From Escherichia phage vB_EcoM_EP57: DNA of 64,000 bases. The DNA lies in the sequence record OR544956, one strand, 5' to 3'. A program made the position numbers and the translations under genes. The notes under the pieces were generated by a model. That model did not search any database. It was not told where the DNA came from and saw only the letters and a program-made list of their open reading frames with translations. The stretch's first letter is position 1. The number at the start of each line of letters is the position of its first letter. Positions 1 through 64,000 of this stretch are shown piece by piece.

Positions 1-481
1 CAACAAAGTTGATAAAGCGATAAAGTCTATTCGAATTCTCAACAATACTGTAAGCTTCACAAATGATCGCTGCATTGTCTTCACCAGCTTCAGGGTAAAT
101 AAACTCTTCAGAAGGTTGAGTATTGAATATAGATGTTACTGTATCTGCTCCTACTGTGACCATAACTGTCATTGAGTAATAACGTTGATCCATGTCATAA
201 GCAGATTTATAACTGTTTATTGTATCTATGTAAACGTTTTTGGCAATCTCTGCTAAAAATATTCTGTCTACAATATCTTTCTTTCTAGCAACACCAATAA
301 TCTCTTGTAAGTAAGGAACACCGAAGTTAGTATTTAAAAACCACTCCCCACGATACGTGTTCAGAGTTATCCCAAGAGTTTGTGCTGCAATTTCTGTTCT
401 GGTTGTAGTGAGGACCAAATCCCCATCATCCATGATGAGGTCGTTGTTTGGTCCAAGTTTTAAGTCAAAAGGGATTCCCAT
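1..481 (-). CDS. baseplate wedge protein (gpW/gp25-like), partial: start at 481, 3' end runs off the window
   Basis: ATG at 481..479 one nt after the upstream stop; open frame to position 1 (MGIPFDLKLGPNNDLIMDDGDLVLTT...); position after a gpV-like gene. Confidence 0.4.
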   Translation of the reverse strand, partial: MGIPFDLKLGPNNDLIMDDGDLVLTTTRTEIAAQTLGITLNTYRGEWFLNTNFGVPYLQEIIGVARKKDIVDRIFLAEIAKNVYIDTINSYKSAYDMDQRYYSMTVMVTVGADTVTSIFNTQPSEEFIYPEAGEDNAAIICEAYSIVENSNRLYRFINFV

Positions 482-482
482 G

Positions 483-1217
483 TTAGGCTCCTGTTGGTTT
501 TAAGGACTCGGCACTTGAGTTACCGCTCTGAATGTTACGAACCGTGTGCGTGTGAGTATGGAATCCGATGCCATTACCATCTGTCATCAAACCGTTCTGG
601 TCTATTTTAAGACCATTGATATCTGCCACGCCGCCTTTGAAAGTTAAATTACCACCTTTTAGATCCAAAGTCCCTGTGCCATCTGTAATAGTAATACCAG
701 AGGTGGTAATATCTATTTTCATCCCTTGACTATTCCATATTGAAATATTACCTGTAGGGTCGAAAGAAGCGTACGTGTTTTTGTTATTAGAAATAACTAC
801 CTTTTCAGAATCTACAGCTTCTGTTGAATCTGTTCCTGTAGCTATTTTGGGAATAAAACAAATAGGGTATAATCCACAAGGCTGCATAAAAGTGGATGAT
901 GAAGAGGTTTCTCCACTAGTTTGCAGTGCATTAGAAGGATCTCTTTCAGAAAATATAACAGTTCCTAAATCGCCAGCTTTAATAGGGAATGAGATTCTTC
1001 CTGTCCCACCACCATTAACCATAAAAGGAACATCTTCAAAAGTAGGGTAATCTATTTCATCTTCGCTAGATCGTGTGTTTTTAACAATAGATTCTAAGGT
1101 GACAGTCTTAGCACCATAATTAACGCCAGTCACACGGACTGGCAGGGCTGTATGGACTTCTGCTAATTGTTCTGTCATTAAGCCACGCATTGCTGTGACA
1201 AAATTTAATGCATCCAT
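483..1217 (-). CDS. baseplate spike/assembly protein (gpV-like)
   Basis: ORF track 244 aa; Gly-rich C-terminal half; sits between hub-like and W-like genes. Confidence 0.35.
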   Translation of the reverse strand: MDALNFVTAMRGLMTEQLAEVHTALPVRVTGVNYGAKTVTLESIVKNTRSSEDEIDYPTFEDVPFMVNGGGTGRISFPIKAGDLGTVIFSERDPSNALQTSGETSSSSTFMQPCGLYPICFIPKIATGTDSTEAVDSEKVVISNNKNTYASFDPTGNISIWNSQGMKIDITTSGITITDGTGTLDLKGGNLTFKGGVADINGLKIDQNGLMTDGNGIGFHTHTHTVRNIQSGNSSAESLKPTGA

Positions 1218-2227
1218 TATTTCTCCTTAGTCATTATTTCAGACACAGATACACACTCCACTTCAGTAACCCACTCTTTACCCTCTTTATCACCATTGTG
1301 AGAAACAGAAACAACTTTAAACGGACCATCATAATCTCGGCTTTTTAACCAGATTGTTTTTTCTGGTAATATTGCACCATTCATTTGGCATTTGAATTTA
1401 ACACCATCTGTAGGTTTCTTTGCCTTCTTAGAGGACTTGGTAACTTTTTTAGTAGGTTTTATATCGTTGTGGAATGGTTCTGGACTTCCTATCAGACCAG
1501 TTTCAGGGCTAATGTAGGCGCTACGTGCACTAGACATTTGTGAACGAGGAGTGACATAAACAGATCCATCTTGTATTGACACATTGTGATCAATACTTTT
1601 ACAAATATGTTCTAGGTAATGTGAAGTGTTTCCACACATAGCTGTTGCTGAAGATAAGGTTTGATCATTATCTACGTGTATATTACCTTCTGTAGTTCCT
1701 AAATCCTTTACCAAATCTGTCACAACACGTTTGATTTTAGTTCCTTTTGGATAACTGCGGCTTGTTCTTGCTTCTGCAATGTTAATACCGCCATCCAAAC
1801 AGTGTAAAGTGGTTTTCCTGTCTACCGAGTCAAAAGTATCACTAACCCACTGGATAGTTCCTTTGAAAATCATAACCAACTCTTCACCTTCGTATCCTAC
1901 CGCTAAAGCAACAGCCAAGTTATTTCGGATACCACGGTTTATATAGTTAACAGTATCATCCGAAAGGTTATAAACTACAATCTCTGCTTGGTTAGGATCT
2001 TTGTTATTATCTTTCTTAATACTGAAGGTTATTTGATGGTCTTGCAACAAATACAAATTAGAAGAGGATTTTTCTGTTGTTCCTAACTTGGTATCCAAAT
2101 CTACTGTAGATTTAAATGCCGAGTTCTTAGTTCTCTTCTGTATTGTGTTTGTGGCAGAACCAATTAATAGTTTGTATGCCCTGTTTAAATTAGGGGCAGG
2201 AGCTTTTGTATACTCTCTTTCTGCCAT
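1217..2227 (-). CDS. baseplate hub-like tail protein
   Basis: ORF track 336 aa; start overlaps downstream gene; tail module position. Confidence 0.3.
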   Translation of the reverse strand: MAEREYTKAPAPNLNRAYKLLIGSATNTIQKRTKNSAFKSTVDLDTKLGTTEKSSSNLYLLQDHQITFSIKKDNNKDPNQAEIVVYNLSDDTVNYINRGIRNNLAVALAVGYEGEELVMIFKGTIQWVSDTFDSVDRKTTLHCLDGGINIAEARTSRSYPKGTKIKRVVTDLVKDLGTTEGNIHVDNDQTLSSATAMCGNTSHYLEHICKSIDHNVSIQDGSVYVTPRSQMSSARSAYISPETGLIGSPEPFHNDIKPTKKVTKSSKKAKKPTDGVKFKCQMNGAILPEKTIWLKSRDYDGPFKVVSVSHNGDKEGKEWVTEVECVSVSEIMTKEK

Positions 2228-2236
2228 ATTATCTCC

Positions 2237-2650
2237 TTACGCCTGATTAGGTTTGTTATCAATATAAACCAATACAAAACGTTTATCTCGACCTGTAGTT
2301 GTATACCCAGGACGACCATTAATCTTGACTGTATCTACTATATATAATTGACCATCTGGCACACTTTCAAGATATTTATAAGGTTTAAGAAGATCTAAAC
2401 CATTTGTAACTTTGAAACTTATACTCGGATCATCCCCAGATAATCCCATCTGACATTGCCAAGATTCGTCCCTAGTGTTCCACCTTAAACGAATGTCATA
2501 ATCAACCCCATCCAATGTAACTGTATATGTTTGATCAGGGTACTCTTCAGTTTTCAGATACCATGCAAAATAAGTAGAATGGTCCTCCAGATAAACTGCA
2601 CTGTAGCCTGTATTACTTGTAGACCTTGTTGTTTTAGAATAAGTTGTCAC
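2237..2650 (-). CDS. hypothetical tail protein
   Basis: ORF track 137 aa; tightly packed in tail module. Confidence 0.3.
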   Translation of the reverse strand: MTTYSKTTRSTSNTGYSAVYLEDHSTYFAWYLKTEEYPDQTYTVTLDGVDYDIRLRWNTRDESWQCQMGLSGDDPSISFKVTNGLDLLKPYKYLESVPDGQLYIVDTVKINGRPGYTTTGRDKRFVLVYIDNKPNQA

Positions 2651-2652
2651 TA

Positions 2653-3354
2653 TTAACCTCCGTTGTTTGTTGGGGTATTAGTAGCTTTGGCAGTTCTTAC
2701 TGTAATATCTGACTTAGGACCATCCGAAGAAACTTGACCTTTCACATCACCACCAGTCGATTTATTTGGTGCTGTTTTTACAGCAATAGCATTAGTAGTG
2801 GCCTTAGAAACGAGACGGATTTGTTCGAACTCTAAATCAAATTGCATAGCAAATTCAGATTTATAATCATAAGAGTAGCCTTTGAGAATAACATTTTCAA
2901 AAGTTCTGTGTTCTGTCAAAAGAACTATTGGTTGTCTTGACTCAAATATTTGATCTAGATATTCTATTGCTTGAGAAATCCTTGCACCATTTACACCTGC
3001 ACTGTATAATTGATCTCGCATAAGCCGAATTGGTGTTTCGGTAATTATACCTGAAAGTTTAAATCTGTTGTTTTTTATTTGAACGTGGTCACTTACATCC
3101 GATCCTGATTCTACTGGAAAACTTGTAACATCTGCCTCACGAGTTACACCTATTTCAGGGACTGAATCGAAAGTAATTGCTTTAAAGTTTTGAATGTATT
3201 GATCACTTGAACTATTATAAACACTTGCTAAAATGCAGAAACCATTATCACCCTTTACAGTAGATGCCGAGGTATTTTTATTCTCGGTAGAGTTGATTTC
3301 CTGTTCTGCCTTATAGACGGCTCTCACCGACTGTTGTGGAGTCATTGCTGCCAT
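2653..3354 (-). CDS. hypothetical tail protein
   Basis: ORF track 233 aa; immediately downstream of tape measure gene. Confidence 0.3.
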   Translation of the reverse strand: MAAMTPQQSVRAVYKAEQEINSTENKNTSASTVKGDNGFCILASVYNSSSDQYIQNFKAITFDSVPEIGVTREADVTSFPVESGSDVSDHVQIKNNRFKLSGIITETPIRLMRDQLYSAGVNGARISQAIEYLDQIFESRQPIVLLTEHRTFENVILKGYSYDYKSEFAMQFDLEFEQIRLVSKATTNAIAVKTAPNKSTGGDVKGQVSSDGPKSDITVRTAKATNTPTNNGG

Positions 3355-3450
3355 GATAACCTCGTAGTAATGATAATGCCAAAAGGAAGATGCAAGATCT
3401 TCCCATATTGATTATTGTAACACATATAGAAACTTCGTGTCAAGGGAAAC

Positions 3451-3473
3451 GAAAAAACCCCGCCGAAGCGAGG
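3451..3473 (-). terminator. putative rho-independent terminator downstream of tape measure gene
   Basis: GC hairpin (ccccgcc..cgagg, one mismatch) followed on the minus strand by TTTTTT. Confidence 0.35.
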
Positions 3474-3480
3474 TATTTTA

Positions 3481-5325
3481 TTAACCACCAGTGTTAGATT
3501 GTCCACTTAGAGTTGAAAGAGATAAACGTTGGAAAATGCTATTTCCGCTATTTTGAATTCTTGCATCAAGAATATTTCCAAACTCTGAAGAAGGGCTGAT
3601 CGTAACTTTGATAAGATCACTTGGTATTGCTACCGTATTCTCAACAACAGGTTGATTACGAGCCAAACTTACATTAGGTGTATATGCCGACTGACGTAAA
3701 TCTTCCAGAGGATTACCAAATCCAAAAGCACGTGTCCTTGTTTGTTCTCCTCTCCACATACGACCAATATCTTGTGTATCAATACCTGTTAAATTGTACA
3801 ACCAATCTGCTACAGGATTGCTGTCTCCACTTTGCGTTGCCTCGTATGCTTTTTGTGCTAAAGATTTATTAGGATCTGTGTCTTTAACGTTATCCAACCA
3901 AGAATCATCTTTAGGTAAGGCTTTCACAAAACCCTCTAAGAAGTGGTTCTGCATACCTTGACCTACAAGCTGAACTGTTGCAGCAAAACGAGTAAACTCT
4001 TTAGAAGCATCTATTTGTTCTTGAGTTAATGTTGCACCTGTTCTTTGAAGCATTTTCAATACTTCATTATACCCTTCGCCGTTTTTACTAAACATACGTT
4101 GGTAGTGCATAAGGTCATCACCAAGGTTTTCAAGAAGTCGCCCGATTTGAGCAGAGTTCATACCTCGACGCTCACCTTCATTAACAGTAGCCTGAATAAA
4201 AGCTAAAGGATCGTTCTGTAAAGGTTTAAGCTGTTCTGGATTCCATCCAAACAAGTTCATAATGTCATTTATGCCATTATCACCGCCTTTCCACTTCCCT
4301 TCTTTCTCATTCCATTTTGAGGCTAAAACTGTATTACCAAGACGTTCACGAACGTCTTTAATATTATCTATTGACTTAATAATATTTGCAGAGTCTACAC
4401 CGTTCTGTTCACCCCAAGCTGTCATCGCTAAAATAGAGTTGGCGTTTGTCTGAACGTTTTCAGCGCCACGACTTACAAGTTTAATTCTTTCGTTAGTATT
4501 CATCAACGTGTTACCAACTACAGAACCACCTGCAAACAGCCCAGCACCTATTAAAGAGGATGCAATCATGCGTGGATTAAGACCTGCTGCACCTTCTTTT
4601 AATTGTCCATATCGACGATCACGATCACGTTTTTGTTGAGCTAATTCACGCTTACGGTTGCGTTCTATATCTCTAAGTTCACGATTTCGCATACGTATAC
4701 GCATTTTAGCTTCTGCTTCTAGCTCTCTACGAATACGGCGACGACCGCGAACCTCGTCTTCTATTTCAGCATTCTTTTCACGATGAGATCTGCGTAAGGC
4801 ATCTAACTGGTGAGCAAGAGCTTGGTTCATACGTTGAAGAGTTATTTCACCCTTTTTGTATTGCTCTACAGCTTTACCCATAACGTCCCTAGCTTCTTGC
4901 ATAGCCCCAGGACTGGCTTTACTAAATGCTCTTGCTCTGTAGTTAAAGTTCTGCAAACGAAGATTACCTAAATCTTCCCTACGTGCTGCTGCTTTAGCTT
5001 CGCGTTCAGCAGCTTTACGAGCTTTTTCTTCTTCTCTTCCTTGCGGGGTTTTAGGAGTTCTAGGTCTACCAGATCCGCCTACAGGAGCACCCGCTCCAGC
5101 GGGAGTAGGTGCTCGCATAGGTTTTTGACTTTGAGTTTGAGCTTTCTTAAGTTCACGCTCAATCTCTTTCATTTGTTGTCTAAACTTGGTCATGTTCATA
5201 GTGGGTTGCATTTTATTTGCAAACTTCTGAACACTCAACACGGCATCTTTTGCTTCCTTGAGACTGTTCTTGTCCACCTTAAACGTAACCACGTTACTAA
5301 TTTTGGAGGCGTTAATTTCTAACAA
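3481..5325 (-). CDS. tail tape measure protein
   Basis: 614 aa; long charged coiled-coil region; Gly-rich hydrophobic segment (IASSLIGAGLFAGGSVVG); directly downstream of a frameshifted chaperone pair. Confidence 0.55.
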   Translation of the reverse strand: MLEINASKISNVVTFKVDKNSLKEAKDAVLSVQKFANKMQPTMNMTKFRQQMKEIERELKKAQTQSQKPMRAPTPAGAGAPVGGSGRPRTPKTPQGREEEKARKAAEREAKAAARREDLGNLRLQNFNYRARAFSKASPGAMQEARDVMGKAVEQYKKGEITLQRMNQALAHQLDALRRSHREKNAEIEDEVRGRRRIRRELEAEAKMRIRMRNRELRDIERNRKRELAQQKRDRDRRYGQLKEGAAGLNPRMIASSLIGAGLFAGGSVVGNTLMNTNERIKLVSRGAENVQTNANSILAMTAWGEQNGVDSANIIKSIDNIKDVRERLGNTVLASKWNEKEGKWKGGDNGINDIMNLFGWNPEQLKPLQNDPLAFIQATVNEGERRGMNSAQIGRLLENLGDDLMHYQRMFSKNGEGYNEVLKMLQRTGATLTQEQIDASKEFTRFAATVQLVGQGMQNHFLEGFVKALPKDDSWLDNVKDTDPNKSLAQKAYEATQSGDSNPVADWLYNLTGIDTQDIGRMWRGEQTRTRAFGFGNPLEDLRQSAYTPNVSLARNQPVVENTVAIPSDLIKVTISPSSEFGNILDARIQNSGNSIFQRLSLSTLSGQSNTGG

Positions 5326-5345
5326 AGTATGTTCCTCGTGTTGGA

Positions 5346-6094
5346 TTAAACAAGTTTCTTAAACAAATCTGACATTTTATTTGTCTGGTTTTGATGTTTT
5401 CTCTTTATTGAAGTGTCTTTAACATACATGGCTTCAACATACTCTTCGTATGTTAAATACTCATATAGTTTTAAAAGATAATCTACACCGTAGTTATCCA
5501 ATGTTTTCAGTGTTTCCGAGGTATCTTTAACGACTTTGCAAAGAATAACCTCATACCACTTCAAAGTAAGGGTTTTCGTTGCTGTGTCGATAGCATGTTC
5601 AATCGCAGGTGTTAATTTGCTGCTAAACTCGTCATCGCCTGAAGCTGTGTGAACAGTTTTCCGAAACCTCGTTTGAAAAAAGGGCCGTAGTTTACCTCCA
5701 GAACTTTAGCAGTAAGATCTAACACTAGTTCTGGGTGAGCCATAAATAATTCATCAAAATTTTCTGCAACGTTATAACCGTCTTGAGTATAAACCTCATC
5801 TAAAATTTTACGCAAAAATACAGTTAAATTCTTTTCTTCCAAACCTGCAAAAAGTTGGATCAGTGCCATAGCAATACGTGACTCAAGGTCTTCGTCTGCG
5901 GACATTGTTGCTGTGCTATACATAGTCATAGGAACAACCAGAACACTACCCAATTCTGGAATCCTGTCAAACACTTTAGATGGACTCCACTTCATAATAC
6001 GGAAAGTAACAGATCTGTTTCCATCTAACGGAATCTCAACTACTTCTTCTGGTCGAGCATATTTTTGAATCGTGTTATCTTGTTCTTGTGACAT
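5346..6094 (-). CDS. tail assembly chaperone, -1 frameshift fusion product (GT-like)
   Basis: -1 frame is open from the slippery site (plus 5675..5681) through the 5346..5564 ORF. Confidence 0.45.
5612..6094 (-). CDS. tail assembly chaperone (short, G-like product)
   Basis: 160 aa ORF upstream of tape measure; slippery T_TTT_TTC near its 3' end. Confidence 0.5.
   Translation of the reverse strand: MSQEQDNTIQKYARPEEVVEIPLDGNRSVTFRIMKWSPSKVFDRIPELGSVLVVPMTMYSTATMSADEDLESRIAMALIQLFAGLEEKNLTVFLRKILDEVYTQDGYNVAENFDELFMAHPELVLDLTAKVLEVNYGPFFKRGFGKLFTQLQAMTSLAAN
5675..5681 (-). promoter_or_regulatory. -1 programmed ribosomal frameshift slippery heptamer T_TTT_TTC
   Basis: Minus-strand codons ccT TTT TTC in the zero frame of the chaperone gene. 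Confidence 0.45.
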
Positions 6095-6139
6095 ATTTTC
6101 CTCTCTAATGATAAAAAGGGCATTTCTGCCCTTTATTTA

Positions 6140-6591
6140 TTATTGAATTGTCAGAGCAGAGATTGAGTTAAGGGTGCTCAAACCTACACCAACTTCATTA
6201 CGCAGAAGACTTGCATCTTTAAGACCAATAACCCATTGGTTCTCTGTAATCATTTCGCCAATAGTATCTTCAGGCTGACTTTGAATCCATCCAATCGTGC
6301 TAATGTAATAGCCACGTGGGTCTTCCAAGTAAACACTGAACGCTACTTGACGAGTAGAATACATTGTTTGTGCATATGTTGCAAGCAAGACATTGTGAGT
6401 GTTCCCAAACGGTTACGACTCAAAGCTAGTGAAACGTCGCCATCAGTCCCTGAATAAGGGTTGATAATATCGTTAGATTTAGCAATAACGATTTTAGTAT
6501 CAGCCGCAAAACCCCACGGTTCCCAACCACCTAATGAAAGGATAACTTGAGATGGGTCGTAGGCCATTACGCCAGTAAGCATTTTATCCAT
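6140..6591 (-). CDS. tail tube protein-like gene, reading frame disrupted (ORFs 6343..6591 and 6140..6388)
   Basis: Two overlapping same-strand ORFs; second is in the -1 frame; RBS AAGAGGA before ATG at 6591; position between sheath-like and chaperone genes. Confidence 0.35.
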
Positions 6592-6637
6592 TATAGATCC
6601 TCTTTATTTTGATAACGGGGGCTTAACCCCCGCCGTA

Positions 6638-8011
6638 TTAGTTTGCAGTACGGTTAGTCAGGACGTTGACCTGAACTTTAACGTAATGGAAGAAGCCAGC
6701 GTAAACATATTCAATCTTCATCCCATCGACCAGACGAGCATTGATTTGCGCATCAGTCATATCGGCACGAGAAGGAATATAAACAATAGGTTTCAGATCG
6801 ACACGCAAACCAGTCTCTTCAGAAGTAACAACTTCATTAGCGATGGAACCGTTGAGGATACCTACTTGGATTGGGTTAGCCAGAACAGCTTGTCGAATCA
6901 AAGCCAGACCGTTTGAAGTAGCACGAACACCACCACCCAGCATAGACTGTTGTTTAAACAGTGTAAACAGTGATTCTTCTGTGCGAGCTTTAAACCACAA
7001 AGCATGAACAACATAGTCAACAAAGAAACCGCTAACCATCAATCCATCACGATAGAACAGAGTTCCATGCTCTTTACGATAGATGTTACCGTTCTGTTGA
7101 ACAATATTGTTTTCCGAAGTCTGATCCAGTTTCTCGATCTCTACACCTACCAGTGTTTTACCGTGAAGAGTAGTTAAACCAGGTTGACGAGAACAGATTG
7201 CACCAACAACTGCTGCTTCTGGGAATACAGAATCTGCATCGGTCATCCACAAAGCAAAGCAAGTGTTATTATAACCGAGGTCATTCAGTCGTTCCAGAAC
7301 GTTATCTTCTGCTTTCGTTTTAATTCCAGGTTCAGAACTAGAGAAGAAGTAAACTTTATCATTCTCTTCTACCCATGCAGCCAAAGCTAGAACATCTTCT
7401 GTTTCATGGGAATCTGAAAGGGTCCAGAACCAGCTACTATCAATATCATGCAGAGCAGCGATATCTTCCGTAATAGCATTAGCATAGACAGTTTCTTGAG
7501 TGAAACCTGTGCTGTCAATAGAACCAAACTTACCTTCTACTGGAGTGAAAGTCATTGCAGCGCCGTTGTTAGCTACTGTAAACAGTGGGCCATAAACAAG
7601 ATCTGCATTGATCATTTCAGTCAGACCAACTACAATCTCTTGTGCAGTTGCAGTGTCATCAGCAATGAATTTAAATTCTTTTTTCTTGGTACCATTTTTG
7701 ATGGTAATTGTGTAAGTTGCACTATCTTCTACGATTGGAGTTAGAGTAAAGTTTGTAACTTCACGCTTACCAACCATGACTTGATCTGGTGGGAACAAAC
7801 CGTTAAACAGTTTGACTGCCATAATATACGCTGGATCATTTAATCCATAACCTGCTTCCAAAAGTGCATCGGAAGAAGAGTAATATTGAATCGCTTCGCC
7901 AGTTACGTTCTGACCTGTAAGGATCAGGGGAATATCGAACTGGGTTTCACGAATTGATGTAGCACCATACAGTAAAGTTACGGTTGCTACCTTTTCACGA
8001 AAAGTTGCCAT
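6638..8011 (-). CDS. tail sheath protein-like
   Basis: 457 aa ORF directly upstream of tube-like gene; size and position typical of contractile-tail sheath. Confidence 0.4.
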   Translation of the reverse strand: MATFREKVATVTLLYGATSIRETQFDIPLILTGQNVTGEAIQYYSSSDALLEAGYGLNDPAYIMAVKLFNGLFPPDQVMVGKREVTNFTLTPIVEDSATYTITIKNGTKKKEFKFIADDTATAQEIVVGLTEMINADLVYGPLFTVANNGAAMTFTPVEGKFGSIDSTGFTQETVYANAITEDIAALHDIDSSWFWTLSDSHETEDVLALAAWVEENDKVYFFSSSEPGIKTKAEDNVLERLNDLGYNNTCFALWMTDADSVFPEAAVVGAICSRQPGLTTLHGKTLVGVEIEKLDQTSENNIVQQNGNIYRKEHGTLFYRDGLMVSGFFVDYVVHALWFKARTEESLFTLFKQQSMLGGGVRATSNGLALIRQAVLANPIQVGILNGSIANEVVTSEETGLRVDLKPIVYIPSRADMTDAQINARLVDGMKIEYVYAGFFHYVKVQVNVLTNRTAN

Positions 8012-8045
8012 TTATGCTCCTGTTAGAAACTTAATTCCAATGAGT

Positions 8046-8684
8046 TTATTCGGTAGGGTTGTTAAATAATGATCCATTTTGATTGACTGACGAGTATTCG
8101 CCTGGAACCAAAGTAATTGCATAAACCCTGTTTAGAATTAAATCTAAAGGGATAGGATCATTGTAACTATCTCTGAATGAACGGATGTGCATGTTGATTG
8201 CTTCTATTGGTGTAGTAGCAATATCTTCAATACTCATACGAGTGTTGAACGTCATAACCATACGCGCTCTTAATTCAGTCTTATCTCCGTCTACAATTGT
8301 ATTGGCTTGAGCTATATTGGAGGCTCCTAAAAAACCAAGACCTTTAGAATAGAGATGTTTGTATTTTAATTCCTCTGCACCACGGAGAGCAGCCAGAACA
8401 TAGCTCATCAAAGTGGTAGGTCTTCCACGATAGGCTACAAGTTCAATCTCGTAGGTATTATCCATCTCGTAGGAATACATATCATTTTGAATAGAGCTTC
8501 GGTAAGACCAACCTCCAGAATCGCTGGAAGTGATAATATGTAGTGCTAGGTAAGGAGTATCCGGTTTAATGAATGGCTTATCCATAACATAGACTGGCAA
8601 CCCCACTAATTCTTGAAGGAAGCCACCTATATTTAAGTAGATGGCATTTTCGTATGCTTCTATTTGTTGGTAAATATTAGCCAC
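8046..8684 (-). CDS. hypothetical virion protein
   Basis: ORF track 212 aa; between head and tail genes. Confidence 0.3.
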   Translation of the reverse strand: MANIYQQIEAYENAIYLNIGGFLQELVGLPVYVMDKPFIKPDTPYLALHIITSSDSGGWSYRSSIQNDMYSYEMDNTYEIELVAYRGRPTTLMSYVLAALRGAEELKYKHLYSKGLGFLGASNIAQANTIVDGDKTELRARMVMTFNTRMSIEDIATTPIEAINMHIRSFRDSYNDPIPLDLILNRVYAITLVPGEYSSVNQNGSLFNNPTE

Positions 8685-8780
8685 TGTTCTGTTCCTTGTT
8701 GTAACCCCTTCATTTCTGTTTTAGTCCAGAAACTATATTGAGCCTTAGATCTGTAACCTTCAGGTAGTGCATTCAGTGTT

Positions 8781-8972
8781 TTACCAGATATCGGTTGTAA
8801 GCTTGCCTTCAATGGTAAATGGTTCATATTCTACACTACTTTCTAAGTTAGCAATAACTGAACCAACAGCCTCTTTGTAGACTCGTCTACGACCTTGGTA
8901 TTCAGTTAGATCAAGGAGAGTAAATTGATCTAGTAACACTTGTATCTCCTTTTTAGTATACATCAAAAACAA
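8781..8972 (-). CDS. hypothetical protein
   Basis: ORF track 63 aa. Confidence 0.25.
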   Translation of the reverse strand: MFLMYTKKEIQVLLDQFTLLDLTEYQGRRRVYKEAVGSVIANLESSVEYEPFTIEGKLTTDIW

Positions 8973-8984
8973 AGTTTATGCAAG

Positions 8985-9473
8985 TTATTTTTTAGACTTG
9001 CTTTTTGTGATTTTTGTTTCGATTGCATTTATCATGTGTGCCGTATCTATTAAGATATGATTAGAATAGTTTCCTTTATCTTGTCGTATCTTAATTGTCA
9101 CAGGAGACAAAGGACGATAACGTTGCATTGCAATCGCTTGAGCTATTCCTTCTCTAGAGGCTCTCGCTATAGGCTCAAAAACAGCTAACCCGACATTATT
9201 CATTAAGTAATTTGCAAACACCTGCTTCATCTTTTTAGCGATATCGTTCTGTGAGATAACAGCACCATCTGTTATAAAAGGGCGAGCAGGTATGTTATTT
9301 GTTTCATTACCATATTGTTGAATAGCTGCTATTGCAGGAATAGTGAGATCTGATTCAGGATGCCTTTTGTTTGTTAAAAAACCAGCTTCGATTTGAACTT
9401 GTTCAAGGTCCATCATCTTTTTGATAATGGTTTCCCAATCTGTATCGTCACCTGGTAAGATCTCACTTTCCAT
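8985..9473 (-). CDS. hypothetical head-tail joining protein
   Basis: ORF track 162 aa; start overlaps upstream stop. Confidence 0.3.
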   Translation of the reverse strand: MESEILPGDDTDWETIIKKMMDLEQVQIEAGFLTNKRHPESDLTIPAIAAIQQYGNETNNIPARPFITDGAVISQNDIAKKMKQVFANYLMNNVGLAVFEPIARASREGIAQAIAMQRYRPLSPVTIKIRQDKGNYSNHILIDTAHMINAIETKITKSKSKK

Positions 9474-10021
9474 TATTTGTCCCTACGATAAAAAGAAACA
9501 GGTCCGTAATTTCGCAAATAATTAACGTTGCGTGTATTCCGATCAACACTTGCAACATTACCAAGACCATTTACAGAGTTAGGATCGCTGTTTACTCGAT
9601 CAATCTCACGAGCATCCACACCACCAATAAGAACTTTACTGGTTGCTCCTCGTCCTGCCGTGCACCCAGGGATCACCATAAGACCATTTAAATAGTTATG
9701 ATAGATATCTTCCCACGGAGATTTATAAGTGACTTGACCGTTGTTAAATTTAACTTCAACTTCGACTTCACCCATCTTTTCTCTGCGGGACATAGCCCCT
9801 CCTGTTTGAGTACTGTTGTTAAGAACATCGTTGTTCCATAAATACTCTAAAACAGAAATCAAGCTGTTCCACAATACTGCACACTTATCCTTATCTTCAT
9901 TCCCTATAATATCAATCCAAGTTTGGATGATCTGAATCAGCATTGCGTCTGGCAATACTTCTTGAGAAGGGTTATAAACAAGGATTCGGATCAGTGGTGC
10001 CAACTCTACCGCATTCAGCAT
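9473..10021 (-). CDS. hypothetical head-tail joining protein
   Basis: ORF track 182 aa. Confidence 0.3.
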   Translation of the reverse strand: MLNAVELAPLIRILVYNPSQEVLPDAMLIQIIQTWIDIIGNEDKDKCAVLWNSLISVLEYLWNNDVLNNSTQTGGAMSRREKMGEVEVEVKFNNGQVTYKSPWEDIYHNYLNGLMVIPGCTAGRGATSKVLIGGVDAREIDRVNSDPNSVNGLGNVASVDRNTRNVNYLRNYGPVSFYRRDK

Positions 10022-10030
10022 AAGCCCACC

Positions 10031-10429
10031 TTATTTTTTACGAAGGGAACGTTTTTTAGCTGGAGTGTCTACCGCTTCTACTTTTAAAACTTCTTCTTTG
10101 ATTTTTACAGGCGAATAGTCTTCATAACTTACAAGATAGTAACCCATGTGTTCTTCACTTGCAAAAGGATGCACAAGAATACCTGTTTCTTCTCTCAAAC
10201 GCGTGAGGAAGTGAATGAAGTTTCCACCTAATGCAATACGACCATCTTTCAGATAGAAAGACATTGGTGGCGCAGATACTAATGTTTTATCAGCATCAAT
10301 CAGTGGTGAAAGCGATTCGAAATCACGAATCATTTCGTGATAACTAAAGTAACGTTTCAATTCTGGGTTTGACATATCAATCTCCTCATTGTAAACTCTT
10401 ATTGTAAACAGAAAAGGCTCGCCCATCAC
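10031..10429 (-). CDS. hypothetical head-tail adaptor protein
   Basis: ORF track 132 aa; first gene after capsid gene terminator. Confidence 0.3.
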   Translation of the reverse strand: MMGEPFLFTIRVYNEEIDMSNPELKRYFSYHEMIRDFESLSPLIDADKTLVSAPPMSFYLKDGRIALGGNFIHFLTRLREETGILVHPFASEEHMGYYLVSYEDYSPVKIKEEVLKVEAVDTPAKKRSLRKK

Positions 10430-10439
10430 GGACGAGCCT
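10405..10439 (-). terminator. rho-independent terminator after major capsid gene
   Basis: Stem aggctcg/cgagcct with 11-nt loop, followed on minus strand by TTTTCTGTTT. Confidence 0.45.
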
Positions 10440-10459
10440 CTAATATTAACAGAGTTCTA

Positions 10460-11461
10460 TTAAGCCGTAGTCAGTTTAACTACCAGTTCTGGACGGGTGT
10501 TAACTGCGAGCAGCGAGAATTCAGACTGAAGCTGAATAGTGCGGTGCTGGCTGATCATGAAGGTATACAGTTCACGAGCCTGGGTGTTAGCCAGTTCTGG
10601 AGTATCCGCAGGAGCGTAGTGCGCCTGGAACATACCTTCGATACCCATAGGCAGAACATATGCTTCACCAGCAGGGATGTTACCGTGGATATCTTCAATG
10701 TAAGTTACACCGTTCCATTCGAACACCTGAACATCCATGTTACCGCTAAGGCGGTCACGCAGAAGGTTAGGAGTTCCCTGGAAATACTGATATGCCTGGC
10801 GAACAAATGGAGAGTTAACCAGAGATGCGAAAAACTCACGAGAACACAGAGCTACGATACGGGTAGCGGTAGAGCCATCTTGTTTAGTATCGATGATGTA
10901 AGCACGAGCTTCTTGTTCGATAGTGGCTGCTGGAGAAACAGTGGTAGAAGCAAAGTCTACAGCAACAGATTTCTGGGTAGCACCCCATTCGGTATACCAG
11001 TTGTATGCAGAGTTAGCTGCACCACCTACGCCGTTATAGGCACGACCCATAACTGCTTCTGCAAAGATTTTCTCTTTGGTTTTTGCTACGTCACGCAGAA
11101 TCTGGGACATATAGCGGTTAACAACTTCAGCGTCTGTGCGCAGAGAGTCATTGATTCCTGCCATTGCAAAGCTACGGAAAGATTGAATATCTTGAGCTTT
11201 GATGTTTTTATCCAGAGGGAAGAACGGAATGCGGAACGCTTTCAGTTCTGGATTTTTCATGGTCAGGAAGTTACGCTCACCACCACGCTCACGAGCGGAG
11301 ATCAGAGCATCTTCAGCTTTTTCTTTACCGATTTCAATAGCGGTAGTTGAATGATAGTCAACACTGAACAGATTCAGGCTGGCAATCAGTGTATCAGGGG
11401 AATCCTGAAGTTCGATCATAGGGCTGAAATCTACAACCTGATCTAAAATTACTGCTGGCAT
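10460..11461 (-). CDS. major capsid protein (HK97-fold type)
   Basis: 333 aa; follows decoration and scaffold genes; terminator immediately downstream. Confidence 0.6.
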   Translation of the reverse strand: MPAVILDQVVDFSPMIELQDSPDTLIASLNLFSVDYHSTTAIEIGKEKAEDALISARERGGERNFLTMKNPELKAFRIPFFPLDKNIKAQDIQSFRSFAMAGINDSLRTDAEVVNRYMSQILRDVAKTKEKIFAEAVMGRAYNGVGGAANSAYNWYTEWGATQKSVAVDFASTTVSPAATIEQEARAYIIDTKQDGSTATRIVALCSREFFASLVNSPFVRQAYQYFQGTPNLLRDRLSGNMDVQVFEWNGVTYIEDIHGNIPAGEAYVLPMGIEGMFQAHYAPADTPELANTQARELYTFMISQHRTIQLQSEFSLLAVNTRPELVVKLTTA

Positions 11462-11482
11462 TATATTAATCTCCTATTAAAA

Positions 11483-11881
11483 TTAAGAAGTGAAAACGAC
11501 TTTTTCGGTCAGTTTCAGATCATGTGTTTCCAGTGCTGCTACGCCAGCGTCATCTACCAGGGAGCCATCTTTGTAGTATACTGCAAAGCGGTTCAGAGTA
11601 AGATCACGTACGCCAACAACTGCGGTGAAAGTGTCACCTACTGCTACATCGTCAATACCGAACAGAGCATCAGTCCAAAGCAGAACTTTAGCAGCATCGG
11701 CAGCTTCAGCTTTAGCAGCTTCAGTGTTGTCAGCTTTCAGGATAGAACCAATTTTCATGGTTGCTGTTTTAACCAGGTTAACTTCACGTACACAGTGTCC
11801 AAGGTCAGAGCTAAACACTCCACCCAGAACCAGGTGTCCGAATTCCTGGCGAGAGTTAGATAAAGTAATTCCTTTAGCCAT
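11483..11881 (-). CDS. head decoration protein
   Basis: 132 aa, Ala/Gly/Val-rich; directly upstream of capsid gene. Confidence 0.45.
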   Translation of the reverse strand: MAKGITLSNSRQEFGHLVLGGVFSSDLGHCVREVNLVKTATMKIGSILKADNTEAAKAEAADAAKVLLWTDALFGIDDVAVGDTFTAVVGVRDLTLNRFAVYYKDGSLVDDAGVAALETHDLKLTEKVVFTS

Positions 11882-11900
11882 TTAATTTAATCTCCTAAGA

Positions 11901-13016
11901 TTATTGTTTCTGGGCTTTTTTAAGTTCAGCAGCTTTCTGACTAATCAGTTCAGAAGAAGATTTAGCTACAGGTTGAGTATTGATCACATCAACACCACGT
12001 TCTGTTCCAAATTCTTTCTTAACTGCGTCCACTTCTGCACGTGCTTTTTCGAATGCTTTGACGATAGTTTCAGCGATATCTTTATTGTCTACCAGATATT
12101 TAACGAGAGCTTCAACTTTGTCTTCTTCTACGAAAGAATAGGATTTAACAACAGTTGTATATTCTTCTTCGATACGAGCTTGTTCAGCTTTACGAAGTTC
12201 TTCTGCTTCCTGTTCTGCCTTAGCGATTTTTTCCTGTGCTTCAAGTTCTGCGGCTGCACGTGCATCTGCTGCTGCTTTTTCTACAGCTTCAGCGATCTGT
12301 GCTTTCATCAGTTCTTGGAATTCAGCAGATTTCAGGAATTCTTCTTTGTTGATATTTTCCAAAGGGGTTTCTCCTTTATTGATTCCAGTTGTGTTTGCAG
12401 ATTTATCACCTGCGGGGTTAGCCTCTGCATCCACAGAGTTTGTATTAGCTTTAGCGTGAGCTTTCACTAAATAATCTTTAACTTGACTTTGTTTCAAGGA
12501 ACTCTTAACGAGATTACTCAAAGCATCGTCTAAAACGTCCTCAAAGAAATCAATGGAGATCATTACATCACCATCAACAACTTGATAATCAGTAACACGA
12601 ACAACAGGTTTAGCAACCTCTTCAACTTCAACATTCAGTCCGTCAACTTTAAAGCCAACAGAGAACATACCGTTATCTGAACAGAAAATTGCAACGTTCG
12701 CATCGAAGTCAGCATCAATAACGTAAACCCAATCCCAACCAGCTTCAAATTTTTCACGCACTTTTTCAGAAATGCGATCCATCACTTGTTGAATATAGCT
12801 TTTACGTAACTCTGTAACATCTTCTCCCATTTTAGTGAGAGCTTCTAACTTTTCAAAAGTTATGTCTGGAGATCCGTCTGACTTAAATAAAAGGGGGGTA
12901 TTATAACCAGATGCCGCTCCACCTTGAAAATCAAAAGTGTAAGCAATATGAGCACCTAGTGACTCTTCCGTAGCTTTTCCAGAAAAGTCTACGTTAGTTA
13001 AATATGTATTTGCCAC
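11901..13016 (-). CDS. head scaffolding protein
   Basis: 371 aa; C-terminal half is an A/E/K-rich coiled coil (AAELEAQEKIAKAEQEAEELRKAEQ). Confidence 0.4.
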   Translation of the reverse strand: MANTYLTNVDFSGKATEESLGAHIAYTFDFQGGAASGYNTPLLFKSDGSPDITFEKLEALTKMGEDVTELRKSYIQQVMDRISEKVREKFEAGWDWVYVIDADFDANVAIFCSDNGMFSVGFKVDGLNVEVEEVAKPVVRVTDYQVVDGDVMISIDFFEDVLDDALSNLVKSSLKQSQVKDYLVKAHAKANTNSVDAEANPAGDKSANTTGINKGETPLENINKEEFLKSAEFQELMKAQIAEAVEKAAADARAAAELEAQEKIAKAEQEAEELRKAEQARIEEEYTTVVKSYSFVEEDKVEALVKYLVDNKDIAETIVKAFEKARAEVDAVKKEFGTERGVDVINTQPVAKSSSELISQKAAELKKAQKQ

Positions 13017-13018
13017 GA

Positions 13019-13498
13019 TTAGTCCTTCTTGACTTTAACGCCCATTGCGCCTATACTCAAACCTTTAAGAACGCCGTCTTTACGAGCTTGATATAATTCA
13101 GGGTCGTTGAATTGGATTTTAACGAGGGGAGTTCCTTCCACAACGAGTTCGTCACCAATGTAACAATCGACTTCATTTACCCAAGCTTTAATTGGAGAAA
13201 ACTTATCGGTGTTCTTCATGTGACCAAGATTACCACTAATGTTGGTAATATTCTCATTGAAGTTGTCAACCATCTTCCTGATTTCCAAATCAGACATGCG
13301 CTCTCCGTGGAGATCGTCTTCTTCAGGTGGACAATACAAGACCTCAATAACCTGCATCTTTTCTTCATCAAATTTATTTTGTTTGACTAGAGTTTCAGGT
13401 TTTTGAGATGGTATAGAATCTTGTTGGGATTCAGAATTCTCTTTAAAACCAGCGAAGGTTTTGAAGAGTTCCCACAGTGTATCTTTATTGAGTTCCAT
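13019..13498 (-). CDS. putative prohead protease
   Basis: 159 aa between portal and scaffold genes; weak XkdF-like resemblance. Confidence 0.3.
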   Translation of the reverse strand: MELNKDTLWELFKTFAGFKENSESQQDSIPSQKPETLVKQNKFDEEKMQVIEVLYCPPEEDDLHGERMSDLEIRKMVDNFNENITNISGNLGHMKNTDKFSPIKAWVNEVDCYIGDELVVEGTPLVKIQFNDPELYQARKDGVLKGLSIGAMGVKVKKD

Positions 13499-13591
13499 TT
13501 GAAACCTCTTAAAAACAGATATCCCATAAATCTTAGTCTACAGGATATTTGTTGTTTTGTCAATAGAAAAATTAAAAAATATTAAATATTT

Positions 13592-15157
13592 TTAATTCGA
13601 CAGGTTTTGTGCTGAAGGATCTAAAGCAGAAACAGTATCAGACGTTCCAGTTCCCGCTGTAGCTAAACCGTCTCCTGATCGTGAAGTTTTGTCAGGCATA
13701 TAGTTATCCATGAATTCAAAGAATTTCTCTTTATTGGCAACAATATCGTCAGGGATACGATATTCAAAACCAATTTTTTCAAGGAACTCGTTAATAACTT
13801 CTGGGGTTAAAGGTATTGCACCAGAGGCTACCAACTGCTGAATAGCTTTAGCATTTACTTCAATATCAGGATCACCCATTTCACCACTGACAAACTTAGG
13901 CATATCTTCATCAGAAAGGAAGATATTGTTTAGTCGTAGTGTTTGAGGGATCAGTTGAGAGTTTATAGCTTCTACAACAATATCTACATCTCGCTCAATA
14001 AAATGAGACAATAGTGTTTGTTTGTTGTCAGAAAGCGCAAAACTTCCTGCATCACCATCACCCATAATCAACACACCCGCACCAAAACGGTTATAAATAT
14101 CTAGCTTGCGTTGTTTGATTAGTGCTTGAGTGTCAAACTGTTTACCCGTGCCATCAACACCTTGGAATACAAGATCGTATTGACGCATCACTGTGCCTTC
14201 ATAAACGTCTGAAGGCAATACCATGTAGGCTTGCTCCCCAGAGTGCAGGTTAGCGATGTTGGCTTGAAGAACTCGAAGAGATTGTGCTTCATCCCCAGCA
14301 GGATCTAAAGATGCCCTGTTTAGAATGTCACTTGGAACCTTAAGAACTGGCATACCACCTAAATCTTTAGATACCCCAATAACCTCAAATTCCTGAATAA
14401 GAGATTTTTCACGCCAGCTACGATATACAGCTAAAAGCGGACTAACTCCTAGTGGGTTATTCTCTGTAATGTTGCTACCAACAAATAAAACTTTACTGAA
14501 AGGAATTTCTTTAATACCAGTTTCTAAAGTTGTATTACCTGGAGCTAACATCGTATTGGTGATATTCTGGTTAACAGATAGAATAGAACGTCCGTCTGCC
14601 GAATATGTAAAAGGTTGAGCCATGTGAAGAGTGTCTTGTGGTCTAAAAGCCAGTTTGGTTAATCGCCAATACCCAAAGTAAGGACTTTTAGGATCTTCAT
14701 CCAACTCATAAACTTTCTCTGCGAATGCAAAACCATATTGCTTATATGTCAAAAGTGATCTAACATATTGACGTAGAGGGGCTTGCATATTGCGTAACAT
14801 GTAATCAATAAACTTAGCAGCTTTTCTTGACTTTGCCGAGTTTACATTGTATTTTATCTTGAAATCAAAGAATGCTCTATCTACAAAGATATATGTAGCG
14901 TCAAGAGCAGTAGCTACATCAGGGTCTTCACCCATCTCTTTAAAAGTGCGAATACATTCTGGGAAACGAGTCTCATAAGGTTGCATGAAATTCGTAAATG
15001 CTTTGATTGAGTTTAATCCGATCGTTCCTATTTCAGGTGACAGGAGTAACGTTTTCTCTTTCTCTGCCTCTTTTGTTGGAGAGAGAGCAGCTTTATTTGC
15101 AGCACCTTTGTCCCAGTATTCTGACTTTTTAGTGTACGTTCTTTTTCCTGTTGACAC
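13592..15157 (-). CDS. portal protein
   Basis: 521 aa; GTG start with GGAGGA RBS; directly downstream of large terminase. Confidence 0.6.
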   Translation of the reverse strand: MSTGKRTYTKKSEYWDKGAANKAALSPTKEAEKEKTLLLSPEIGTIGLNSIKAFTNFMQPYETRFPECIRTFKEMGEDPDVATALDATYIFVDRAFFDFKIKYNVNSAKSRKAAKFIDYMLRNMQAPLRQYVRSLLTYKQYGFAFAEKVYELDEDPKSPYFGYWRLTKLAFRPQDTLHMAQPFTYSADGRSILSVNQNITNTMLAPGNTTLETGIKEIPFSKVLFVGSNITENNPLGVSPLLAVYRSWREKSLIQEFEVIGVSKDLGGMPVLKVPSDILNRASLDPAGDEAQSLRVLQANIANLHSGEQAYMVLPSDVYEGTVMRQYDLVFQGVDGTGKQFDTQALIKQRKLDIYNRFGAGVLIMGDGDAGSFALSDNKQTLLSHFIERDVDIVVEAINSQLIPQTLRLNNIFLSDEDMPKFVSGEMGDPDIEVNAKAIQQLVASGAIPLTPEVINEFLEKIGFEYRIPDDIVANKEKFFEFMDNYMPDKTSRSGDGLATAGTGTSDTVSALDPSAQNLSN

Positions 15158-15226
15158 TTGTTCCTCCAGTCAGGTATAAAATCGTTAAGGCAAGGCTGTA
15201 TTATATACAACCTCACCTATCTAGTT

Positions 15227-15255
15227 ATAATACACTTTAAAGTGACTTTTGTCAA
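15227..15255 (-). promoter_or_regulatory. sigma70-like promoter upstream of portal gene
   Basis: Minus strand TTGACA, 17-nt spacer, TATTAT. Confidence 0.4.
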
Positions 15256-15258
15256 CAA

Positions 15259-17334
15259 TTATCTTTTACGGACACTATACGGTTGGTGAAATCCGCTGTT
15301 CATTCTACTGTATCCTGTAGGAGCATTTGTTGTTGTAGGGATAGCTACTGCTTTGAAAGTATTCTCTTTTGACAGAGTATTAAAACAAGAGGCAGCAGCA
15401 TCGGGAATGTCATCTTTAATAGTGGCTGTAGATCTTTCACCATTGAAAGATTCCAATTCTTTATAAAAGTGGGTTAAAGTCTCCACATTAGGGAAAGAAT
15501 CTTCAACAATATAAACAAAACCGTTTTGACACGCACTACTAAAAGGCATGAAACGCTGAAGCTTTTTCTTGTTACCTGGCATAGCATCTGGTTTAACAAC
15601 AAAACCCTCTAGAATAAGTTTCTTTGCAGACTCTGTGTATTCTATTGTCCCAGCACCAGATGGGTCTTTAGGAAGCACTACTGTAACTTCTGGTCCATCA
15701 ATCTTACATTGATTTAGAATCAGGTTATCCCTTTCCCCAGGTAGTCTTCGAAACCTTCCGAAAATTTTACTTTTCTCATCCACAGCATCATAATCATAGT
15801 CGCCAAAGATGTAGATATTACCATCTTGGTCTTTACCCATTTTGACAGATGTTGTATAGTCTGGATAACGGTAAGTTTCTGTAGGAACTGAAACAGCTTT
15901 ATCCCATGCTCGCATTAGTTTAAGATTGTTAGGAACATCTTTATAAGATATTTTATGTAACCATTCACGTTGAAAGAAAGATTCTTTCTGGATACGTGCA
16001 AACCAACAACCGTCCAGAAGCTGTGCTCTTTTGATCGCTGTTTGTGATTTAAGCTGTGCTAAGTAATTAGGGTTAAGCCTAATGAGTTCTGGGTTATCAA
16101 ATATTGTCCCACCAATAAATACGAAAGTTTGTGGTTCAATAACAACTGTCTCCCCTGTATTAGGGTTTTCCATGAAACAGTTTTCTGGATATTTTTCTTT
16201 CAGTTCTTCAGGTGTGTCAGCAAAAACAGGTTCATCGTTAACAATGATGAAATATTTTTGTTTACCACACATATCTTCTCTAGGATAACCACCCTCATCA
16301 AGATAAGGTAACACCCAATTCAAAACCCAACTATCTGCGTCAGGGTTACATGTGCACAACATGAAACTTGTTTCTGACTCTGAACGCATACGTCCCAGAA
16401 GATAGAGCATTTCATATTGTGTGAAGTGGGTTAACTCGTCAAAACCTACCATTGAATACTGTGTACCCTGATGGTTTGTTTCTGCTGTTACGTTATCATT
16501 TTCCAAATGGTCAAATTTGAGGGTTCCGCCACCAGTGGCTTCAAAAATGATATCCATTGTACTTTCTTTTACGTGTGGTTGTAAAGGAAGATACAAACGT
16601 TTTGCTTCTGTAAACAGACCACCTGGTTTACGGTGAGCAGTGGTGTTCTTACGGAAAAGTATTCCACCAAACAAAGGGTCTTTGTAGGCGTATTTTAAAG
16701 CTTTCAGCAATAGCAGACGAGACTTGCCGCTATTCCCAGTAACGAAGCAGTGATCGCCACGTCTAAAGACAATATAGCTGCTTGGAGTCTCAAAACAATA
16801 TTTCTTATCATCTGTTGAAATAACCTCGTGTATTTTTAAGTAAGTGCTCTTTTTACCAGGTATGTTAAAAGGAACACGTTTACCGAATGGATTTTCTACA
16901 TAACCTTGCAGGGGTTTTCCTATTTGCTGTAATGCAATAAGATCTCCTACAAGAATCTCGAAATGTTTCTTTGATTTCTTTTTCTTATAGAATACAAAAC
17001 GGTGTTCCATACTAAGTTCTTGGAATAATCCTACACCATTTGTTATTCTGTATAGGTTATCTCCATTTAAATCGTATTCTACAAAATAAGGTGTTACCAA
17101 TTCTAAACGCTTATTCTTAGGATTGTATTGGTAAATATCCTCTCCCGAATATTCACTAATCTGCCTCCAACCATCTTTTGTAAGATATTCCGTTTCAGCA
17201 GAAACACATCCAGCGGCACCACCATAAATCATAACCTCTGGCATTAAATCCATTGCAAGAGTCTGTTTACCTGGTTGAGCCTTTACTTCAATATCTACTC
17301 CAGCTAAACTACCTGCTGCCTTTTTCTTTGCCAC
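15259..17334 (-). CDS. terL: terminase large subunit, intein-containing
   Basis: Walker A GAAGSGKS is restored when residues 43-201 are removed; Walker B MVGFDELT. Confidence 0.8.
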   Translation of the reverse strand: MAKKKAAGSLAGVDIEVKAQPGKQTLAMDLMPEVMIYGGAAGCVSAETEYLTKDGWRQISEYSGEDIYQYNPKNKRLELVTPYFVEYDLNGDNLYRITNGVGLFQELSMEHRFVFYKKKKSKKHFEILVGDLIALQQIGKPLQGYVENPFGKRVPFNIPGKKSTYLKIHEVISTDDKKYCFETPSSYIVFRRGDHCFVTGNSGKSRLLLLKALKYAYKDPLFGGILFRKNTTAHRKPGGLFTEAKRLYLPLQPHVKESTMDIIFEATGGGTLKFDHLENDNVTAETNHQGTQYSMVGFDELTHFTQYEMLYLLGRMRSESETSFMLCTCNPDADSWVLNWVLPYLDEGGYPREDMCGKQKYFIIVNDEPVFADTPEELKEKYPENCFMENPNTGETVVIEPQTFVFIGGTIFDNPELIRLNPNYLAQLKSQTAIKRAQLLDGCWFARIQKESFFQREWLHKISYKDVPNNLKLMRAWDKAVSVPTETYRYPDYTTSVKMGKDQDGNIYIFGDYDYDAVDEKSKIFGRFRRLPGERDNLILNQCKIDGPEVTVVLPKDPSGAGTIEYTESAKKLILEGFVVKPDAMPGNKKKLQRFMPFSSACQNGFVYIVEDSFPNVETLTHFYKELESFNGERSTATIKDDIPDAAASCFNTLSKENTFKAVAIPTTTNAPTGYSRMNSGFHQPYSVRKR
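16732..17208 (-). other. mini-intein (159 aa) inserted in the terminase P-loop
   Basis: Begins CVSAETEYLTKDGW (Hint block A), ends ...FVTGN followed by Ser; no endonuclease domain evident. Confidence 0.55.
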
Positions 17335-17337
17335 TCC

Positions 17338-17682
17338 TTATTCAGCAATAATACCTTTTTCTTGCAGTGTTTTAATATATGTTTGTAAACCTAGAACCTT
17401 TCGTCTATCTTGCTCCCAAAGAGCATTGTTTTGAGTTTGGTTGTTAACAACTTCAGATCTACTAACCCCTTTTGCAATTTGATTTTTAGTGTATGGCACA
17501 GGTGTCGATACTTTATCCATCAAGTCCGAATCTGGACCTTTAACCTTTTCTATGGCTACAGCCTTACACTCATCAATAAGAACTGGGGAAACTTTTGTTG
17601 ATGATGAACAACCCGTCATCATTAGGGGCAAAGCAAGACATACTGCCAGAATTAGTTTTTGCATAATTCGTTGTATCCTCAT
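17338..17682 (-). CDS. o-spanin-like outer-membrane lipoprotein
   Basis: Signal peptide with lipobox LMMTG-C; overlaps the 3' end of the i-spanin-like gene out of frame. Confidence 0.4.
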   Translation of the reverse strand: MRIQRIMQKLILAVCLALPLMMTGCSSSTKVSPVLIDECKAVAIEKVKGPDSDLMDKVSTPVPYTKNQIAKGVSRSEVVNNQTQNNALWEQDRRKVLGLQTYIKTLQEKGIIAE

Positions 17683-17965
17683 TGATCGTTTGTTTCTTCT
17701 TCTCTAAATCTGCTTTTAATTGTGCATTGTTTTTAGACAAGTTGTTTATTTGAGTATTTAATAATGCTCTTTCTTCATCTGCTCTTTTTTGAAGAACATC
17801 AAAATCTTGTTTTGCTTTTGCTTGGGCTGCTTGATATACTTGCGTTTGATAGGCAACACCATCTTTGTAGCCAGACTCACGTATCTTGTTATAAGCAAAC
17901 ATTCCGGCAAGAATAAGAACAACAATTAAAACAAAACTTAATACAGTTTTAGTCTTTAGATTCAT
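17573..17965 (-). CDS. i-spanin-like protein
   Basis: N-terminal TM helix (VLSFVLIVVLILAGMFAY) then coiled coil. Confidence 0.4.
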   Translation of the reverse strand: MNLKTKTVLSFVLIVVLILAGMFAYNKIRESGYKDGVAYQTQVYQAAQAKAKQDFDVLQKRADEERALLNTQINNLSKNNAQLKADLEKKKQTINEDTTNYAKTNSGSMSCFAPNDDGLFIINKSFPSSY

Positions 17966-18164
17966 TATCTTCTACTTCCTCATAAAATTTTATTTTAGGA
18001 AGAGAAGGGGCGTTGTTAACTATCTTCTTCACTTCCATTGGTTGAGCCTCCGCTAGGATCTCTTCCCAAGTCTTCTCTGTCATCATAAAGTTCTTCCTCC
18101 AAGTTCCAAGCCCGTGTGTAATCATTCTTTTTATCTTTATGATAAGAAGAACGGTTAAAATCAT
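17949..18164 (-). CDS. hypothetical protein
   Basis: ORF track 71 aa; start uncertain. Confidence 0.2.
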   Translation of the reverse strand: MILTVLLIIKIKRMITHGLGTWRKNFMMTEKTWEEILAEAQPMEVKKIVNNAPSLPKIKFYEEVEDNESKD

Positions 18165-18242
18165 TTTTAACTACAAAATTGCGCATATTTTATCCTCCTC
18201 ATATCTGATCTTATCACAAAATGATATATAATTGCAAGCATT

Positions 18243-18278
18243 AAAAATAAAAAAGCCCCTAACCTTTCGGAGAGGGGT
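18243..18278 (-). terminator. rho-independent terminator
   Basis: Hairpin gcccct..aggggt followed on minus strand by TTTTTTATTTTT. Confidence 0.5.
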
Positions 18279-18326
18279 GTTAAAAATAACAAGGAGGAGG
18301 GGCAAAGCCCCAAGAGAGGAGAGGGA

Positions 18327-18623
18327 TTAGATTACGATCTTTTTAGGAACGTCATCTGTATTCTGCACGGCAGGGGTTTCTTCTTCCATAGCTTCATAAT
18401 GTTCTTCTAACCATTCTTCTACTTGCTCTTTAATAGCTTTAGCTGCTTGGAAGCGGAGAGGTTTTGCTGCATCCTTATCATTAACAAGTTCAACAATATA
18501 CCGCATAGCTTCTAAATAATGCTCTGCAAATAATTCTTTTACACTTGCTTGCGCCGCATCCATTGCGTAAATCTGTTGCATTTCGGCTGTTGGTCTTCCA
18601 CGACCACGTTTTAGTTTAGGCAT
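18327..18623 (-). CDS. hypothetical DNA-binding protein
   Basis: 98 aa; N-terminal KRGRGRP AT-hook-like motif; acidic C-terminus. Confidence 0.35.
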   Translation of the reverse strand: MPKLKRGRGRPTAEMQQIYAMDAAQASVKELFAEHYLEAMRYIVELVNDKDAAKPLRFQAAKAIKEQVEEWLEEHYEAMEEETPAVQNTDDVPKKIVI

Positions 18624-18690
18624 AATAAAATCCTCCTAAACTTTATCTTAACATATAAAAAATAATAAGTCAAGTTTTATTCAATAGATA

Positions 18691-18714
18691 GCAAAAAGCC
18701 TCCAATAAGGAGGC
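18691..18714 (-). terminator. terminator at the downstream end of the tRNA array
   Basis: Perfect 7-bp stem agcctcc/ggaggct, loop aataa, then TTTT on minus strand. Confidence 0.4.
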
Positions 18715-18830
18715 TAATAAATACTGTTAAGTTGAAATGCTTTATTATAATTGTGCGTTAAGGAGTCGCACCCCTCCATCTTAGAAGGAACCAGGCAAGG
18801 TCTTCAAAGATACCGCTGGCAAGCGATATT

Positions 18831-18909
18831 TGGAGGCGGGAATTGGATTTGAACCAATGATCTCCAGCATATGAAACTGGCGAGGACGACCAGACTCCTC
18901 TATCCCGCT
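18831..18909 (-). tRNA. tRNA-Met (anticodon CAT), 1-72 pair unpaired
   Basis: Hand-folded cloverleaf; T-loop TTCAAAT; anticodon loop TTCATAT; CCA encoded; A1 opposite C72. Confidence 0.55.
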
Positions 18910-18915
18910 ATTATG

Positions 18916-18985
18916 TATCCCGTGCTGGATTCGAACCAGCATCACAATAAGCTGTGGAACTCTTATCCTGTAAGTCTAACGGGAA
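18916..18985 (-). tRNA. tRNA-like element, non-canonical anticodon arm (possible pseudo-tRNA)
   Basis: Canonical T-arm GCTGG-TTCGAAT-CCAGC and 6-bp acceptor stem, but no 5-bp stem with 7-nt loop can be formed; no CCA. Confidence 0.3.
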
Positions 18986-18987
18986 AC

Positions 18988-19061
18988 TGGTTGTTTCGAC
19001 AAGAATCGAACTTGTGTCTCACGATTATCAGTCGTGGGTTCTACCATTGAACTACGAAACA
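18988..19061 (-). tRNA. tRNA-Ile (anticodon GAT)
   Basis: Hand-folded; anticodon stem CACGA/TCGTG, loop CTGATAA; CCA encoded. Confidence 0.65.
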
Positions 19062-19067
19062 TTAAAT

Positions 19068-19144
19068 TGGTCGGAATTGCAGGATTCGAACCTGCGACCC
19101 TACGCTCCCAAAGCGTATGCTCTACCAAACTGAGCTAAATTCCG
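19068..19144 (-). tRNA. tRNA-Pro (anticodon TGG)
   Basis: Hand-folded; D-stem GCTC/GAGC; loop TTTGGGA; T-loop TTCGAAT; CCA encoded. Confidence 0.65.
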
Positions 19145-19237
19145 TCATAACATTCTAAAGGTACACCGCAAAAGAAAGTGTTCGGCGGCTCCTCGTTTTT
19201 AACTTCACACTTGAGGTAGTGACTCACCTTTGTTATA

Positions 19238-19313
19238 TGGCTGGTCTGTCTGGATTTGAACCAAACCTACGACAGTCAAAGTGTCGTGTGCTACCGGACT
19301 ACACTACAAACCA
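19238..19313 (-). tRNA. tRNA-Gln (anticodon TTG)
   Basis: Hand-folded; anticodon stem CGACA/TGTCG, loop CTTTGAC; CCA encoded. Confidence 0.65.
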
Positions 19314-19411
19314 ATAAATCATTTAATGAAGGGCAACCAGAAGAGGTGTGAGAGAAGGAGAAAACCATGAGTAAAAGAGAAAGTTTTCTGGCAACCCTTT
19401 ATTAAATAATT

Positions 19412-19485
19412 TGGAGCGTTCTACGAGGATCGAACTCGTGCCGCCGACTTGGAAGGACGGAATGCTACCGCTACACCAAGAACGC
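19412..19485 (-). tRNA. tRNA-Gly (anticodon TCC)
   Basis: Hand-folded; loop CTTCCAA; one U-U mismatch in anticodon stem; CCA encoded. Confidence 0.6.
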
Positions 19486-19493
19486 CCTACATC

Positions 19494-19523
19494 TTTACTA
19501 TACTACATTTTACTATTGGTTGT
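19494..19523 (-). promoter_or_regulatory. sigma70-like promoter upstream of tRNA-Gly
   Basis: Minus strand AACTATTGACAA, 18-nt spacer, TATAGT. Confidence 0.4.
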
Positions 19524-19801
19524 CAATAGTTTTATTGAGTGGGACAGTGACGAGTATCCCGTTGGGTGACTAGCCCTACGTTCGGTAAGCTAACTTAAAA
19601 TAATACAAAACCAAAGTCAAATATTATTCTTCGTTGCTGTCGATGGGAGAGCCGCTTCTCATTTTGCCCCATCCAACCCTACTCCGGTCAAGTTTCGGGT
19701 AACTCTTTTTGTGTGATCAACACAATACTAAGAACACTGTCTTTCGAACAGACCTTGTGCACAGGATACGACGATCAATCACAGTGCTCTTAATGTTGTG
19801 T

Positions 19802-19876
19802 TGGTGCTCCCACACTGAATCGAACAGAGATCCACGGATTACAAAACCGTTGTAATAGCCATTATACTATAGGAGC
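19802..19876 (-). tRNA. tRNA-Thr (anticodon TGT)
   Basis: Hand-folded; loop TTTGTAA; T-loop TTCGATT; CCA encoded; one mismatch at 31-39. Confidence 0.55.
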
Positions 19877-19882
19877 AAAGCT

Positions 19883-19959
19883 GGGACTCGGCAGGATTCG
19901 ATACCTGCAATTCCAGAAGCCTCTTGGCGACTGGGGGTTTACCTTAACTCTACAAGTCC
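19883..19959 (-). tRNA. tRNA-like element, non-canonical (8-nt T-loop, no standard anticodon arm)
   Basis: 7-bp acceptor stem GGACTTG/CGAGTCC; T-loop TATCGAAT; central region forms an irregular hairpin; no CCA. Confidence 0.3.
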
Positions 19960-19966
19960 ATAATTC

Positions 19967-20052
19967 TGGCGATGAGTATAGGATTTGAACCTATATCGTT
20001 CTTTCGAACACGGATTAACAGTCCGCCGCTTAAACCATTCAGCCAACTCATC
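19967..20052 (-). tRNA. class II (Ser-type) tRNA with anticodon GTT
   Basis: 86 nt; Ser-like D-arm TG-GCT-GAATGGTTTA-AGC; anticodon arm GCGGA-CTGTTAA-TCCGT; 15-nt variable arm with GTTC/GAAC stem; G73; CCA. Confidence 0.5.
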
Positions 20053-20058
20053 TTAATT

Positions 20059-20146
20059 TGGTGGTGAGTGATGGAGTTGAACCACCCGAATCGCAATGAT
20101 AACAGATTTACAGTCTGCCCCGCTACCCCTACGGAATTAACTCACC
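20059..20146 (-). tRNA. tRNA-Tyr (anticodon GTA)
   Basis: 88 nt class II; anticodon arm GCAGA-CTGTAAA-TCTGT; T-loop TTCAACT; CCA. Confidence 0.65.
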
Positions 20147-20224
20147 TAAATACTAATATTTAAATTCTTTTTAAAATAGCCAGTGTTCACACCACTAACT
20201 ATGTAAGCCATATTAAAAAGAACT

Positions 20225-20310
20225 TGGCGGTAGATGTAGGACTCGAACCTACACGCCGTTTCCGACTACAGTTTAGCAAACTGTCGTGGCTACCATTTCA
20301 CCAATCTACC
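20225..20310 (-). tRNA. tRNA-Ser (anticodon GCT)
   Basis: 86 nt class II; anticodon arm ACAGT-TTGCTAA-ACTGT; G73; CCA. Confidence 0.65.
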
Positions 20311-20315
20311 TAATC

Positions 20316-20406
20316 TGGCGGAAGGAGGGAGAGTCGAACTCCCAAGGCTCTTTCAAGCTCGGCGGTTTTCAAGACCGTTTTCGTCGCCACGTCGATTTGC
20401 CCTTCC
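20316..20406 (-). tRNA. tRNA-Ser (anticodon TGA), D-arm degenerate
   Basis: 91 nt; anticodon arm CGGT-CTTGAAA-ACCG; variable-arm hairpin GCTT-GAAA-GAGC; G73; CCA; D region lacks U8 and a regular stem. Confidence 0.5.
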
Positions 20407-20640
20407 ATACTTATAATCTAACATAAAATAATGTTTGTTGTCAATAGTTTTTTAAAACATTTTACCATGAATGGTGACTCCACCAACCCCCGTTCTCCAC
20501 GAACGGTGCTCTTCGAGCATTTATGTCTTCTAATATAACCGTGGCCTTTGTTTATAATGTCTGACATACTTGCCTCATTCTCTGCCACCATGATCAGTAG
20601 TGGGTTCAAATTACTTGAGCTAATTCATGTTAAAATGTTC

Positions 20641-20715
20641 TGGTGTCTTTACAAGGAATCGAACCTTGACTAAGAGTTTAGAAGACTCCTGTGCTATCCA
20701 TTACACCATAAAGAC
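20641..20715 (-). tRNA. tRNA-Arg (anticodon TCT)
   Basis: Hand-folded; anticodon arm GGAGT-CTTCTAA-ACTCT; CCA. Confidence 0.65.
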
Positions 20716-20717
20716 GT

Positions 20718-20792
20718 TGGTGGCCCTGGCTGGTTTCGATCCAGCTACCTATCGGTTATGAGCCGACAGCTCTCCCATTGAGCTACAGGGCC
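20718..20792 (-). tRNA. tRNA-Met or tRNA-Ile2 (anticodon CAT)
   Basis: Hand-folded; D-stem GCTC/GAGC; anticodon arm GTCGG-CTCATAA-CCGAT; T-loop ATCGAAA; CCA. Confidence 0.6.
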
Positions 20793-21038
20793 ATAAATGT
20801 GGTAACAGAGACGCTGACGATTGTAGAGAACCGCTACATTCTCTAAGACCAAGCCCAACTTTCAGCGTAAAAGTTCTTGAGCCGAGACTGTTCCTTTTCC
20901 TCTTTGGTAGCTAACCTCTGAAGAAGTAGTCTCTAACACTACCGCAGTGCAAGCCCCTCTTAACAAAAGTCAACGACACTGTTACCACACTTGATGAACG
21001 TATCCTAACATATGAAGGATACGTTTGTCAATAGTTAT

Positions 21039-21287
21039 TTAAGCATATTCTGCTACTTCTTCACTATCTTTCTTTTCCAGAAGAGCAACAACCAAAGCTT
21101 CTGCGTTAAAAGTATTAATTTCAAGATCCATCTCTCGCATCAGAGCCAAGAAATCAATAACTTTAACATCTTTAGTGATTACAATAGAAGTTGTACCATT
21201 GTTTTCAGATGTGTATTTTTCTGGATGGAAAAGAAAAACTGCATTGCCGTTACCATCTTCAAACACGTGTTTTTCTAATAGAGACAT
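21039..21287 (-). CDS. hypothetical protein
   Basis: ORF track 82 aa; first leftward gene block. Confidence 0.3.
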   Translation of the reverse strand: MSLLEKHVFEDGNGNAVFLFHPEKYTSENNGTTSIVITKDVKVIDFLALMREMDLEINTFNAEALVVALLEKKDSEEVAEYA

Positions 21288-21295
21288 TGTTCCTC

Positions 21296-21547
21296 CTAAT
21301 CTGTTAGTTGTTCGTCCTCTACCAAGTTTGACACGAGAACGTCTGTTATATATTGATGCTGATAAACCCTTTCGGGACTATCATCAAAAGCCAAACCTGT
21401 GCAAATAGAACAGAGGTCTGATTCCTTGATGACTCCATTTTTATCACGTCTGGAGTGGTTTGTCAAATGCCTATTACAAGCACGGCACCTAAAATAAAAG
21501 CTATTTTGCATATATCCTTCGAACCCCAAATGGGGAGTGATCGGCAT
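21296..21547 (-). CDS. hypothetical zinc-ribbon protein
   Basis: 83 aa with CRACN...CSIC cysteine pairs. Confidence 0.3.
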   Translation of the reverse strand: MPITPHLGFEGYMQNSFYFRCRACNRHLTNHSRRDKNGVIKESDLCSICTGLAFDDSPERVYQHQYITDVLVSNLVEDEQLTD

Positions 21548-21584
21548 CTCCTCACTTCTAGTTTAGCACGAAGGATATCTTAAG

Positions 21585-21782
21585 TCAACTAGGAATAATT
21601 TTATCCCTTTTGGTTTCATAACCAGTCCAATCTAAATCCTCCCAGCCTTCATCATCGTCTAACACATTGTCATCATCATAAGATGCAATGTTATAAATAG
21701 AACGTGGATTACAAGACATACAATCTTTAATAGGCACATGATGCCATTTGCACGGATTCTCACTAATCATTGCACACCTCAT
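21585..21782 (-). CDS. hypothetical protein
   Basis: 65 aa, Cys-rich N-terminus, acidic C-terminus. Confidence 0.3.
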   Translation of the reverse strand: MRCAMISENPCKWHHVPIKDCMSCNPRSIYNIASYDDDNVLDDDEGWEDLDWTGYETKRDKIIPS

Positions 21783-22192
21783 CTATAGATCAAGTATTAT
21801 TTATAATAATTTATTATTTTATTTTTAATTGATAGAAGTTGATCTGTACGTACCAGTTCTGATACACTGTACCTGTTTGTTAGATCTAATAATTATTTAT
21901 TATTAATATTTAATAATTATTAATCTAGTACGGAGTACAGTACTTGAGTACAGAGTACTACATCAACGACCTAAAACCTTAACTCGCTGCGCTCGTTAAT
22001 AGATTTCTAGGGTAACATACTTCGAACACAAAAGTCAAGAGTTTTATTAAAAATTATTTTCTGTGTGCAAAAACCTTGCTTAAACAGGTAGCAATAGTAT
22101 TAAGAGGCTGTAGAGCAAGTTTACTTACTAGGTAAGGTGATTTATCATCTTATATATAAAAAGTGCGTCAGAGACGCGTTTAGGAGGCTAGA

Positions 22193-22609
22193 ATGAGATT
22201 TACAAGACAAGAGGTAGTTGTACTTGACGAAGCAATGACAATGATCGTCTTTTACTATGAGGATATCTTCTGTGCAGCATATCATTTAAATGATATTCAG
22301 ATTGAATGGAAGCAGATAGCATTCCTGTTGGACAAGAGTAATCATTTGGATGGCTTTGAGTATTTGGAGTGGGATGGTGCAAAGGAAGTTAAAATTGTAG
22401 GGTTAAATCACGATCAGATTGTTGACATGCAATGTAAGTTGTGTCATTATCAGTTCTCAAACAATCCTGGCAACAATTGTTCTGATTTTTGCCATGTGTG
22501 TGGTTCACGATGTTCTGGTAAGCTACTTTTGAAGACACAAGATGTGTCCTACAGCCGTGTTACGCTTACTGGCGACCATACCCCAATCATGGAGTACGTA
22601 AAGAAATGA
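22193..22609 (+). CDS. hypothetical Cys-rich protein
   Basis: 138 aa; GGAGG RBS; first rightward gene. Confidence 0.4.
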   Translation: MRFTRQEVVVLDEAMTMIVFYYEDIFCAAYHLNDIQIEWKQIAFLLDKSNHLDGFEYLEWDGAKEVKIVGLNHDQIVDMQCKLCHYQFSNNPGNNCSDFCHVCGSRCSGKLLLKTQDVSYSRVTLTGDHTPIMEYVKK

Positions 22610-23409
22610 GCAACTATCCAATTACAGGCGTAACCTATTCTTGTGTAGCAAAAGGTGGTTTATATACAGTAGTGGAATTTCCAAAACCTGCCGGAATATC
22701 TAAAGTGTTTGATCCTGTGGTTATCTATGAAGATCTTAGAACAGGTCAACGTTACTGGAGATTTGTGAATGACTTTTTAGATCGTATGGAGGTAGTAAGT
22801 GGCGAAAACACCGAAGAAGTTATCAAAGCCAACGTTACTAAGAAACCGAAAAACGAGGTTCTCAAAGTAGCCAAATCAGTTCCTAAGAAAGATAAATTTG
22901 ATACGGAGGCATTCGTCTTTGACACACCAATCGAGAAGATTGAAGAAGCGTTGCAACGTCTTGAGGAGCAGGAGGCAGATCCAATGGCTGAACCACTCGC
23001 TGAAGCAAAAAACATTGGTCGTTCCAATGAAACAACACCAGAAGAACAAGCTGAACTTGAAGCTTTTGCCAAATGGACAAAACAGTTAAAGAATGGCTAT
23101 TATAAAACAAAAGAAGAAGCTGAAAACCATGTTCCTTCCACACCAATGAAATGCCAGGATTATAAAGATTATCCTGAAAGGGTTGTGTTCCCTGGTTATG
23201 CACAATACAAACTGAACGGGTTACGTTCTATGATTAACATGAAAGGAGAGTGTTTATCAAAAGCTGGGGAAGTGTACAACCTGCCACCTCATTGGAAAGG
23301 TATTCCAAACTTTATTAGTGAAGTTGTTGGTCATCCTCTTGATGGTGAAGTGTTTGCTGGGTTAGGTGTCCTTAGTCTGCAACAAATTAACAGTGCTTGC
23401 AGTAGTTGA
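22606..23409 (+). CDS. ATP-dependent ligase-like nucleotidyltransferase, N-terminal part (frame-interrupted)
   Basis: Motif I-like KLNGLR and motif III-like HPLDGEVF near the C-terminus; ORF ends soon after. Confidence 0.4.
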   Translation: MSNYPITGVTYSCVAKGGLYTVVEFPKPAGISKVFDPVVIYEDLRTGQRYWRFVNDFLDRMEVVSGENTEEVIKANVTKKPKNEVLKVAKSVPKKDKFDTEAFVFDTPIEKIEEALQRLEEQEADPMAEPLAEAKNIGRSNETTPEEQAELEAFAKWTKQLKNGYYKTKEEAENHVPSTPMKCQDYKDYPERVVFPGYAQYKLNGLRSMINMKGECLSKAGEVYNLPPHWKGIPNFISEVVGHPLDGEVFAGLGVLSLQQINSACSS

Positions 23410-23869
23410 AGATTATGGTCTTGATGAGCTTATTTGTGTAGTTCATACAGAGTATATTGAAAACCAAGAACAGTTTGATGCTTTCTATGAAAAAGCTTTA
23501 CTTGAGAAAGCTGAAGGTGTAGTATATCGTAATGCTCACGGAGTTTACGAATTTGATAAACGTTCTTATGACGTTATTAAACGTAAGCCTCGCCATACGC
23601 TTGAAGTTAAAGTAATAAATTCAAAAAGTGATAAAAATGGCGATGGAGTGTTGACAGGTGAGATGGAAAATGGTAAAGTAGTCGAATTCTTAATGCGTAA
23701 AGATGCTCATGAGACTATCAATTATCGTAAAGCAGAGAATGCTTCTACCTTGATTAATCAGTTCGTTGAAATAGAGTATGAAGAATTTTCAGATGAAGGT
23801 ATTCCAACAAAACCTGTTGGTGTTCGTATTCGAGAAATGATCCCAGGCACTTGGGAACCAGCAGAATAA
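23366..23869 (+). CDS. ATP-dependent ligase-like protein, C-terminal part (+1 frame)
   Basis: Motif IV-like EGVVYR and motif V-like VIKRKP; overlaps upstream ORF by 44 nt. Confidence 0.4.
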   Translation: MSLVCNKLTVLAVVEDYGLDELICVVHTEYIENQEQFDAFYEKALLEKAEGVVYRNAHGVYEFDKRSYDVIKRKPRHTLEVKVINSKSDKNGDGVLTGEMENGKVVEFLMRKDAHETINYRKAENASTLINQFVEIEYEEFSDEGIPTKPVGVRIREMIPGTWEPAE

Positions 23870-23922
23870 GGAGGAAAAATGTTCTTAGCTTATCATTGTG
23901 CAAAATACCTGGAGGCATTTTT

Positions 23923-24105
23923 ATGATAATTTTAGCAACAATTCTTATGATGTTGATAGCAATTGCTATTATAATTCTGGCATCTTTTCCGGCGGATAAA
24001 TGGTATTTCAATATTCCACGTATGCTTGTTTTCGGTTTCGCAGGGATTTACATGGGTGAGTCTGTAGTAAATATTAGCAACTTTCTAGAAAGCTATTTTA
24101 AATAA
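23923..24105 (+). CDS. small membrane protein
   Basis: ATG after GGAGG; two hydrophobic helices (MIILATILMMLIAIAIIILA...). Confidence 0.3.
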   Translation: MIILATILMMLIAIAIIILASFPADKWYFNIPRMLVFGFAGIYMGESVVNISNFLESYFK

Positions 24106-24114
24106 GGAGTTATA

Positions 24115-24828
24115 ATGATCGAGAATTTTTTTAAAGATATTAAATTCGATACTGAATTTTTCAAAAATGCAGCAAAGCACGTAATTGATTGGAATGCCAA
24201 AGCACGAGGTGGTGAACAACCTGAATTCACTCAAGAGCTATTTATGTCCCAAATCGGGTTCGTTCGTGAAGAGCTTAAAGAGTATGAAACAGCCGCGAAA
24301 GTAAACGATCATGTAGAACTCTTGGATGCAGCAGCGGATATTTTTGTAGTATCCAGTTATCTTACTTACATGTTCTTTGGTGAAGAACATACGATGAATT
24401 TCTTGGACTATGCTGTAGGCGATGTTTTTACTCCAACTGTGTATACTGATTTTGATGCTTTGGAACAAACATTTACAGAGCCAGTTCAAATGGCACTAAT
24501 GGCTGCTGGTATTATGCGTATGTCTCGTGACACTCTAATCCGTTCAAAATATCCAGAAAAGAAAGTTATTAAAGAGGTATTGAAAAGTAATGATTCCAAG
24601 TATCCAACTAAACAACAGTTGCTGAAAACTTGGAAAACTTCGGATATCGATTCAGCCATTGCACAAGAATGCGCTGCAATTGAAGAACGAAATGCCAATC
24701 GTCCAGAAGGGGCATACACTGGTGTTCATGCTGTTTATAATGAAAAACAGAAAGTGTATGTGTTCTTTGATGATAAAGGTAAGATCATGAAACCATCGAC
24801 CTTTGTCAAACCTAATATTAATAAGTAA
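24115..24828 (+). CDS. hypothetical protein (weak MazG-like NTP pyrophosphatase resemblance)
   Basis: 237 aa; acidic helical motif VREELKEYE...DHVELLDAAADIFVV. Confidence 0.3.
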   Translation: MIENFFKDIKFDTEFFKNAAKHVIDWNAKARGGEQPEFTQELFMSQIGFVREELKEYETAAKVNDHVELLDAAADIFVVSSYLTYMFFGEEHTMNFLDYAVGDVFTPTVYTDFDALEQTFTEPVQMALMAAGIMRMSRDTLIRSKYPEKKVIKEVLKSNDSKYPTKQQLLKTWKTSDIDSAIAQECAAIEERNANRPEGAYTGVHAVYNEKQKVYVFFDDKGKIMKPSTFVKPNINK

Positions 24829-24884
24829 TGTTGTAAGCCGCCCTTTATGGGCGGTAATGTGAGATGTATTAAATAGGAGGAAAC

Positions 24885-25763
24885 ATGTTTGTAAAATCTT
24901 TTAAATCCGCTCTGCCTATGGTTGTTGGTGACAATGCTTCTGTAGCATCCCTTAACAGCATTACAGATATTCCTCTGGAATTTGTAACAGCAGAAGGCTC
25001 CCAGTCACACACTATTGGTCTTGTTCGTTTTGAAGATGACTCTAAATTTGTAAAAGAGTTCTCAGATCTTGAACTGCTTAATGTAGGTCAATCTGTGAAG
25101 AAGGTAGATAAAAAGAAAGTTAAACGTATTCTGAATGAACGTCTAGAAGAAATGCGTCAGGACATGGAGAGCGAAGGTAAAGAGTTTTATGTCGATAAAG
25201 AAGTAGTCAAAGCAATGAAGGAAGATATTGAATTTGCACTATTGCCTGAAACAGAACCTGAAGATTTCTTTAACTATGTTGTCTTGGATAAAACTACGAA
25301 TCTTCTTTATGTTCTTAATGGAAGTAAAAAGGTTGCAGAAGAGATTACTTCTTTCCTCCGTTCCGTTCTGGGGACTTTCCCTTCGGTAGGTTTTAGTGTG
25401 CATGAAGAAGCTATTGTAAAAGGTTTTGGTGAATTGCTGGAGAATCACGAAGCAGATCGTATTACTCTCGGAAATTATATCAAAATGGAGGATAGCGAGG
25501 GCGTTGTTGTTTGGAGTAAAGAATCCCTATACGAGTCTAAAGCTGTCGAACTAAAAGAAGATGGTAAAGATGTTGTTGCAATCGGTCTTGAATATGACGG
25601 TGTTGTAGATTTTGTAGTGGATAAAGAGTTTAAACTTTCTAAACTACGTTTTCCGAAATATTTTGCAGACGAAGAAGGTAGTATTGAAGCTTCAGTCCTT
25701 CTGTGCTTCAATGAGATTCGAGGTCTGATGGAAGATTTAACCAAAGCAACAATCCTTAAATAA
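24885..25763 (+). CDS. hypothetical protein
   Basis: ORF track 292 aa; RBS AGGAGG. Confidence 0.4.
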   Translation: MFVKSFKSALPMVVGDNASVASLNSITDIPLEFVTAEGSQSHTIGLVRFEDDSKFVKEFSDLELLNVGQSVKKVDKKKVKRILNERLEEMRQDMESEGKEFYVDKEVVKAMKEDIEFALLPETEPEDFFNYVVLDKTTNLLYVLNGSKKVAEEITSFLRSVLGTFPSVGFSVHEEAIVKGFGELLENHEADRITLGNYIKMEDSEGVVVWSKESLYESKAVELKEDGKDVVAIGLEYDGVVDFVVDKEFKLSKLRFPKYFADEEGSIEASVLLCFNEIRGLMEDLTKATILK

Positions 25764-25767
25764 GTTC

Positions 25768-25796
25768 TTGACTTGCGGGATTAGTTATGATATTAT
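25768..25796 (+). promoter_or_regulatory. sigma70-like promoter
   Basis: TTGACT, 17-nt spacer, TATTAT. Confidence 0.4.
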
Positions 25797-25835
25797 GCCT
25801 ACCTACTTAATGAGGTAGGCTTTTTAGGAGGCGTT

Positions 25836-26045
25836 ATGAAAAAGATTCTGACAGTCGTTCTTTTAGCTTTTAGTTTCACAGTAGCAGCAGGTCAAATTAC
25901 TTTAATCTTGTCTGATTCTGAAGTTAATGGCAATACAAAATATTGCTACTATTCTAACGCTAACCAAGATGAAGTTATAGCAATCCCGAAAAGTCGTCAA
26001 TGTCCGTATACTAAAACATTCTCAACAGAGGATGACGATGAATAA
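25836..26045 (+). CDS. small secreted protein
   Basis: 69 aa with signal peptide MKKILTVVLLAFSFTVAAGQ. Confidence 0.35.
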   Translation: MKKILTVVLLAFSFTVAAGQITLILSDSEVNGNTKYCYYSNANQDEVIAIPKSRQCPYTKTFSTEDDDE

Positions 26046-26069
26046 TTAGGGGGAAATATTAGCGGTTAT

Positions 26070-27176
26070 ATTTTAATTAAGCCTGAAGATCTTCATTTAT
26101 ATGTCAACGAAGAAACAATAGCTGCAATTGATTATGATCAGATCGCTTTCCAAGCAGCGTCTGCATTAGAGAAAAGAACAATCATTGCAAAGCACATCCC
26201 TTCAGGTGCTCAAAAGGAATTTAAAAATAAGACAGAGTTTTGGGGTAAAAGCAAGACTAAGATTGGAGGTTGGCTAGGAGATACAAATGCAGAAAGAGCC
26301 TCCAAAAACAAACGTCCCTTCACAAAGGAAGAGTTCGAAATCATTGATAAGCAATACCCGCCAGAAGATATCGGACACACCTTCCAAGCAGCTAAAACAA
26401 AAGTCTTAGGTATTCTAAAACATCTACGTTTAGAAAAATATTGCGGAGTTATTGGCGTAGGAAAAACTTTCAGACACGCCTTCAAAATGCCTGTAGAATA
26501 TAAATCTGAACGATTAGATATCAAACCACTTCAGCTTTCAGAAACCAAAGATTATCTTGTGGAGTTCCACAATGGTGATGTTGTTACTGTAATAGAAGCT
26601 GATGATGAGTTAGAGAAGTATGGTTTCCAAGGTTATAAAGATTATAAAAGGACGGGTAAATTTTCTTATATCGTTGTATCTATAGATAAAGATAGTTTAC
26701 ATACTCCTAGTATCCTTTTTAATTTCTACAAAGAGGATGGAGTATTTAAAAATCCAGATATAATTCTTATTGACGAGTCTATTGGCGATATATGGATCGT
26801 AGATAAAGGTAAAAAGAAAGAAGTTAAAGGTTGGGGCAGTTACTGGTTAGCATATCAGATGCTAATGGGAGATAAAACAGATAGTATCCGACCTTATCAA
26901 GATTTTGATATTAAGTTCGGAGATATTACTTGTTTTAATCTTCTTTCAGCTTGTAAAACTCAAGCAGAACTTTTCCAAACAGTTAAAGACACTTACTACT
27001 CATGGTTCCCAGAGGGTGTTAATTTTACTTCTTGGGATGGAGAAGAAGTCCATATGACAACAGATGAATGGATAGAAACAATTTTCCAGTTGGTATACAT
27101 GAAACGCTGGGATAATGACGATACAACATTTGAGAGTATGCTTCAGTCATACATCTCGCAACAGGAGGCAGAGTGA
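26070..27176 (+). CDS. 5'-3' exonuclease / flap endonuclease (T4 RNase H-like); start codon uncertain
   Basis: Frame open from 26046 with IDYDQIA and GDKTDSIRP motifs; first in-frame ATG only at 26487. Confidence 0.45.
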   Translation: MLIKPEDLHLYVNEETIAAIDYDQIAFQAASALEKRTIIAKHIPSGAQKEFKNKTEFWGKSKTKIGGWLGDTNAERASKNKRPFTKEEFEIIDKQYPPEDIGHTFQAAKTKVLGILKHLRLEKYCGVIGVGKTFRHAFKMPVEYKSERLDIKPLQLSETKDYLVEFHNGDVVTVIEADDELEKYGFQGYKDYKRTGKFSYIVVSIDKDSLHTPSILFNFYKEDGVFKNPDIILIDESIGDIWIVDKGKKKEVKGWGSYWLAYQMLMGDKTDSIRPYQDFDIKFGDITCFNLLSACKTQAELFQTVKDTYYSWFPEGVNFTSWDGEEVHMTTDEWIETIFQLVYMKRWDNDDTTFESMLQSYISQQEAE

Positions 27177-28126
27177 GCAGATTAACAGAAGAGCAGAAAG
27201 CAGATATCCTTAGTATGAGTGCAGAGGGTATGTCTTCTCGTAATATTGCAGCAATTGTTTTAGGTAGTCCAACAAGAAAAAGCACAGTGAACGATTTCCT
27301 TGCACGATTAAGTAAACAAGAGCCAGTTAAAAAGAAACAACCCGTTATTAAAATTATTGATGTTGAAACTGCACCAGAGATTGCATATACTTTCCGTCGA
27401 TTCAAAGCCTTCATTTCTCCAGATCAAGTAATTCGTAGGGGTTATTTGTTATCTTACTCTTCTGCTGACCTATATACTGGTGAAGTGGAAGGTAAGAACT
27501 TGTCTTCTTATCCTCTTTTTGATATTGATCATACAGATGATTGGGAGCTTTGCCAAGATCTTTGGAACCTTCTGAACGAGGCAGATGTAGTTGTGGCACA
27601 CAACGGGTATAAGTTTGACCGTGCATACATTAACCAACGATTTGCATATCACGATATGGCTCCTCCTTCTAATTATGTAGTTGTTGATACATTGAAGGCA
27701 GCTAAGAAACAATTTGCACTTCCTTCCAACTCCCTTAAAGAAATGGGAGCATATTTCGAAACAGAAAGTGAAAAACTGGATAACGAGGGGTTCCCTTTAT
27801 GGAAAGCATGTTGTGAAGGTGATCGTGATGCTTTTGAACGTATGCAGATTTACAATGATGGTGATGTTGTTTCACTCCGTGATTTGTATATGAAAATCCT
27901 TCCGTGGATTCCACAGCATCCTAACTTATCCGCTTATTACCCAGATGAGAAAGTCCGTTGTTCTCGTTGTGGCAGTGATCACGTTCACGTTGTTACTGGT
28001 AAGCAATACCACACTGCGGTAAGTTCTTTCGATATCATTCGTTGTGAATCTTGCGGCGGTTTGTCACGTAGTAGAGCAAACACCAGATCCAAGGATAAAC
28101 GAGCAGCAACTATCATTGGAATCTAA
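27173..28126 (+). CDS. DEDD-family 3'-5' exonuclease with N-terminal HTH and C-terminal zinc ribbon
   Basis: Exo motifs IIDVETAPE, VVAHNGYKFD, YNDGD; CSRCGS...CESCGG. Confidence 0.5.
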   Translation: MSRLTEEQKADILSMSAEGMSSRNIAAIVLGSPTRKSTVNDFLARLSKQEPVKKKQPVIKIIDVETAPEIAYTFRRFKAFISPDQVIRRGYLLSYSSADLYTGEVEGKNLSSYPLFDIDHTDDWELCQDLWNLLNEADVVVAHNGYKFDRAYINQRFAYHDMAPPSNYVVVDTLKAAKKQFALPSNSLKEMGAYFETESEKLDNEGFPLWKACCEGDRDAFERMQIYNDGDVVSLRDLYMKILPWIPQHPNLSAYYPDEKVRCSRCGSDHVHVVTGKQYHTAVSSFDIIRCESCGGLSRSRANTRSKDKRAATIIGI

Positions 28127-28130
28127 TAAT

Positions 28131-28157
28131 CAGGGAGCTTATTGCTCCCTTTTTTAT
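28131..28157 (+). terminator. rho-independent terminator
   Basis: gggagc-ttatt-gctccc then TTTTTTATT. Confidence 0.55.
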
Positions 28158-28184
28158 TGACAAAAATTTTATATTAGTGTATAC
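28156..28184 (+). promoter_or_regulatory. sigma70-like promoter
   Basis: TTGACA, 17-nt spacer, TATACT. Confidence 0.45.
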
Positions 28185-28367
28185 TCTGCTAACCACAATA
28201 AAAGGAGGAAATATGAGCATTACATTAACAGGTAACGAAATTTTCGAACTGTTTGAAATGTTAGGTTTGAACTATACCATCCGATGGTGATATTATCTAT
28301 CAAGGTAGGGTAGCTTATTATGCAGACTACCCAGAAGAAGGCGCAGTAGGAATTCAGGAGGAAAATT

Positions 28368-28769
28368 ATGTCTAATGCTTTTGATAATCAGGTTGACGGT
28401 GATCACTACACAAAGATGGCAATGCAACCTATTGAACTAGCTTATTTGGTTGGTGGCACACCTTGTTTTTGCAAATTGGCAAAATATGCAACACGTATTA
28501 AAGGTGAACGTCAGATTAACCTAGATAAAGCTATTCATTGTATTGAACTAGAAAGAACCCTTATGCAAAATAACACGTATATGGTTCGTGAAAATTATCC
28601 CTCTATGACAAATGCAGCTAAACATGATCAAGCTATGCTTCTTATTGATTTCTTCACAAAAGATCCTTTAATACGAGTAGCACTGAAACACATGTATAAC
28701 TCTTCTTATGTAGATGCAATCGAAGCTATTAAACAACTTAAGGAACGTATTAGTGGCGAGCAATACTAA
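28368..28769 (+). CDS. hypothetical protein
   Basis: ORF track 133 aa; RBS AGGAGG. Confidence 0.4.
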   Translation: MSNAFDNQVDGDHYTKMAMQPIELAYLVGGTPCFCKLAKYATRIKGERQINLDKAIHCIELERTLMQNNTYMVRENYPSMTNAAKHDQAMLLIDFFTKDPLIRVALKHMYNSSYVDAIEAIKQLKERISGEQY

Positions 28770-28947
28770 ACAATATGGAGCAGGAGAAGTTTATAAAATA
28801 TTCAACCGAAAAGGTGATAAACTTTTACTAACTTTGACTATTCCAGAAACAATGTGCAAGGCGGGGTTAGACCGCCTTTTGTTTTTTAAACATAATATCC
28901 CACCAGGGGAATATACAGCTAAAAAGGTGAGCAATATTGGCAGGTGA
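28714..28947 (+). CDS. hypothetical protein (start uncertain)
   Basis: ORF track 77 aa; overlaps the end of the upstream ORF. Confidence 0.2.
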   Translation: MQSKLLNNLRNVLVASNTKQYGAGEVYKIFNRKGDKLLLTLTIPETMCKAGLDRLLFFKHNIPPGEYTAKKVSNIGR

Positions 28948-29512
28948 ACCAAAAATAATGTGGGGTGAAGGAACACCCTGGAAAACACAAGCTGAATTTT
29001 ATACTTATCTTAGGGGATGTTTTAGAAAAGCATGGATGAGACACCCTAATAAAATTAAGGTTATCAATGCAAGGCGTTTTAAAGTTGATCGTGTAGATAA
29101 AGACGGCAATGTAATGATAGACAAGAAAACTGGAAAACCAAAACAAGTTTGGAATTGTGAGTGCGAAATATGTGGACACAGAGGAGGAATGAAAGACTTC
29201 CAAGTGGATCATATTCACGCAGCAAAACAACTTCAATGTTTTGAGGATATTCCCCTTTTTGTTTTCCGTTTAATCTATGTGAAAGAAGAAGATTTGCGCA
29301 TGGTTTGTAAATTGTGCAACTCTATTCTTGCTTATGCAGATAAACAAGGTATATCTTTTGAAGAAGCGAAAGCTGAAAAAGAAGCAATAGCTTTGTGTAG
29401 AGCTAAGAAAGATAAAGCTTGGTTGAAGAAGCGTAAAATAGAACCTGAAAGCACAGTAGCGAAACGCCGCAAACAAATAGTCAAAATCCTATTGCAGGAA
29501 ATTGAAAGTTAG
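28937..29512 (+). CDS. HNH endonuclease-like protein
   Basis: CECEICGHRGG...QVDHIHA and CKLCN motifs. Confidence 0.45.
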   Translation: MAGEPKIMWGEGTPWKTQAEFYTYLRGCFRKAWMRHPNKIKVINARRFKVDRVDKDGNVMIDKKTGKPKQVWNCECEICGHRGGMKDFQVDHIHAAKQLQCFEDIPLFVFRLIYVKEEDLRMVCKLCNSILAYADKQGISFEEAKAEKEAIALCRAKKDKAWLKKRKIEPESTVAKRRKQIVKILLQEIES

Positions 29513-29548
29513 TATAAGATAACTATACTAAAAGAGAGAGGAGGTTTT

Positions 29549-30157
29549 ATGCAGATAGTATGTGATTGGGATTTAGTTGTGGCTCCATTAGATGTTGCTT
29601 GGTTAGAATGGTTGAATAAGATTAGTGGACTTGGTGTTAAGATAGACACATTCACAAAAAATGCAGACTATGATCTTACCAACTACTTTCCTGGTTTCAG
29701 GGAGGAGTTCAATATAGATCCTTACGGATTTCTGGATAATCCTCATCTCTATGATACAATGGGTTTTGTTGCAGGTATGCCAGATTTCTTAAAGTATGTT
29801 TCAAGGAAAGGTAGCAATCTTTTGATCGCAAGTGTGACAAAAGGTGGTCACTTAAGTTCTAAACATAAGCATGTTTTAAGAACATTAGATACGATTGATT
29901 TTAGCAAAGGATCTGGCAACGGCTTTTTTGCTACGAAAGAAAAATACTTATTACCTTGTGATATAGCAATAGATGACAGGGCTGATAACCTACTATATTT
30001 TCCAGATGAAGTGGTTAAAATATATTTTAATACGCCTTATAAAGATAACCATCTAGAAGAACTAAAGAAAAAACCAAATGTTGTGATCACAGGTTTAGAA
30101 GATCAGTGGCTAACATGTTTGGATGTTTTTAACACTTTGAACAATTTTAAAAACTAA
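29549..30157 (+). CDS. HAD-superfamily 5'(3')-deoxyribonucleotidase-like protein
   Basis: N-terminal DxDxV motif (VCDWDLVVA). Confidence 0.4.
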   Translation: MQIVCDWDLVVAPLDVAWLEWLNKISGLGVKIDTFTKNADYDLTNYFPGFREEFNIDPYGFLDNPHLYDTMGFVAGMPDFLKYVSRKGSNLLIASVTKGGHLSSKHKHVLRTLDTIDFSKGSGNGFFATKEKYLLPCDIAIDDRADNLLYFPDEVVKIYFNTPYKDNHLEELKKKPNVVITGLEDQWLTCLDVFNTLNNFKN

Positions 30158-30166
30158 GGAGAAAAA

Positions 30167-31165
30167 ATGACAAAACAGATTTCGGCTAGTATTATTGCGC
30201 ATTCCATTACTGAAGACGGAAAAGAGATTGTAACTTTTGAACTAGAATATCCACGTATTATTCATTCAGAATTGATGACTCACCGCCTGTTCAGTCGTAA
30301 TGCTGCTTCTAGCCGTGCTATACCTGTTAAAACACTGATTGAAATGGTGCGAAATCAACCTGCTCGTCCTTATCGTTTTGGGGCTAACCAACCTGGTATG
30401 CAGGATAAAGGTGTTGATCATGACGCTCTTATTGATGCAGGTTATACTGCTCAAGAGTGGTGGGATCTTGCCGCGCTTAGTGCAGCACGTTTTGCAGAAG
30501 AATTCTCTTTGGCAGGGTACCACAAACAAGTTGCAAACCGTCTTCTGGAACCTTTCCAACGAATTAAAACAGTTCTGACAGCAACAGAATATGAAAATTT
30601 CTGGTGGCTACGTGATGACAAAGAAGCCGATCCTACTATCGAAGCTTTGGCTAAAGAGATGCACAAAGAGTATGAAGGATCTACACCAGAAGTGCTGAAA
30701 CCAGGGCAATGGCACACACCTTATGTAGACCATTTCTATGATAATATTGGTACAGAAGGTGACGATCATTTTGTTTTTGGTGGATACTACGTTCAAGATG
30801 AATCTGGAGAAGTTGTTGTGCTTACTTTGGAAGAAGCCAAAGCTATTTCAGCTTCGTGTTGTGCACAGGTTAGCTATCGTCGTTTAAATGCAACTAAAGA
30901 TAAAGCTTTAGATATCTATGGTCGCTTGCTGACTGGGCGCAAGGTTCATGCTTCTCCGTTTGAACATCAAGCTACTCCAATTCAAGAAACATGCGAACAA
31001 TATGGAGAGAACTGTTTTGAAGATTTGTTTATCAATGCTCCTTGGGATTTTAACTCTTGGGAACCAGGTATTACCCATGTAGATCGTAATGGTAAGTTTT
31101 GGTCTGGCAATTTCAAAGGCTGGATTCAACATCGTCAACTTTTAACAAATCATACTAAATGGTGA
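30167..31165 (+). CDS. thyX: flavin-dependent thymidylate synthase-like protein (ThyX family)
   Basis: ThyX signature HR-x7-S-x-R (THRLFSRNAASSR); 332 aa. Confidence 0.55.
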   Translation: MTKQISASIIAHSITEDGKEIVTFELEYPRIIHSELMTHRLFSRNAASSRAIPVKTLIEMVRNQPARPYRFGANQPGMQDKGVDHDALIDAGYTAQEWWDLAALSAARFAEEFSLAGYHKQVANRLLEPFQRIKTVLTATEYENFWWLRDDKEADPTIEALAKEMHKEYEGSTPEVLKPGQWHTPYVDHFYDNIGTEGDDHFVFGGYYVQDESGEVVVLTLEEAKAISASCCAQVSYRRLNATKDKALDIYGRLLTGRKVHASPFEHQATPIQETCEQYGENCFEDLFINAPWDFNSWEPGITHVDRNGKFWSGNFKGWIQHRQLLTNHTKW

Positions 31166-31174
31166 TCTGTTTAA

Positions 31175-31202
31175 ATAGTTATTGACTTTAGTATTAGTTT
31201 TA
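31175..31202 (+). promoter_or_regulatory. sigma70-like promoter
   Basis: TTGACT, 16-nt spacer, TATAAT. Confidence 0.45.
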
Positions 31203-31230
31203 GTATAATATAGCACAATACTGGGAGGAG

Positions 31231-31674
31231 GTGAGTCCTCCCATTCAAAATGAAGGAGAAAATATGTCATTAGTAAATACTACAACTTGGGCTACCGTAA
31301 GCATGTCTACTGTAATGTCTACCCCTATCTGGAAACTAGAATCAAATAAACACAATGGCAATATCCCACACGAGAAACAAAATGCTGTTATTAGAGCGTC
31401 GCTTGTAATGCTGGGTATGGCTGAAGATTCACACTATTCTGTTGAGCGTAATGTGAATATCAGAAGCAATAACGATAAGCGAGTAGTGTTTGCAAATACA
31501 ACGCTTTTCACTTTCCCTGTTTCACCTAATTGTGGTTTTAAACGAATCTATCAAGAAAATGATATTTTTCATTTTGGTGATGAAGAATTTACAGGTTGGG
31601 GTGCGTCACATATTAAGATGGATGATTTCGGTAACTCTTATGATCCTGCGAAAGCAGATGATACTAATCAATGA
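31231..31674 (+). CDS. hypothetical protein
   Basis: ORF track 147 aa. Confidence 0.35.
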   Translation: MSPPIQNEGENMSLVNTTTWATVSMSTVMSTPIWKLESNKHNGNIPHEKQNAVIRASLVMLGMAEDSHYSVERNVNIRSNNDKRVVFANTTLFTFPVSPNCGFKRIYQENDIFHFGDEEFTGWGASHIKMDDFGNSYDPAKADDTNQ

Positions 31675-31925
31675 GAGGGACAATGACTGATAATAAATAT
31701 GAAGGCTGTGAAATCGAAGTCTATTTTGATGAAACTGTTGGTTGTAATGTAACTGTAATTCTAGACACTTCAAAACGTTTATCTCCTAAAAGACAAGAAG
31801 CAGACCGTCGAGCAAAAGCAAAAGGGTTTGATGACATAACTCATTTTGAAGGTTTTCTATATGCTAATGGACTTTTTAATGAAATGAAGTTTGGTTATGA
31901 TGTAGATGTTTTGAATATGCATTAA
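31671..31925 (+). CDS. hypothetical protein
   Basis: ORF track 84 aa; start overlaps upstream stop. Confidence 0.35.
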   Translation: MRGTMTDNKYEGCEIEVYFDETVGCNVTVILDTSKRLSPKRQEADRRAKAKGFDDITHFEGFLYANGLFNEMKFGYDVDVLNMH

Positions 31926-31941
31926 TAATAGGGAGGAGAAG

Positions 31942-34182
31942 TTGATTCGTTTTGTAACTAAATCTAATGGTAAGACAGAGGAGTTTAATCCAGAAAAACT
32001 TCGCAAGTGGTCTGAATTTGCAGCAGGTAAACTAAACTGGTCTGAAATTGAATTAGAAGCTGTGAAGCGGTGTTATGACGGTGTGTCTACACGTGATCTG
32101 CATAAAGCAATGATTGCAGCGTGTATTGACAAGAAAACACAAGCTTACAGTGATATGGCAGGAAGACTTCTTCTGGGTATGATTTACAAACAGGCTCATG
32201 GGGGATACCACAGTATCCCTTCACTGAATACCTTTTATCATGATATGGTAGAACGTGGACATTGGGCTAAAATGGATTATACTGATGAAGAGATCAAAGA
32301 AATAGGTAAGATTGTAAAGCATAATAAAAATCTAACTTATGGTTATTCTGTTTTACGTCAGATGGTAGATAAATATCTTATTCGAGATGCAGTAAACGAT
32401 GTGGTGCATGAGTCTCCACAATTTCTTTTCATTGGTATCGCAATGAAGGTTATGGAGATCCAACCAAAAGAACGCCGTATAGAAGATATTAAAAAACTTT
32501 ATACTTATGTTAGCGATCTTAAGATTAATCTGCCATCGCCGTATCTGACAACTCTACGAACTCCAATCAAAGGAAGTGCGTCTTGTTGTTTATTCCGTGC
32601 AGACGATACGGCAGAATCTTTAGCCATTGCTAATTACTTAGCTCATGAGTATACGTTGAATAACGCAGGTATTGGTGTTAATCTTCAAACTCGTGCCACA
32701 GGTCAAGGTGTTAAGAATAATCGTATTATTCATGGTGGTCTTCTTCCGTATCTGAAATGGATGGAAGATAGTGTTGGAGCTTCGAAGCAAGCAAGCCGTG
32801 GAGGTAGTGCTACAGTTACCTTCACCATACTTGAACCAGACTTCGACGATCTGATTCGACTGAAGAATCCAACAACACCTATAGATAAACGAGTAGACAA
32901 ACTGGATTATTCTATTGTTGTTAACCGTTCGTTCTTGCGTCGAGCAGCAAAAAACGAAGATTGGATGTTAGTTAGTTGTGATGATGCTCCTGAACTTTAT
33001 GAAGCTTTGTATAAAAGTGAAGAAGAGTTTGATGCAGTTTATGACAAAGTAAGCCGTCGTCGCATTAAGAAAAAATTTGTTAAGGCTCGTGATCTTCTGA
33101 CAGAGATTATTGTTCAACGTGCAGAAACAGGACGTATTTACATGTTCTTTGCTGACAACGTTAACAACCATACACCTTTCCTGGATACGGTGTATCAATC
33201 AAACCTGTGTCAAGAGATCTTCTTACCAACTAAAGCTTTCCACAGTATGCCGGATCTCTTTACTGGTGAGAATACAGAAGATCAAGAATTGGCTTTATGC
33301 TTCTTATCTTCTATTGTTGCTGGTCGTGTCTTACCTGAAGAATATGAGGATGTTGCATATTACACTGTATTGACAATTGACAACGTTATTGAAACAATGG
33401 ATTATCCATTTAAACATAACGAAATAACTGCTAAAGCACGTAGATCTATTGGTGTAGGTATTACAAACTTAGCGCATTATTTGGCAAGTAATTTTGTAAA
33501 TTATTCAGATGCTTATGCTAAAAAATTAATGCATGAACTTGCAGAACGTCATTACTTTTGGTTGGCAAAAGCCTCTCTGCGTCTGGCTAAGGAAAAAGGT
33601 AATGCAGAATGGATCGATAAGACCAAATGGCCTCAAGGTTGGCTACCAATTGACACTTATGCTAAAACAGTAGATAGTATCGGTAATTTTGATCTTAAAA
33701 TGGACTGGGAAGGCTTACGTGCTGAAATCATTGAACAAGGTGGTATCCGTAACAGTGTCTTGGCTGCTATTGCACCTAATGAGTCCAGCAGTTTGGTAAG
33801 CAATACTACTAACTCTCTGTACCCTGTTCGTGATACTATTATGTATAAACAAAGTCAGAAAGGTAGCGTATTATTTATTGTTCCAGATTACGAAAAACTG
33901 AAAATGTTCTACCAATCCGCCTGGGATACTCCGGCTAAAGACCTTGCAGAAATGTATGGTATCTTTACCAAGTTTACGGACCAAGGAATTTCTTGTGATT
34001 CTTGGTTAGATTATTCTAAATTGGTAGGGGGACGTTTATCAGTTAAAGAAGAGATGAAATTTATTTTGAACTTTGCTAGACTGGGTGGTAAGTCATTGTA
34101 TTACCTTAATAGTAGAACAAAATCAGCAGATTCTTTAGCACAAGAAGATTCTGATGGTGGTTGTGAAGCTTGCAAGATGTGA
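31942..34182 (+). CDS. nrdA: ribonucleoside-diphosphate reductase alpha subunit (class I)
   Basis: 746 aa; N-terminal ATP-cone; TTG start after GGGAGGAG. Confidence 0.8.
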   Translation: MIRFVTKSNGKTEEFNPEKLRKWSEFAAGKLNWSEIELEAVKRCYDGVSTRDLHKAMIAACIDKKTQAYSDMAGRLLLGMIYKQAHGGYHSIPSLNTFYHDMVERGHWAKMDYTDEEIKEIGKIVKHNKNLTYGYSVLRQMVDKYLIRDAVNDVVHESPQFLFIGIAMKVMEIQPKERRIEDIKKLYTYVSDLKINLPSPYLTTLRTPIKGSASCCLFRADDTAESLAIANYLAHEYTLNNAGIGVNLQTRATGQGVKNNRIIHGGLLPYLKWMEDSVGASKQASRGGSATVTFTILEPDFDDLIRLKNPTTPIDKRVDKLDYSIVVNRSFLRRAAKNEDWMLVSCDDAPELYEALYKSEEEFDAVYDKVSRRRIKKKFVKARDLLTEIIVQRAETGRIYMFFADNVNNHTPFLDTVYQSNLCQEIFLPTKAFHSMPDLFTGENTEDQELALCFLSSIVAGRVLPEEYEDVAYYTVLTIDNVIETMDYPFKHNEITAKARRSIGVGITNLAHYLASNFVNYSDAYAKKLMHELAERHYFWLAKASLRLAKEKGNAEWIDKTKWPQGWLPIDTYAKTVDSIGNFDLKMDWEGLRAEIIEQGGIRNSVLAAIAPNESSSLVSNTTNSLYPVRDTIMYKQSQKGSVLFIVPDYEKLKMFYQSAWDTPAKDLAEMYGIFTKFTDQGISCDSWLDYSKLVGGRLSVKEEMKFILNFARLGGKSLYYLNSRTKSADSLAQEDSDGGCEACKM

Positions 34183-34190
34183 TGAAACTA

Positions 34191-34213
34191 GGGGCTTCGG
34201 CCCCTTTTTATTG
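34191..34213 (+). terminator. rho-independent terminator
   Basis: ggggc-ttcg-gcccc then TTTTTATT. Confidence 0.5.
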
Positions 34214-34226
34214 AGGAGAATTTTAA

Positions 34227-35312
34227 ATGGCAGCAATTAATTTACACAATGAAGTTTACAAAACAGGAAAATATCCAGTATTTTTGGGGGAGCAATTAGG
34301 GATCTTTGATTCTGTTAACGTAACTTATCCAGAAATGCACAAACTCTACAAACTTCAAAAAGCACAAGATTGGGATGAAAACGAAGTTAATCTGGATCAG
34401 ACACGTAAAGATTTCGTAGCTTGTTCTAAAAACAACTATGATGTTATGATTAAAAACTTATCGTTCCAATGGGAAAATGATTCTCTTGCAAAATCAATCA
34501 TCACTTTGTTCTCTCCATTCTTGAGTAACAATGAAGCCTGTGCTATGATGATGAAGCAGAGTGAAATGGAAGTTCTCCATGCGTTAACGTATTCTGAAAT
34601 AATCCGTCAATGTACTCCAGATCCAATTGAAGTCATCAATCAGATTATGATTAATGATAAAATTTTCAATCGTATGGGTATCATTGCTGATATCATGGGT
34701 CAGTTGGAAGAAGCTGGTCATAAGTATGCTCTAGGATTGATTGAAGCTAACGATGAACTTCGCTTGCTGATTCTTAAAGGGATGGTAGCCCTGATTGGAT
34801 TAGAAGGTATTCAGTTTATATCTTCCTTCTCTGCTACTTTTGCTATGGCAGAACAACAATTGTTTGTTGGGGCTTGTAAACTGATCCAGAAAATTATGCT
34901 AGATGAAATCTTGCATGTTAAGATGGACTATGCTGTAATTGATGCATTGATGCATGACCCAATTTGGCGTAAAATTTACGAAGATAATATTGAAGAGTTG
35001 ACTTTGATCCTCGACACTGTTGTTGAACAAGAGGAACAGTGGTGTGACTACCTGTTTAGTGAAGGTCGTTTTATTGTAGGTCTTAACGCCGAATTGTCTA
35101 AACAGTGGGTTTATTTCAATGCTGCTCCTATTTATCGTCGATTGAAAATGAAAGCCAAGTTTAAAGCACCTAAACATAGTCCTTTAGCTTGGATGGAAAA
35201 ATGGTTGAATCCTGATTTGATTCAGTCAGCAGCCCAAGAGATTCAGTTAACTAATTACAAATTGAATTCAGCTAACAAAGATCTCTCTGATGATGAGGAG
35301 CTTGACTTCTAA
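34227..35312 (+). CDS. nrdB: ribonucleoside-diphosphate reductase beta subunit
   Basis: 361 aa directly after nrdA; E-x-x-H iron-ligand pattern (EMEVLHA). Confidence 0.7.
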   Translation: MAAINLHNEVYKTGKYPVFLGEQLGIFDSVNVTYPEMHKLYKLQKAQDWDENEVNLDQTRKDFVACSKNNYDVMIKNLSFQWENDSLAKSIITLFSPFLSNNEACAMMMKQSEMEVLHALTYSEIIRQCTPDPIEVINQIMINDKIFNRMGIIADIMGQLEEAGHKYALGLIEANDELRLLILKGMVALIGLEGIQFISSFSATFAMAEQQLFVGACKLIQKIMLDEILHVKMDYAVIDALMHDPIWRKIYEDNIEELTLILDTVVEQEEQWCDYLFSEGRFIVGLNAELSKQWVYFNAAPIYRRLKMKAKFKAPKHSPLAWMEKWLNPDLIQSAAQEIQLTNYKLNSANKDLSDDEELDF

Positions 35313-35521
35313 TGATTTTGAGATGTGTTGGTATAATCGACACATTCAAAGACGTTTTTGACAAAGGGGCTTCTTATGAAGCCTCCGAAATGAAGAATGG
35401 TTTTTGTGATGTATTCGGTAAACGCCCGAAGAAAAACGGCGATCCTTGGCTAGGAGTTATGTCTTGTGGTCATATTATTGTAAATGGTGTTGCCAAGTTT
35501 GAAATAATTAAGGAGGAATAA
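35312..35521 (+). CDS. hypothetical protein
   Basis: ORF track 69 aa. Confidence 0.3.
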   Translation: MILRCVGIIDTFKDVFDKGASYEASEMKNGFCDVFGKRPKKNGDPWLGVMSCGHIIVNGVAKFEIIKEE

Positions 35522-35814
35522 TGGCTGAAAAACTTATTTTTTGTCCTGTGTGCGGTGGGACTGGACAGATGGAAGTGGAAATTATGGTAACATTTCCTTG
35601 CCTGAATTGTCATGGTGAAGGACGAGTAGTAATCTTTGAAAAAGAAGAGGTGGAAGATGGAGAAGAGTATGTCCGTATTCCACGAGAATTAACAGATCAC
35701 ATTGCAGAAGCAATAGCTTTCGAAGCTAGATGTTGTGGAGGCATTGCTTACGATATTTATGAAGCAATTATTAAAGCTGCTCAAGAAGAGGAGGAGATGA
35801 AAAATGGGTATTGA
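35521..35814 (+). CDS. hypothetical zinc-ribbon protein
   Basis: CPVCGG...CLNCHG. Confidence 0.35.
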   Translation: MAEKLIFCPVCGGTGQMEVEIMVTFPCLNCHGEGRVVIFEKEEVEDGEEYVRIPRELTDHIAEAIAFEARCCGGIAYDIYEAIIKAAQEEEEMKNGY

Positions 35815-36130
35815 TATCGAATGGCGTATGTTACAGGGTGCACCTTTTAATAAGTGGGAAGAGGCTGTAGGAGAAGATCCTAGAATTGAAGAAGAATTTG
35901 ACGGAGATTTTAACTGGTTCTTACAAGAAGGTCTGGACTTAAGCCGCATCTCTCCTTTCTACGATGCGGATGAGTCTTATTGCATATATGGCCTTGATTT
36001 AGAAGGCGGAGAGGGAAGCATAGCTGTAGATCTTGAGCAATTGAATGAGAATGCAAAAGAAGCCTATGCAAAGCTACTTGAAAAATATAACATTAAAACG
36101 GAAACTATTATTTCTCAACATGTTTGGTAA
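35804..36130 (+). CDS. hypothetical protein
   Basis: ORF track 108 aa. Confidence 0.35.
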   Translation: MGIDIEWRMLQGAPFNKWEEAVGEDPRIEEEFDGDFNWFLQEGLDLSRISPFYDADESYCIYGLDLEGGEGSIAVDLEQLNENAKEAYAKLLEKYNIKTETIISQHVW

Positions 36131-36139
36131 GGAGAACTG

Positions 36140-37132
36140 ATGCGCTATCTGGTAACAGGTGGTCTTGGTTTTATTGGGAGTGCCGTGGTGCGCTCTCTTT
36201 GTCAAGATCCTAATAACGAAGTTTTTGTCGTTGATAAGATGGGCTATGCAGCAGATATTGAGAATGTAGGCGATATCACTCACGTTAAACTAAGCATAAC
36301 AGATTTGGCAAACGAAACCCAGGTCAAAAGTTTAGTAGTAGAGTGCAATCCTGACTTCATCATTCACTTAGCGGCAGAAAGTCATGTGGATAATTCTATC
36401 AAGAATCCACGAGTTTTCATCGACTCCAATATTATCGGTACATACAATTTATTGGAAGCTGCAAGGCTCCTCCCAAAAAATAAACTGAAGATGTTCGTAC
36501 ACGTCTCCACAGACGAAGTGTACGGCGATATGGCAGACTCTGGCGTTCCCTTTACCGAAAAGACAGCTTATGCCCCTTCAAGCCCGTACAGTGCGTCTAA
36601 GGCAGCATCTGACCATCTTGTGAAAGCTTGGCACCGCACCTACGATTTGCCTGTTGTGATAACCAACTGCTCCAATAACTTTGGGCCTTATCAACATCCA
36701 GAAAAGCTGATCCCAAAAATCATCACAAGTATCTTGACGAATAAAGAGATTCCGGTGTATGGTAAAGGCGACCAGGTGCGAGACTGGCTTTTTGTTGAGG
36801 ATCATGCGCGAGCTATTCTTCAAGTGGCAACAGGTGGAGAACCAGGTCAAACGTATAATGTTGGAACACGTAATCCCAAAACCAATATGGAGATCATCTA
36901 TATGGTTTGTGACTATATGGATACTGTACATCCAGAAGCAGTAACCTACCCTTCTTCCAACTTGATAACTTTTGTTGAAGATCGTAAAGGACATGACTTG
37001 CGTTATGAAATCAATCCTTCTAAGATAGAGTCTGAACTGGGCTGGAGTGCAAACTCTACATTTGAACAAGATCTCTACTCAACGATTGAATGGTACTTAA
37101 ACAACCCTCAATGGTGGAGTGAGAAAATTTAA
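36140..37132 (+). CDS. rmlB: dTDP-glucose 4,6-dehydratase
   Basis: [12 protein letters not shown]-binding motif; [20 protein letters not shown] catalytic block; followed by rmlA/C/D. Confidence 0.75.
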
Positions 37133-37140
37133 GGAGGGTT

Positions 37141-38019
37141 ATGAAAGGTATTATTTTGGCGGGAGGAAGTGGAACCCGCCTTCATCCGGTAACACGCAGT
37201 GTGAGCAAGCAATTGCTCCCTGTGTATGACAAACCCATGATCTACTACCCTTTATCGGTATTGATGTTGGCTGACATTAAGGATATTTTAATCATCACCA
37301 CACCAGGTGATCAGGAAGACTTTGAGTATCTTCTCGGAGATGGGTCTATGTTTGGGATAAAACTCACTTACGCAATCCAATCCGAGCCACGAGGTCTTGC
37401 GGAAGCTTTCATCATAGGTAAAGATTTTATCGGAGAAGACTCTGTTGCTCTTATTTTAGGTGACAACCTATTCTTCGGACAAAGCTTTGGTAAACTACTG
37501 ATTAACGCTAGTGAGATGGTAGATGTTTGGGGTGGAGCTTGTATCTTCGGGTATTTGGTGAAAGATCCTGAACGATTCGGTGTGGTTGAATTTGGGAGTA
37601 ATCGTCAAGCTATTTCTATTGAAGAGAAACCTGAAAATCCTAAATCAGATTATGCTGTCACAGGTTTGTATTTCTATGATAACTCTGTTATTCAACGTGC
37701 ATTAGAAGTAACCCCTTCCGCGCGTGGAGAACTGGAGATCACTGATATCAATCGCAGCTACCTAGAAGACAGCAAGTTACAAGTGGAAGTTCTCGGACGA
37801 GGATTTACTTGGCTTGACACAGGAACACACGCCAGTCTGATGGAAGCTGGTCAATTCGTGCAGACTATTGAGAACCGTCAAGGATTGAAGATTGCGTGCC
37901 TGGAAGAAATTGCTTTCAAAAAAGGGTGGATTTCTTTAGAGACTTTGGTGTATCATGGAAACTCACTGAAGAAAACAGAGTACGGGCAATACCTACTCAA
38001 ATTAGCGGAGAGAAAATGA
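37141..38019 (+). CDS. rmlA: glucose-1-phosphate thymidylyltransferase
   Basis: N-terminal [16 protein letters not shown]. Confidence 0.8.
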
Positions 38020-38582
38020 AAGTAGAAAAAACAAAAATTGAAGGTGCGGTAATTATCAAACCAGACGTTTATAAAGATGATCGTGGTTTCTTTCTAGAAA
38101 CATATAATGAACAAAAATACGAAGATATTATTGGTAGACAAACTTTCGTTCAAGATAACATGTCTAAATCAAACTTCGGTGTTTTGCGAGGAATGCACTT
38201 TCAAACAAATAACCCGCAAGGTAAGCTTGTTCGTTGTGTAAGTGGGGAAGTATTGGATTTCGCTGTAGATTTACGTAAAGATAGTCCAACTTACGGTGCT
38301 TGGGACGGTGTTGTTCTTCGTGCACGACACCATACGCAGTTTTGGCTTCCACCTGGTTTGGCACATGGTTTTATAGTTTTGAGTATGGATGCGATCTTTG
38401 AATACAAATGCACAACTCCATACGACCCTTCTAGTGAACAAAGTTTACGTTGGGATGATCCTGATATAGGGATCGATTGGGGCTTCGATATGATTTTTGA
38501 CGAAGGTTTTAAACCTATTCTATCAACAAAAGATGCAATGGCTAAATCTTTTCAACAGTTACGTAGCGAGGGTGTATGCTAA
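38016..38582 (+). CDS. rmlC: dTDP-4-dehydrorhamnose 3,5-epimerase
   Basis: 188 aa from ATG overlapping rmlA stop (ATGA); cupin-like sequence. Confidence 0.65.
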
Positions 38583-39418
38583 CATATCTGGTATTGGGCG
38601 GTAATGGACAACTGGGACAAGCTTTACGTAAAGTGGCTCCTTCAAATGTATCTTTAATTTATCCTAAAGAACGTGTAGATATTACAAATTTTGAAGCTGT
38701 GCGAAACGCTATTATTGAAGATTATGTAGATGGTGTTATTAATTGCGCCGCTTATACGGCTGTAGATAAAGCAGAACATGATTTTGCTACTGCTTTGGCT
38801 GTTAATGCGTATGGACCTGCAAATATTGCGGCAGTGTGCAGCAAACTTAAAATTGATTTTGTGCATATTTCTACAGACTATATTTTTAATTATTCTCATC
38901 CTATTTTTGAAGATACTACACCTAACCCAATAAACAATTATGGGTATACGAAAGAACTTGGTGAAAAAATGGTGCGAGGAGTTAACCCAAATGCATATAT
39001 TATTCGAACAGCCTCGGTATATAGCGAATTTGGAAATAACTTTCTAAAAACCATGTTGTCTCGCTATAATGATGGACAACGTGATTTTATTATTGTTGCT
39101 GATCAGTTCTCTTGTCCAACATATGCTCCAGATTTAGCAGAAGCTATTTTTGAAGTATTAAAAACAGGTTGGTCAAGGTCTGTTAAGACTTACCATTTTG
39201 CAGGAAGCCATCTTATTTCTTGGGCGGAGTTTGCGGAAAAAATCTTGACACAGATGCCAGAACCTGTTAAGATATCGGCGGTATCAGCTTCAACCTATAA
39301 TGCTCCAGCAGCACGTCCGGTGAAGTCACAACTAGTAACCAGTCACTATCTTACAAAATCAGATTTAAATAAAGGTATTGAACAGTCTTTAGCAGTATTA
39401 CTTAATAAGGAGAGGTAA
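38576..39418 (+). CDS. rmlD: dTDP-4-dehydrorhamnose reductase
   Basis: 280 aa; N-terminal LVLGGNGQLG; completes B-A-C-D order. Confidence 0.7.
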   Translation: MLTYLVLGGNGQLGQALRKVAPSNVSLIYPKERVDITNFEAVRNAIIEDYVDGVINCAAYTAVDKAEHDFATALAVNAYGPANIAAVCSKLKIDFVHISTDYIFNYSHPIFEDTTPNPINNYGYTKELGEKMVRGVNPNAYIIRTASVYSEFGNNFLKTMLSRYNDGQRDFIIVADQFSCPTYAPDLAEAIFEVLKTGWSRSVKTYHFAGSHLISWAEFAEKILTQMPEPVKISAVSASTYNAPAARPVKSQLVTSHYLTKSDLNKGIEQSLAVLLNKER

Positions 39419-39678
39419 TGGAATTTGTAATTTTTGGTAAACCTAACTGTCAATTTTGCGAAATGTCAAAACAACTATTAACCATGCGCAATAAACAGTT
39501 TGAATATTTAAGTCTTGATCAAGACTATGATTTAGAATCAATGACTAAAACAGTTGTTGATCTTACCGGAGTTCCTCCACGCACATTTCCACAAATTCTG
39601 TCCGAAGTGAACGGGGAGGTAACATACGTAGGCGGTTTTACCGAACTGCGTGATCTCATGGCTCAAATTGCGGAGTAA
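39418..39678 (+). CDS. glutaredoxin / NrdH-like redoxin
   Basis: 86 aa; CQFC active-site motif. Confidence 0.6.
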   Translation: MEFVIFGKPNCQFCEMSKQLLTMRNKQFEYLSLDQDYDLESMTKTVVDLTGVPPRTFPQILSEVNGEVTYVGGFTELRDLMAQIAE

Positions 39679-39840
39679 CAATTATGAAAAGTAAACAGAA
39701 ACGTAAGATCTTTTCTCGTGCTTTGGCAAATGAGCTGAAGTCCAACATAAAGAAAACGAAACCAAAACGTGAAACTTCTCCAGAACATCTGTTGTTTAAC
39801 GAGTTGGATCACGGAGTAGGAGACGACGAATAGGAAGTAA

Positions 39841-40341
39841 ATGGCTAAAGTAGTAGATGAGTTTGATATGCTACGAGTCGATGAAGGACTGAAGCTTACT
39901 GTTTATCAAGACCATCTTGGTTATTGGACAGTCGGCATAGGACACCTTCTGACTAAAATAAAAGATAAAGCAAAGGCTATTCAAATCTTAGATAATCTTC
40001 TTGGTCGTAAGACTAATGGAGTTATCACAGAAAAAGAAGCCCGTCAAATCTTTGCTGATGATGTTGCAAAAGTGAAGAGAGACATAAAAAACAGTGCTAT
40101 CTTATCACCAATCTATGATAAGGTTAGTGATACTCGTAAATTGGGAATAATCAACATGGTTTTCCAGTTGGGGTTAAAAGGTGCTGAAGGGTTTCAAAAT
40201 AGCTTGACTTTAATCAGCAATGCATATTATACTCAAGCAGGTAAAAACATGCGTAAAAGCCGATGGTATAGCCAGACGCCAAACCGTGCTGAACGAGTAA
40301 TTAAAGTTCTGACTTCTGGAACTTTAGATGCTTACAACTAA
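39841..40341 (+). CDS. endolysin, T4 e-type lysozyme
   Basis: Recognised from memory as T4 lysozyme-like across its length (MLRVDEGLKLTVYQD...TVGIGHLLTK...RWYSQTPNRA). Confidence 0.8.
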   Translation: MAKVVDEFDMLRVDEGLKLTVYQDHLGYWTVGIGHLLTKIKDKAKAIQILDNLLGRKTNGVITEKEARQIFADDVAKVKRDIKNSAILSPIYDKVSDTRKLGIINMVFQLGLKGAEGFQNSLTLISNAYYTQAGKNMRKSRWYSQTPNRAERVIKVLTSGTLDAYN

Positions 40342-40378
40342 TAAAGGGGCTTCGGCCCCTTCTAAAAGGAGTGCTACT

Positions 40379-41137
40379 ATGGGAAATAAAACCGCAGCTA
40401 AAACACAACGGCAGAAACTGGCTAATTCAGCAAAGATTGAAAGCCGTTATGCAGCAAAAGCGGTAGGTAATGACGATTACCGTTTAGATGAATTTATGCC
40501 TGAAGGGGACCAAAATAAGATTGTTCAAAGCATGATTTGGAATGATCTGACTGTTGTAAATGCTCCGGCAGGGACTGGTAAAACCTCTGTTGCTTTATGG
40601 AAAGCTTTGCAGATGCTTCGTTCAGGAGACTTCCGTAAACTACTTTTTATCAAGAACCCTACTGAAGTCGGAGATGACCAGATTGGTTTCTTGTCTGGAG
40701 ATAAAACAGATAAACTAGCAGCACACTATGAATCTACAAAACGTATTTTCCAGCAATTCATGACAGCCAACAAATTGGAAAACGACATTGGATCAGGTAA
40801 GATCGAATTGAATATTCCTAACTATTTGTTGGGGGCCACCCTGGATAATACAATCGTCATTATTGACGAAGCACAACTTATGTCAACAGAAACACTTAAA
40901 CTTCTTATTGAACGTGCAGGTATTAATACGCATGTTATTGTATTAGGCGATGTTCGCCAGACATATGCAATTAAAAAACGTAGCAATGGTCTGCATCAAA
41001 TTTTGGAACTTTTATATCCAGAAAATGAAGAAGGTGTTCGTGAGCCAATTGTAGATTTTATTGGATACGTTGAACTGACAACGGACGATAATAAACGTGG
41101 ACGTTTGTCTAAACTGATTACTGAAGTGTTTATTTAA
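40379..41137 (+). CDS. PhoH-like ATPase
   Basis: Walker A APAGTGKTS; ATG at 40379 after AAAGGAG. Confidence 0.6.
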   Translation: MGNKTAAKTQRQKLANSAKIESRYAAKAVGNDDYRLDEFMPEGDQNKIVQSMIWNDLTVVNAPAGTGKTSVALWKALQMLRSGDFRKLLFIKNPTEVGDDQIGFLSGDKTDKLAAHYESTKRIFQQFMTANKLENDIGSGKIELNIPNYLLGATLDNTIVIIDEAQLMSTETLKLLIERAGINTHVIVLGDVRQTYAIKKRSNGLHQILELLYPENEEGVREPIVDFIGYVELTTDDNKRGRLSKLITEVFI

Positions 41138-41169
41138 TAACATGGCAGGGAAGCCATTTATAAGGAGGA

Positions 41170-41673
41170 TTGATGGGTGTAGCAACAATAGCTATCGGAA
41201 GAAGCGGTATAGATGAGTGCTATCAAACGGGACTCGTAAAACCTAACGAATTTCGTCAAATTTGTGTAAACCATATTGAAAAAGAGATTGCTCTTACTTT
41301 AGAGAATATGACCCTCCGAGATAAACTGGAAATGTTTAAATGTTGGTGTCTAGGAGAAGATTGGCTTTTAAACCATTTTCAAGAACTTTCTGATAGTAAA
41401 GAAAGCTTGTTTGATTGTATAATAGGAATAGCTGGCTCCGATCCTAGCCTTCTGCACATAACAGAAGAAGAGGCGAAGTTACTGTTCTTAAGTAATTTGT
41501 TTAATAAGAAAGCACTGCTTGTTCGTGATTGCAGTGATCTTCTTAATAACCCGCTCGCAACGTCTGATCAAATTTTTGTTGACAAAGAGACACTACGTGC
41601 GATAGAATACATCTGCAAATATGTGAATGGTGGGAAAGCGGTTCTTAAAACATTAACAGAGGAGGAAGAATAG
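41170..41673 (+). CDS. hypothetical protein
   Basis: ORF track 167 aa. Confidence 0.35.
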   Translation: MMGVATIAIGRSGIDECYQTGLVKPNEFRQICVNHIEKEIALTLENMTLRDKLEMFKCWCLGEDWLLNHFQELSDSKESLFDCIIGIAGSDPSLLHITEEEAKLLFLSNLFNKKALLVRDCSDLLNNPLATSDQIFVDKETLRAIEYICKYVNGGKAVLKTLTEEEE

Positions 41674-42275
41674 TGACGACAATTATTGCAACCAAAAATA
41701 AGATTTTGAGTGATGGTAAGGTAACTTTTGGTGGACGTGTAGATTCTATTAATTTCAAAAAGGTCCGAAAAATTGGAGATTACCTTGTGGGTGGTGCTGG
41801 TCGTCTGACCTCCGTGCTTTCTTTCTTTCAATGGTTTGAACAAAATCTACAGTGCGAAGCAGCACGTGATGCTGTCCCTGGTTTGATGATTCACTCTGAT
41901 CCAGATAAAGAAGATGAAGAGTTTATTGCACTTGTTGTTCATCCAGACGGACGTATTTTCCTGCACGAAGGTAACAACCCAACACGTGCATATCCGATTG
42001 ATGAAGAATATTATGCGGTAGGAAGTGGGTCAGACTTTGCTTTAGCTGCTCTTGATGCAGGGGCAACACCAGAACAGGCTATGGAAGTAGCTAAAAAGCG
42101 AGATGCTTTTTCTGGTGGTGAAACATTTATTGAAGAACAAGACGAGATTATTGAATTAACAGACGATGATTTAGAAAACTTCTCCAAAGAAGAATTGATC
42201 AATCTTTTGAAATTCGGTAATCCCTACGGTGAAGAAGAACCTCGTAACGTGGCAGGGTTGCAGAAAACAACTTGA
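41673..42275 (+). CDS. HslV / proteasome beta-subunit-like Ntn-hydrolase peptidase
   Basis: N-terminal MTTII (Thr nucleophile after Met removal), GGAGR and AVGSGSDFALAA blocks; acidic C-terminal tail. Confidence 0.5.
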   Translation: MTTIIATKNKILSDGKVTFGGRVDSINFKKVRKIGDYLVGGAGRLTSVLSFFQWFEQNLQCEAARDAVPGLMIHSDPDKEDEEFIALVVHPDGRIFLHEGNNPTRAYPIDEEYYAVGSGSDFALAALDAGATPEQAMEVAKKRDAFSGGETFIEEQDEIIELTDDDLENFSKEELINLLKFGNPYGEEEPRNVAGLQKTT

Positions 42276-42382
42276 CTTCTAAATCTGAAAATATTAATCT
42301 CGTAAATGTGGCGGATTTCGAAGGAACCGCTATTTAACAAACTGCCCCTTCGGGGGCATTTCTTAAACATAGGAGATTAATA

Positions 42383-42817
42383 ATGTTACAAGTTCCTGCT
42401 AAGTTTGTTGAAGGCGCTATCCACTCTTACCGTCAAACATGTAAGAGGGCAAGAAACTGTTTAGATGGTCTGGTGGCAAAAACCTATACTGTTGAAAAGA
42501 AAAAACGTTGGTTTGGCAAAGATGTTTACGAAGTTAATATTTTTGGTGAACATAAACTAAACCACGATACTCCTGAAAACATGTTAGAAATATTTCTAAG
42601 AGATGACAAAATATCTCCTATGGATTACCAACTTTTAAAATTTTATGATTCTTCTTTAGCTATTGATAAGTTTGTTGAAGATATTCTGTCTAGAAAAACA
42701 GATAAAAACACTTATCCTCTAGAAGCTGATCAAATAGGATTATTAAATGAGATTTCATCCTTTAAAGAGTTGGATAATATTACAAAAGAGGAGATTTTAG
42801 ATGGCATTAGATTATGA
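42383..42817 (+). CDS. hypothetical protein
   Basis: ORF track 144 aa. Confidence 0.35.
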   Translation: MLQVPAKFVEGAIHSYRQTCKRARNCLDGLVAKTYTVEKKKRWFGKDVYEVNIFGEHKLNHDTPENMLEIFLRDDKISPMDYQLLKFYDSSLAIDKFVEDILSRKTDKNTYPLEADQIGLLNEISSFKELDNITKEEILDGIRL

Positions 42818-43310
42818 TCGCCCAACGAGCGATTATTATCCGACACCGCAAAAAGCAATCAATAGTTTGTTTAGTGTTATAGATTTCAAAAATCTAAAGG
42901 AAGAAGGTTGGGTTTTTGCAGAACCTTGCAGAGGTGAAGCTGAAGCGATTTATCGCCATTTTCCTGAAGGTTCAGAATATTGCGAACTTGAAGAAGGTAA
43001 AGATTATTTTAGTCATGAATGGGAAAATCGTCCCGACATTATAATCACAAATCCTCCATTTAAGTTAGCAATGGAGTTCTTGGAAAAGAGCTTAAAAGAG
43101 GCGGATGTTTGTATTTATCTTCTTCGGTTGGGCTTCTTGGAGTCAAAGAAACGACGAGAGTTCCATCAAAAGAATCCACCAACAAACCTTATAGTTCTTT
43201 CAGAACGGCCTTCGTTTGTTGCAGGTGGAACAGATAAGACAGCATACGCTTGGTATGTATACGACCCAAAGAATCGTTTGGGCCTCTCTCAACCATTTTA
43301 TTTTGTTTAA
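42801..43310 (+). CDS. putative amino-methyltransferase (N6-adenine DNA MTase-like)
   Basis: IITNPPF catalytic motif; upstream YYPTPQ and EPCRGEAE. Confidence 0.35.
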   Translation: MALDYDRPTSDYYPTPQKAINSLFSVIDFKNLKEEGWVFAEPCRGEAEAIYRHFPEGSEYCELEEGKDYFSHEWENRPDIIITNPPFKLAMEFLEKSLKEADVCIYLLRLGFLESKKRREFHQKNPPTNLIVLSERPSFVAGGTDKTAYAWYVYDPKNRLGLSQPFYFV

Positions 43311-43322
43311 GGAGTGTGAACT

Positions 43323-43559
43323 ATGGGTAAACTAATTATGACAGTGGCTATTGATTTTGATGAAGTAGATGAAAGCCTCAACCTTTCACTTTCTACTGAC
43401 GTAGATGGCGAAATGGATAATATTGAAGCAGCTACTGCTCTTTTCTTCAAAAAAGCCATTGAAGTTTATGCCGAACATGCTGCAAATCAGGCAGTAGATT
43501 ACGGTGGTATCGTGCGAGCTTTAGTTCACTCTACCGAGGGCAATGACTGGGAAGATTAA
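43323..43559 (+). CDS. hypothetical acidic protein
   Basis: ORF track 78 aa. Confidence 0.3.
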   Translation: MGKLIMTVAIDFDEVDESLNLSLSTDVDGEMDNIEAATALFFKKAIEVYAEHAANQAVDYGGIVRALVHSTEGNDWED

Positions 43560-43762
43560 TGGCTTACAATTATTACTGCATTTATGCACATGAAAAGAAA
43601 AAAGGTGACACTGGGACTAACGTTTATGCGGAGTCCGAATCTCATGCAAAAGAGATTGGTGCTATCCTTTTATCACGCTGGACTGGAAATAATTACAGTG
43701 CAGAAGATATGTTTGCAGAAGTGGATTCTAGTATCCAAGAAGACAACATAACAACTACGTGA
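43559..43762 (+). CDS. hypothetical protein
   Basis: ORF track 67 aa. Confidence 0.3.
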   Translation: MAYNYYCIYAHEKKKGDTGTNVYAESESHAKEIGAILLSRWTGNNYSAEDMFAEVDSSIQEDNITTT

Positions 43763-43770
43763 TATACTTA

Positions 43771-43797
43771 TACTCCCTTTTCGGAGGGAGTATTTTT
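43771..43797 (+). terminator. rho-independent terminator
   Basis: tactccc..gggagta then TTTTT. Confidence 0.5.
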
Positions 43798-44007
43798 AAG
43801 GAGGGATTATGCAGAGCGGAGAAGAACTTTTAGAGAAACAATTCTCAACGCGTTAAGTTATATAGTTTTTCTAAGCAATCTTGATGTGAATGAGATACTT
43901 TTACGGCGCGAAGGTAATTTCTGGAGCGTTAAATATCATGCAACAAGGTCTGTAATCTACCTGGAAGAGGCGGAATTCTCTTTGGTAGAATGATCCGAGG
44001 AGTAGTT

Positions 44008-44199
44008 ATGCGTTCAACTTTCACTGGCAAAATAAATGCTGGTTTGATTTTTACAGCAGTAAGCATTCTTAGCAAAAAGTTTAAAGTTGTTAACTTACCT
44101 GTGTGTGTCGATTTCGATCATGTTTTTGATCCTTCGAACCCCACTCGTTGCATAGTAAGGAGCAATGTTGAAAACCCAACAGAAAATCTTTTTATGTAA
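44008..44199 (+). CDS. hypothetical protein
   Basis: ATG at 44008 after GAGGAG within track ORF 43990..44199. Confidence 0.3.
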   Translation: MRSTFTGKINAGLIFTAVSILSKKFKVVNLPVCVDFDHVFDPSNPTRCIVRSNVENPTENLFM

Positions 44200-44240
44200 C
44201 AAAACCATCTCAAAGCATACTTAACCAGGTTGAGGCGAAA

Positions 44241-44579
44241 TTGATACCTAACGGTAAATATTACTCCTTTTTACCTTGTAAGTCGGTTGAAGTAGAGAAT
44301 AGCAATACTTTCGCTAATAACTTGTCTGTATTCGTTTTCTTTGTTTCACAGGAAGACGAAACAGATGAAATGGTAGCAACAGTGAGATCACTTTATGACT
44401 CTTTAGGGGTTGTTTATAGTCAACAAGTGTGCGAAAATAATAAAGCCTGTGTAGATTTCATTATCAACGGTATTTGTGTTTGTAGAGTAGAATCTTTTTG
44501 GCTGCACGATACATATGTGACTGTAGCAGAGGTTATATCTGAACCAAGATTTAGTCATGCAGTTTCGTTAATAATTTGA
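44241..44579 (+). CDS. hypothetical protein
   Basis: ORF track 112 aa. Confidence 0.3.
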   Translation: MIPNGKYYSFLPCKSVEVENSNTFANNLSVFVFFVSQEDETDEMVATVRSLYDSLGVVYSQQVCENNKACVDFIINGICVCRVESFWLHDTYVTVAEVISEPRFSHAVSLII

Positions 44580-44589
44580 GGAGGAAGGA

Positions 44590-44919
44590 ATGGAAATTAC
44601 TACAGAACAAGCCCTTATCGATGAGGGTCGTAAAATCTTAGAAAAGTATTTAGGGGAGATTCATAAAACCCCTGGCTATTTGGGTTGGAGAATTGTTGAA
44701 GCTGTAGATTTCCTTCCTCGTAACAGTAAAAACGTCGAAATGCGATCTCTTTTCTTATTAGTAAAGGTGGATGGGGATACGCCTTTTAAAGATGCCGCAG
44801 AACATATTGAAAAAGTTGAAGAGAAAGCTTATGCAGAATTTGCCGATCTTGTTTTAGAACAAGAGATTGAAGGAAAGGTGAATATTTTTATTTTCTTAGA
44901 TTTTGAGGAGGATAAGTGA
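44590..44919 (+). CDS. hypothetical protein
   Basis: ORF track 109 aa; RBS GGAGGAAGG. Confidence 0.35.
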   Translation: MEITTEQALIDEGRKILEKYLGEIHKTPGYLGWRIVEAVDFLPRNSKNVEMRSLFLLVKVDGDTPFKDAAEHIEKVEEKAYAEFADLVLEQEIEGKVNIFIFLDFEEDK

Positions 44920-45659
44920 TCATACACAGAGAAATTACTGTTAAAAGCGATCAAGATCTTTTTATAATTGGAGATCTACACGGTTGTTATAATTTGTATG
45001 AAAAAGGAAAGGCAAAGTTAGGTATCCGAGATACAGATGTGGTTGTATCTCTAGGAGATCTTACTGACCGTGGAAAGCAAAACTTTCGTTGTGTTTTAGA
45101 ATTTACTCGTAAACACAATCGCTACGCTATTCGTGGCAATCATGAAGACATGATGATTAAAGGTATGCTGGAAGGAGATCGTAGCTACTACGAGTGTTGG
45201 TATCAAAATGGAGGATATACGGTCTTTGAAGAATGTGGTGAAGAAGGAGCTACAGCCTTAGCAATGATGACAGAAGATTTACCTGTTGTTCTCATTGTTA
45301 ACTACAGAGGCATGAAACTTGCGTTTATTCATGGTGGGTACCCATCTTCTTTGGAATATCTCCCTGTAACAGATATTCCAGAATACATTTCGAAGATGAC
45401 GAAAACACAGGAAAACCGTTTTGCTGAAGCACTTGTGTGGGACAGAGATATGGTAGACTGTGCTAAAGAGGGAATGAAACTTCCTGTTGTGATGGGTGTG
45501 GATTATGTGTTTCATGGACACTCTTATGTAAAAACACCTATTATCAATGCGAATCGTGTTTATATGGATACTGGATCTGTGTTCAATAATAACTTAACAT
45601 TTGCTTATTTCGATATGGACGGTGGTCTTCAATTTTATTCAACTCTTGAGGAGGATTAA
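44916..45659 (+). CDS. Ser/Thr protein phosphatase (PPP-family metallophosphoesterase)
   Basis: GDLHG, GDLTDRG and GNHE motifs. Confidence 0.7.
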   Translation: MIIHREITVKSDQDLFIIGDLHGCYNLYEKGKAKLGIRDTDVVVSLGDLTDRGKQNFRCVLEFTRKHNRYAIRGNHEDMMIKGMLEGDRSYYECWYQNGGYTVFEECGEEGATALAMMTEDLPVVLIVNYRGMKLAFIHGGYPSSLEYLPVTDIPEYISKMTKTQENRFAEALVWDRDMVDCAKEGMKLPVVMGVDYVFHGHSYVKTPIINANRVYMDTGSVFNNNLTFAYFDMDGGLQFYSTLEED

Positions 45660-45967
45660 TGTATAAGATTACAATTATTCAAAGTGTAGGTAATATCCGT
45701 AAAGAAGTTATCTTAGAAACAGAAGATGTTAATCTTGTTCGTGAGATTGTTCTTAAGGAAGATAACCTGCAAGCTGTAGAATCAGATGCACCGAATCTTA
45801 TGGTGGATCAAGAATATTCTGAACTTCGTCGTATTTTTGAAGAGATTCAGAAGAAAGAAACACAACCTACCATAAAACCTTTTGGTCCTTATGATCCGAG
45901 CAATCCTAGCAGTCCTTGGATCATGAGAAATACGGAACCCTATACACCTTTTGAAATTACTTGTTGA
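45659..45967 (+). CDS. hypothetical protein
   Basis: ORF track 102 aa. Confidence 0.35.
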   Translation: MYKITIIQSVGNIRKEVILETEDVNLVREIVLKEDNLQAVESDAPNLMVDQEYSELRRIFEEIQKKETQPTIKPFGPYDPSNPSSPWIMRNTEPYTPFEITC

Positions 45968-45974
45968 GGTGATT

Positions 45975-46556
45975 ATGGCAGAACTGTTCTATACGGGAGT
46001 TGGAAGTAGGGACATATCTGAAGAAGAGTGGGCTTTGATGGTAGGCATAGGGAAATGGCTTTCAAACCTTGGGTTTAAATTACGGTCTGGGAAGGCAGAG
46101 GGTAGTGATTCTGCTTTTGAAACAGGTGTCCAAGAGTCTGAAAATCCTACTAACAAGGAGATTTATGTTCCTTGGGAAAATTTCAAAGGTAATCAGATTC
46201 CAGGTGATGTTATTGTTCTTGCAAAACCAGATACAATGAACTATGCTATCTCTGTGCAATGGATTAAAGATGTTCACCCAGCTTATGAAAAGCTTAAGCA
46301 GGGTGCTAGAAAATTGCACCAACGTAATGTGCATCAAGTGTTAGGCAGAGATTTGGAGAATCCTGCTCCATCATGTTTCTTATTGGCTTGTGCTAATACT
46401 GATAAACATGGGGATGCAAAAGGTGGAACAGCTACGGCTTGGAAGATAGCTAAAGCCAATAATGTTCCTTGTTTAAACATTCGTGGGAAAACAAAACAAG
46501 AGATTTACGATTTTCTACGACCTTTGGTAATGAGGGCGATAACAAGTGATTCCTAG
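45975..46556 (+). CDS. SLOG/DprA-like Rossmann-fold protein
   Basis: YTGVGSRD and RSGKAEGSDSAFETG blocks; ATG at 45975 after GAGGTGA. Confidence 0.3.
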   Translation: MAELFYTGVGSRDISEEEWALMVGIGKWLSNLGFKLRSGKAEGSDSAFETGVQESENPTNKEIYVPWENFKGNQIPGDVIVLAKPDTMNYAISVQWIKDVHPAYEKLKQGARKLHQRNVHQVLGRDLENPAPSCFLLACANTDKHGDAKGGTATAWKIAKANNVPCLNIRGKTKQEIYDFLRPLVMRAITSDS

Positions 46557-47058
46557 ACGTAAACGTGGTGAACAAAGAACAAACTTGGCAGAAATCTTAG
46601 ATTACAACATGGTTAATGATGTGACAAAAGAAATTCTGCCTGTTGTAGAAGATATTCTTCGTAGAGGGTTACGATTCTGCTCGGATCGGGTGCATTTCAT
46701 GTGGACACATAAAAGTGACTCCGCTTTGAATTTCTATCCTTTGGACTATACTCTGAACAATACAGAGATGAAAGATATCAACAAATATTTAATGGGATAT
46801 AAAGATATAACCGAAACTGTTCTTGGAGAATTGGCAGAAATCTTGGCTAACGATATCCTTAGAAATATTAATAAGGCTCTTGACAGAAGCCCAGCAGGAG
46901 TAGTAGTATCTTTTGCTGTGCCAGATATGGTTAAATATGAGTCTACAATACCTAATAAAGCTTATGCCTTTCTTCGGAGAGACGTTCGTGGAAATGTGTT
47001 GGAGATGGAGTCAAACTACAAGATTGAGGAGGTTTTATGGCAGAGTTCGGATCAGTAA
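46546..47058 (+). CDS. hypothetical protein
   Basis: ORF track 170 aa. Confidence 0.35.
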   Translation: MIPRRKRGEQRTNLAEILDYNMVNDVTKEILPVVEDILRRGLRFCSDRVHFMWTHKSDSALNFYPLDYTLNNTEMKDINKYLMGYKDITETVLGELAEILANDILRNINKALDRSPAGVVVSFAVPDMVKYESTIPNKAYAFLRRDVRGNVLEMESNYKIEEVLWQSSDQ

Positions 47059-47327
47059 CAAGTTTTGAAAGTAACTTCGTTACCGCTTGGGAAGCTTGGG
47101 ATGAAATGGGTGTTGGGGAACTTTATTTTTACAATGTAACACTACGCCCAGAGTATGTTTACCTGGTACCAGAAGGAACAGTTCAAATTGGCATGTATTT
47201 GTCTTCTCAAGACGGTGTTGTTCAATTTGAGTTTTATTCAAACACAACGGACAACGAATTTACATACCGCGCATTTCATGTCAACATGTCTTTAGGAGAG
47301 GAGAAATTTTATGACGACCAAGTTTAA
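47037..47327 (+). CDS. hypothetical protein
   Basis: ORF track 96 aa. Confidence 0.3.
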   Translation: MAEFGSVTSFESNFVTAWEAWDEMGVGELYFYNVTLRPEYVYLVPEGTVQIGMYLSSQDGVVQFEFYSNTTDNEFTYRAFHVNMSLGEEKFYDDQV

Positions 47328-47508
47328 AACAGTAGAAGAAGCCGTAAAAGCAGCTTATGAGGCTTTAGCGGAAGCAGAGCAGTTAGCAGACGAGACTGGT
47401 GAAGGTTTCAGCTTCTCCCCTGAATATGGGATGGGTGGTTATTATGATCCAGAAGATGAAAATGAGAATACTGGAACAAATTGGCATCCATCTTCTTTAA
47501 GTTGTTAA
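47311..47508 (+). CDS. small acidic protein, W-x-S-S-x-S-C terminus (paralog 1)
   Basis: 65 aa ending NWHPSSLSC-stop. Confidence 0.4.
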   Translation: MTTKFKTVEEAVKAAYEALAEAEQLADETGEGFSFSPEYGMGGYYDPEDENENTGTNWHPSSLSC

Positions 47509-47518
47509 TAGGAGGTAA

Positions 47519-47789
47519 AGTGGGAATCGAAGATATCAAAGGTTATAAACCGCATACCGATGACAAAATTGGTAAAGTGAATGCTATTAAAGATGCTGAA
47601 GTTCGATTAGGATTAATCTTTGATGCTCTAATGTCTGAATTGTGGGCTGAACTGGATGATTGTGAAGATTTGGAAGAGTCTACCAATATATCCACCCGCC
47701 TTGACCAAATTTCAATAGCAAAGACTAAGTTGAAAGAAGCTTCTATGTGGGCCTGTCGTTCCGTTTTCCAACCAGAGGAGAAATACTAA
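47519..47789 (+). CDS. hypothetical protein
   Basis: GTG at 47519 after AGGAGG within track ORF 47481..47789. Confidence 0.3.
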
Positions 47790-48007
47790 TGAGTTATCGT
47801 AATGTTGAAGAATTAACTGAAAAAGCCCAAGCTATTATGGCTTTGGTGGACGAACTTACAAAAGAAGCTGAAGATGCTGGTTTTGGTCTTAGTTTAGAAG
47901 ATGACGCAATCTGTTTTGAAGATTGGCAATCCTCTTCTTGTTATGGTGAAGGTGATGATGGTTTCGTTGTTAATTCTCAAGGCGTTTGGCACAGTAGTAG
48001 CTGTTAA
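47789..48007 (+). CDS. small acidic protein, W-x-S-S-S-C terminus (paralog 2)
   Basis: ATG at 47789 after AGGAGA; ends VWHSSSC-stop. Confidence 0.4.
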   Translation: MSYRNVEELTEKAQAIMALVDELTKEAEDAGFGLSLEDDAICFEDWQSSSCYGEGDDGFVVNSQGVWHSSSC

Positions 48008-48016
48008 GGAGAGATT

Positions 48017-48289
48017 GTGGAGTCTGAAGGCGAACTGCTGATAAAAAAGAAAGTTAAAGAGATGGAACAAGCACAAAGAAAGTTTCGTAAGGAAATTGAA
48101 GAACTTTGTGAACAGTTTCAGGAACAAGCTTGGATAGGTGACTACGGTAACGGAGAAACTTATTACCCTACAGGAACGCCAGCCGCAGATCACTATATTG
48201 ATTTCATTTGTGAAGATTATGGTGTAGAGTTGGATGAAAATGGTTTAACCACAAGAGGTGTTTGGATCTCTTCTTCCTCAATGTGTTAG
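48017..48289 (+). CDS. small acidic protein, W-x-S-S-S-S-M-C terminus (paralog 3)
   Basis: GTG start after AAGGAGAG; ends VWISSSSMC-stop. Confidence 0.4.
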   Translation: MESEGELLIKKKVKEMEQAQRKFRKEIEELCEQFQEQAWIGDYGNGETYYPTGTPAADHYIDFICEDYGVELDENGLTTRGVWISSSSMC

Positions 48290-48297
48290 TAAATAAT

Positions 48298-48322
48298 AAC
48301 CCGCTTCGGCGGGTTTTTTATT
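48298..48322 (+). terminator. rho-independent terminator
   Basis: cccgc-ttcg-gcggg then TTTTTTATT. Confidence 0.55.
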
Positions 48323-48349
48323 GACAGGAATCTGGAAGCTTGATAAACT
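48321..48349 (+). promoter_or_regulatory. sigma70-like promoter
   Basis: TTGACA, 17-nt spacer, TAAACT. Confidence 0.35.
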
Positions 48350-48379
48350 TAACCTATCAACCAATAGAGGAGAAATATT

Positions 48380-49321
48380 ATGGTGTTAATTGGTAGCCGT
48401 GCATTGCAAATTCATGCTATGGACATGGGAAAAGACTTGTATCGCCCTTGTGTAGATTTAGATTACCTGTGTACAGAACAAGAGTGGGAAGAATTATCAA
48501 AAATGTTCTCTCAAGACGAGTTTGTTGAACTTGTAGAACGTAAAGGAAACAAAGGCCATGTCAAAATGATAGCTGGTGCACATTTGGAATACGATATTGC
48601 TTCTCAAGGAGATAGCACAGAAGCTTTGATTAGCTATTGTGAAGATTCTGATGATGTTCGTCGAACTTACGCTGGACATGTTGTTGCTCCTTTAGATGTG
48701 CTCTACCTTCTTAAAATGAGTCATCGTTTTAAAAAGGATAGTCCTCACTTCTTTAAAACTATGAAAGATATTCATTTCATGCGGTCACTGGGCGCAAAGA
48801 TCCCAGAAAATCTTAAGAGTATTTATGAGTTGCGTGAGAAAGAAACATACACTTACTCTCATCCGAACTTAAACGTAAAAAGTAAAGAGTTCTTTAAAGG
48901 TGACGAGGTTCCGTATGTTTATGATCATGATTCTATCCATGAAGCAATCGCGTTAATGGATGCTCCAGCATATAAATCTTATATGAAAGATGGAAGTGAA
49001 GTTATGACCAGCAAAGAAAAGTTTTTTGCTCAACCAAAACATGTGCGGCTGTTAGGTGTTTATGAAGAAGCGTGTGTTTTGGCTTTGGAACGTTCACAAA
49101 TTCCTTTCGGTGAAGAGATCGGAGGTCCAACCCCTAAGCAAAGTTTTATAATGGCTTTATCTAAAGTCTGCACATCCATCACTAGTGGTTGGTTTAGGGA
49201 ATATGCTTGGGAAAACTTTTATGTTGTTACTAAGCTATATGAAAACATGGGCGAAAACGACTATGTTGAACGTTTTAAAGCTAATCAACATGTAGTTAAG
49301 CCTTTTGAAGGAGGTTATTAA
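48380..49321 (+). CDS. hypothetical protein, possible nucleotidyltransferase fold
   Basis: 313 aa; N-terminal LIGSRALQ...VDLDYL resembles the GS...DxD pattern. Confidence 0.3.
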   Translation: MVLIGSRALQIHAMDMGKDLYRPCVDLDYLCTEQEWEELSKMFSQDEFVELVERKGNKGHVKMIAGAHLEYDIASQGDSTEALISYCEDSDDVRRTYAGHVVAPLDVLYLLKMSHRFKKDSPHFFKTMKDIHFMRSLGAKIPENLKSIYELREKETYTYSHPNLNVKSKEFFKGDEVPYVYDHDSIHEAIALMDAPAYKSYMKDGSEVMTSKEKFFAQPKHVRLLGVYEEACVLALERSQIPFGEEIGGPTPKQSFIMALSKVCTSITSGWFREYAWENFYVVTKLYENMGENDYVERFKANQHVVKPFEGGY

Positions 49322-49718
49322 TATGTGTGGATATCTTTCAGAAAGTTATTTCAAAGTGACCCAGGAGGATTTAGAAAAAGCACGATTGAAACTGACAGCT
49401 ATTATTGAATACTCTAATACTGTTGATCACAGATTAAAGACTACTAAAGTATCTGTTCCTTGTTGGTTAGGTTTACGGCATAAAACAATGTCTCAGCATG
49501 ACCATGTTGTTCGAGAGATGCATGGTTGGTGTTGGTTTCACGATGTGGCTCTGCATTTTGGTTATATTACAGAAGAAGAGCATAGATTCTGTGAACTAAC
49601 ATATCGTATTCCAACCCTTTACGATTTAGATTTGTGGAAGAAAGCAAACGAGATTTTTCTTACAGAAAGTGATTGGCGTAAAGTTATGGCTTGTCTTGAA
49701 TGGAGGGGTAATGAGTAA
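49305..49718 (+). CDS. hypothetical protein
   Basis: ORF track 137 aa. Confidence 0.35.
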   Translation: MKEVINMCGYLSESYFKVTQEDLEKARLKLTAIIEYSNTVDHRLKTTKVSVPCWLGLRHKTMSQHDHVVREMHGWCWFHDVALHFGYITEEEHRFCELTYRIPTLYDLDLWKKANEIFLTESDWRKVMACLEWRGNE

Positions 49719-50394
49719 AACAGTTTTGTCTATGTTTGACGGATCTGGGATCATGGTGTTACGTTATGCCGAAGCAGGTCACAAGTGTTTTTGTGTAAAC
49801 GCTGATGAAGGGGATCACGGTAAATACGAGGTTAGGATGGAGCACCCAAACATAACCTATGTGAATGCTTGGATAGATTCTACATTCAACCCTGAAGATC
49901 ATGGGATACCTAAACCCGATATTATTTTTGGATTTCCACCTTGCACTATGTTAGCAGGTAGTGGTAGCAAACATGAACGTAGCACAGAGGAATTAGATGA
50001 AGCTTTAGCTAATATTCGTGTAGTGGAAGCTTTGGGTAACAAATATAATGTTCCTTGGATGATTGAGAACCCAGTAGGTAAACTTTCAACCTTATGGCGT
50101 AAACCCGATTTTTACTTTGATCCTTATGAGTATGGTGGGTATTTGTTTGAAGAGGAAGGAAGCTTTCATCCTAAAATGCCTACCCGTGATGGGTATACAA
50201 AGAAAACTTGTATTTGGCACGGCAATGGTTTTGTTCAACCAGTGAAGAAACCAGTAGATCATATAGGCTGCTTTTGGGGTTGGAAAAGCTTAGGTGGAGC
50301 TAGTGCAAAAACAAAACAACTTAGATCCCTAACCGCACGTGGTTTTGCTCGTGCCGTGTTTTTGTCTAACAATCTTCTAGATAAGGAGAAATAA
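49714..50394 (+). CDS. cytosine-C5 methyltransferase-like protein (short, atypical)
   Basis: Motif I-like LSMFDGSGI, motif IV-like FGFPPCT, motif VI-like IENPVG; ATG at 49714. Confidence 0.3.
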   Translation, partial: SKTVLSMFDGSGIMVLRYAEAGHKCFCVNADEGDHGKYEVRMEHPNITYVNAWIDSTFNPEDHGIPKPDIIFGFPPCTMLAGSGSKHERSTEELDEALANIRVVEALGNKYNVPWMIENPVGKLSTLWRKPDFYFDPYEYGGYLFEEEGSFHPKMPTRDGYTKKTCIWHGNGFVQPVKKPVDHIGCFWGWKSLGGASAKTKQLRSLTARGFARAVFLSNNLLDKEK

Positions 50395-51047
50395 TGTCAA
50401 ATTCAAAACCAGTAGTTGCTTATCAAGTAGATCGTAATGATGGTGAAGGAAGTGTTGTTATTTTCAGTACACACGGTCTTGAGGCTCGTCGAAAAGGTGC
50501 ATATCGTTTAGAATGTGAGTTTGAAGACTGCACAAGCCACCGTGTCAAACAATTCGATCAATATGCTGATAAAGGCTTCGTCCCTGTCAAAGCCTTACTG
50601 GAAGATGGTTGGTGGGTATATTCTGCTTTTGATTACTCAAGACTGGAGGAGTCAGCTTCGTGCGCCTCCGAGATCGAATATGATGATTACTATGACACTC
50701 TGTACCTTCCAGAATGGCTTGTCTTTTCTCCTGATGAAAAAAGTGTCTGGAAAACGTGGGAAGAAATGGAGAGACATGCGTATAGCATCAATGAAGCTTT
50801 AGATCGTAAAGCTTGGTTTATTGAGGCAGTAAAGGCGGCATACCCCCAATTCTCATTCTGTGATTTCACTGGTGGCCCAGGATACATTACACATACAGCC
50901 TCTTTTGAGTTTCCTGGTTCACGTTATAAGGGTAATGTTTATTGGGACTGGGATGAAAATAAACAACCTTCGGCTCAAGACTTCCGTTGCTATGTTTGTC
51001 AAGGTGATCAAGAAGCCCTTGACAAATACCTTGAAAGTCTGGTATAG
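50394..51047 (+). CDS. hypothetical protein
   Basis: ORF track 217 aa. Confidence 0.35.
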   Translation: MSNSKPVVAYQVDRNDGEGSVVIFSTHGLEARRKGAYRLECEFEDCTSHRVKQFDQYADKGFVPVKALLEDGWWVYSAFDYSRLEESASCASEIEYDDYYDTLYLPEWLVFSPDEKSVWKTWEEMERHAYSINEALDRKAWFIEAVKAAYPQFSFCDFTGGPGYITHTASFEFPGSRYKGNVYWDWDENKQPSAQDFRCYVCQGDQEALDKYLESLV

Positions 51048-51409
51048 TGCCGATATCTGAACAAAGCCTCCTGTTTCAGGGGGCTTTTCTTTTATAGGAG
51101 GGAATATGTTTCAATGCACATTGGTTGGTGAGCAAACTAAAAGAAAAAGAGAAACCATTTCCTACTCTGCTTGATCGTTCTCTTGTGGAAGATGCAGGTA
51201 AAGCATATGCAGACTATGCGTATGCAGACGGGAAATATTTGGAAGATGATAAGGCTAACCATTTGCTTTATGTTTACTATGAAGCTGAATCTGCCTACGA
51301 TAATTATTACAGCATGTCTAACATCCTACGTCTGTTTGCAGAGTTTGATATTTATTAAACAAATAAACCACTCAAGGGGCTTCGGCCCCTTTCTTATTAG
51401 GAGAATAAA

Positions 51410-51643
51410 ATGACTGAAGAAATCCGTGATTACTACCTTGCACATTACGTTTACTACTTTGCCAATGCTACACAAAAAGGGGAAGGTAATCTTTACTTGG
51501 CAACAGGACATGGAACAGGCGTTAGGAAATCAGAAGATAAACTTCAAACACCTGTAGTTGTAGTGATGCAAAACATAAGTTACCTAGCAAGTTGTACTGA
51601 AACCGAATTTAACGCGTCTGAAACGCAATCTAACGAAGAATAA
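51410..51643 (+). CDS. hypothetical protein
   Basis: 77 aa; RBS AGGAGAA; last rightward gene. Confidence 0.35.
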   Translation: MTEEIRDYYLAHYVYYFANATQKGEGNLYLATGHGTGVRKSEDKLQTPVVVVMQNISYLASCTETEFNASETQSNEE

Positions 51644-51678
51644 AACAAAGGCACCCAAGTGGGTGCCTTTTCTATTTT
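51642..51678. terminator. bidirectional terminator between converging gene blocks
   Basis: ggcaccc-aagt-gggtgcc flanked by A-run and T-run. Confidence 0.5.
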
Positions 51679-51712
51679 AGAGCGTCTCTGTTCGATTTAG
51701 GTGGGTTCTAGC

Positions 51713-51943
51713 TTACTTGTGTAGTGCTCTCTCGTATAACTCAATGATCAATTCATCCTCTACTGTAATACGCGCCATTTGATCCGTCTTAAGTATTGTT
51801 GGTTGGTAGTGGTGCATTTCACTATTGATAATACAATCCCATTCGTCATAACCTAAATACTCTCCTACATGGACCTTAACCATAAAGGGAAACGGGTTAT
51901 CTACCAAAAATGCCATACAACCTTCTTCGATTTTATTTAACAC
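51713..51943 (-). CDS. hypothetical protein
   Basis: ORF track 76 aa. Confidence 0.3.
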   Translation of the reverse strand: MLNKIEEGCMAFLVDNPFPFMVKVHVGEYLGYDEWDCIINSEMHHYQPTILKTDQMARITVEDELIIELYERALHK

Positions 51944-51967
51944 ACGACCTCCTATTGCTACAGATAT

Positions 51968-51990
51968 GAAAAAACCCGCCGAAGCGGGTT
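51968..51990 (-). terminator. rho-independent terminator
   Basis: cccgc-cgaa-gcggg followed on minus strand by TTTTTTC. Confidence 0.45.
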
Positions 51991-52034
51991 CTATTGCTAC
52001 GATAGGATCACTATCCTATAGTATTGTTTCTGTG

Positions 52035-52316
52035 TCAAGCCTTAGCGTAGAAAAACTTCTCATATTCAGCTTTTGTTACGATTGTGGGGCAACCTTTTGT
52101 TCCATCCTCGATAACAGGGGCTTCTACCATTCTGGTGTTGAATAAGCAATAAGTTCCACGCATGTAAATACCCAGTTTTGTTTCTACGATGTGCTCTTTA
52201 CTTACGCTTGAAAACTTAATCTCACCATCGGAGTCTCTTATAGCAATAAGCGCATGTTCGGGCCAATCTTTTCCTTTTGCTCCTAAAGCATTATACAATT
52301 CTTGAACGAGTTCCAT
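52035..52316 (-). CDS. hypothetical protein
   Basis: ORF track 93 aa. Confidence 0.35.
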   Translation of the reverse strand: MELVQELYNALGAKGKDWPEHALIAIRDSDGEIKFSSVSKEHIVETKLGIYMRGTYCLFNTRMVEAPVIEDGTKGCPTIVTKAEYEKFFYAKA

Positions 52317-52328
52317 ATGACCTCCTTA

Positions 52329-52502
52329 TTAAATAACAAATTTTTCTTCTTCTGGCTTATCGTAATCTGGAGAATAAACATGTGCGGGATTAAAACCTTT
52401 AAAATTTCCGCGACCTTTACGTGGACAGTTGAATGTGCGAGCTTGATGATCCCCAAAAGATTTCCCACAATGCATACATTTAAAATCAGTGCGTTTAGTC
52501 AT
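52329..52502 (-). CDS. small zinc-finger-like protein
   Basis: ATG at 52502 after AAGGAGA; CMHCG...FNCPRKGRG. Confidence 0.3.
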   Translation of the reverse strand: MTKRTDFKCMHCGKSFGDHQARTFNCPRKGRGNFKGFNPAHVYSPDYDKPEEEKFVI

Positions 52503-52665
52503 GCCATATCTCCTTTTAAAAGGCTGCACCTATTGAAGATGCAGCTTTGATAGATTATTTAGATGAGTCTAAAATGTCTTTTACTTTTGCCGTGATAACG
52601 TCTTGATATTTGTTAATAAGATAGCCTACAACTACACCTACGATAAATGAAACCATTATTTCTCC

Positions 52666-53274
52666 TTATTTAAGTGGTGAGAGAACAATCTCTCGGTTTT
52701 TTAAGAACCAAAGCATGTCATCTTGATCATAGTCTGATCCCTCTGTAGTAGAATTTTTGATAGAATCAAAAAACCAACGAGGTATACCAAAACAACTTCC
52801 AGATGACTGCATGTCTTTCTGCGACATTTTAAATGTGATTGGAAAATCACAATTATCAATCTCTCGGATATCTGCTGAAGATAAGATTGTAACTTCAACC
52901 AGTTCGTCGTTAGATGTAGTATCGTTGTCTTCCTGAATAATGTCAAATGCTTTTTGCACATCTTTTGCATCTAATGTTAAACCTGTGGCTTTCTGAAAAG
53001 CCGAAACAAAAATTAGAGCTTCTTCAGAGCAAGGGGCTTCCAGCAAATGAGCCATAATAGGTGACAAGCAAATGTTAAGATCTTTGTCATACCAACGAAC
53101 AATCCACACAGGCGTTGCTCCGTTTTGTTTGTCACGAGCCAAAATTGTAACGTGCTGACCTTCTTCTGGTATATGATACAAACCAGAAAAACCAGGACCT
53201 GTAGTAGATTTTTTGACACGCGCTACGTGTCCAACTTCTAAAGGATCTTTACCATCCCAAATCTTCTCTTCCAT
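52666..53274 (-). CDS. hypothetical protein
   Basis: ORF track 202 aa. Confidence 0.35.
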   Translation of the reverse strand: MEEKIWDGKDPLEVGHVARVKKSTTGPGFSGLYHIPEEGQHVTILARDKQNGATPVWIVRWYDKDLNICLSPIMAHLLEAPCSEEALIFVSAFQKATGLTLDAKDVQKAFDIIQEDNDTTSNDELVEVTILSSADIREIDNCDFPITFKMSQKDMQSSGSCFGIPRWFFDSIKNSTTEGSDYDQDDMLWFLKNREIVLSPLK

Positions 53275-53282
53275 ATAACCTC

Positions 53283-53546
53283 CTAAATAACATCTTTGAA
53301 ATAGTGAATCACTTCAATATTATGGTACAAAGTGCTTCGCTCTTTTGTGTACTCTGTTTTAGTAACAAACACTTTTGCAATACCGTACTTATGCGCTGGT
53401 AGGTTTGGATTGGTTTGCATAATTTCTTTCACTACACTTATAGTTTCGTGCTCGGATTCCCAATAAGTGAAGTAACCCTCACTATCAACGATTAAAGACT
53501 CGTTTTCAAGATCTACAAAACAGAAAAATATTGACGGATGGCTCAT
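53283..53546 (-). CDS. hypothetical protein
   Basis: ORF track 87 aa. Confidence 0.3.
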   Translation of the reverse strand: MSHPSIFFCFVDLENESLIVDSEGYFTYWESEHETISVVKEIMQTNPNLPAHKYGIAKVFVTKTEYTKERSTLYHNIEVIHYFKDVI

Positions 53547-53706
53547 TCTTTTTCTTCAACCTTCCTCAAAGCTTTTTGATCGAATATAGCGTGTTGCAAC
53601 TCCCCGTTTTCATCAAACCAAGTTACTTTACAAGATTCACCATAACTTTCTATTACTGTCATTTGTTTGTTTGCACCTTTAAGACAAACCACATCACCTA
53701 CTTGCA

Positions 53707-54141
53707 TCATGATTGAGTTCCTTTTTGTTTTTCAATAGCTGCACGAATTTCTGCTAAAGGCTCTGCTACCAGATCTTCAACTTCTTGGATTTGTTCATTC
53801 ATTACGTCACGAACCATTTGAATCCGCTCTTCAAGGGAGACAGCAAGTTCATCTGCATAAGCCATATTAAGAACGTGGTAGAAATTTTCTTGTGCACTTA
53901 AAGCACCAGATAACAAATAATCCTGATCTTCCTCTGGTAAAAGCATGTGTTGCTCATATTCAGCAAAAGTGTTTTTGTTAATCTCAAGCAAAGCACCCAT
54001 CATAACATCATACTGATAATCTTTATGACCAGGATTGTTTAAAACAACATCTTCAAAAATATTAAGAAGAATCTTAGTAACAAATGCTTCCATCTGACGG
54101 ATTACCGTGATTACTTCTCTTTCTTTAGCGTTTTGGCTCAT
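53707..54141 (-). CDS. hypothetical acidic protein
   Basis: ATG at 54141 after GAGGAG within track ORF 53707..54243. Confidence 0.35.
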   Translation of the reverse strand: MSQNAKEREVITVIRQMEAFVTKILLNIFEDVVLNNPGHKDYQYDVMMGALLEINKNTFAEYEQHMLLPEEDQDYLLSGALSAQENFYHVLNMAYADELAVSLEERIQMVRDVMNEQIQEVEDLVAEPLAEIRAAIEKQKGTQS

Positions 54142-54298
54142 AGTATTTCTCCTCTGACTCTGTTTGGATATAACCCGTGGTTTTGCACATCCGCCATAAC
54201 ATACCCTGAACCACCACAATAGGGGCAAGGCATAGGAGGACAAGGTATGGACGTAGTAATTGTTACAACATCATCAATTGCTAACATTTTCGCCATTA

Positions 54299-54547
54299 TT
54301 ACCACTCCGCTATTAATGTCAGACCAAGTGCATCGTTAAAACGCTCAACATTTGAATATAGGTATGGAGGGGTTATTTGCTCTAAAATTTGTGCTGCTTC
54401 CACTTGGTGCTCTATGTTTTGAGAAGTTCGGGCATAAACTAAGACACCCATTTTATTCAAAATAAAAACAGAATCAGACCCATCCAGCTTATCAACGGCT
54501 GCATACATTTTAGTCATATCTTCTCCTGGATTACCATTCAGCAACAA
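54299..54547 (-). CDS. hypothetical protein
   Basis: ORF track 82 aa. Confidence 0.3.
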   Translation of the reverse strand: MLLNGNPGEDMTKMYAAVDKLDGSDSVFILNKMGVLVYARTSQNIEHQVEAAQILEQITPPYLYSNVERFNDALGLTLIAEW

Positions 54548-54746
54548 GACTAGGATTCATAGCAAAAGCTTTGAAAGTTGTTATATCATGACTAACATTA
54601 AAACTAACACCTTTTACTTTCTCTAGTATTTGAACTTTCGTCTCTCCGTCCCACGGTAGGATGATAACACCATCTTCTGTGATCAACCACCAATGGTTCT
54701 CTCCATCTCGTGAATCTTTTGCTTTGTATAGAAAATTGGAACTCAT
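54531..54746 (-). CDS. hypothetical protein
   Basis: 71 aa; RBS GGAGGA; promoter-like TTGACA upstream. Confidence 0.35.
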   Translation of the reverse strand: MSSNFLYKAKDSRDGENHWWLITEDGVIILPWDGETKVQILEKVKGVSFNVSHDITTFKAFAMNPSLVAEW

Positions 54747-55106
54747 TCTTCCTCCTGTTCGGTATTATTCACTTGTGAGACACAATGTAACACAAGCTTT
54801 GTGAGTTTGTCAAGGATCTAATTACATTCTACAGAAGAAGAGGGTTAATAACTATAGGAATAGTCTTACTATAGGTGCAATACTAGTTAAGAGTTAGATT
54901 GATAGGTAAGACTTATCTTAAACAGATAATTGATAGGTGAATCAGCATTGACTTTTTCAAAAAAATATGGTACCCTAAACATATGTTTACGAGCGATAGC
55001 GAGTAGTAGATTTCTATATAATAATGTTTCATGTTACTCACGATAGTGAGGTATGAAACGTAAGTGAAGGTAGATAAACTATGATCATCTATCTACCATC
55101 TATTAA

Positions 55107-55316
55107 TCAATATAGATCTAATGTTAGACTAACAGTTATCCAACAAACAATAGCAGTCCATATAACAAGTAATGATCTACAAACTACATCCCATTCAAAT
55201 ACATTGTATGTTAACCATTCTCCCATCACAACAGAAGAACCCAACCAACATCCAACAATAACTATAATCCAATAAAAGAATCCTACAGTAGAGTATACAG
55301 CAAAAGCTTTTAACAT
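55107..55316 (-). CDS. small membrane protein
   Basis: 69 aa, strongly hydrophobic; ATG after GGAGGA overlapping upstream stop. Confidence 0.35.
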   Translation of the reverse strand: MLKAFAVYSTVGFFYWIIVIVGCWLGSSVVMGEWLTYNVFEWDVVCRSLLVIWTAIVCWITVSLTLDLY

Positions 55317-55729
55317 CTTTCCTCCAGAAGTTGTTCAACAGTTTGACGAGTATGATTGTCCCAGTAAACCTTAGTGAAGTCAAGAGTTCCTTGTTCGTTT
55401 CTCTTAGTTTCGAAGAAGTATCCGCCTTCTCTTTCTACTCTGTCTCTAATGTGCTCTATGAGGTGCTTTTTACAAGATGCTGATAAACAATAGTCATACT
55501 CCCCACGAAGCAATGCTATAGCTGCAAGTCTGTTATCACCAACTTGAGATATTGTCCAAGAAAGCATACTACCTTCTATACCTAAAGGTGTTTGTCGAAT
55601 GGAATATCCACCATGCCGACTGATAGAAATTATGGCAAGTGGTTCTCCTGTTAGAGATCTTCCTAATGCACCTTCTGTTGGACTTCCTTCAACAATACGT
55701 TTGAAAAAAGCTTTGATCTTACCTAACAT
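55310..55729 (-). CDS. hypothetical protein
   Basis: ORF track 139 aa. Confidence 0.35.
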   Translation of the reverse strand: MLGKIKAFFKRIVEGSPTEGALGRSLTGEPLAIISISRHGGYSIRQTPLGIEGSMLSWTISQVGDNRLAAIALLRGEYDYCLSASCKKHLIEHIRDRVEREGGYFFETKRNEQGTLDFTKVYWDNHTRQTVEQLLEERC

Positions 55730-55873
55730 AAGTCCCCCTTAAAAACTTACTTGTTTAAAGTATCTCTTACTTGTTCTGCTTGACGTTTAGTAATAAAAGT
55801 CCCAACCGAAACGTTAAATTCATTGACTACAGAGAACGATCCATCACGATTCTCACGAATATTAAACAATTTC

Positions 55874-56077
55874 TTACTCATTTCTACCTCCTTCAATGCT
55901 TTGTGCCGTACCATCCCAAGCCATTAGAATATTTGCCAATAGCTCACGAGGCTCTTTAAACCAAACTTCCATTTCATCAAGGATCTCGTCCGTGTCGTAA
56001 GTATAACCTGGAACACCAAGTTCACATTTCTTAAGATAGCTTTCTAACCAGCGGTGATAATTCTTAACCCCATTCAT
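55874..56077 (-). CDS. hypothetical protein
   Basis: ORF track 67 aa. Confidence 0.25.
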   Translation of the reverse strand: MNGVKNYHRWLESYLKKCELGVPGYTYDTDEILDEMEVWFKEPRELLANILMAWDGTAQSIEGGRNE

Positions 56078-56450
56078 ACTGTGCTACCTTTTCTTTTACC
56101 CAATCTACACGATCTTTATCATAATGTTGAGTGCCAAGGAAAAGACCATTGTGGAAACTTTCCTCACCGAAAGGATAAATTGGATCTAAACCATCTTCTT
56201 CAAACAACATTTTTAATCTGTTTGATGTAGATTTCTTAGTTTCTGAATTGTAGTTTGTGGTTATAAGCCAATCTTCCAAACAACGACACAAGCCTTGACG
56301 AGAATCCCAAGGAAAAACACAATCTCCGACAGGAGCTTGTTCCGCCCATTTCAACCAACCTTTAAAAAAGTTATACAATATGTAGTCTTCAGTGTAATAC
56401 ATTAGCGCCTCCTTTACATATACAATAACACCCCGCAGAACGGGGTGCAA
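56064..56450 (-). CDS. family-A paralog 1 (GLC...PF...R-V-x-W-V-K motif family)
   Basis: 128 aa; shares GLCRCL, YPFG and DRVDWVKEKV blocks with three other ORFs. Confidence 0.4.
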   Translation of the reverse strand: MHPVLRGVIVYVKEALMYYTEDYILYNFFKGWLKWAEQAPVGDCVFPWDSRQGLCRCLEDWLITTNYNSETKKSTSNRLKMLFEEDGLDPIYPFGEESFHNGLFLGTQHYDKDRVDWVKEKVAQYEWG

Positions 56451-56453
56451 CTG

Positions 56454-57065
56454 TTATTTAATCTGTTTGAAAATTTCGTTTGGAACAGTACCGTTTAAAA
56501 TACCTTCTACGATCTCCTGTGCAGACGTGTAAGAGAGTCCAAAAGAAGCTACGCCTAAAATTGCCTCCTTCAAAGGATCTGGCAGGGGTTCAAAGTTACC
56601 TGCAACAAAGCCACCTGCACAAGCAGCGCCTTCATCATCCCAGAAAACAACTGCTACATCGTTACCATGCGAAGTCGTGCGATGTGCAATAACTTCAACT
56701 TCGGTGCCTTCTTTAGGAACAGAATAAGAACTGTCCCAAGAATATCTTTCCAAATCAGGAACAAAGATAACCTTTTCACCTACTGGCGGCAGTTCACAAC
56801 GATAATACCAAGAATTTTTTTCGTTCATTGTTTTATTTTCCTCCACGTCTTCAAAAGTAACGATCCAATCGTAGCCGTAAGAAAACGGATATTTTAGATC
56901 TAAAGAATAAGTTTGACCCAGATCGTCCTCAACAAGAACCATCCTATCAAAGTTTGCGATGTTAGGATTATGTTTAATGACAGGGTATGTTTCCCCTACA
57001 GTAAATTGTCCCAAATGGTAAAGTTCATCTCTCCAAGTAATTTGGATATGAGTGCATTGAATCAT
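56454..57065 (-). CDS. hypothetical protein
   Basis: ORF track 203 aa. Confidence 0.35.
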   Translation of the reverse strand: MIQCTHIQITWRDELYHLGQFTVGETYPVIKHNPNIANFDRMVLVEDDLGQTYSLDLKYPFSYGYDWIVTFEDVEENKTMNEKNSWYYRCELPPVGEKVIFVPDLERYSWDSSYSVPKEGTEVEVIAHRTTSHGNDVAVVFWDDEGAACAGGFVAGNFEPLPDPLKEAILGVASFGLSYTSAQEIVEGILNGTVPNEIFKQIK

Positions 57066-57069
57066 AAAA

Positions 57070-57342
57070 TCACCCCCAAGAAATATTTATATATCTTACA
57101 ATGTTTGCACTGTCTAAAGCCATGTTTGCACCACACCCACGCTCGCGCCAGTAACTAACAATACCTTCACAGATACTCTCTTGTATCTTCTTATCACTTG
57201 GCATTTCTAGTATAAGACTTGGGTTATGGATGTTTATGTTATAATATCCTTCCTCTGCGGCTTGAGCTACCAATTTACTTACTTTTTCAAAGTACGGGGA
57301 ATTAGTGGCATCTGCTATTGTTTTTAAGGTTTGTCTATCCAT
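57070..57342 (-). CDS. hypothetical protein
   Basis: ORF track 90 aa. Confidence 0.3.
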   Translation of the reverse strand: MDRQTLKTIADATNSPYFEKVSKLVAQAAEEGYYNINIHNPSLILEMPSDKKIQESICEGIVSYWRERGCGANMALDSANIVRYINISWG

Positions 57343-57740
57343 TATTCTGCCTCATCATAGAAGAAATCCAACTCTTGTTCCAGTTGTTTAACTCGATCCT
57401 TAACCCACTGTACACGTTTTTCATTAAACATGCAACGTTTTTCCTTACACTCTTGCTCAAAAGATTTTGCTGTGTTAAATGGGAAAGTTGTATCTAAGCC
57501 AGCGTTTTCAAAACTGGCTAATTGCATACCATAAACAGAATATGCTAAAGAATGCTCGGCCCGAAATTCATCACTTATATACATACGTAGACCTCGGCAT
57601 AAGCCAACATCAGCGTAACCACTTTCTCTTGGAAAGAGACGGAGGTGTTCTAACCAATTATTATAAAAATCTAAAAGAATCCTCTTACACTTCAAATCGA
57701 TTGTCATAAAAAGTTTCTCCTTCATCGAACAAGTTGGCAA
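57342..57740 (-). CDS. family-A paralog 2
   Basis: 132 aa; GLCRGL, FPFN, KRVQWVKDRV blocks. Confidence 0.4.
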   Translation of the reverse strand: MPTCSMKEKLFMTIDLKCKRILLDFYNNWLEHLRLFPRESGYADVGLCRGLRMYISDEFRAEHSLAYSVYGMQLASFENAGLDTTFPFNTAKSFEQECKEKRCMFNEKRVQWVKDRVKQLEQELDFFYDEAE

Positions 57741-58026
57741 GATTGTTCACGGCAATCTGGGTGGAAAGAAGACAACTGTTTGCAGACACATAAGCACGAG
57801 CTATTTTGTAAACATAAACTTTCGTATTACAATTGTCTAGGATCGGAAGACTTTCGTCGATAGCATCTATAACACTAAACATCACATCTAAAACTTTAAT
57901 GGTGAGTGTTGTATTTGTATCTTCGTAACCTTTTTCAATCCGACCTGAATAGAAAGCATAGTCCTCAACAGTTCGTCGTTTAAACTGGCGCATAAAATCG
58001 GAACCATCTGTAGCAGAATTGAACAA
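57685..58026 (-). CDS. hypothetical protein
   Basis: ORF track 113 aa. Confidence 0.3.
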   Translation of the reverse strand: MFNSATDGSDFMRQFKRRTVEDYAFYSGRIEKGYEDTNTTLTIKVLDVMFSVIDAIDESLPILDNCNTKVYVYKIARAYVSANSCLLSTQIAVNNLANLFDEGETFYDNRFEV

Positions 58027-58114
58027 ATTTTCAAAAAATACGTCCCATCCGGCAAAAGGGCTGACAGCATGATTAAGTGATCTACAGATTCATTTTCTTG
58101 TTTCATATCCTCTC

Positions 58115-58792
58115 CTATTTAATGTTCAGTCTGGCACACAAACGGGAAACAGTTTTAGCATCCCATTTACCACCACGTGCTGTTGCTATTTTCTTACTAT
58201 TGAATTTTTCAGCAATAGTTTTGTAAGGTGTATTTAAATCTCTAAGGATCTCCAAGCGTTCACGGAATGTCTCTGCAAAAGCGTCTGCTTTAACAGAATT
58301 GTATTCCATTTTTCCTTTTCTACGTGCAGCGGCAGTTTTAGGATTAGCACTGCCTAATAAAACACCTTTACTTTTTGCTACAGCAAGACCCTTTTTAATA
58401 CGATCAGCAATACCTCTAACTTCTTGTTCAGCCAGAACAGACAGAAGCTGTATAACCATTTTATCTGCGTCTGGCATAATGGCTATCTTAACATCGATCA
58501 TTTCTAGAAGAGTTGCTACGGAGGCGTTGTTACGACCCAAGCGGTCAACTTTAGCTACCAATAAAGTTGCTCCGGTAGCTTTACACATTTCAACCGCTTT
58601 AACCAGTTCCTTACGTTGCTTCCAATCGCCCTTACCCGAATAGTATTCAGAAAATTGACCAATAACTTCCGCATCAGGCACAGAGTCTAAGAAGTAACGG
58701 ATATCATTCTCTTGGCTCTCCATACCATATTGTGCCTCACCTTTTTTCTGTTTAGAAAGACGACTGTAAACAACAAACTTTTTCATAACCAC
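58115..58792 (-). CDS. serine recombinase (resolvase/invertase family)
   Basis: VYSRLSKQ catalytic-Ser region, VDRLGRN motif, C-terminal HTH; own TTGACA promoter upstream. Confidence 0.65.
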   Translation of the reverse strand: MVMKKFVVYSRLSKQKKGEAQYGMESQENDIRYFLDSVPDAEVIGQFSEYYSGKGDWKQRKELVKAVEMCKATGATLLVAKVDRLGRNNASVATLLEMIDVKIAIMPDADKMVIQLLSVLAEQEVRGIADRIKKGLAVAKSKGVLLGSANPKTAAARRKGKMEYNSVKADAFAETFRERLEILRDLNTPYKTIAEKFNSKKIATARGGKWDAKTVSRLCARLNIK

Positions 58793-58856
58793 TCCTAAAC
58801 TATTGCTGTATTCTCACTTTACAAAACGAATAAACACTTGTCAAGGTATTTATTAT

Positions 58857-59069
58857 TTACAGCCATTCTACTCTTAAGCAGTATTCCTCGACATGTTGTT
58901 TACGCTTGTTTTTGTCTATGTAAGTGTATTCAACAAATGTCCCAAGATAGTCCTTGTCTACATTGTGTGGGCTATTGATTGGACATTTAGTACGACAAAC
59001 CCGTTGCCACTGACGAAGAATTACGGCTTTGTTTTTAGGATCAAAGGGATGAGGGTAATGTACCTTCAT
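58857..59069 (-). CDS. hypothetical protein
   Basis: ORF track 70 aa. Confidence 0.3.
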   Translation of the reverse strand: MKVHYPHPFDPKNKAVILRQWQRVCRTKCPINSPHNVDKDYLGTFVEYTYIDKNKRKQHVEEYCLRVEWL

Positions 59070-59393
59070 TCACGCCTCCTGTTTTAGTCGAAAAATATTT
59101 TGAATAACTAGAGATGTATAGTTATCACCTAGTCCCATAAGTTCTACTTCCAAGTTTCGAATATCCTCCACCGTAGGAGGATATGTTGGTAAAAATGCTT
59201 GAGCATTACCAGATCCAACTTCATTGCTGTAAGCAGTTGTAAAATTGTAAGATACAAAACATGAAACACCTTTTTGTCGGTACCCGATTAATCGACGAAT
59301 ACACCAGATAAGAGCCAAACCTATGAGAACACCTCCTAAACCAGCTAACAAGAAGGATAAGTTCATAATAGCTTCGTTAACAACTGCTTCCAT
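59070..59393 (-). CDS. small membrane protein
   Basis: 107 aa; N-terminal TM helix LSFLLAGLGGVLIGLALIW. Confidence 0.35.
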   Translation of the reverse strand: MEAVVNEAIMNLSFLLAGLGGVLIGLALIWCIRRLIGYRQKGVSCFVSYNFTTAYSNEVGSGNAQAFLPTYPPTVEDIRNLEVELMGLGDNYTSLVIQNIFRLKQEA

Positions 59394-59403
59394 TCTTTTC
59401 TCC

Positions 59404-59703
59404 TTAGTTATGTAAACCCAAATGTGCTACAACTTCTCTACGATAAGACAACTGCATAGCGATTTTATAGCCAGGATGAAAACCATTTACATCAATGTCA
59501 TCAAACCAAATCTCAAACGAACCGTGCTTAAGAGTCATTAAGTTGATATACCATTCGATAATATAATGATCGTCAGCAATACCTTCGATGTAAAATTCTC
59601 GGCAACAGTGAGATAGGTCTTCACTCGTTTCACGTTTCCAGTCTTTGATAGCACCCTTCTCTTTGGCTTTATTCAGAATCTGGATCAGGTCTTCAACTTG
59701 CAT
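59404..59703 (-). CDS. hypothetical protein
   Basis: ORF track 99 aa. Confidence 0.35.
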   Translation of the reverse strand: MQVEDLIQILNKAKEKGAIKDWKRETSEDLSHCCREFYIEGIADDHYIIEWYINLMTLKHGSFEIWFDDIDVNGFHPGYKIAMQLSYRREVVAHLGLHN

Positions 59704-59756
59704 TTTCTCTCCTTTTGTGGTTAATCTTTATATTTTAAATATTGCACCGTTTTCTG

Positions 59757-60170
59757 TCAAATAGCCTCTTTCTCTAAAACAACTCTTTGGATCACAACAT
59801 CTTCAATGTTTGCCAAACAATGACCCAAAGTCAATCCCGCCTTGAAAGGTGCTTGTAGCTTGGATTCGGCTTCTACGCGAACAGAATGTTCCGCTCCGCA
59901 CATGGTGTAATCTACACGGTAAACGTTTAAACCTAAGAACATAGATTCTTCTTCTTCACAACAAGGATTGAGTTCAGCCCAGTCCCAAGCATCTCCTTCT
60001 AAAGCAAATGGAGTGTTGTAATTGAAGAAAGTGCAGCGCGGATATTCCCCGTTGAAAGAATCTTTCAGCAGAATATATTTCTTACCGTTTGCATGGAAGA
60101 GTTCTCCTTTGATAACCTTACCTACAAGGATATCACTGTTAGTGGAACGGGTGCAAATAAACTTTTTCAT
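59757..60170 (-). CDS. hypothetical protein
   Basis: ORF track 137 aa. Confidence 0.35.
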   Translation of the reverse strand: MKKFICTRSTNSDILVGKVIKGELFHANGKKYILLKDSFNGEYPRCTFFNYNTPFALEGDAWDWAELNPCCEEEESMFLGLNVYRVDYTMCGAEHSVRVEAESKLQAPFKAGLTLGHCLANIEDVVIQRVVLEKEAI

Positions 60171-60224
60171 GATTTTCTCCTCTTTGTTTCGATGAGATGA
60201 TTATGACAAAGACAGATCCTTCTG

Positions 60225-60551
60225 TCAACTATTTATTTCTTCTGCTACACGTTCTTTTACCCAGTTCACACGATCCACATTCAAATGACAACGGCTTTTT
60301 TCCGCTTCTAAGGTGTACTTTCCAAAATTACTGTTGAAAGGCAACACCATAACCAAATCTTTGTGGTAGAACTGCTCATGCATTTCATCCAGTACGGGTT
60401 CGTATCGTTCGCTTTCACCCATATCGTAAAAATCATAGAGGTTCGAGCACAAACCTGTGCAACGGGTGAACGGTTCGCCTTCAGGAGCACCAGCTTCCAA
60501 CCATGCCAAATACGTGCGGTAAAATGTTAATAGTTCTTCGCTCATTTCCAC
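60225..60551 (-). CDS. family-A paralog 3
   Basis: 108 aa; YLAWLEAGAP, GLCSNL, LPFN, CHLNVDRVNWVKERVAEE. Confidence 0.45.
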   Translation of the reverse strand: MEMSEELLTFYRTYLAWLEAGAPEGEPFTRCTGLCSNLYDFYDMGESERYEPVLDEMHEQFYHKDLVMVLPFNSNFGKYTLEAEKSRCHLNVDRVNWVKERVAEEINS

Positions 60552-60760
60552 TCTCCTTCATGATAGTAAACCTCAAAAGAATAGTAAGTGAACATGCTCA
60601 TTGTAACACCTGCCATTTCTGGATCAACGGAAGTGTTGTTATACATGTCAACTACTGCCTGACCCGCTGCTTTGGCATGTGCTGCCGAATCACAAGCACA
60701 AACATCTTTCTCCCACGGAAACTTGCCATCATACTTAAGACGCACAATCCACATGATCAT
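60542..60760 (-). CDS. hypothetical protein
   Basis: ORF track 72 aa. Confidence 0.3.
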   Translation of the reverse strand: MIMWIVRLKYDGKFPWEKDVCACDSAAHAKAAGQAVVDMYNNTSVDPEMAGVTMSMFTYYSFEVYYHEGEWK

Positions 60761-60984
60761 TCTTCCATCTCAAACCATTCAGGGAACACTTTGCGGAAGA
60801 CCCGCGTGTTTTCTAAGAGAAATTCCAACTCTTTTTCCAAATCTGCGTTCCAACCGTTTATTTTAACACGGATTGCCAATGCACTTGCACGGCGACTCAA
60901 TTCTTGACAGATTGGATCACGCAGAACTATTGAGTCATAAAACTGACAAACAGCCTCAAGTTCATACCAGTTATAATCCGACAT
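60757..60984 (-). CDS. hypothetical protein
   Basis: ORF track 75 aa. Confidence 0.3.
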   Translation of the reverse strand: MSDYNWYELEAVCQFYDSIVLRDPICQELSRRASALAIRVKINGWNADLEKELEFLLENTRVFRKVFPEWFEMEE

Positions 60985-61310
60985 TATTCATCCTCCTCTG
61001 CAATACGATCTCTTACCCAATTAATCCTGTCCACATTCAGGTGACATACCTCTGCATCTGATTCTAAGACATATGCATCGTAGTTCTCATTGAAGGGTAA
61101 TTCTTGACTCAACCCTTTGTAGTAAAACTGTGCGTGCATTTCATCTGACAAGGTTGTTATAAGGGGATTGTAGCCATCCGCGTGCACATAGTCGAATAAG
61201 TTGGCACACAAACCGCAATCCCGCCGAAAAGGTTTACCATCAGGAGCACCAACATCAATCCATGCTAGATAAATTTTATAAAACTTCATCAACCTTGCGC
61301 TTGTTTTCAT
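60984..61310 (-). CDS. family-A paralog 4
   Basis: 108 aa; YLAWIDVGAP, GLCANL, LPFN, CHLNVDRINWVRDRIAEE; about half identical to paralog 3 by eye. Confidence 0.45.
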   Translation of the reverse strand: MKTSARLMKFYKIYLAWIDVGAPDGKPFRRDCGLCANLFDYVHADGYNPLITTLSDEMHAQFYYKGLSQELPFNENYDAYVLESDAEVCHLNVDRINWVRDRIAEEDE

Positions 61311-61548
61311 TTAGCCACCTCGTTAGTTTTTCTTGCTCTTTGTTTGCGCGTTCTAAGCTTCTGAACTTTAAACAGAGGGAACGAGAATCCCTACCCATGC
61401 ACAAGCTTTCATCTAAGCTGTGCTCCCCAACCAACCAAAGAGAGTATGTTTGAACATCTAACCCATAGTTTCTGTCTTTCCATAATCTCACCCCAAGAAC
61501 ATCAAAAGGAGCTTCCGCGACTAAAGAAAGAAACCGATCTTTATTCAT
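61276..61548 (-). CDS. hypothetical protein
   Basis: ORF track 90 aa. Confidence 0.3.
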   Translation of the reverse strand: MNKDRFLSLVAEAPFDVLGVRLWKDRNYGLDVQTYSLWLVGEHSLDESLCMGRDSRSLCLKFRSLERANKEQEKLTRWLNENKRKVDEVL

Positions 61549-61606
61549 ATTACACCACCTTGCTCACGTTGATAATGTATACCATACATAAAATAAATGT
61601 CAAGGC

Positions 61607-61825
61607 TTATCGACACAGATGGTTGTAACGATCTGCTTTATCCTCTGCTTCAGCAAAGTCAGCAATCAAGGAAGTTTTAAGTTCTTCCAACTCTTTCACC
61701 CAAGAGTCGTAATCGTTCTCTGTTTCTCCAATAGTTTGGAGAAAACAATCGTCGTAGCCAATAGACATGGCTAACTCGATAATACGTTCCAGTTTTTCTT
61801 CCATCACTTCTCTCCTTCTACACAC
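61607..61825 (-). CDS. hypothetical protein
   Basis: ORF track 72 aa. Confidence 0.3.
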   Translation of the reverse strand: MCRRREVMEEKLERIIELAMSIGYDDCFLQTIGETENDYDSWVKELEELKTSLIADFAEAEDKADRYNHLCR

Positions 61826-62166
61826 TTCTGTTTAACATAGAAGTAAGCACCACGAGCAAGATACAAATCATGTTCAATATCGCTCACAGGAAAACCATCT
61901 GGATTTTTAAAGCCATCTTCTACAGCCAAAATGAGAGATCGTAAACTGATAGCTAACAACTCCATTTGATCTTGTAGTTTTCTATTTTCTGCGTAAAGGT
62001 TTTTGCATTTTTGTTCTGCATTTTTCCATTGTTCTAATGCGTGATCATAGTTTCGCATAAGAATAGCTTTTTCTTGTTCACGTTTAAAGGTTTCTTCACA
62101 AATGAAACCTGTGCCTAAACCAGTTTCTTCGTCTTTGACAAACACTTCAACAAAATCTTTAGACAT
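61804..62166 (-). CDS. hypothetical protein
   Basis: Internal ATG at 62166 (MSKDFVEV...) abuts the upstream stop; track ORF extends further. Confidence 0.3.
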   Translation of the reverse strand: MSKDFVEVFVKDEETGLGTGFICEETFKREQEKAILMRNYDHALEQWKNAEQKCKNLYAENRKLQDQMELLAISLRSLILAVEDGFKNPDGFPVSDIEHDLYLARGAYFYVKQKCVEGEK

Positions 62167-62167
62167 A

Positions 62168-62431
62168 TTATCTCCTATTTGCTTTTGGATACTCCCAACC
62201 CTCTGGGAGATCTTCTTTACACATCCACTCAAAAGGCCAGCGACAATAACTGTGCCACTTTCCATTGAGATACAAACAATCTTCATCTACTGGTCCACAA
62301 GGGTTGATAACTACAACACACCCTTTCGCTCGCCAATATTGAACTATTTCAGGGTAAAAACAAGAAACGTCGGTCCACTCCCAAATACGTTCATCATTCA
62401 AACGGTATGCTGCTGGCAATGTCTCTTTCAT
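62168..62431 (-). CDS. hypothetical protein
   Basis: ORF track 87 aa. Confidence 0.3.
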   Translation of the reverse strand: MKETLPAAYRLNDERIWEWTDVSCFYPEIVQYWRAKGCVVVINPCGPVDEDCLYLNGKWHSYCRWPFEWMCKEDLPEGWEYPKANRR

Positions 62432-62769
62432 ATTGTTAAACCTGTGTAACCATAACGCTCGCCACTCGAATCTGTTGCAATATAATTAACAAATTCAGGA
62501 ACCTCTAAAGTTTCACCTTGATACTCTACACGCTTGAAGCCATCTTCCACTTCTTTCTCACCTTCTACCAGACAAGCAAGAAGTTTGATGTGAGGGCAAG
62601 TGAAATCTTGTCCTGGATAACGTGAACGGATATCGGTTAACAATGCGATCACAGCATCCGATAACTCTTTATAATCCTCATATCTTACAAATGTGCCTTC
62701 TGTCGGATCATCAGGACACAAACGCCAAGCATCGTTGCAGTTTACAGCATAATGTCGCACTTTAGTCAT
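62428..62769 (-). CDS. hypothetical protein
   Basis: ORF track 113 aa. Confidence 0.35.
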   Translation of the reverse strand: MTKVRHYAVNCNDAWRLCPDDPTEGTFVRYEDYKELSDAVIALLTDIRSRYPGQDFTCPHIKLLACLVEGEKEVEDGFKRVEYQGETLEVPEFVNYIATDSSGERYGYTGLTI

Positions 62770-62779
62770 AAATACCCCC

Positions 62780-63178
62780 TTATCGTTGCGTACAATCAGC
62801 TTCTAGAGTAAGAACATTCGTTATTGTTTTATCATTTTTTAGAAATGCAAACCAAGCTAAAGTGTCTCGATACTCTGTGCGCATCATCACAACTTCAGTA
62901 GTGCCAATAAACTGTTGTGAACCATACATAGCACTACCATCTTTACTTTTTTCTCCTGTGTATTGCAGAATGCCACTCATCAAAGCACCACCTGAATTTT
63001 TAAGGATAAAGGAGTTATCTTTATTAATGACAACAGAAGCCATTTTCTTAGGACCAGAAATCACTTCACCTTTCAGATTTTTAACAACCACATCTGACAC
63101 ACACTCATAAACTTGAGACGCATTTGCTGTTCCGAGTGATGCAATGAGTAACAATAAACCTACGATGATCTTTTTCAT
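62780..63178 (-). CDS. secreted protein
   Basis: 132 aa with signal peptide MKKIIVGLLLLIASLGTANA. Confidence 0.4.
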   Translation of the reverse strand: MKKIIVGLLLLIASLGTANASQVYECVSDVVVKNLKGEVISGPKKMASVVINKDNSFILKNSGGALMSGILQYTGEKSKDGSAMYGSQQFIGTTEVVMMRTEYRDTLAWFAFLKNDKTITNVLTLEADCTQR

Positions 63179-63273
63179 ATAAACTCTCCTCTTTATTTAC
63201 TCGACGCGCCCCTGTTGGGCGGAAAGGGTTGTACGCAAAATTTTTAGCTCCAATCGTCGGGTGTCCCGACTCC

Positions 63274-63480
63274 TTACGCTTTTAATGTTTTAACAGAATG
63301 ACAAGCTTTGCAAACAATAACCGGAACAAGTTCATCTCCACTATCCGCATAAATCACTGTTTTCTTCATTCTGCCACCACATGAACAATACTTTGTATGA
63401 TCCGCTGTAATATTAAATATTCCGTAATCACTTTCATACTGTTTCTTACATATGGACACTGCTTTTGTAAAACGAGACAT
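63274..63480 (-). CDS. small zinc-ribbon protein
   Basis: CSCGG...CKAC cysteine pairs. Confidence 0.3.
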   Translation of the reverse strand: MSRFTKAVSICKKQYESDYGIFNITADHTKYCSCGGRMKKTVIYADSGDELVPVIVCKACHSVKTLKA

Positions 63481-63482
63481 AC

Positions 63483-63704
63483 CTACTCCGCAAGAACATT
63501 CACTTCGTCAGAGAAAAATACGTAATCACAACCTTCCCAAACATCTTCTTCAAACCACTCCCATCCCTCAACTTTGGACATTTCTTCTATCGTAATAAAG
63601 AATGTTGTCATATCATCGCTAACAAGATGTGCTTCAACAACAAAAGGAATCTGAACATTCTCAAAACCAACATAACCCAACACATCACAAACTCTAATTT
63701 TCAT
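63483..63704 (-). CDS. hypothetical acidic protein
   Basis: ORF track 73 aa. Confidence 0.3.
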   Translation of the reverse strand: MKIRVCDVLGYVGFENVQIPFVVEAHLVSDDMTTFFITIEEMSKVEGWEWFEEDVWEGCDYVFFSDEVNVLAE

Positions 63705-64000
63705 ATTATGCTCCTTTGTAGATTATGTTGGTGCGTTCACACTCTGCCACCAGCAAGCGATTAGCAATGTTGTCCATAGGAACATCAATCTCTACACTCC
63801 AGGCATTGATACACACTTCTTCAATCTTTGCTCCCAACATTTGTGCGTTATTTATCTTGCTTGTATCTTACAAGGCGATCACACTCTAAATCAAGAAATT
63901 TCTCCGCATTTCGTTCATGTTTGAGCACAATACATTGTTCTTTCCAGTCTGTAGCTCTTTGCTGCGCTGCTCCTGGGTCAAAATCCCAAAGCCATGCCGC

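Follow-up and report, generated by a model that had tools for sequence, protein, structure and literature searches.

The four small minus-strand genes A to D of Escherichia phage vB_EcoM_EP57 are diverged paralogues and, judged by profile matches, members of the large phage-specific N4 gp3-like family, which is catalogued as phrog_2510, phrog_6418 and phrog_27059. They lie in a window of 64,000 nucleotides, that is, the whole stretch of DNA that was analyzed (record OR544956). Each copy is predicted by modeling to be a small (~100-120 aa), acidic, cytoplasmic five-helix domain. The explanation that we favor, held tentatively and short of even confidence, is that the copies combine one conserved 'business end' with several specificity variants and serve host takeover or counter-defense.

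The four ORFs of the original prediction are all real, with the stop codons that it gave on the minus strand. The starts of A, B and C (three of the four) had been set too far upstream, while that of D is unchanged (Table 1). The corrected starts follow from Shine-Dalgarno sequences, from the annotation of phage ASO2A and from a terminator hairpin inside the ORF first drawn for A. The ATG of A at 56402 has an AAGGAGG 7 nt upstream and agrees with ASO2A_053 (339 nt); that of B at 57707 follows an AAGGAG and agrees with ASO2A_050 (366 nt). Across the N4 gp3-like copies the pI is acidic (4.5-5.4).

Table 1. Paralogues and candidate expression signals in the window
Feature	Position	Strand	Remarks
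Paralogue A	56064..56402	-	112 aa, pI 4.7; GLC, YPFG, RVDWVKEKV; Asn89 replaced by Asp
Hairpin, terminator-like, GC-rich	56428..56448	-	9-bp stem with 6 GC pairs; also annotated there in ASO2A
Paralogue B	57342..57707	-	121 aa, pI 5.3; GLC, FPFN, RVQWVKDRV; His87 replaced by Met
Hairpin, terminator-like	60226-60211, in 60200..60228	-	directly after the stop of C; also annotated there in ASO2A
Promoter-like site for the next unit, strong	within 60200..60228	-	TTGACA, 17 nt spacer, TG-CATAAT; overlaps hairpin 60226-60211
Paralogue C	60225..60545	-	106 aa, pI 4.6; closes the D-to-C transcription unit
Paralogue D	60984..61310	-	108 aa, pI 4.7; 50% identity to C
Putative promoter, sigma-70-like	61574..61603	-	TTGACA, 18 nt spacer, TACATT; 10/12 consensus matches

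The claimed paralogy is confirmed by pairwise BLASTP, by Smith-Waterman shuffles and by HMM and phrog_2510 matches. In BLASTP, C and D align with an E-value of 4e-43, and the other pairs are 29-31% identical across 77-109 aligned residues (E 2e-9 to 1e-7). Alignment thus finds the similarity significant in all pairs, with Smith-Waterman scores of 80-312 against a shuffle mean of ~27 (sd 5; z = 10-59). An HMM built from A-D retrieves the same four as sole matches in the six-frame translation of the window (next E 0.14), and the family HMM matches A and B with E 6e-22, C with E 1e-36 and D with E 5e-36. The shared blocks had been drawn too strictly in part. G-L-C-x-x-L, (L/Y/F)-P-F-(N/G) and R-(V/I)-x-W-V-(K/R) occur in all four copies. 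YLAW..GAP, however, is literal in C and D only (WLKWAEQ-AP in A, WLEHLRLFP in B), and the extended C-terminal block R-(V/I)-x-W-V-(K/R)-(E/D)-R-(V/I) does not hold for A, which ends in EKV instead of ERV.

All four copies match phrog_2510 (E ~3e-26 to 2e-31; A 8e-27, B 3e-26, C 2e-31) over the whole domain (~100 residues). C and D additionally match phrog_6418 strongly, and A and D are assigned to VOG7392 in the ASO2A annotation. Gp3 of coliphage N4 (ABK54374.1) scores 73 bits against the family HMM (E 1e-21). The N4 protein and its gp3-like relatives in the Schitoviridae have a homologous domain of equal length, with the GLC, PF and RxxW motifs and a location in an early left-end block. Since no function is assigned to N4 gp3, the family gains from it a name and an experimental entry point, but no mechanism. 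The bins phrog_2510, phrog_6418 and phrog_27059 (weakly also phrog_2176) and VOG7392 are parts into which one superfamily has been split. The PHROG and pVOG catalogues list them under 'unknown function'; the paralogy, the invariant residues and the N4 gp3 link are absent there. The family, which had not been recognized in the original prediction, is already catalogued and includes N4 gp3; no curated library names it. Scans of A-D against Pfam, NCBIfam and PADLOC gave nothing above noise, and no well-characterized domain in these libraries accounts for the shared blocks. Pfam likewise gave no match above noise for 60 diverse members, and no weak family recurred among them. A literature search (phrog_2510, N4 gp3, Stephanstirmvirinae, the EVADES anti-defense encyclopaedia and accessory-gene screens) found no paper on any member.

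At E<=1e-3 the family comprises 2,028 clusters, mostly of 95-125 aa; hypothetical proteins near-identical to those of the window occur in ~60 GenBank genomes. Members are found in phages that infect alpha-, beta- and gamma-proteobacteria, in contexts that include N4-like phages, a T7-like phage, a T1-like phage, phAPEC8-like phages, a phage-plasmid and prophages. Across several unrelated phage groups the genes sit in blocks of small unannotated genes; a member also lies in the same-strand arm beside a CI-like repressor. Natural tandems of two and three domains occur, and the fusion partners of longer relatives are other phage modules of unknown function and one N-terminal membrane anchor, which makes them uninformative as to a role.

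The original prediction of a real, diverged paralogous family stands, but its count of four is incomplete because the window edge cuts off further copies. The genome TSP7_1 (99.8% identical) contains two more, at record positions 97809-98123 (~220 bp past the window end) and 94094-94468, which brings the total to six within 12 kb, where N4 has a single gp3. ESCO5 carries five copies and AV125 seven; in the Stephanstirmvirinae the family is expanded, with 5-8 copies that are old and diverged. Recent duplication is seen for the pairs C-D and F-G alone, and copy E has its closest match (47%) in a Drexlerviridae protein, not in another copy of its own genome. The absence of paralogue C from ESCO5 indicates that copies are gained or lost between close relatives, and the natural frameshifted variants P0013, P0015, P0016 and P0022 fit with dispensability. 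Where the genes are kept, they are constrained. The pN/pS ranges from 0.03 to 0.27 over the copies (A ~0.06 against ESCO5, B 0.06, C 0.14, D 0.27), and 0.03-0.14 in four of them indicates strong purifying selection. The comparison of A with AV125 was left out of dN/dS, as an indel had misaligned the sequences.

Over 221 domain instances, Cys33, Pro69-Phe70 and Arg92 are near-invariant, both in all paralogues and across the three proteobacterial host classes, and Trp15, Gly31-Leu32, Trp95, Asn89 and His87 are strongly conserved. The signature has G-L-C where helix 2 begins, P-F ahead of helix 4 and R-x-x-W-V within helix 5 (94-99% over these instances), and it is present in A, B, C and D. The AlphaFold2 model of C, the sole window copy modeled, has five helices (pLDDT 91.3, pTM 0.84). 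In this model helix 2 (H32-41) has Cys33 in second place and is preceded by Gly31. The model of the tandem protein P0023 repeats the helix pattern in both domains, while its pTM of 0.60 gives no support for a fixed dimer. Fold matches in BFVD (TM-scores 0.73-0.86) are all uncharacterized phage proteins, and neither sequence-profile nor fold searches found a relative among PDB structures. Profiles of 4 and of 60 sequences gave chance matches only in the PDB (Prp8 with E 0.43, phospholipase B-like with E 0.63).

In the favored explanation, the two conserved loops and the start of helix 5 would form a shared functional center, as the conservation pattern suggests. The loops would be G19-A-P...P25-F-x-R28..G31-L-C33 and G63-L...P69-F70-N71, and helix 5 would contribute H87-x-N89-x-x-R92-x-x-W95. 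The invariant cysteine at the N terminus of helix 2, presumably close to the invariant arginine, may perform thiol chemistry or bind a ligand, cofactor or host hub common to all copies. The segments ~37-53 and 72-86, which are poorly conserved, vary by paralogue and could provide the copy-specific specificity. The proteins would be made early from host-type promoters, as dispensable accessory factors that target the host cell and not virion assembly or phage replication.

Alternatively, the paralogues could act independently as stoichiometric inhibitors, each of its own host defense or housekeeping protein, so that only the helical scaffold is shared and the conserved residues hold the fold. 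This is the plain form of the original prediction, which suggested host-interaction or anti-defense proteins with different targets, and its model would be the Bcl-2-like multigene families of poxviruses. It is favored by the small acidic helical proteins in small-gene blocks, the old diverged paralogues and the variable copy number, and also by the apparent dispensability of the genes, the lack of a structural or replication role and fusions solely to other accessory modules of unknown function. Many conserved positions also belong to the hydrophobic core or to expected helix caps. Ser2, Asn89, Gly63 and Pro69 are located where caps or turns are expected, and part of the conservation may therefore be purely structural. 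A structural cysteine, however, should vary to Ala, Ser or Val, yet 218 of 219 full instances retain Cys33 and 216 of 217 retain Arg92, across very different hosts. The low pN/pS of the four constrained copies is unlike that of arms-race surfaces, too. Together, the near-invariance of Cys33, Pro69-Phe70 and Arg92 and the purifying selection point to one shared biochemical core and not to freely diverging inhibitors, which leaves independent inhibitors unlikely, although still to be taken seriously.

The same residues raise the question of catalysis. Phage counter-defense families of broad distribution are often enzymes or ligand binders. The domain could be a new small thiol-dependent enzyme, in which Cys33 at the helix N terminus acts as nucleophile, activated by Arg92 (and by His87 and Asn89 where present), and modifies or cleaves some molecule of the host (an immune signal, for instance, or a conjugate or cofactor); variants without the His would be inactive or binding-only. 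The near-invariant Cys and Arg, the modeled position of Cys33 after Gly31 and the further conserved polar residues E54, Q58, H87 and N89 agree with such an enzyme. His87, however, is conserved in only 77% and is missing in B, and this speaks against a Cys-His catalytic pair common to all copies. An all-helical domain of 100 residues is also small for an enzyme, 5-8 copies per genome would be unusual, and no enzyme fold or family was matched; we consider this enzyme improbable. The broader proposal is rated just as low: a new fold whose reactive Cys33, activated by Arg92, captures, modifies or cleaves a host molecule that is itself conserved (such as a second messenger of immunity, a cofactor, or a thioester or ubiquitin-like conjugate), with the 5-8 variants as a counter-defense toolkit in large phages.

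Several known classes were compared as well. The consensus R92-x6-H99 on the last helix resembles the Rx4-6H motif of HEPN RNases; the combination of a conserved motif with profile or fold similarity that characterizes this superfamily was not found, and a very divergent HEPN-like RNase is highly improbable. With Fic/Doc proteins (HPFx[D/E]GN[G/K]R) only the P-F is in common: the preceding residue is mostly Tyr, Leu or Phe (His in 9 of 221), no GNGR follows, and there was no Pfam match to Fic. The alpha+beta fold and invariant triad of papain-like and other Cys-His-Asn(Asp) peptidases are not seen, nor are the HTH and wing, basic surface and fold match of a winged-helix or MarR-type DNA-binding domain.

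Genomic placement bears on when the genes act. The putative promoter at 61574..61603 precedes the unit 61276-61548, D, 60757-60984, 60542-60760 and C, and hairpin 56428..56448 separates the corrected start of A from the gene upstream (56454-57065). Strong sigma-70-like promoter matches and terminators punctuate the small-gene block, the total of consensus matches (39 versus 32 +/- 7 in shuffles) being not above chance. Early timing in Phapecoctavirus is inferred from these matches, and the early region of the original prediction is reasonable in view of them and of the placement in other phages. A recognizably early location is seen in N4-like phages, where members lie in the leftmost gene block, and in the T7-like phage, where two copies precede the SAM hydrolase gene, close to the left end. 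N4 gp3 itself is among the N4 early genes and directly follows gp1 and gp2, the cofactors of N4 RNA polymerase II (PMC4496689). This position favors a role in the phage's own program, for instance a cofactor or regulatory function in its transcription, translation or replication. In addition, the gene is one of the few early genes common to N4 and distant N4-like phages, and in some phages it is located among replication genes. The phages that carry the family, however, differ in that their transcription and replication systems are unrelated, and close relatives have lost individual copies or have them in frameshifted form. The acidic pI speaks against binding to nucleic acids, and a housekeeping cofactor would hardly account for several diverged copies; such a role thus appears distinctly improbable. 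Across nine independent contexts, no recurrent annotated neighbor gene was found.

In themselves the genes belong to the ordinary 'dark matter' of phages and are already binned in PHROGs. The analysis adds that several PHROG bins and coliphage N4 gp3 are joined into one superfamily of >2,000 sequence clusters, that an almost invariant Cys, Pro-Phe, Arg and Trp set is placed on a confidently predicted helical fold without a solved relative, and that the genomic placement is mapped across N4-like, T7-like, T1-like, phAPEC8-like and temperate phages, together with the expansion in the Stephanstirmvirinae. The N4 gp3-like family is a well-defined and tractable target. As N4 has a single copy and is genetically workable, an N4 phenotype could annotate thousands of phage genes. 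Should the reactive-cysteine proposal be true, it would define a new, very widespread class of phage effectors with new chemistry.

Among known anti-phage-defense and anti-defense families, neither curated sequence models nor solved folds gave a match. The newly reported anti-defense gene bas54_0140 (99 aa) of the V5-like phage Bas54 (preprint 10.1101/2025.11.20.689424) is ruled out as a family member (E 4.9, no motifs), and a scanned 50-kb stretch of Bas54 contains none. Two systems may be compared by analogy only. Signal sponges and counter-defense proteins of solved structure, such as Acb2, Tad1 and Tad2, are likewise small, soluble and spread over unrelated phages, and the conserved polar positions of the N4 gp3-like domain would similarly suggest a common ligand; in fold and sequence, however, the domain resembles no PDB entry of theirs or of any other protein. 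To our knowledge, the Acb2, Tad1 and Tad2 families are usually single-copy and lack an invariant cysteine. The Bcl-2-like multigene families of poxviruses also comprise several diverged small helical copies per virus in non-essential blocks, without homology to the phage proteins. The poxvirus copies have almost no invariant residues in common and bind different host signaling proteins, whereas the copies of EP57 all keep the constellation of Cys, Arg, Pro-Phe and Trp.

The four minus-strand ORFs A to D are present in the window with the stop codons of the original prediction, and the observation of a paralogous family is confirmed, with the gene starts and the copy number (six per genome) corrected. 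The shared blocks are significant: A-D align over their full length, with Smith-Waterman scores 10-59 standard deviations above those of shuffled controls. Identity is 50% between C and D (BLASTP, E 4e-43) and 29-31% in all other pairs (E 2e-9 to 1e-7). The blocks G-L-C-x-x-L, (L/Y/F)PF(N/G) and R(V/I)xWV(K/R) occur in all four proteins, whereas the literal YLAW..GAP is found in C and D only. Searched against the 64-kb window in six-frame translation, an HMM built from A-D recovered these four alone (next match, E 0.14), and self-BLAST of all window ORFs revealed no second multi-copy small-gene family. Three of the four start codons had been placed too far upstream, as is evident from Shine-Dalgarno sequences, the annotation of the related phage ASO2A and a hairpin inside the originally predicted ORF A.

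Family genes and neighbouring features
Feature	Sequence	Coordinates	Strand	Remarks
A	Window	56064-56402	-	Start corrected from Shine-Dalgarno, ASO2A annotation and terminator hairpin
B	Window	57342-57707	-	Start corrected from Shine-Dalgarno and ASO2A annotation
C	Window	60225-60545	-	Start corrected from Shine-Dalgarno and ASO2A annotation
D	Window	60984-61310	-	Same extent as originally predicted ORF
D-to-C unit	Window	Promoter-like site 61603-61574, gene 61276-61548, D, two small genes, C, hairpin 60226-60211	-	
Serine recombinase, 225 aa	Window	58115-58792	-	Pfam Resolvase, E 5e-18; phrog_125 'DNA invertase', E 1e-32
107-aa protein	Window	59070-59393	-	Hydrophobic N-terminal segment LSFLLAGLGGVLIGLALIWCI; PHROG of unlisted function
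132-aa protein	Window	62780-63178	-	Signal-peptide-like N-terminus MKKIIVGLLLLIASLGTANA; PHROG of unlisted function
E	TSP7_1 (MW175890.1)	97809-98123		Family HMM; ~220 bp past window edge
F	TSP7_1 (MW175890.1)	94094-94468		Family HMM
G (extra copy)	AV125 (locus L014)	21758-22111		Overlaps F start by few codons; 50% identical to F over aligned positions
gp4	vB_KpP_GP-4 (locus L006)	3081-3473		26% identical to gp6
gp6	vB_KpP_GP-4 (locus L006)	3762-4082		26% identical to gp4

From the predicted sites, D and C share one promoter-to-terminator unit, and A is preceded by a terminator (predicted hairpin; ASO2A annotation). The hairpin within 60200-60228, directly 3' of the C stop codon, is palindromic and terminator-like on either strand. 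It is overlapped by the best sigma-70-like promoter of the region (TTGACA, 17 nt spacer, TG-CATAAT), and the site therefore forms a compact terminator-promoter junction of two units. The genes adjoining A-D belong to PHROGs of unlisted function, with a serine recombinase gene within this small-gene block of a lytic myovirus as the sole exception. Its counterparts in several GenBank relatives are labelled 'methionine ABC transporter ATP-binding protein', apparently an error that has been passed on. On a related metagenomic contig (L017), too, a resolvase gene is paired with a family member, ~2.7 kb away. Judging from their N-termini, the 107-aa and 132-aa products look non-cytoplasmic. The GC skew of the window changes from negative to positive at ~22000 and back to negative at ~51000-52000; the latter flip fits the transcription strand switch that bounds the leftward small-gene block.

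About 60 phAPEC8-like phages (Phapecoctavirus, Stephanstirmvirinae; E. coli myoviruses of 150 kb) match the window region at 95-99.8% identity, and in these every family gene is annotated as hypothetical. A scan of the complete genome of TSP7_1, which is 99.8% identical, with the family HMM returned six members on one strand within 12.2 kb, so the predicted four copies hold for the window but not for the genome; E and F lie outside the window. ESCO5 has five copies, C being missing, AV125 has seven, with the extra one beside F, and one related record contains up to eight matching places (tblastn). Adjoining F, outside the window, ~1.6 kb of TSP7_1 (~92476-94094) carries no annotated genes. In the V5-like phage Bas54, a ~2-kb transposon-insertion-free stretch lies where early blocks diverge (HIDEN-SEQ preprint), and the two stretches may be comparable features.

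Purifying selection acts on the orthologues in related phages: pooled pN/pS values are 0.03 (E), 0.06 (B), 0.14 (C) and 0.27 (D), and A gives ~0.06 in the ESCO5 comparison only. Judged by sequence identity, only the C-D and F-G pairs (50% each) are fairly recent duplicates. A and B share 24-32% identity with their genome-mates and are equally distant from homologues in unrelated phages, while E is 47% identical to gp19 of the T1-like phage Sf12 but at most 39% to co-resident copies. The copies are thus old subfamilies, retained or horizontally exchanged, rather than the product of a recent duplication burst. Dispensability of the family genes would fit the frameshifted natural variants and the absence of C from ESCO5. 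B is frameshifted in phage BI-EHEC (P0013), with loss of the RxxWV motif, and is annotated in TSP7_1 (104809-104994) merely as a 61-aa C-terminal fragment; metagenomic C variants (P0015, P0016, P0022) are frameshifted or truncated. These broken variants go back either to errors in annotation or sequencing or to genes that are occasionally inactivated in nature.

Across 221 aligned domain instances, Cys33, Pro69, Phe70 and Arg92 are essentially invariant. Among 219 full-length instances, 218 keep Cys33; the counts are 218/219 for Pro69 and for Phe70 and 216/217 for Arg92. Phe8, Trp15, Gly31, Leu32 and Trp95 follow with 94-96%, Asn89 with 88% and His87 with 77%. In the structural model, Ser2, Gly63 and Asn89 lie at helix ends, the expected capping positions, so part of the conservation pattern is probably structural. 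Packing alone does not easily explain a Cys that is almost never replaced by Ala, Ser or Val, beside an equally fixed Arg. The plain version of the original prediction, in which the protein targets are unrelated and conservation serves structure only, accords less well with the near-invariant polar residues and with purifying selection of this strength, and is considered unlikely. Tentatively, the family protein may be made early, be dispensable and act on the host as an accessory factor. All copies would share one functional centre around Cys33 and Arg92, serving ligand or cofactor binding or thiol chemistry, while the variable segments (residues 37-53 and 72-86) would give specificity. That the proteins are true thiol enzymes is improbable. 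Tests of a defining feature spoke against each of the HEPN, Fic, papain-like and winged-helix readings. An HEPN-like RNase is extremely improbable. The newly reported 99-aa anti-defence gene bas54_0140 of a V5-like phage (10.1101/2025.11.20.689424) was ruled out as a family member (E 4.9 against the family HMM). The proteins are acidic (pI 4.5-5.4); in the predicted model of a natural tandem fusion the domain occurs twice, with no confident relative orientation (pTM 0.60).

In every group examined, the family gene lies within a run of small, mainly unannotated genes. Its place in N4-like phages is in the leftmost block, after gp2 and before the RNA polymerase II genes, and in Sf12 it is found among small genes adjoining the replication genes. 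The T7-like Klebsiella phage vB_KpP_GP-4 has two diverged copies near its left end, ~1 kb upstream of a SAM hydrolase gene, and the copy expansion thus reaches beyond large myoviruses. One temperate phage has the gene on the strand of a CI-like repressor, two genes downstream of it; in metagenomic phages the family gene lies inside long arrays of unannotated small genes. A phage-internal role, in place of the host-directed one, is quite improbable.

No well-characterised domain accounts for A-D, which have no match in Pfam, NCBIfam or PADLOC. The original interpretation is thus supported in part: the prediction of diverged paralogues stands, and the family itself was already catalogued, with no function assigned. 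A-D all match phrog_2510, most match phrog_6418 and phrog_27059, and C and D weakly match phrog_2176, each labelled 'unknown function'. When 1.84 billion representative proteins were searched exhaustively with HMMER, 2,028 clusters passed E<=1e-3, of which 1,153 also passed E<=1e-10. Lengths are mostly 95-125 aa, with a smaller share of tandem proteins that contain two domains and a single case with three; the fusion partners of longer relatives are exclusively other phage modules of unlisted function, and one such relative carries a membrane anchor. Source names are 'hypothetical protein' throughout, without a Pfam label, and no paper on any family member was found. The phage collection contains 248 records with a family member, among them Stephanstirmvirinae, Drexlerviridae, Schitoviridae and Autographiviridae as well as Rhizobium, Achromobacter, Ralstonia, Delftia, Burkholderia, Pectobacterium and Erwinia phages. 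The only plasmid match is a phage-plasmid, and the two 'bacterial' occurrences examined are prophage or phage contigs. As a piece of phage dark matter, the family is large, clean and tractable, with an unusual mechanism not yet indicated. Gp8 of Erwinia phage Frozen already bears the label 'N4 gp3-like', and N4 gp3 itself clearly belongs to the family (73 bits, E 1e-21). Added here are a defined signature, a predicted new fold and the link to coliphage N4, whose gp3 is homologous to A-D.

Follow-up and report, generated by a model that had tools for sequence, protein, structure and literature searches.

A conserved small serine recombinase of a virulent Escherichia phage and its possible action on one site per genome

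What role could a site-specific recombinase have in a purely lytic cycle? The question is raised by a gene of Escherichia phage vB_EcoM_EP57, which we analyzed within a stretch of 64,000 nucleotides of the phage DNA (sequence record OR544956; hereafter, the window). In GenBank the gene has annotations already, which name its product a DNA invertase, a resolvase or a serine recombinase. In the literature we searched, we found neither a functional study of this recombinase nor an experimentally studied member of the protein family to which we assign it below, and one paper speculates that it keeps 'concatemers as single genome' (PMC10282059). An earlier reading of the locus, made from the letters alone (the sequence-only reading), had offered three roles, i.e. 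driving inversion of a DNA segment, resolving replication multimers, or belonging to a mobile cassette.

The region examined was 96.6-99.9% identical to Phapecoctavirus genomes, with TSP7_1 as the best match. By this similarity, the window belongs to a Phapecoctavirus, one of the virulent phAPEC8-like myoviruses of the subfamily Stephanstirmvirinae, which have genomes of about 150 kb. The phAPEC8-like phages have been described as strictly lytic (PMC10282059). For genome-wide searches we used a composite genome of 143 kb, which consisted of the window and the rest of TSP7_1. Elsewhere in the window, ten tRNA genes (two of them for tRNA-Met) are clustered on the minus strand at 18831-20792, and a 47-bp AT-rich palindrome at 21881-21927, 87.5% self-complementary, lies at the strand switch between this cluster and a plus-strand block, where it may serve as an origin or for divergent control of the two sides.

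The recombinase gene and the features that surround it are listed in Table 1. The entry found by the ORF finder (58115..58792, minus strand) starts at the GTG at 58792 and encodes 225 aa, the length given in the sequence-only reading. This open reading frame is present, but the ATG at 58786 is the more likely start, with a product of 223 aa, because it is preceded at a distance of 5 nt by an AGGAG sequence and because the gene is annotated with 672 nt in the GenBank relatives.

Table 1. Positions of the recombinase gene, its predicted control elements and other features discussed in the text (window coordinates unless another record is named).
Feature	Coordinates	Strand	Remarks
Serine recombinase CDS	58115..58786	-	223 aa; stop codon at 58115-58117
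Codon of the nucleophile Ser11	58754-58756	-	recombinase gene
Catalytic domain and helix E	aa ~1-140		recombinase
C-terminal DNA-binding domain	58118-58348 (aa ~147-223)	-	recombinase
Ribosome-binding site AGGAG	58792..58796	-	5 nt before ATG 58786; GTG 58792 lies within it
Predicted sigma-70-type promoter, TTGACA-17-TAAAGT	58816..58844	-	-35 at 58844-58839, -10 at 58821-58816; match at 10 of 12 positions
26-bp imperfect dyad AATAAACACTTGTCAAGGTATTTATT	58829..58854		pairing at 9 of 11 arm positions; the -35 lies at its centre
DUF7202 protein	58857..59069	-	70 aa; upstream neighbour; PF23832, 2.2e-37
Homologue of tuntematon gp187	57685..58106	-	140 aa; downstream neighbour; frameshifted in the window
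Family A paralogue	56064..56450	-	repeat family D1; VOG7392
Family A paralogue	57342..57740	-	downstream side of the recombinase; VOG7392 (label of the tuntematon homologue)
Family A paralogue	60225..60551	-	upstream side; repeat families D1, D2, D4; VOG7392
Family A paralogue	60984..61310	-	upstream side; repeat families; VOG7392
Terminator hairpin pair	48298-48323 / 51965-51990		among the best 'inverted repeats' in the genome
Terminator hairpin pair	34190-34221 / 51375-51406		among the best 'inverted repeats' in the genome
Recombinase gene in phage alia	L003 5998-6660		compare the empty slot below
Empty slot in tuntematon	L004 6648-6695		counterpart of the alia locus

The first claim of the sequence-only reading, that the protein is a small serine recombinase, was confirmed. 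The N-terminal resolvase domain of Pfam (PF00239) matched residues 5-142 with 66 bits, against a cut-off of 23.3, and the motifs YSRLSKQ and DRLGRN on which the claim rested are both present. In an alignment of 45 homologues, Y7, R9, S11, R58, D81, R82 and R85 were invariant, and the helix-E residues E120, E122 and R129 were nearly so. In the AlphaFold2 model (pLDDT 89.5), the catalytic domain is of the mixed alpha/beta type and leads into a long helix E (aa 109-139); the Foldseek matches of the model included Sin (catalytic domain), TP901-1 and Bxb1. Among the PHROGs families, the match to PHROG 125, labelled 'DNA invertase', covered aa 1-222 (2.6e-32), and the large-integrase family 95 was matched with 7.6e-22. 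By its Pfam match, catalytic motifs and predicted fold, the protein is thus a member of the serine recombinase superfamily, and by its residues it is catalytically intact.

The C-terminal part did not conform to the helix-turn-helix that had been proposed for it. No match to HTH_7 was found in Pfam at E<=0.1; the model is helical in this part, and the domain gave a weak match to PF07508, 'Recombinase' (aa 187-216, E 0.003, below the cut-off of this family), with which some of the homologues are annotated. The profile of the recombinase's own family matched Gin (2e-17), Tn3 and gamma-delta (both ~1e-15) and Sin (2e-14) over the catalytic domain and helix E only. The C-terminal ~75 aa could be aligned only with large serine integrases, Bxb1 being matched over positions 18-202 of this profile and SPbeta over 108-216, and Bxb1 was also the top Foldseek match of the model, over 259 columns. 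The domain is therefore better described as a truncated integrase-type domain, similar to the initial portion of the 'recombinase domain' in large integrases. In single-sequence comparison, the similarity to resolvases of the Tn3, gamma-delta and Sin type was distant (E 3e-6, aa 45-146). No NCBIfam model reached its cut-off; a weak but nearly full-length match was obtained for the Mpi family (E 7e-5). By full-length similarity, the protein belongs to the ~220-aa family that corresponds to PHROG 125, for which we collected 3,801 cluster representatives at E<=1e-30, mostly of 215-240 aa and covering profile positions 1-220; this type of architecture is thus a common one.

Strong purifying selection on the gene is indicated by the contrast between protein and DNA: 62 phage records in GenBank encode a protein with at least 99% identity, although the DNA of the gene varies by up to 2.4% (identities of 97.6-99.9% over 64 records). 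Comparison with three relatives gave 26 synonymous changes and 1 non-synonymous change; for two neighbouring genes, the corresponding ratios were 18:9 and 29:10. The same protein, without any difference, is encoded by phages isolated on E. coli, Shigella and Klebsiella. The recombinase is conserved across Stephanstirmvirinae, and distant relatives are found in myoviruses of Shewanella and Vibrio with genomes of 127-149 kb. Judging from these sequences, the enzyme is almost certainly active and of use to the phage. In the phage Schickermooser, an otherwise near-identical gene (L012 11303-11955) carries six small indels of 1-7 nt between codons ~12 and 75, and only a C-terminal fragment of 128 aa has been annotated; the indels may reflect either a real loss or a problem of sequencing or assembly.

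The relationship of the C-terminal domain to large serine integrases could mean that the protein is an integrase or serves persistence, with the phage integrated or episomal in some hosts, in a hidden temperate or carrier state. A homologue at the edge of a Pseudomonas prophage, located beside host genes and 36% identical to our protein (34% over aa 1-146 and 30% over the C-terminal part), also speaks for such a function. However, the zinc-ribbon and coiled-coil domains specific to these integrases are missing, a search of 5,426 complete E. coli genomes detected no copy of the gene at the sensitivity of blastn, and a strictly lytic life style has been described for the phages (PMC10282059). 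For these reasons an integrase role is unlikely, and we regard a hidden persistent state of this phage as extremely improbable.

These results argue against taking the recombinase gene as a marker of lysogeny here, since it is conserved and selected in a group described as strictly lytic, had no copy in the E. coli genomes searched and does not encode the integrase-specific domains. This matters in practice: phAPEC8-like phages are often considered for therapy, and in the screening of therapeutic phages a recombinase gene is used as a warning of temperate behaviour.

We then considered how the gene may be expressed. The sequence-only reading had assigned to it a TTGACA promoter of its own, and this assignment stood. 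At a corresponding place, a short way upstream of the recombinase gene, most of the divergent homologues examined also have a -35 element of the type TTGAC(A/T), among them alia, FKP3, phiWec181, ICP1, P0003 and P0004. As a class, promoter-like matches were not enriched in the region (15 found, 12.2 +/- 3.5 expected). The predicted promoter is dedicated to the recombinase gene. We also noticed a promoter-leader element at 54940-55012, composed of TTGACT-17-TACCCT followed by GAGCGATAGCGAGTA. Many further copies lie between small genes beyond the window, in the composite genome at about 71-80.5 kb, about 88.4 kb and about 101.3 kb, and the element is probably the signature of a family of strong early promoters.

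The position of the gene relative to the genome ends could be estimated from Schickermooser, whose direct terminal repeat (DTR) is 329 bp long in our comparison (L012 1-329 is the same as L013 2672-3000) and was reported as 328 bp (PMC6563267). Position 64000 of the window corresponds to position 5811 of Schickermooser, which places the DTR about 5.8 kb past the window end. Provided that the first position of this record is the physical end, the recombinase gene would lie ~11 kb from the left end, inside a long block of small genes, and would be transcribed away from that end. This layout near a genome end, together with the host-type promoter, suggests early expression. Short terminal repeats were reported for both Schickermooser and BME3; the record ends of phiWec181 and BME3 gave no information on the position of termini relative to the window. 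The Schickermooser DTR is embedded in ~1.8 kb of non-coding DNA in which AT-rich dyads and Fur-box-like motifs of the GATAAT-/ATTATC type can be recognized by eye.

The sequence-only reading had placed the gene between duplicated family-A genes and away from tail-fibre genes, and both observations were correct. Four family A paralogues flank the recombinase; three of them (56064-56450, 60225-60551 and 60984-61310) are connected through the repeat families D1, D2 and D4, and the homologues of all four are labelled VOG7392 in the phage tuntematon. The tail-fibre genes are located outside the window, as judged from the 99.9%-identical genome of TSP7_1. With regard to the immediate neighbours, an annotation error is found in several GenBank records, in which the name '(methionine) ABC transporter ATP-binding protein' has been given to the DUF7202 gene or to the recombinase. 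The frameshift in the gp187 homologue is due to the deletion of 1 nt in a T5 run near 58057 that is intact in UP17 and tuntematon, and it may be either a homopolymer sequencing error or a sign of a real pseudogene.

Crossover sites were then sought around the gene and in the whole genome. We found no convincing pair of direct or inverted repeats within 12 kb of the recombinase, and the 20-30 bp pair that the sequence-only reading had suggested looking for near the gene was likewise not found in the 143-kb composite genome. Self-BLAST of the composite genome returned only terminator hairpins and the early promoter-leader repeats, and no candidate site pair. The best 'inverted repeats' were pairs of terminator hairpins; near-identical GC-rich hairpins, AACCCGCTTCGGCGGGTT and AGGGGCTTCGGCCCCT, are reused at the ends of several gene blocks. 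Genome-wide, dyads with 12-bp arms and centres of 0-6 bp were not above shuffled controls once the terminator hairpins had been set aside. The idea of a crossover site in the DTR, which would serve circularization in the manner of Cre-lox in P1, was also considered, and no copy of the dyad that overlaps the recombinase promoter was found there.

Rearranged genomes were looked for among GenBank phages in two regions, window positions 39001-64000 and the 25-kb tail-fibre region. Of the ~60 closely related Phapecoctavirus records listed, nearly all mapped to one place, the exceptions being records split at their ends and the WPEC assemblies, and no inverted segment was detected. The oversized WPEC1, WPEC2 and WPEC4 assemblies were rejected as rearranged genomes: WPEC2 (PV691511.1, L022 41300-44700) is a patchwork of chimeric pieces of read length (~150 bp) that come from scattered genome positions.

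These results bear on the possibility that the enzyme is a DNA invertase that flips a phage segment such as a promoter or a host-range switch, maybe at a distance, as Mpi of Bacteroides does. The 'DNA invertase' label of PHROG 125, the Gin profile match and the weak match to the Mpi family all favour this function. On the other side, the inverted-repeat pairs are terminator hairpins only, the ~60 genomes show one orientation in the two regions screened, and the tail-fibre variation in the group arises by sequence replacement and not by inversion. We also found no invertible tail-fibre segment at the prophage-borne homologues P0089 and P0071. With neither inverted sites nor, in the regions screened, orientation variants, an invertase role is unlikely, and the inversion proposed in the sequence-only reading is disfavoured; we consider a flipped phage segment very unlikely.

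We then compared the loci in which the gene is found. In Justusliebigvirus (alia and FKP3), it is located between the homologues of tuntematon gp227 and gp226, in a block with the order PhoH-HslV-methyltransferase ... phosphatase-DprA. The corresponding slot of Phapecoctavirus contains only a terminator hairpin, and the recombinase gene is about 15 kb away and on the other strand. In Shewanella phage 1/4, the order is ligase, recombinase, small gene, DprA. Since the locus on the DprA side is common to Justusliebigvirus and Shewanella phage 1/4, it is probably older than the locus in the early block. Within the early block, the immediate neighbours of the gene are non-homologous among the window phage, phiWec181 and Tr1. 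The ICP1 copy that we examined is located among genes to which no classical ICP1 gp numbers are assigned.

Such changes of place may be explained by a selfish or relocating cassette, composed of the promoter and the gene and of little use to the phage, comparable to free-standing homing endonuclease genes in large phages. This is consistent with the different loci in sister genera, the non-homologous neighbours in the early block, the promoter that the gene carries with it, the setting of the ICP1 copy and the disrupted allele of Schickermooser. However, at the insertion boundaries in Justusliebigvirus we found no terminal repeats or recognizable ends, the terminator being simply replaced by the promoter and the gene; the purifying selection is strong, and the shared locus near DprA points to long vertical inheritance. 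The mobile cassette of the sequence-only reading thus retains some support from the change of locus but none from visible cassette ends, and we judge a largely selfish element to be unlikely.

Homologues on other replicons suggest a different function. Full-length relatives with 35-40% identity and at least 95% coverage are the sole recombinases on plasmids of 5.8-30 kb, e.g. a 5.8-kb plasmid of Marinovum with RepA and ParA and a 5.8-kb plasmid of Klebsiella. A lone recombinase on a small plasmid normally has a multimer-resolution function. On the 5.8-kb plasmid of Klebsiella aerogenes, a 34-bp dyad, TATCATTTGTTTGCCG-AA-CGGCAAATTTATGATA, with a 2-bp centre (L027 4323-4356), lies 34 bp upstream of a recombinase gene whose product is 36% identical to ours, and it is a plausible crossover site of this plasmid member of the family.

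Of the three roles offered at the outset, the resolution of multimers appears to fit these data best. We tentatively propose that the recombinase is a resolvase-type enzyme that acts on one site per phage genome, a reading which we favour while regarding it as possible rather than established. A dimer of the enzyme would bind the single site, and where genome copies are joined head to tail, in dimeric circles or in replication concatemers, two site-bound dimers would synapse. This would take place early in infection, on replicating phage DNA, as in the multimer-resolution systems of plasmids. The proposal is based on the plasmid relatives, presumed to be multimer resolvases from their context, on the apparently ancestral place of the gene near a DprA-like gene (and a ligase in phage 1/4), PhoH being part of the same block, and on the deep conservation of the gene in large virulent myoviruses, two of them with reported short terminal repeats. 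The absence of a site pair within the genome is also in agreement with a single site per genome, as is the absence of inversions from the two regions screened in the ~60 genomes. The sequence-only reading had stated that the lack of a repeat pair, along with a lack of read-level evidence of inversion or deletion, would refute its proposal. A pair was indeed not found, but this is too strong a demand on a multimer resolvase, because a single site in each genome copy is enough for an enzyme that acts on multimers or concatemers.

Our confidence in a resolvase is limited, since lytic phages package their DNA from concatemers and an obvious benefit of resolving them is not apparent. In addition, the Schickermooser allele suggests that the gene is dispensable and the setting of the ICP1 copy suggests an accessory gene, while the analogy with plasmids is drawn from gene context.

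The sole candidate for the site of such a resolvase is the imperfect dyad over the -35 of the gene's own promoter, and if the enzyme bound there, autoregulation would follow. The dyad occurs once in the composite genome, and four further Phapecoctavirus records (UP17, tuntematon, Schickermooser and WPEC2) also have it in front of the recombinase gene. However, its score is within chance, and its distribution does not follow that of the DNA-binding domain: the homologues P0002-P0004, which have a nearly identical C-terminal helix, lack it in their upstream DNA. Dyads of some kind were found upstream of the gene at 5 of 16 loci, a modest enrichment compared with a background of 8.7% (p about 0.01), some of these being terminators. 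As a candidate operator or single crossover site, the 26-bp dyad is weak.

The two domains of the protein differ in their rate of change, with the C-terminus diverging faster than the catalytic domain across the family. Compared with the window protein, other relatives have 83-87% identity over aa 1-146 and 57-69% over the C-terminus, whereas the phiWec-type protein (P0005; phiWec181, L007 5001-5675) has 95% identity over aa 1-146 and 36% over the C-terminus. This indicates that in the phiWec-type protein the DNA-binding domain has been exchanged. Such a swap is natural material for studying how target specificity changes in small serine recombinases.

A DNA-binding domain that evolves much faster than the catalytic domain, and is replaced in the phiWec type, is the pattern expected if the target changes. 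The recombinase might therefore be directed at the host or at competitors; produced without delay from a host-type promoter among genes for take-over, it would cut and rearrange sites in the chromosome, a prophage, a plasmid or a satellite and not in the phage genome. The sigma-70-type promoter that most of the homologues examined have of their own, the place of the Phapecoctavirus gene in a small-gene block by the genome end and the lack of a convincing site in our searches of the phage genome would agree with this. In Justusliebigvirus and Shewanella phage 1/4, however, the gene is found among genes of DNA metabolism, and an identical protein is present in phages from E. coli, Shigella and Klebsiella; we consider a target outside the phage rather unlikely. 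A more specific form of this explanation would be that a lineage of virulent, terminally repetitive myoviruses, comprising Stephanstirmvirinae and their Shewanella and Vibrio relatives, keeps the recombinase, with a host-type promoter of its own, as a weapon for take-over or counter-defence and not as a housekeeping resolvase, and that the fast-diverging and at times swapped domain aims it at DNA outside the phage genome. In this extended form the explanation seems to us quite improbable.

The resolvase that we tentatively favour can finally be compared with the known systems. With Tn3 and gamma-delta resolvases and Sin, the recombinase shares the catalytic domain, helix E, the catalytic residues and the size, and the proposed action, resolution between direct copies of one site, would be the same. 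It differs from them in that it has no HTH_7 and no res-like array of subsites beside the gene, and in that those enzymes come from transposons or plasmids whereas this one is encoded by a virulent phage. Among proteins with solved structures, Gin gave the best profile match (2e-17), and like Gin, Hin and Cin (phages Mu and P1; Salmonella), which include phage-encoded enzymes, the recombinase carries the label 'DNA invertase' in many records and in PHROG 125. It differs from this group in the type of its C-terminal domain, in the absence of adjoining tail-fibre genes and of flanking inverted sites, and in that inversion was absent from the regions screened in the ~60 genomes. The large serine integrases (Bxb1, SPbeta and PhiC31) are the only ones of these with which the C-terminal domain aligns, and they share with it the motif IA..(F/L)N....(I/V).T.RG..W....V.R, typical of PF07508. 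They are, however, proteins of 450-600 aa, whereas the recombinase, at 223 aa, has ~75 aa after helix E, with no counterpart to the remainder of the recombinase domain, to the zinc-ribbon domain or to the coiled coil. The closest likeness is to the group of ~220-aa 'recombinase family proteins' from small plasmids and phages (PHROG 125), with which the homology is full-length and the two-domain architecture is the same.
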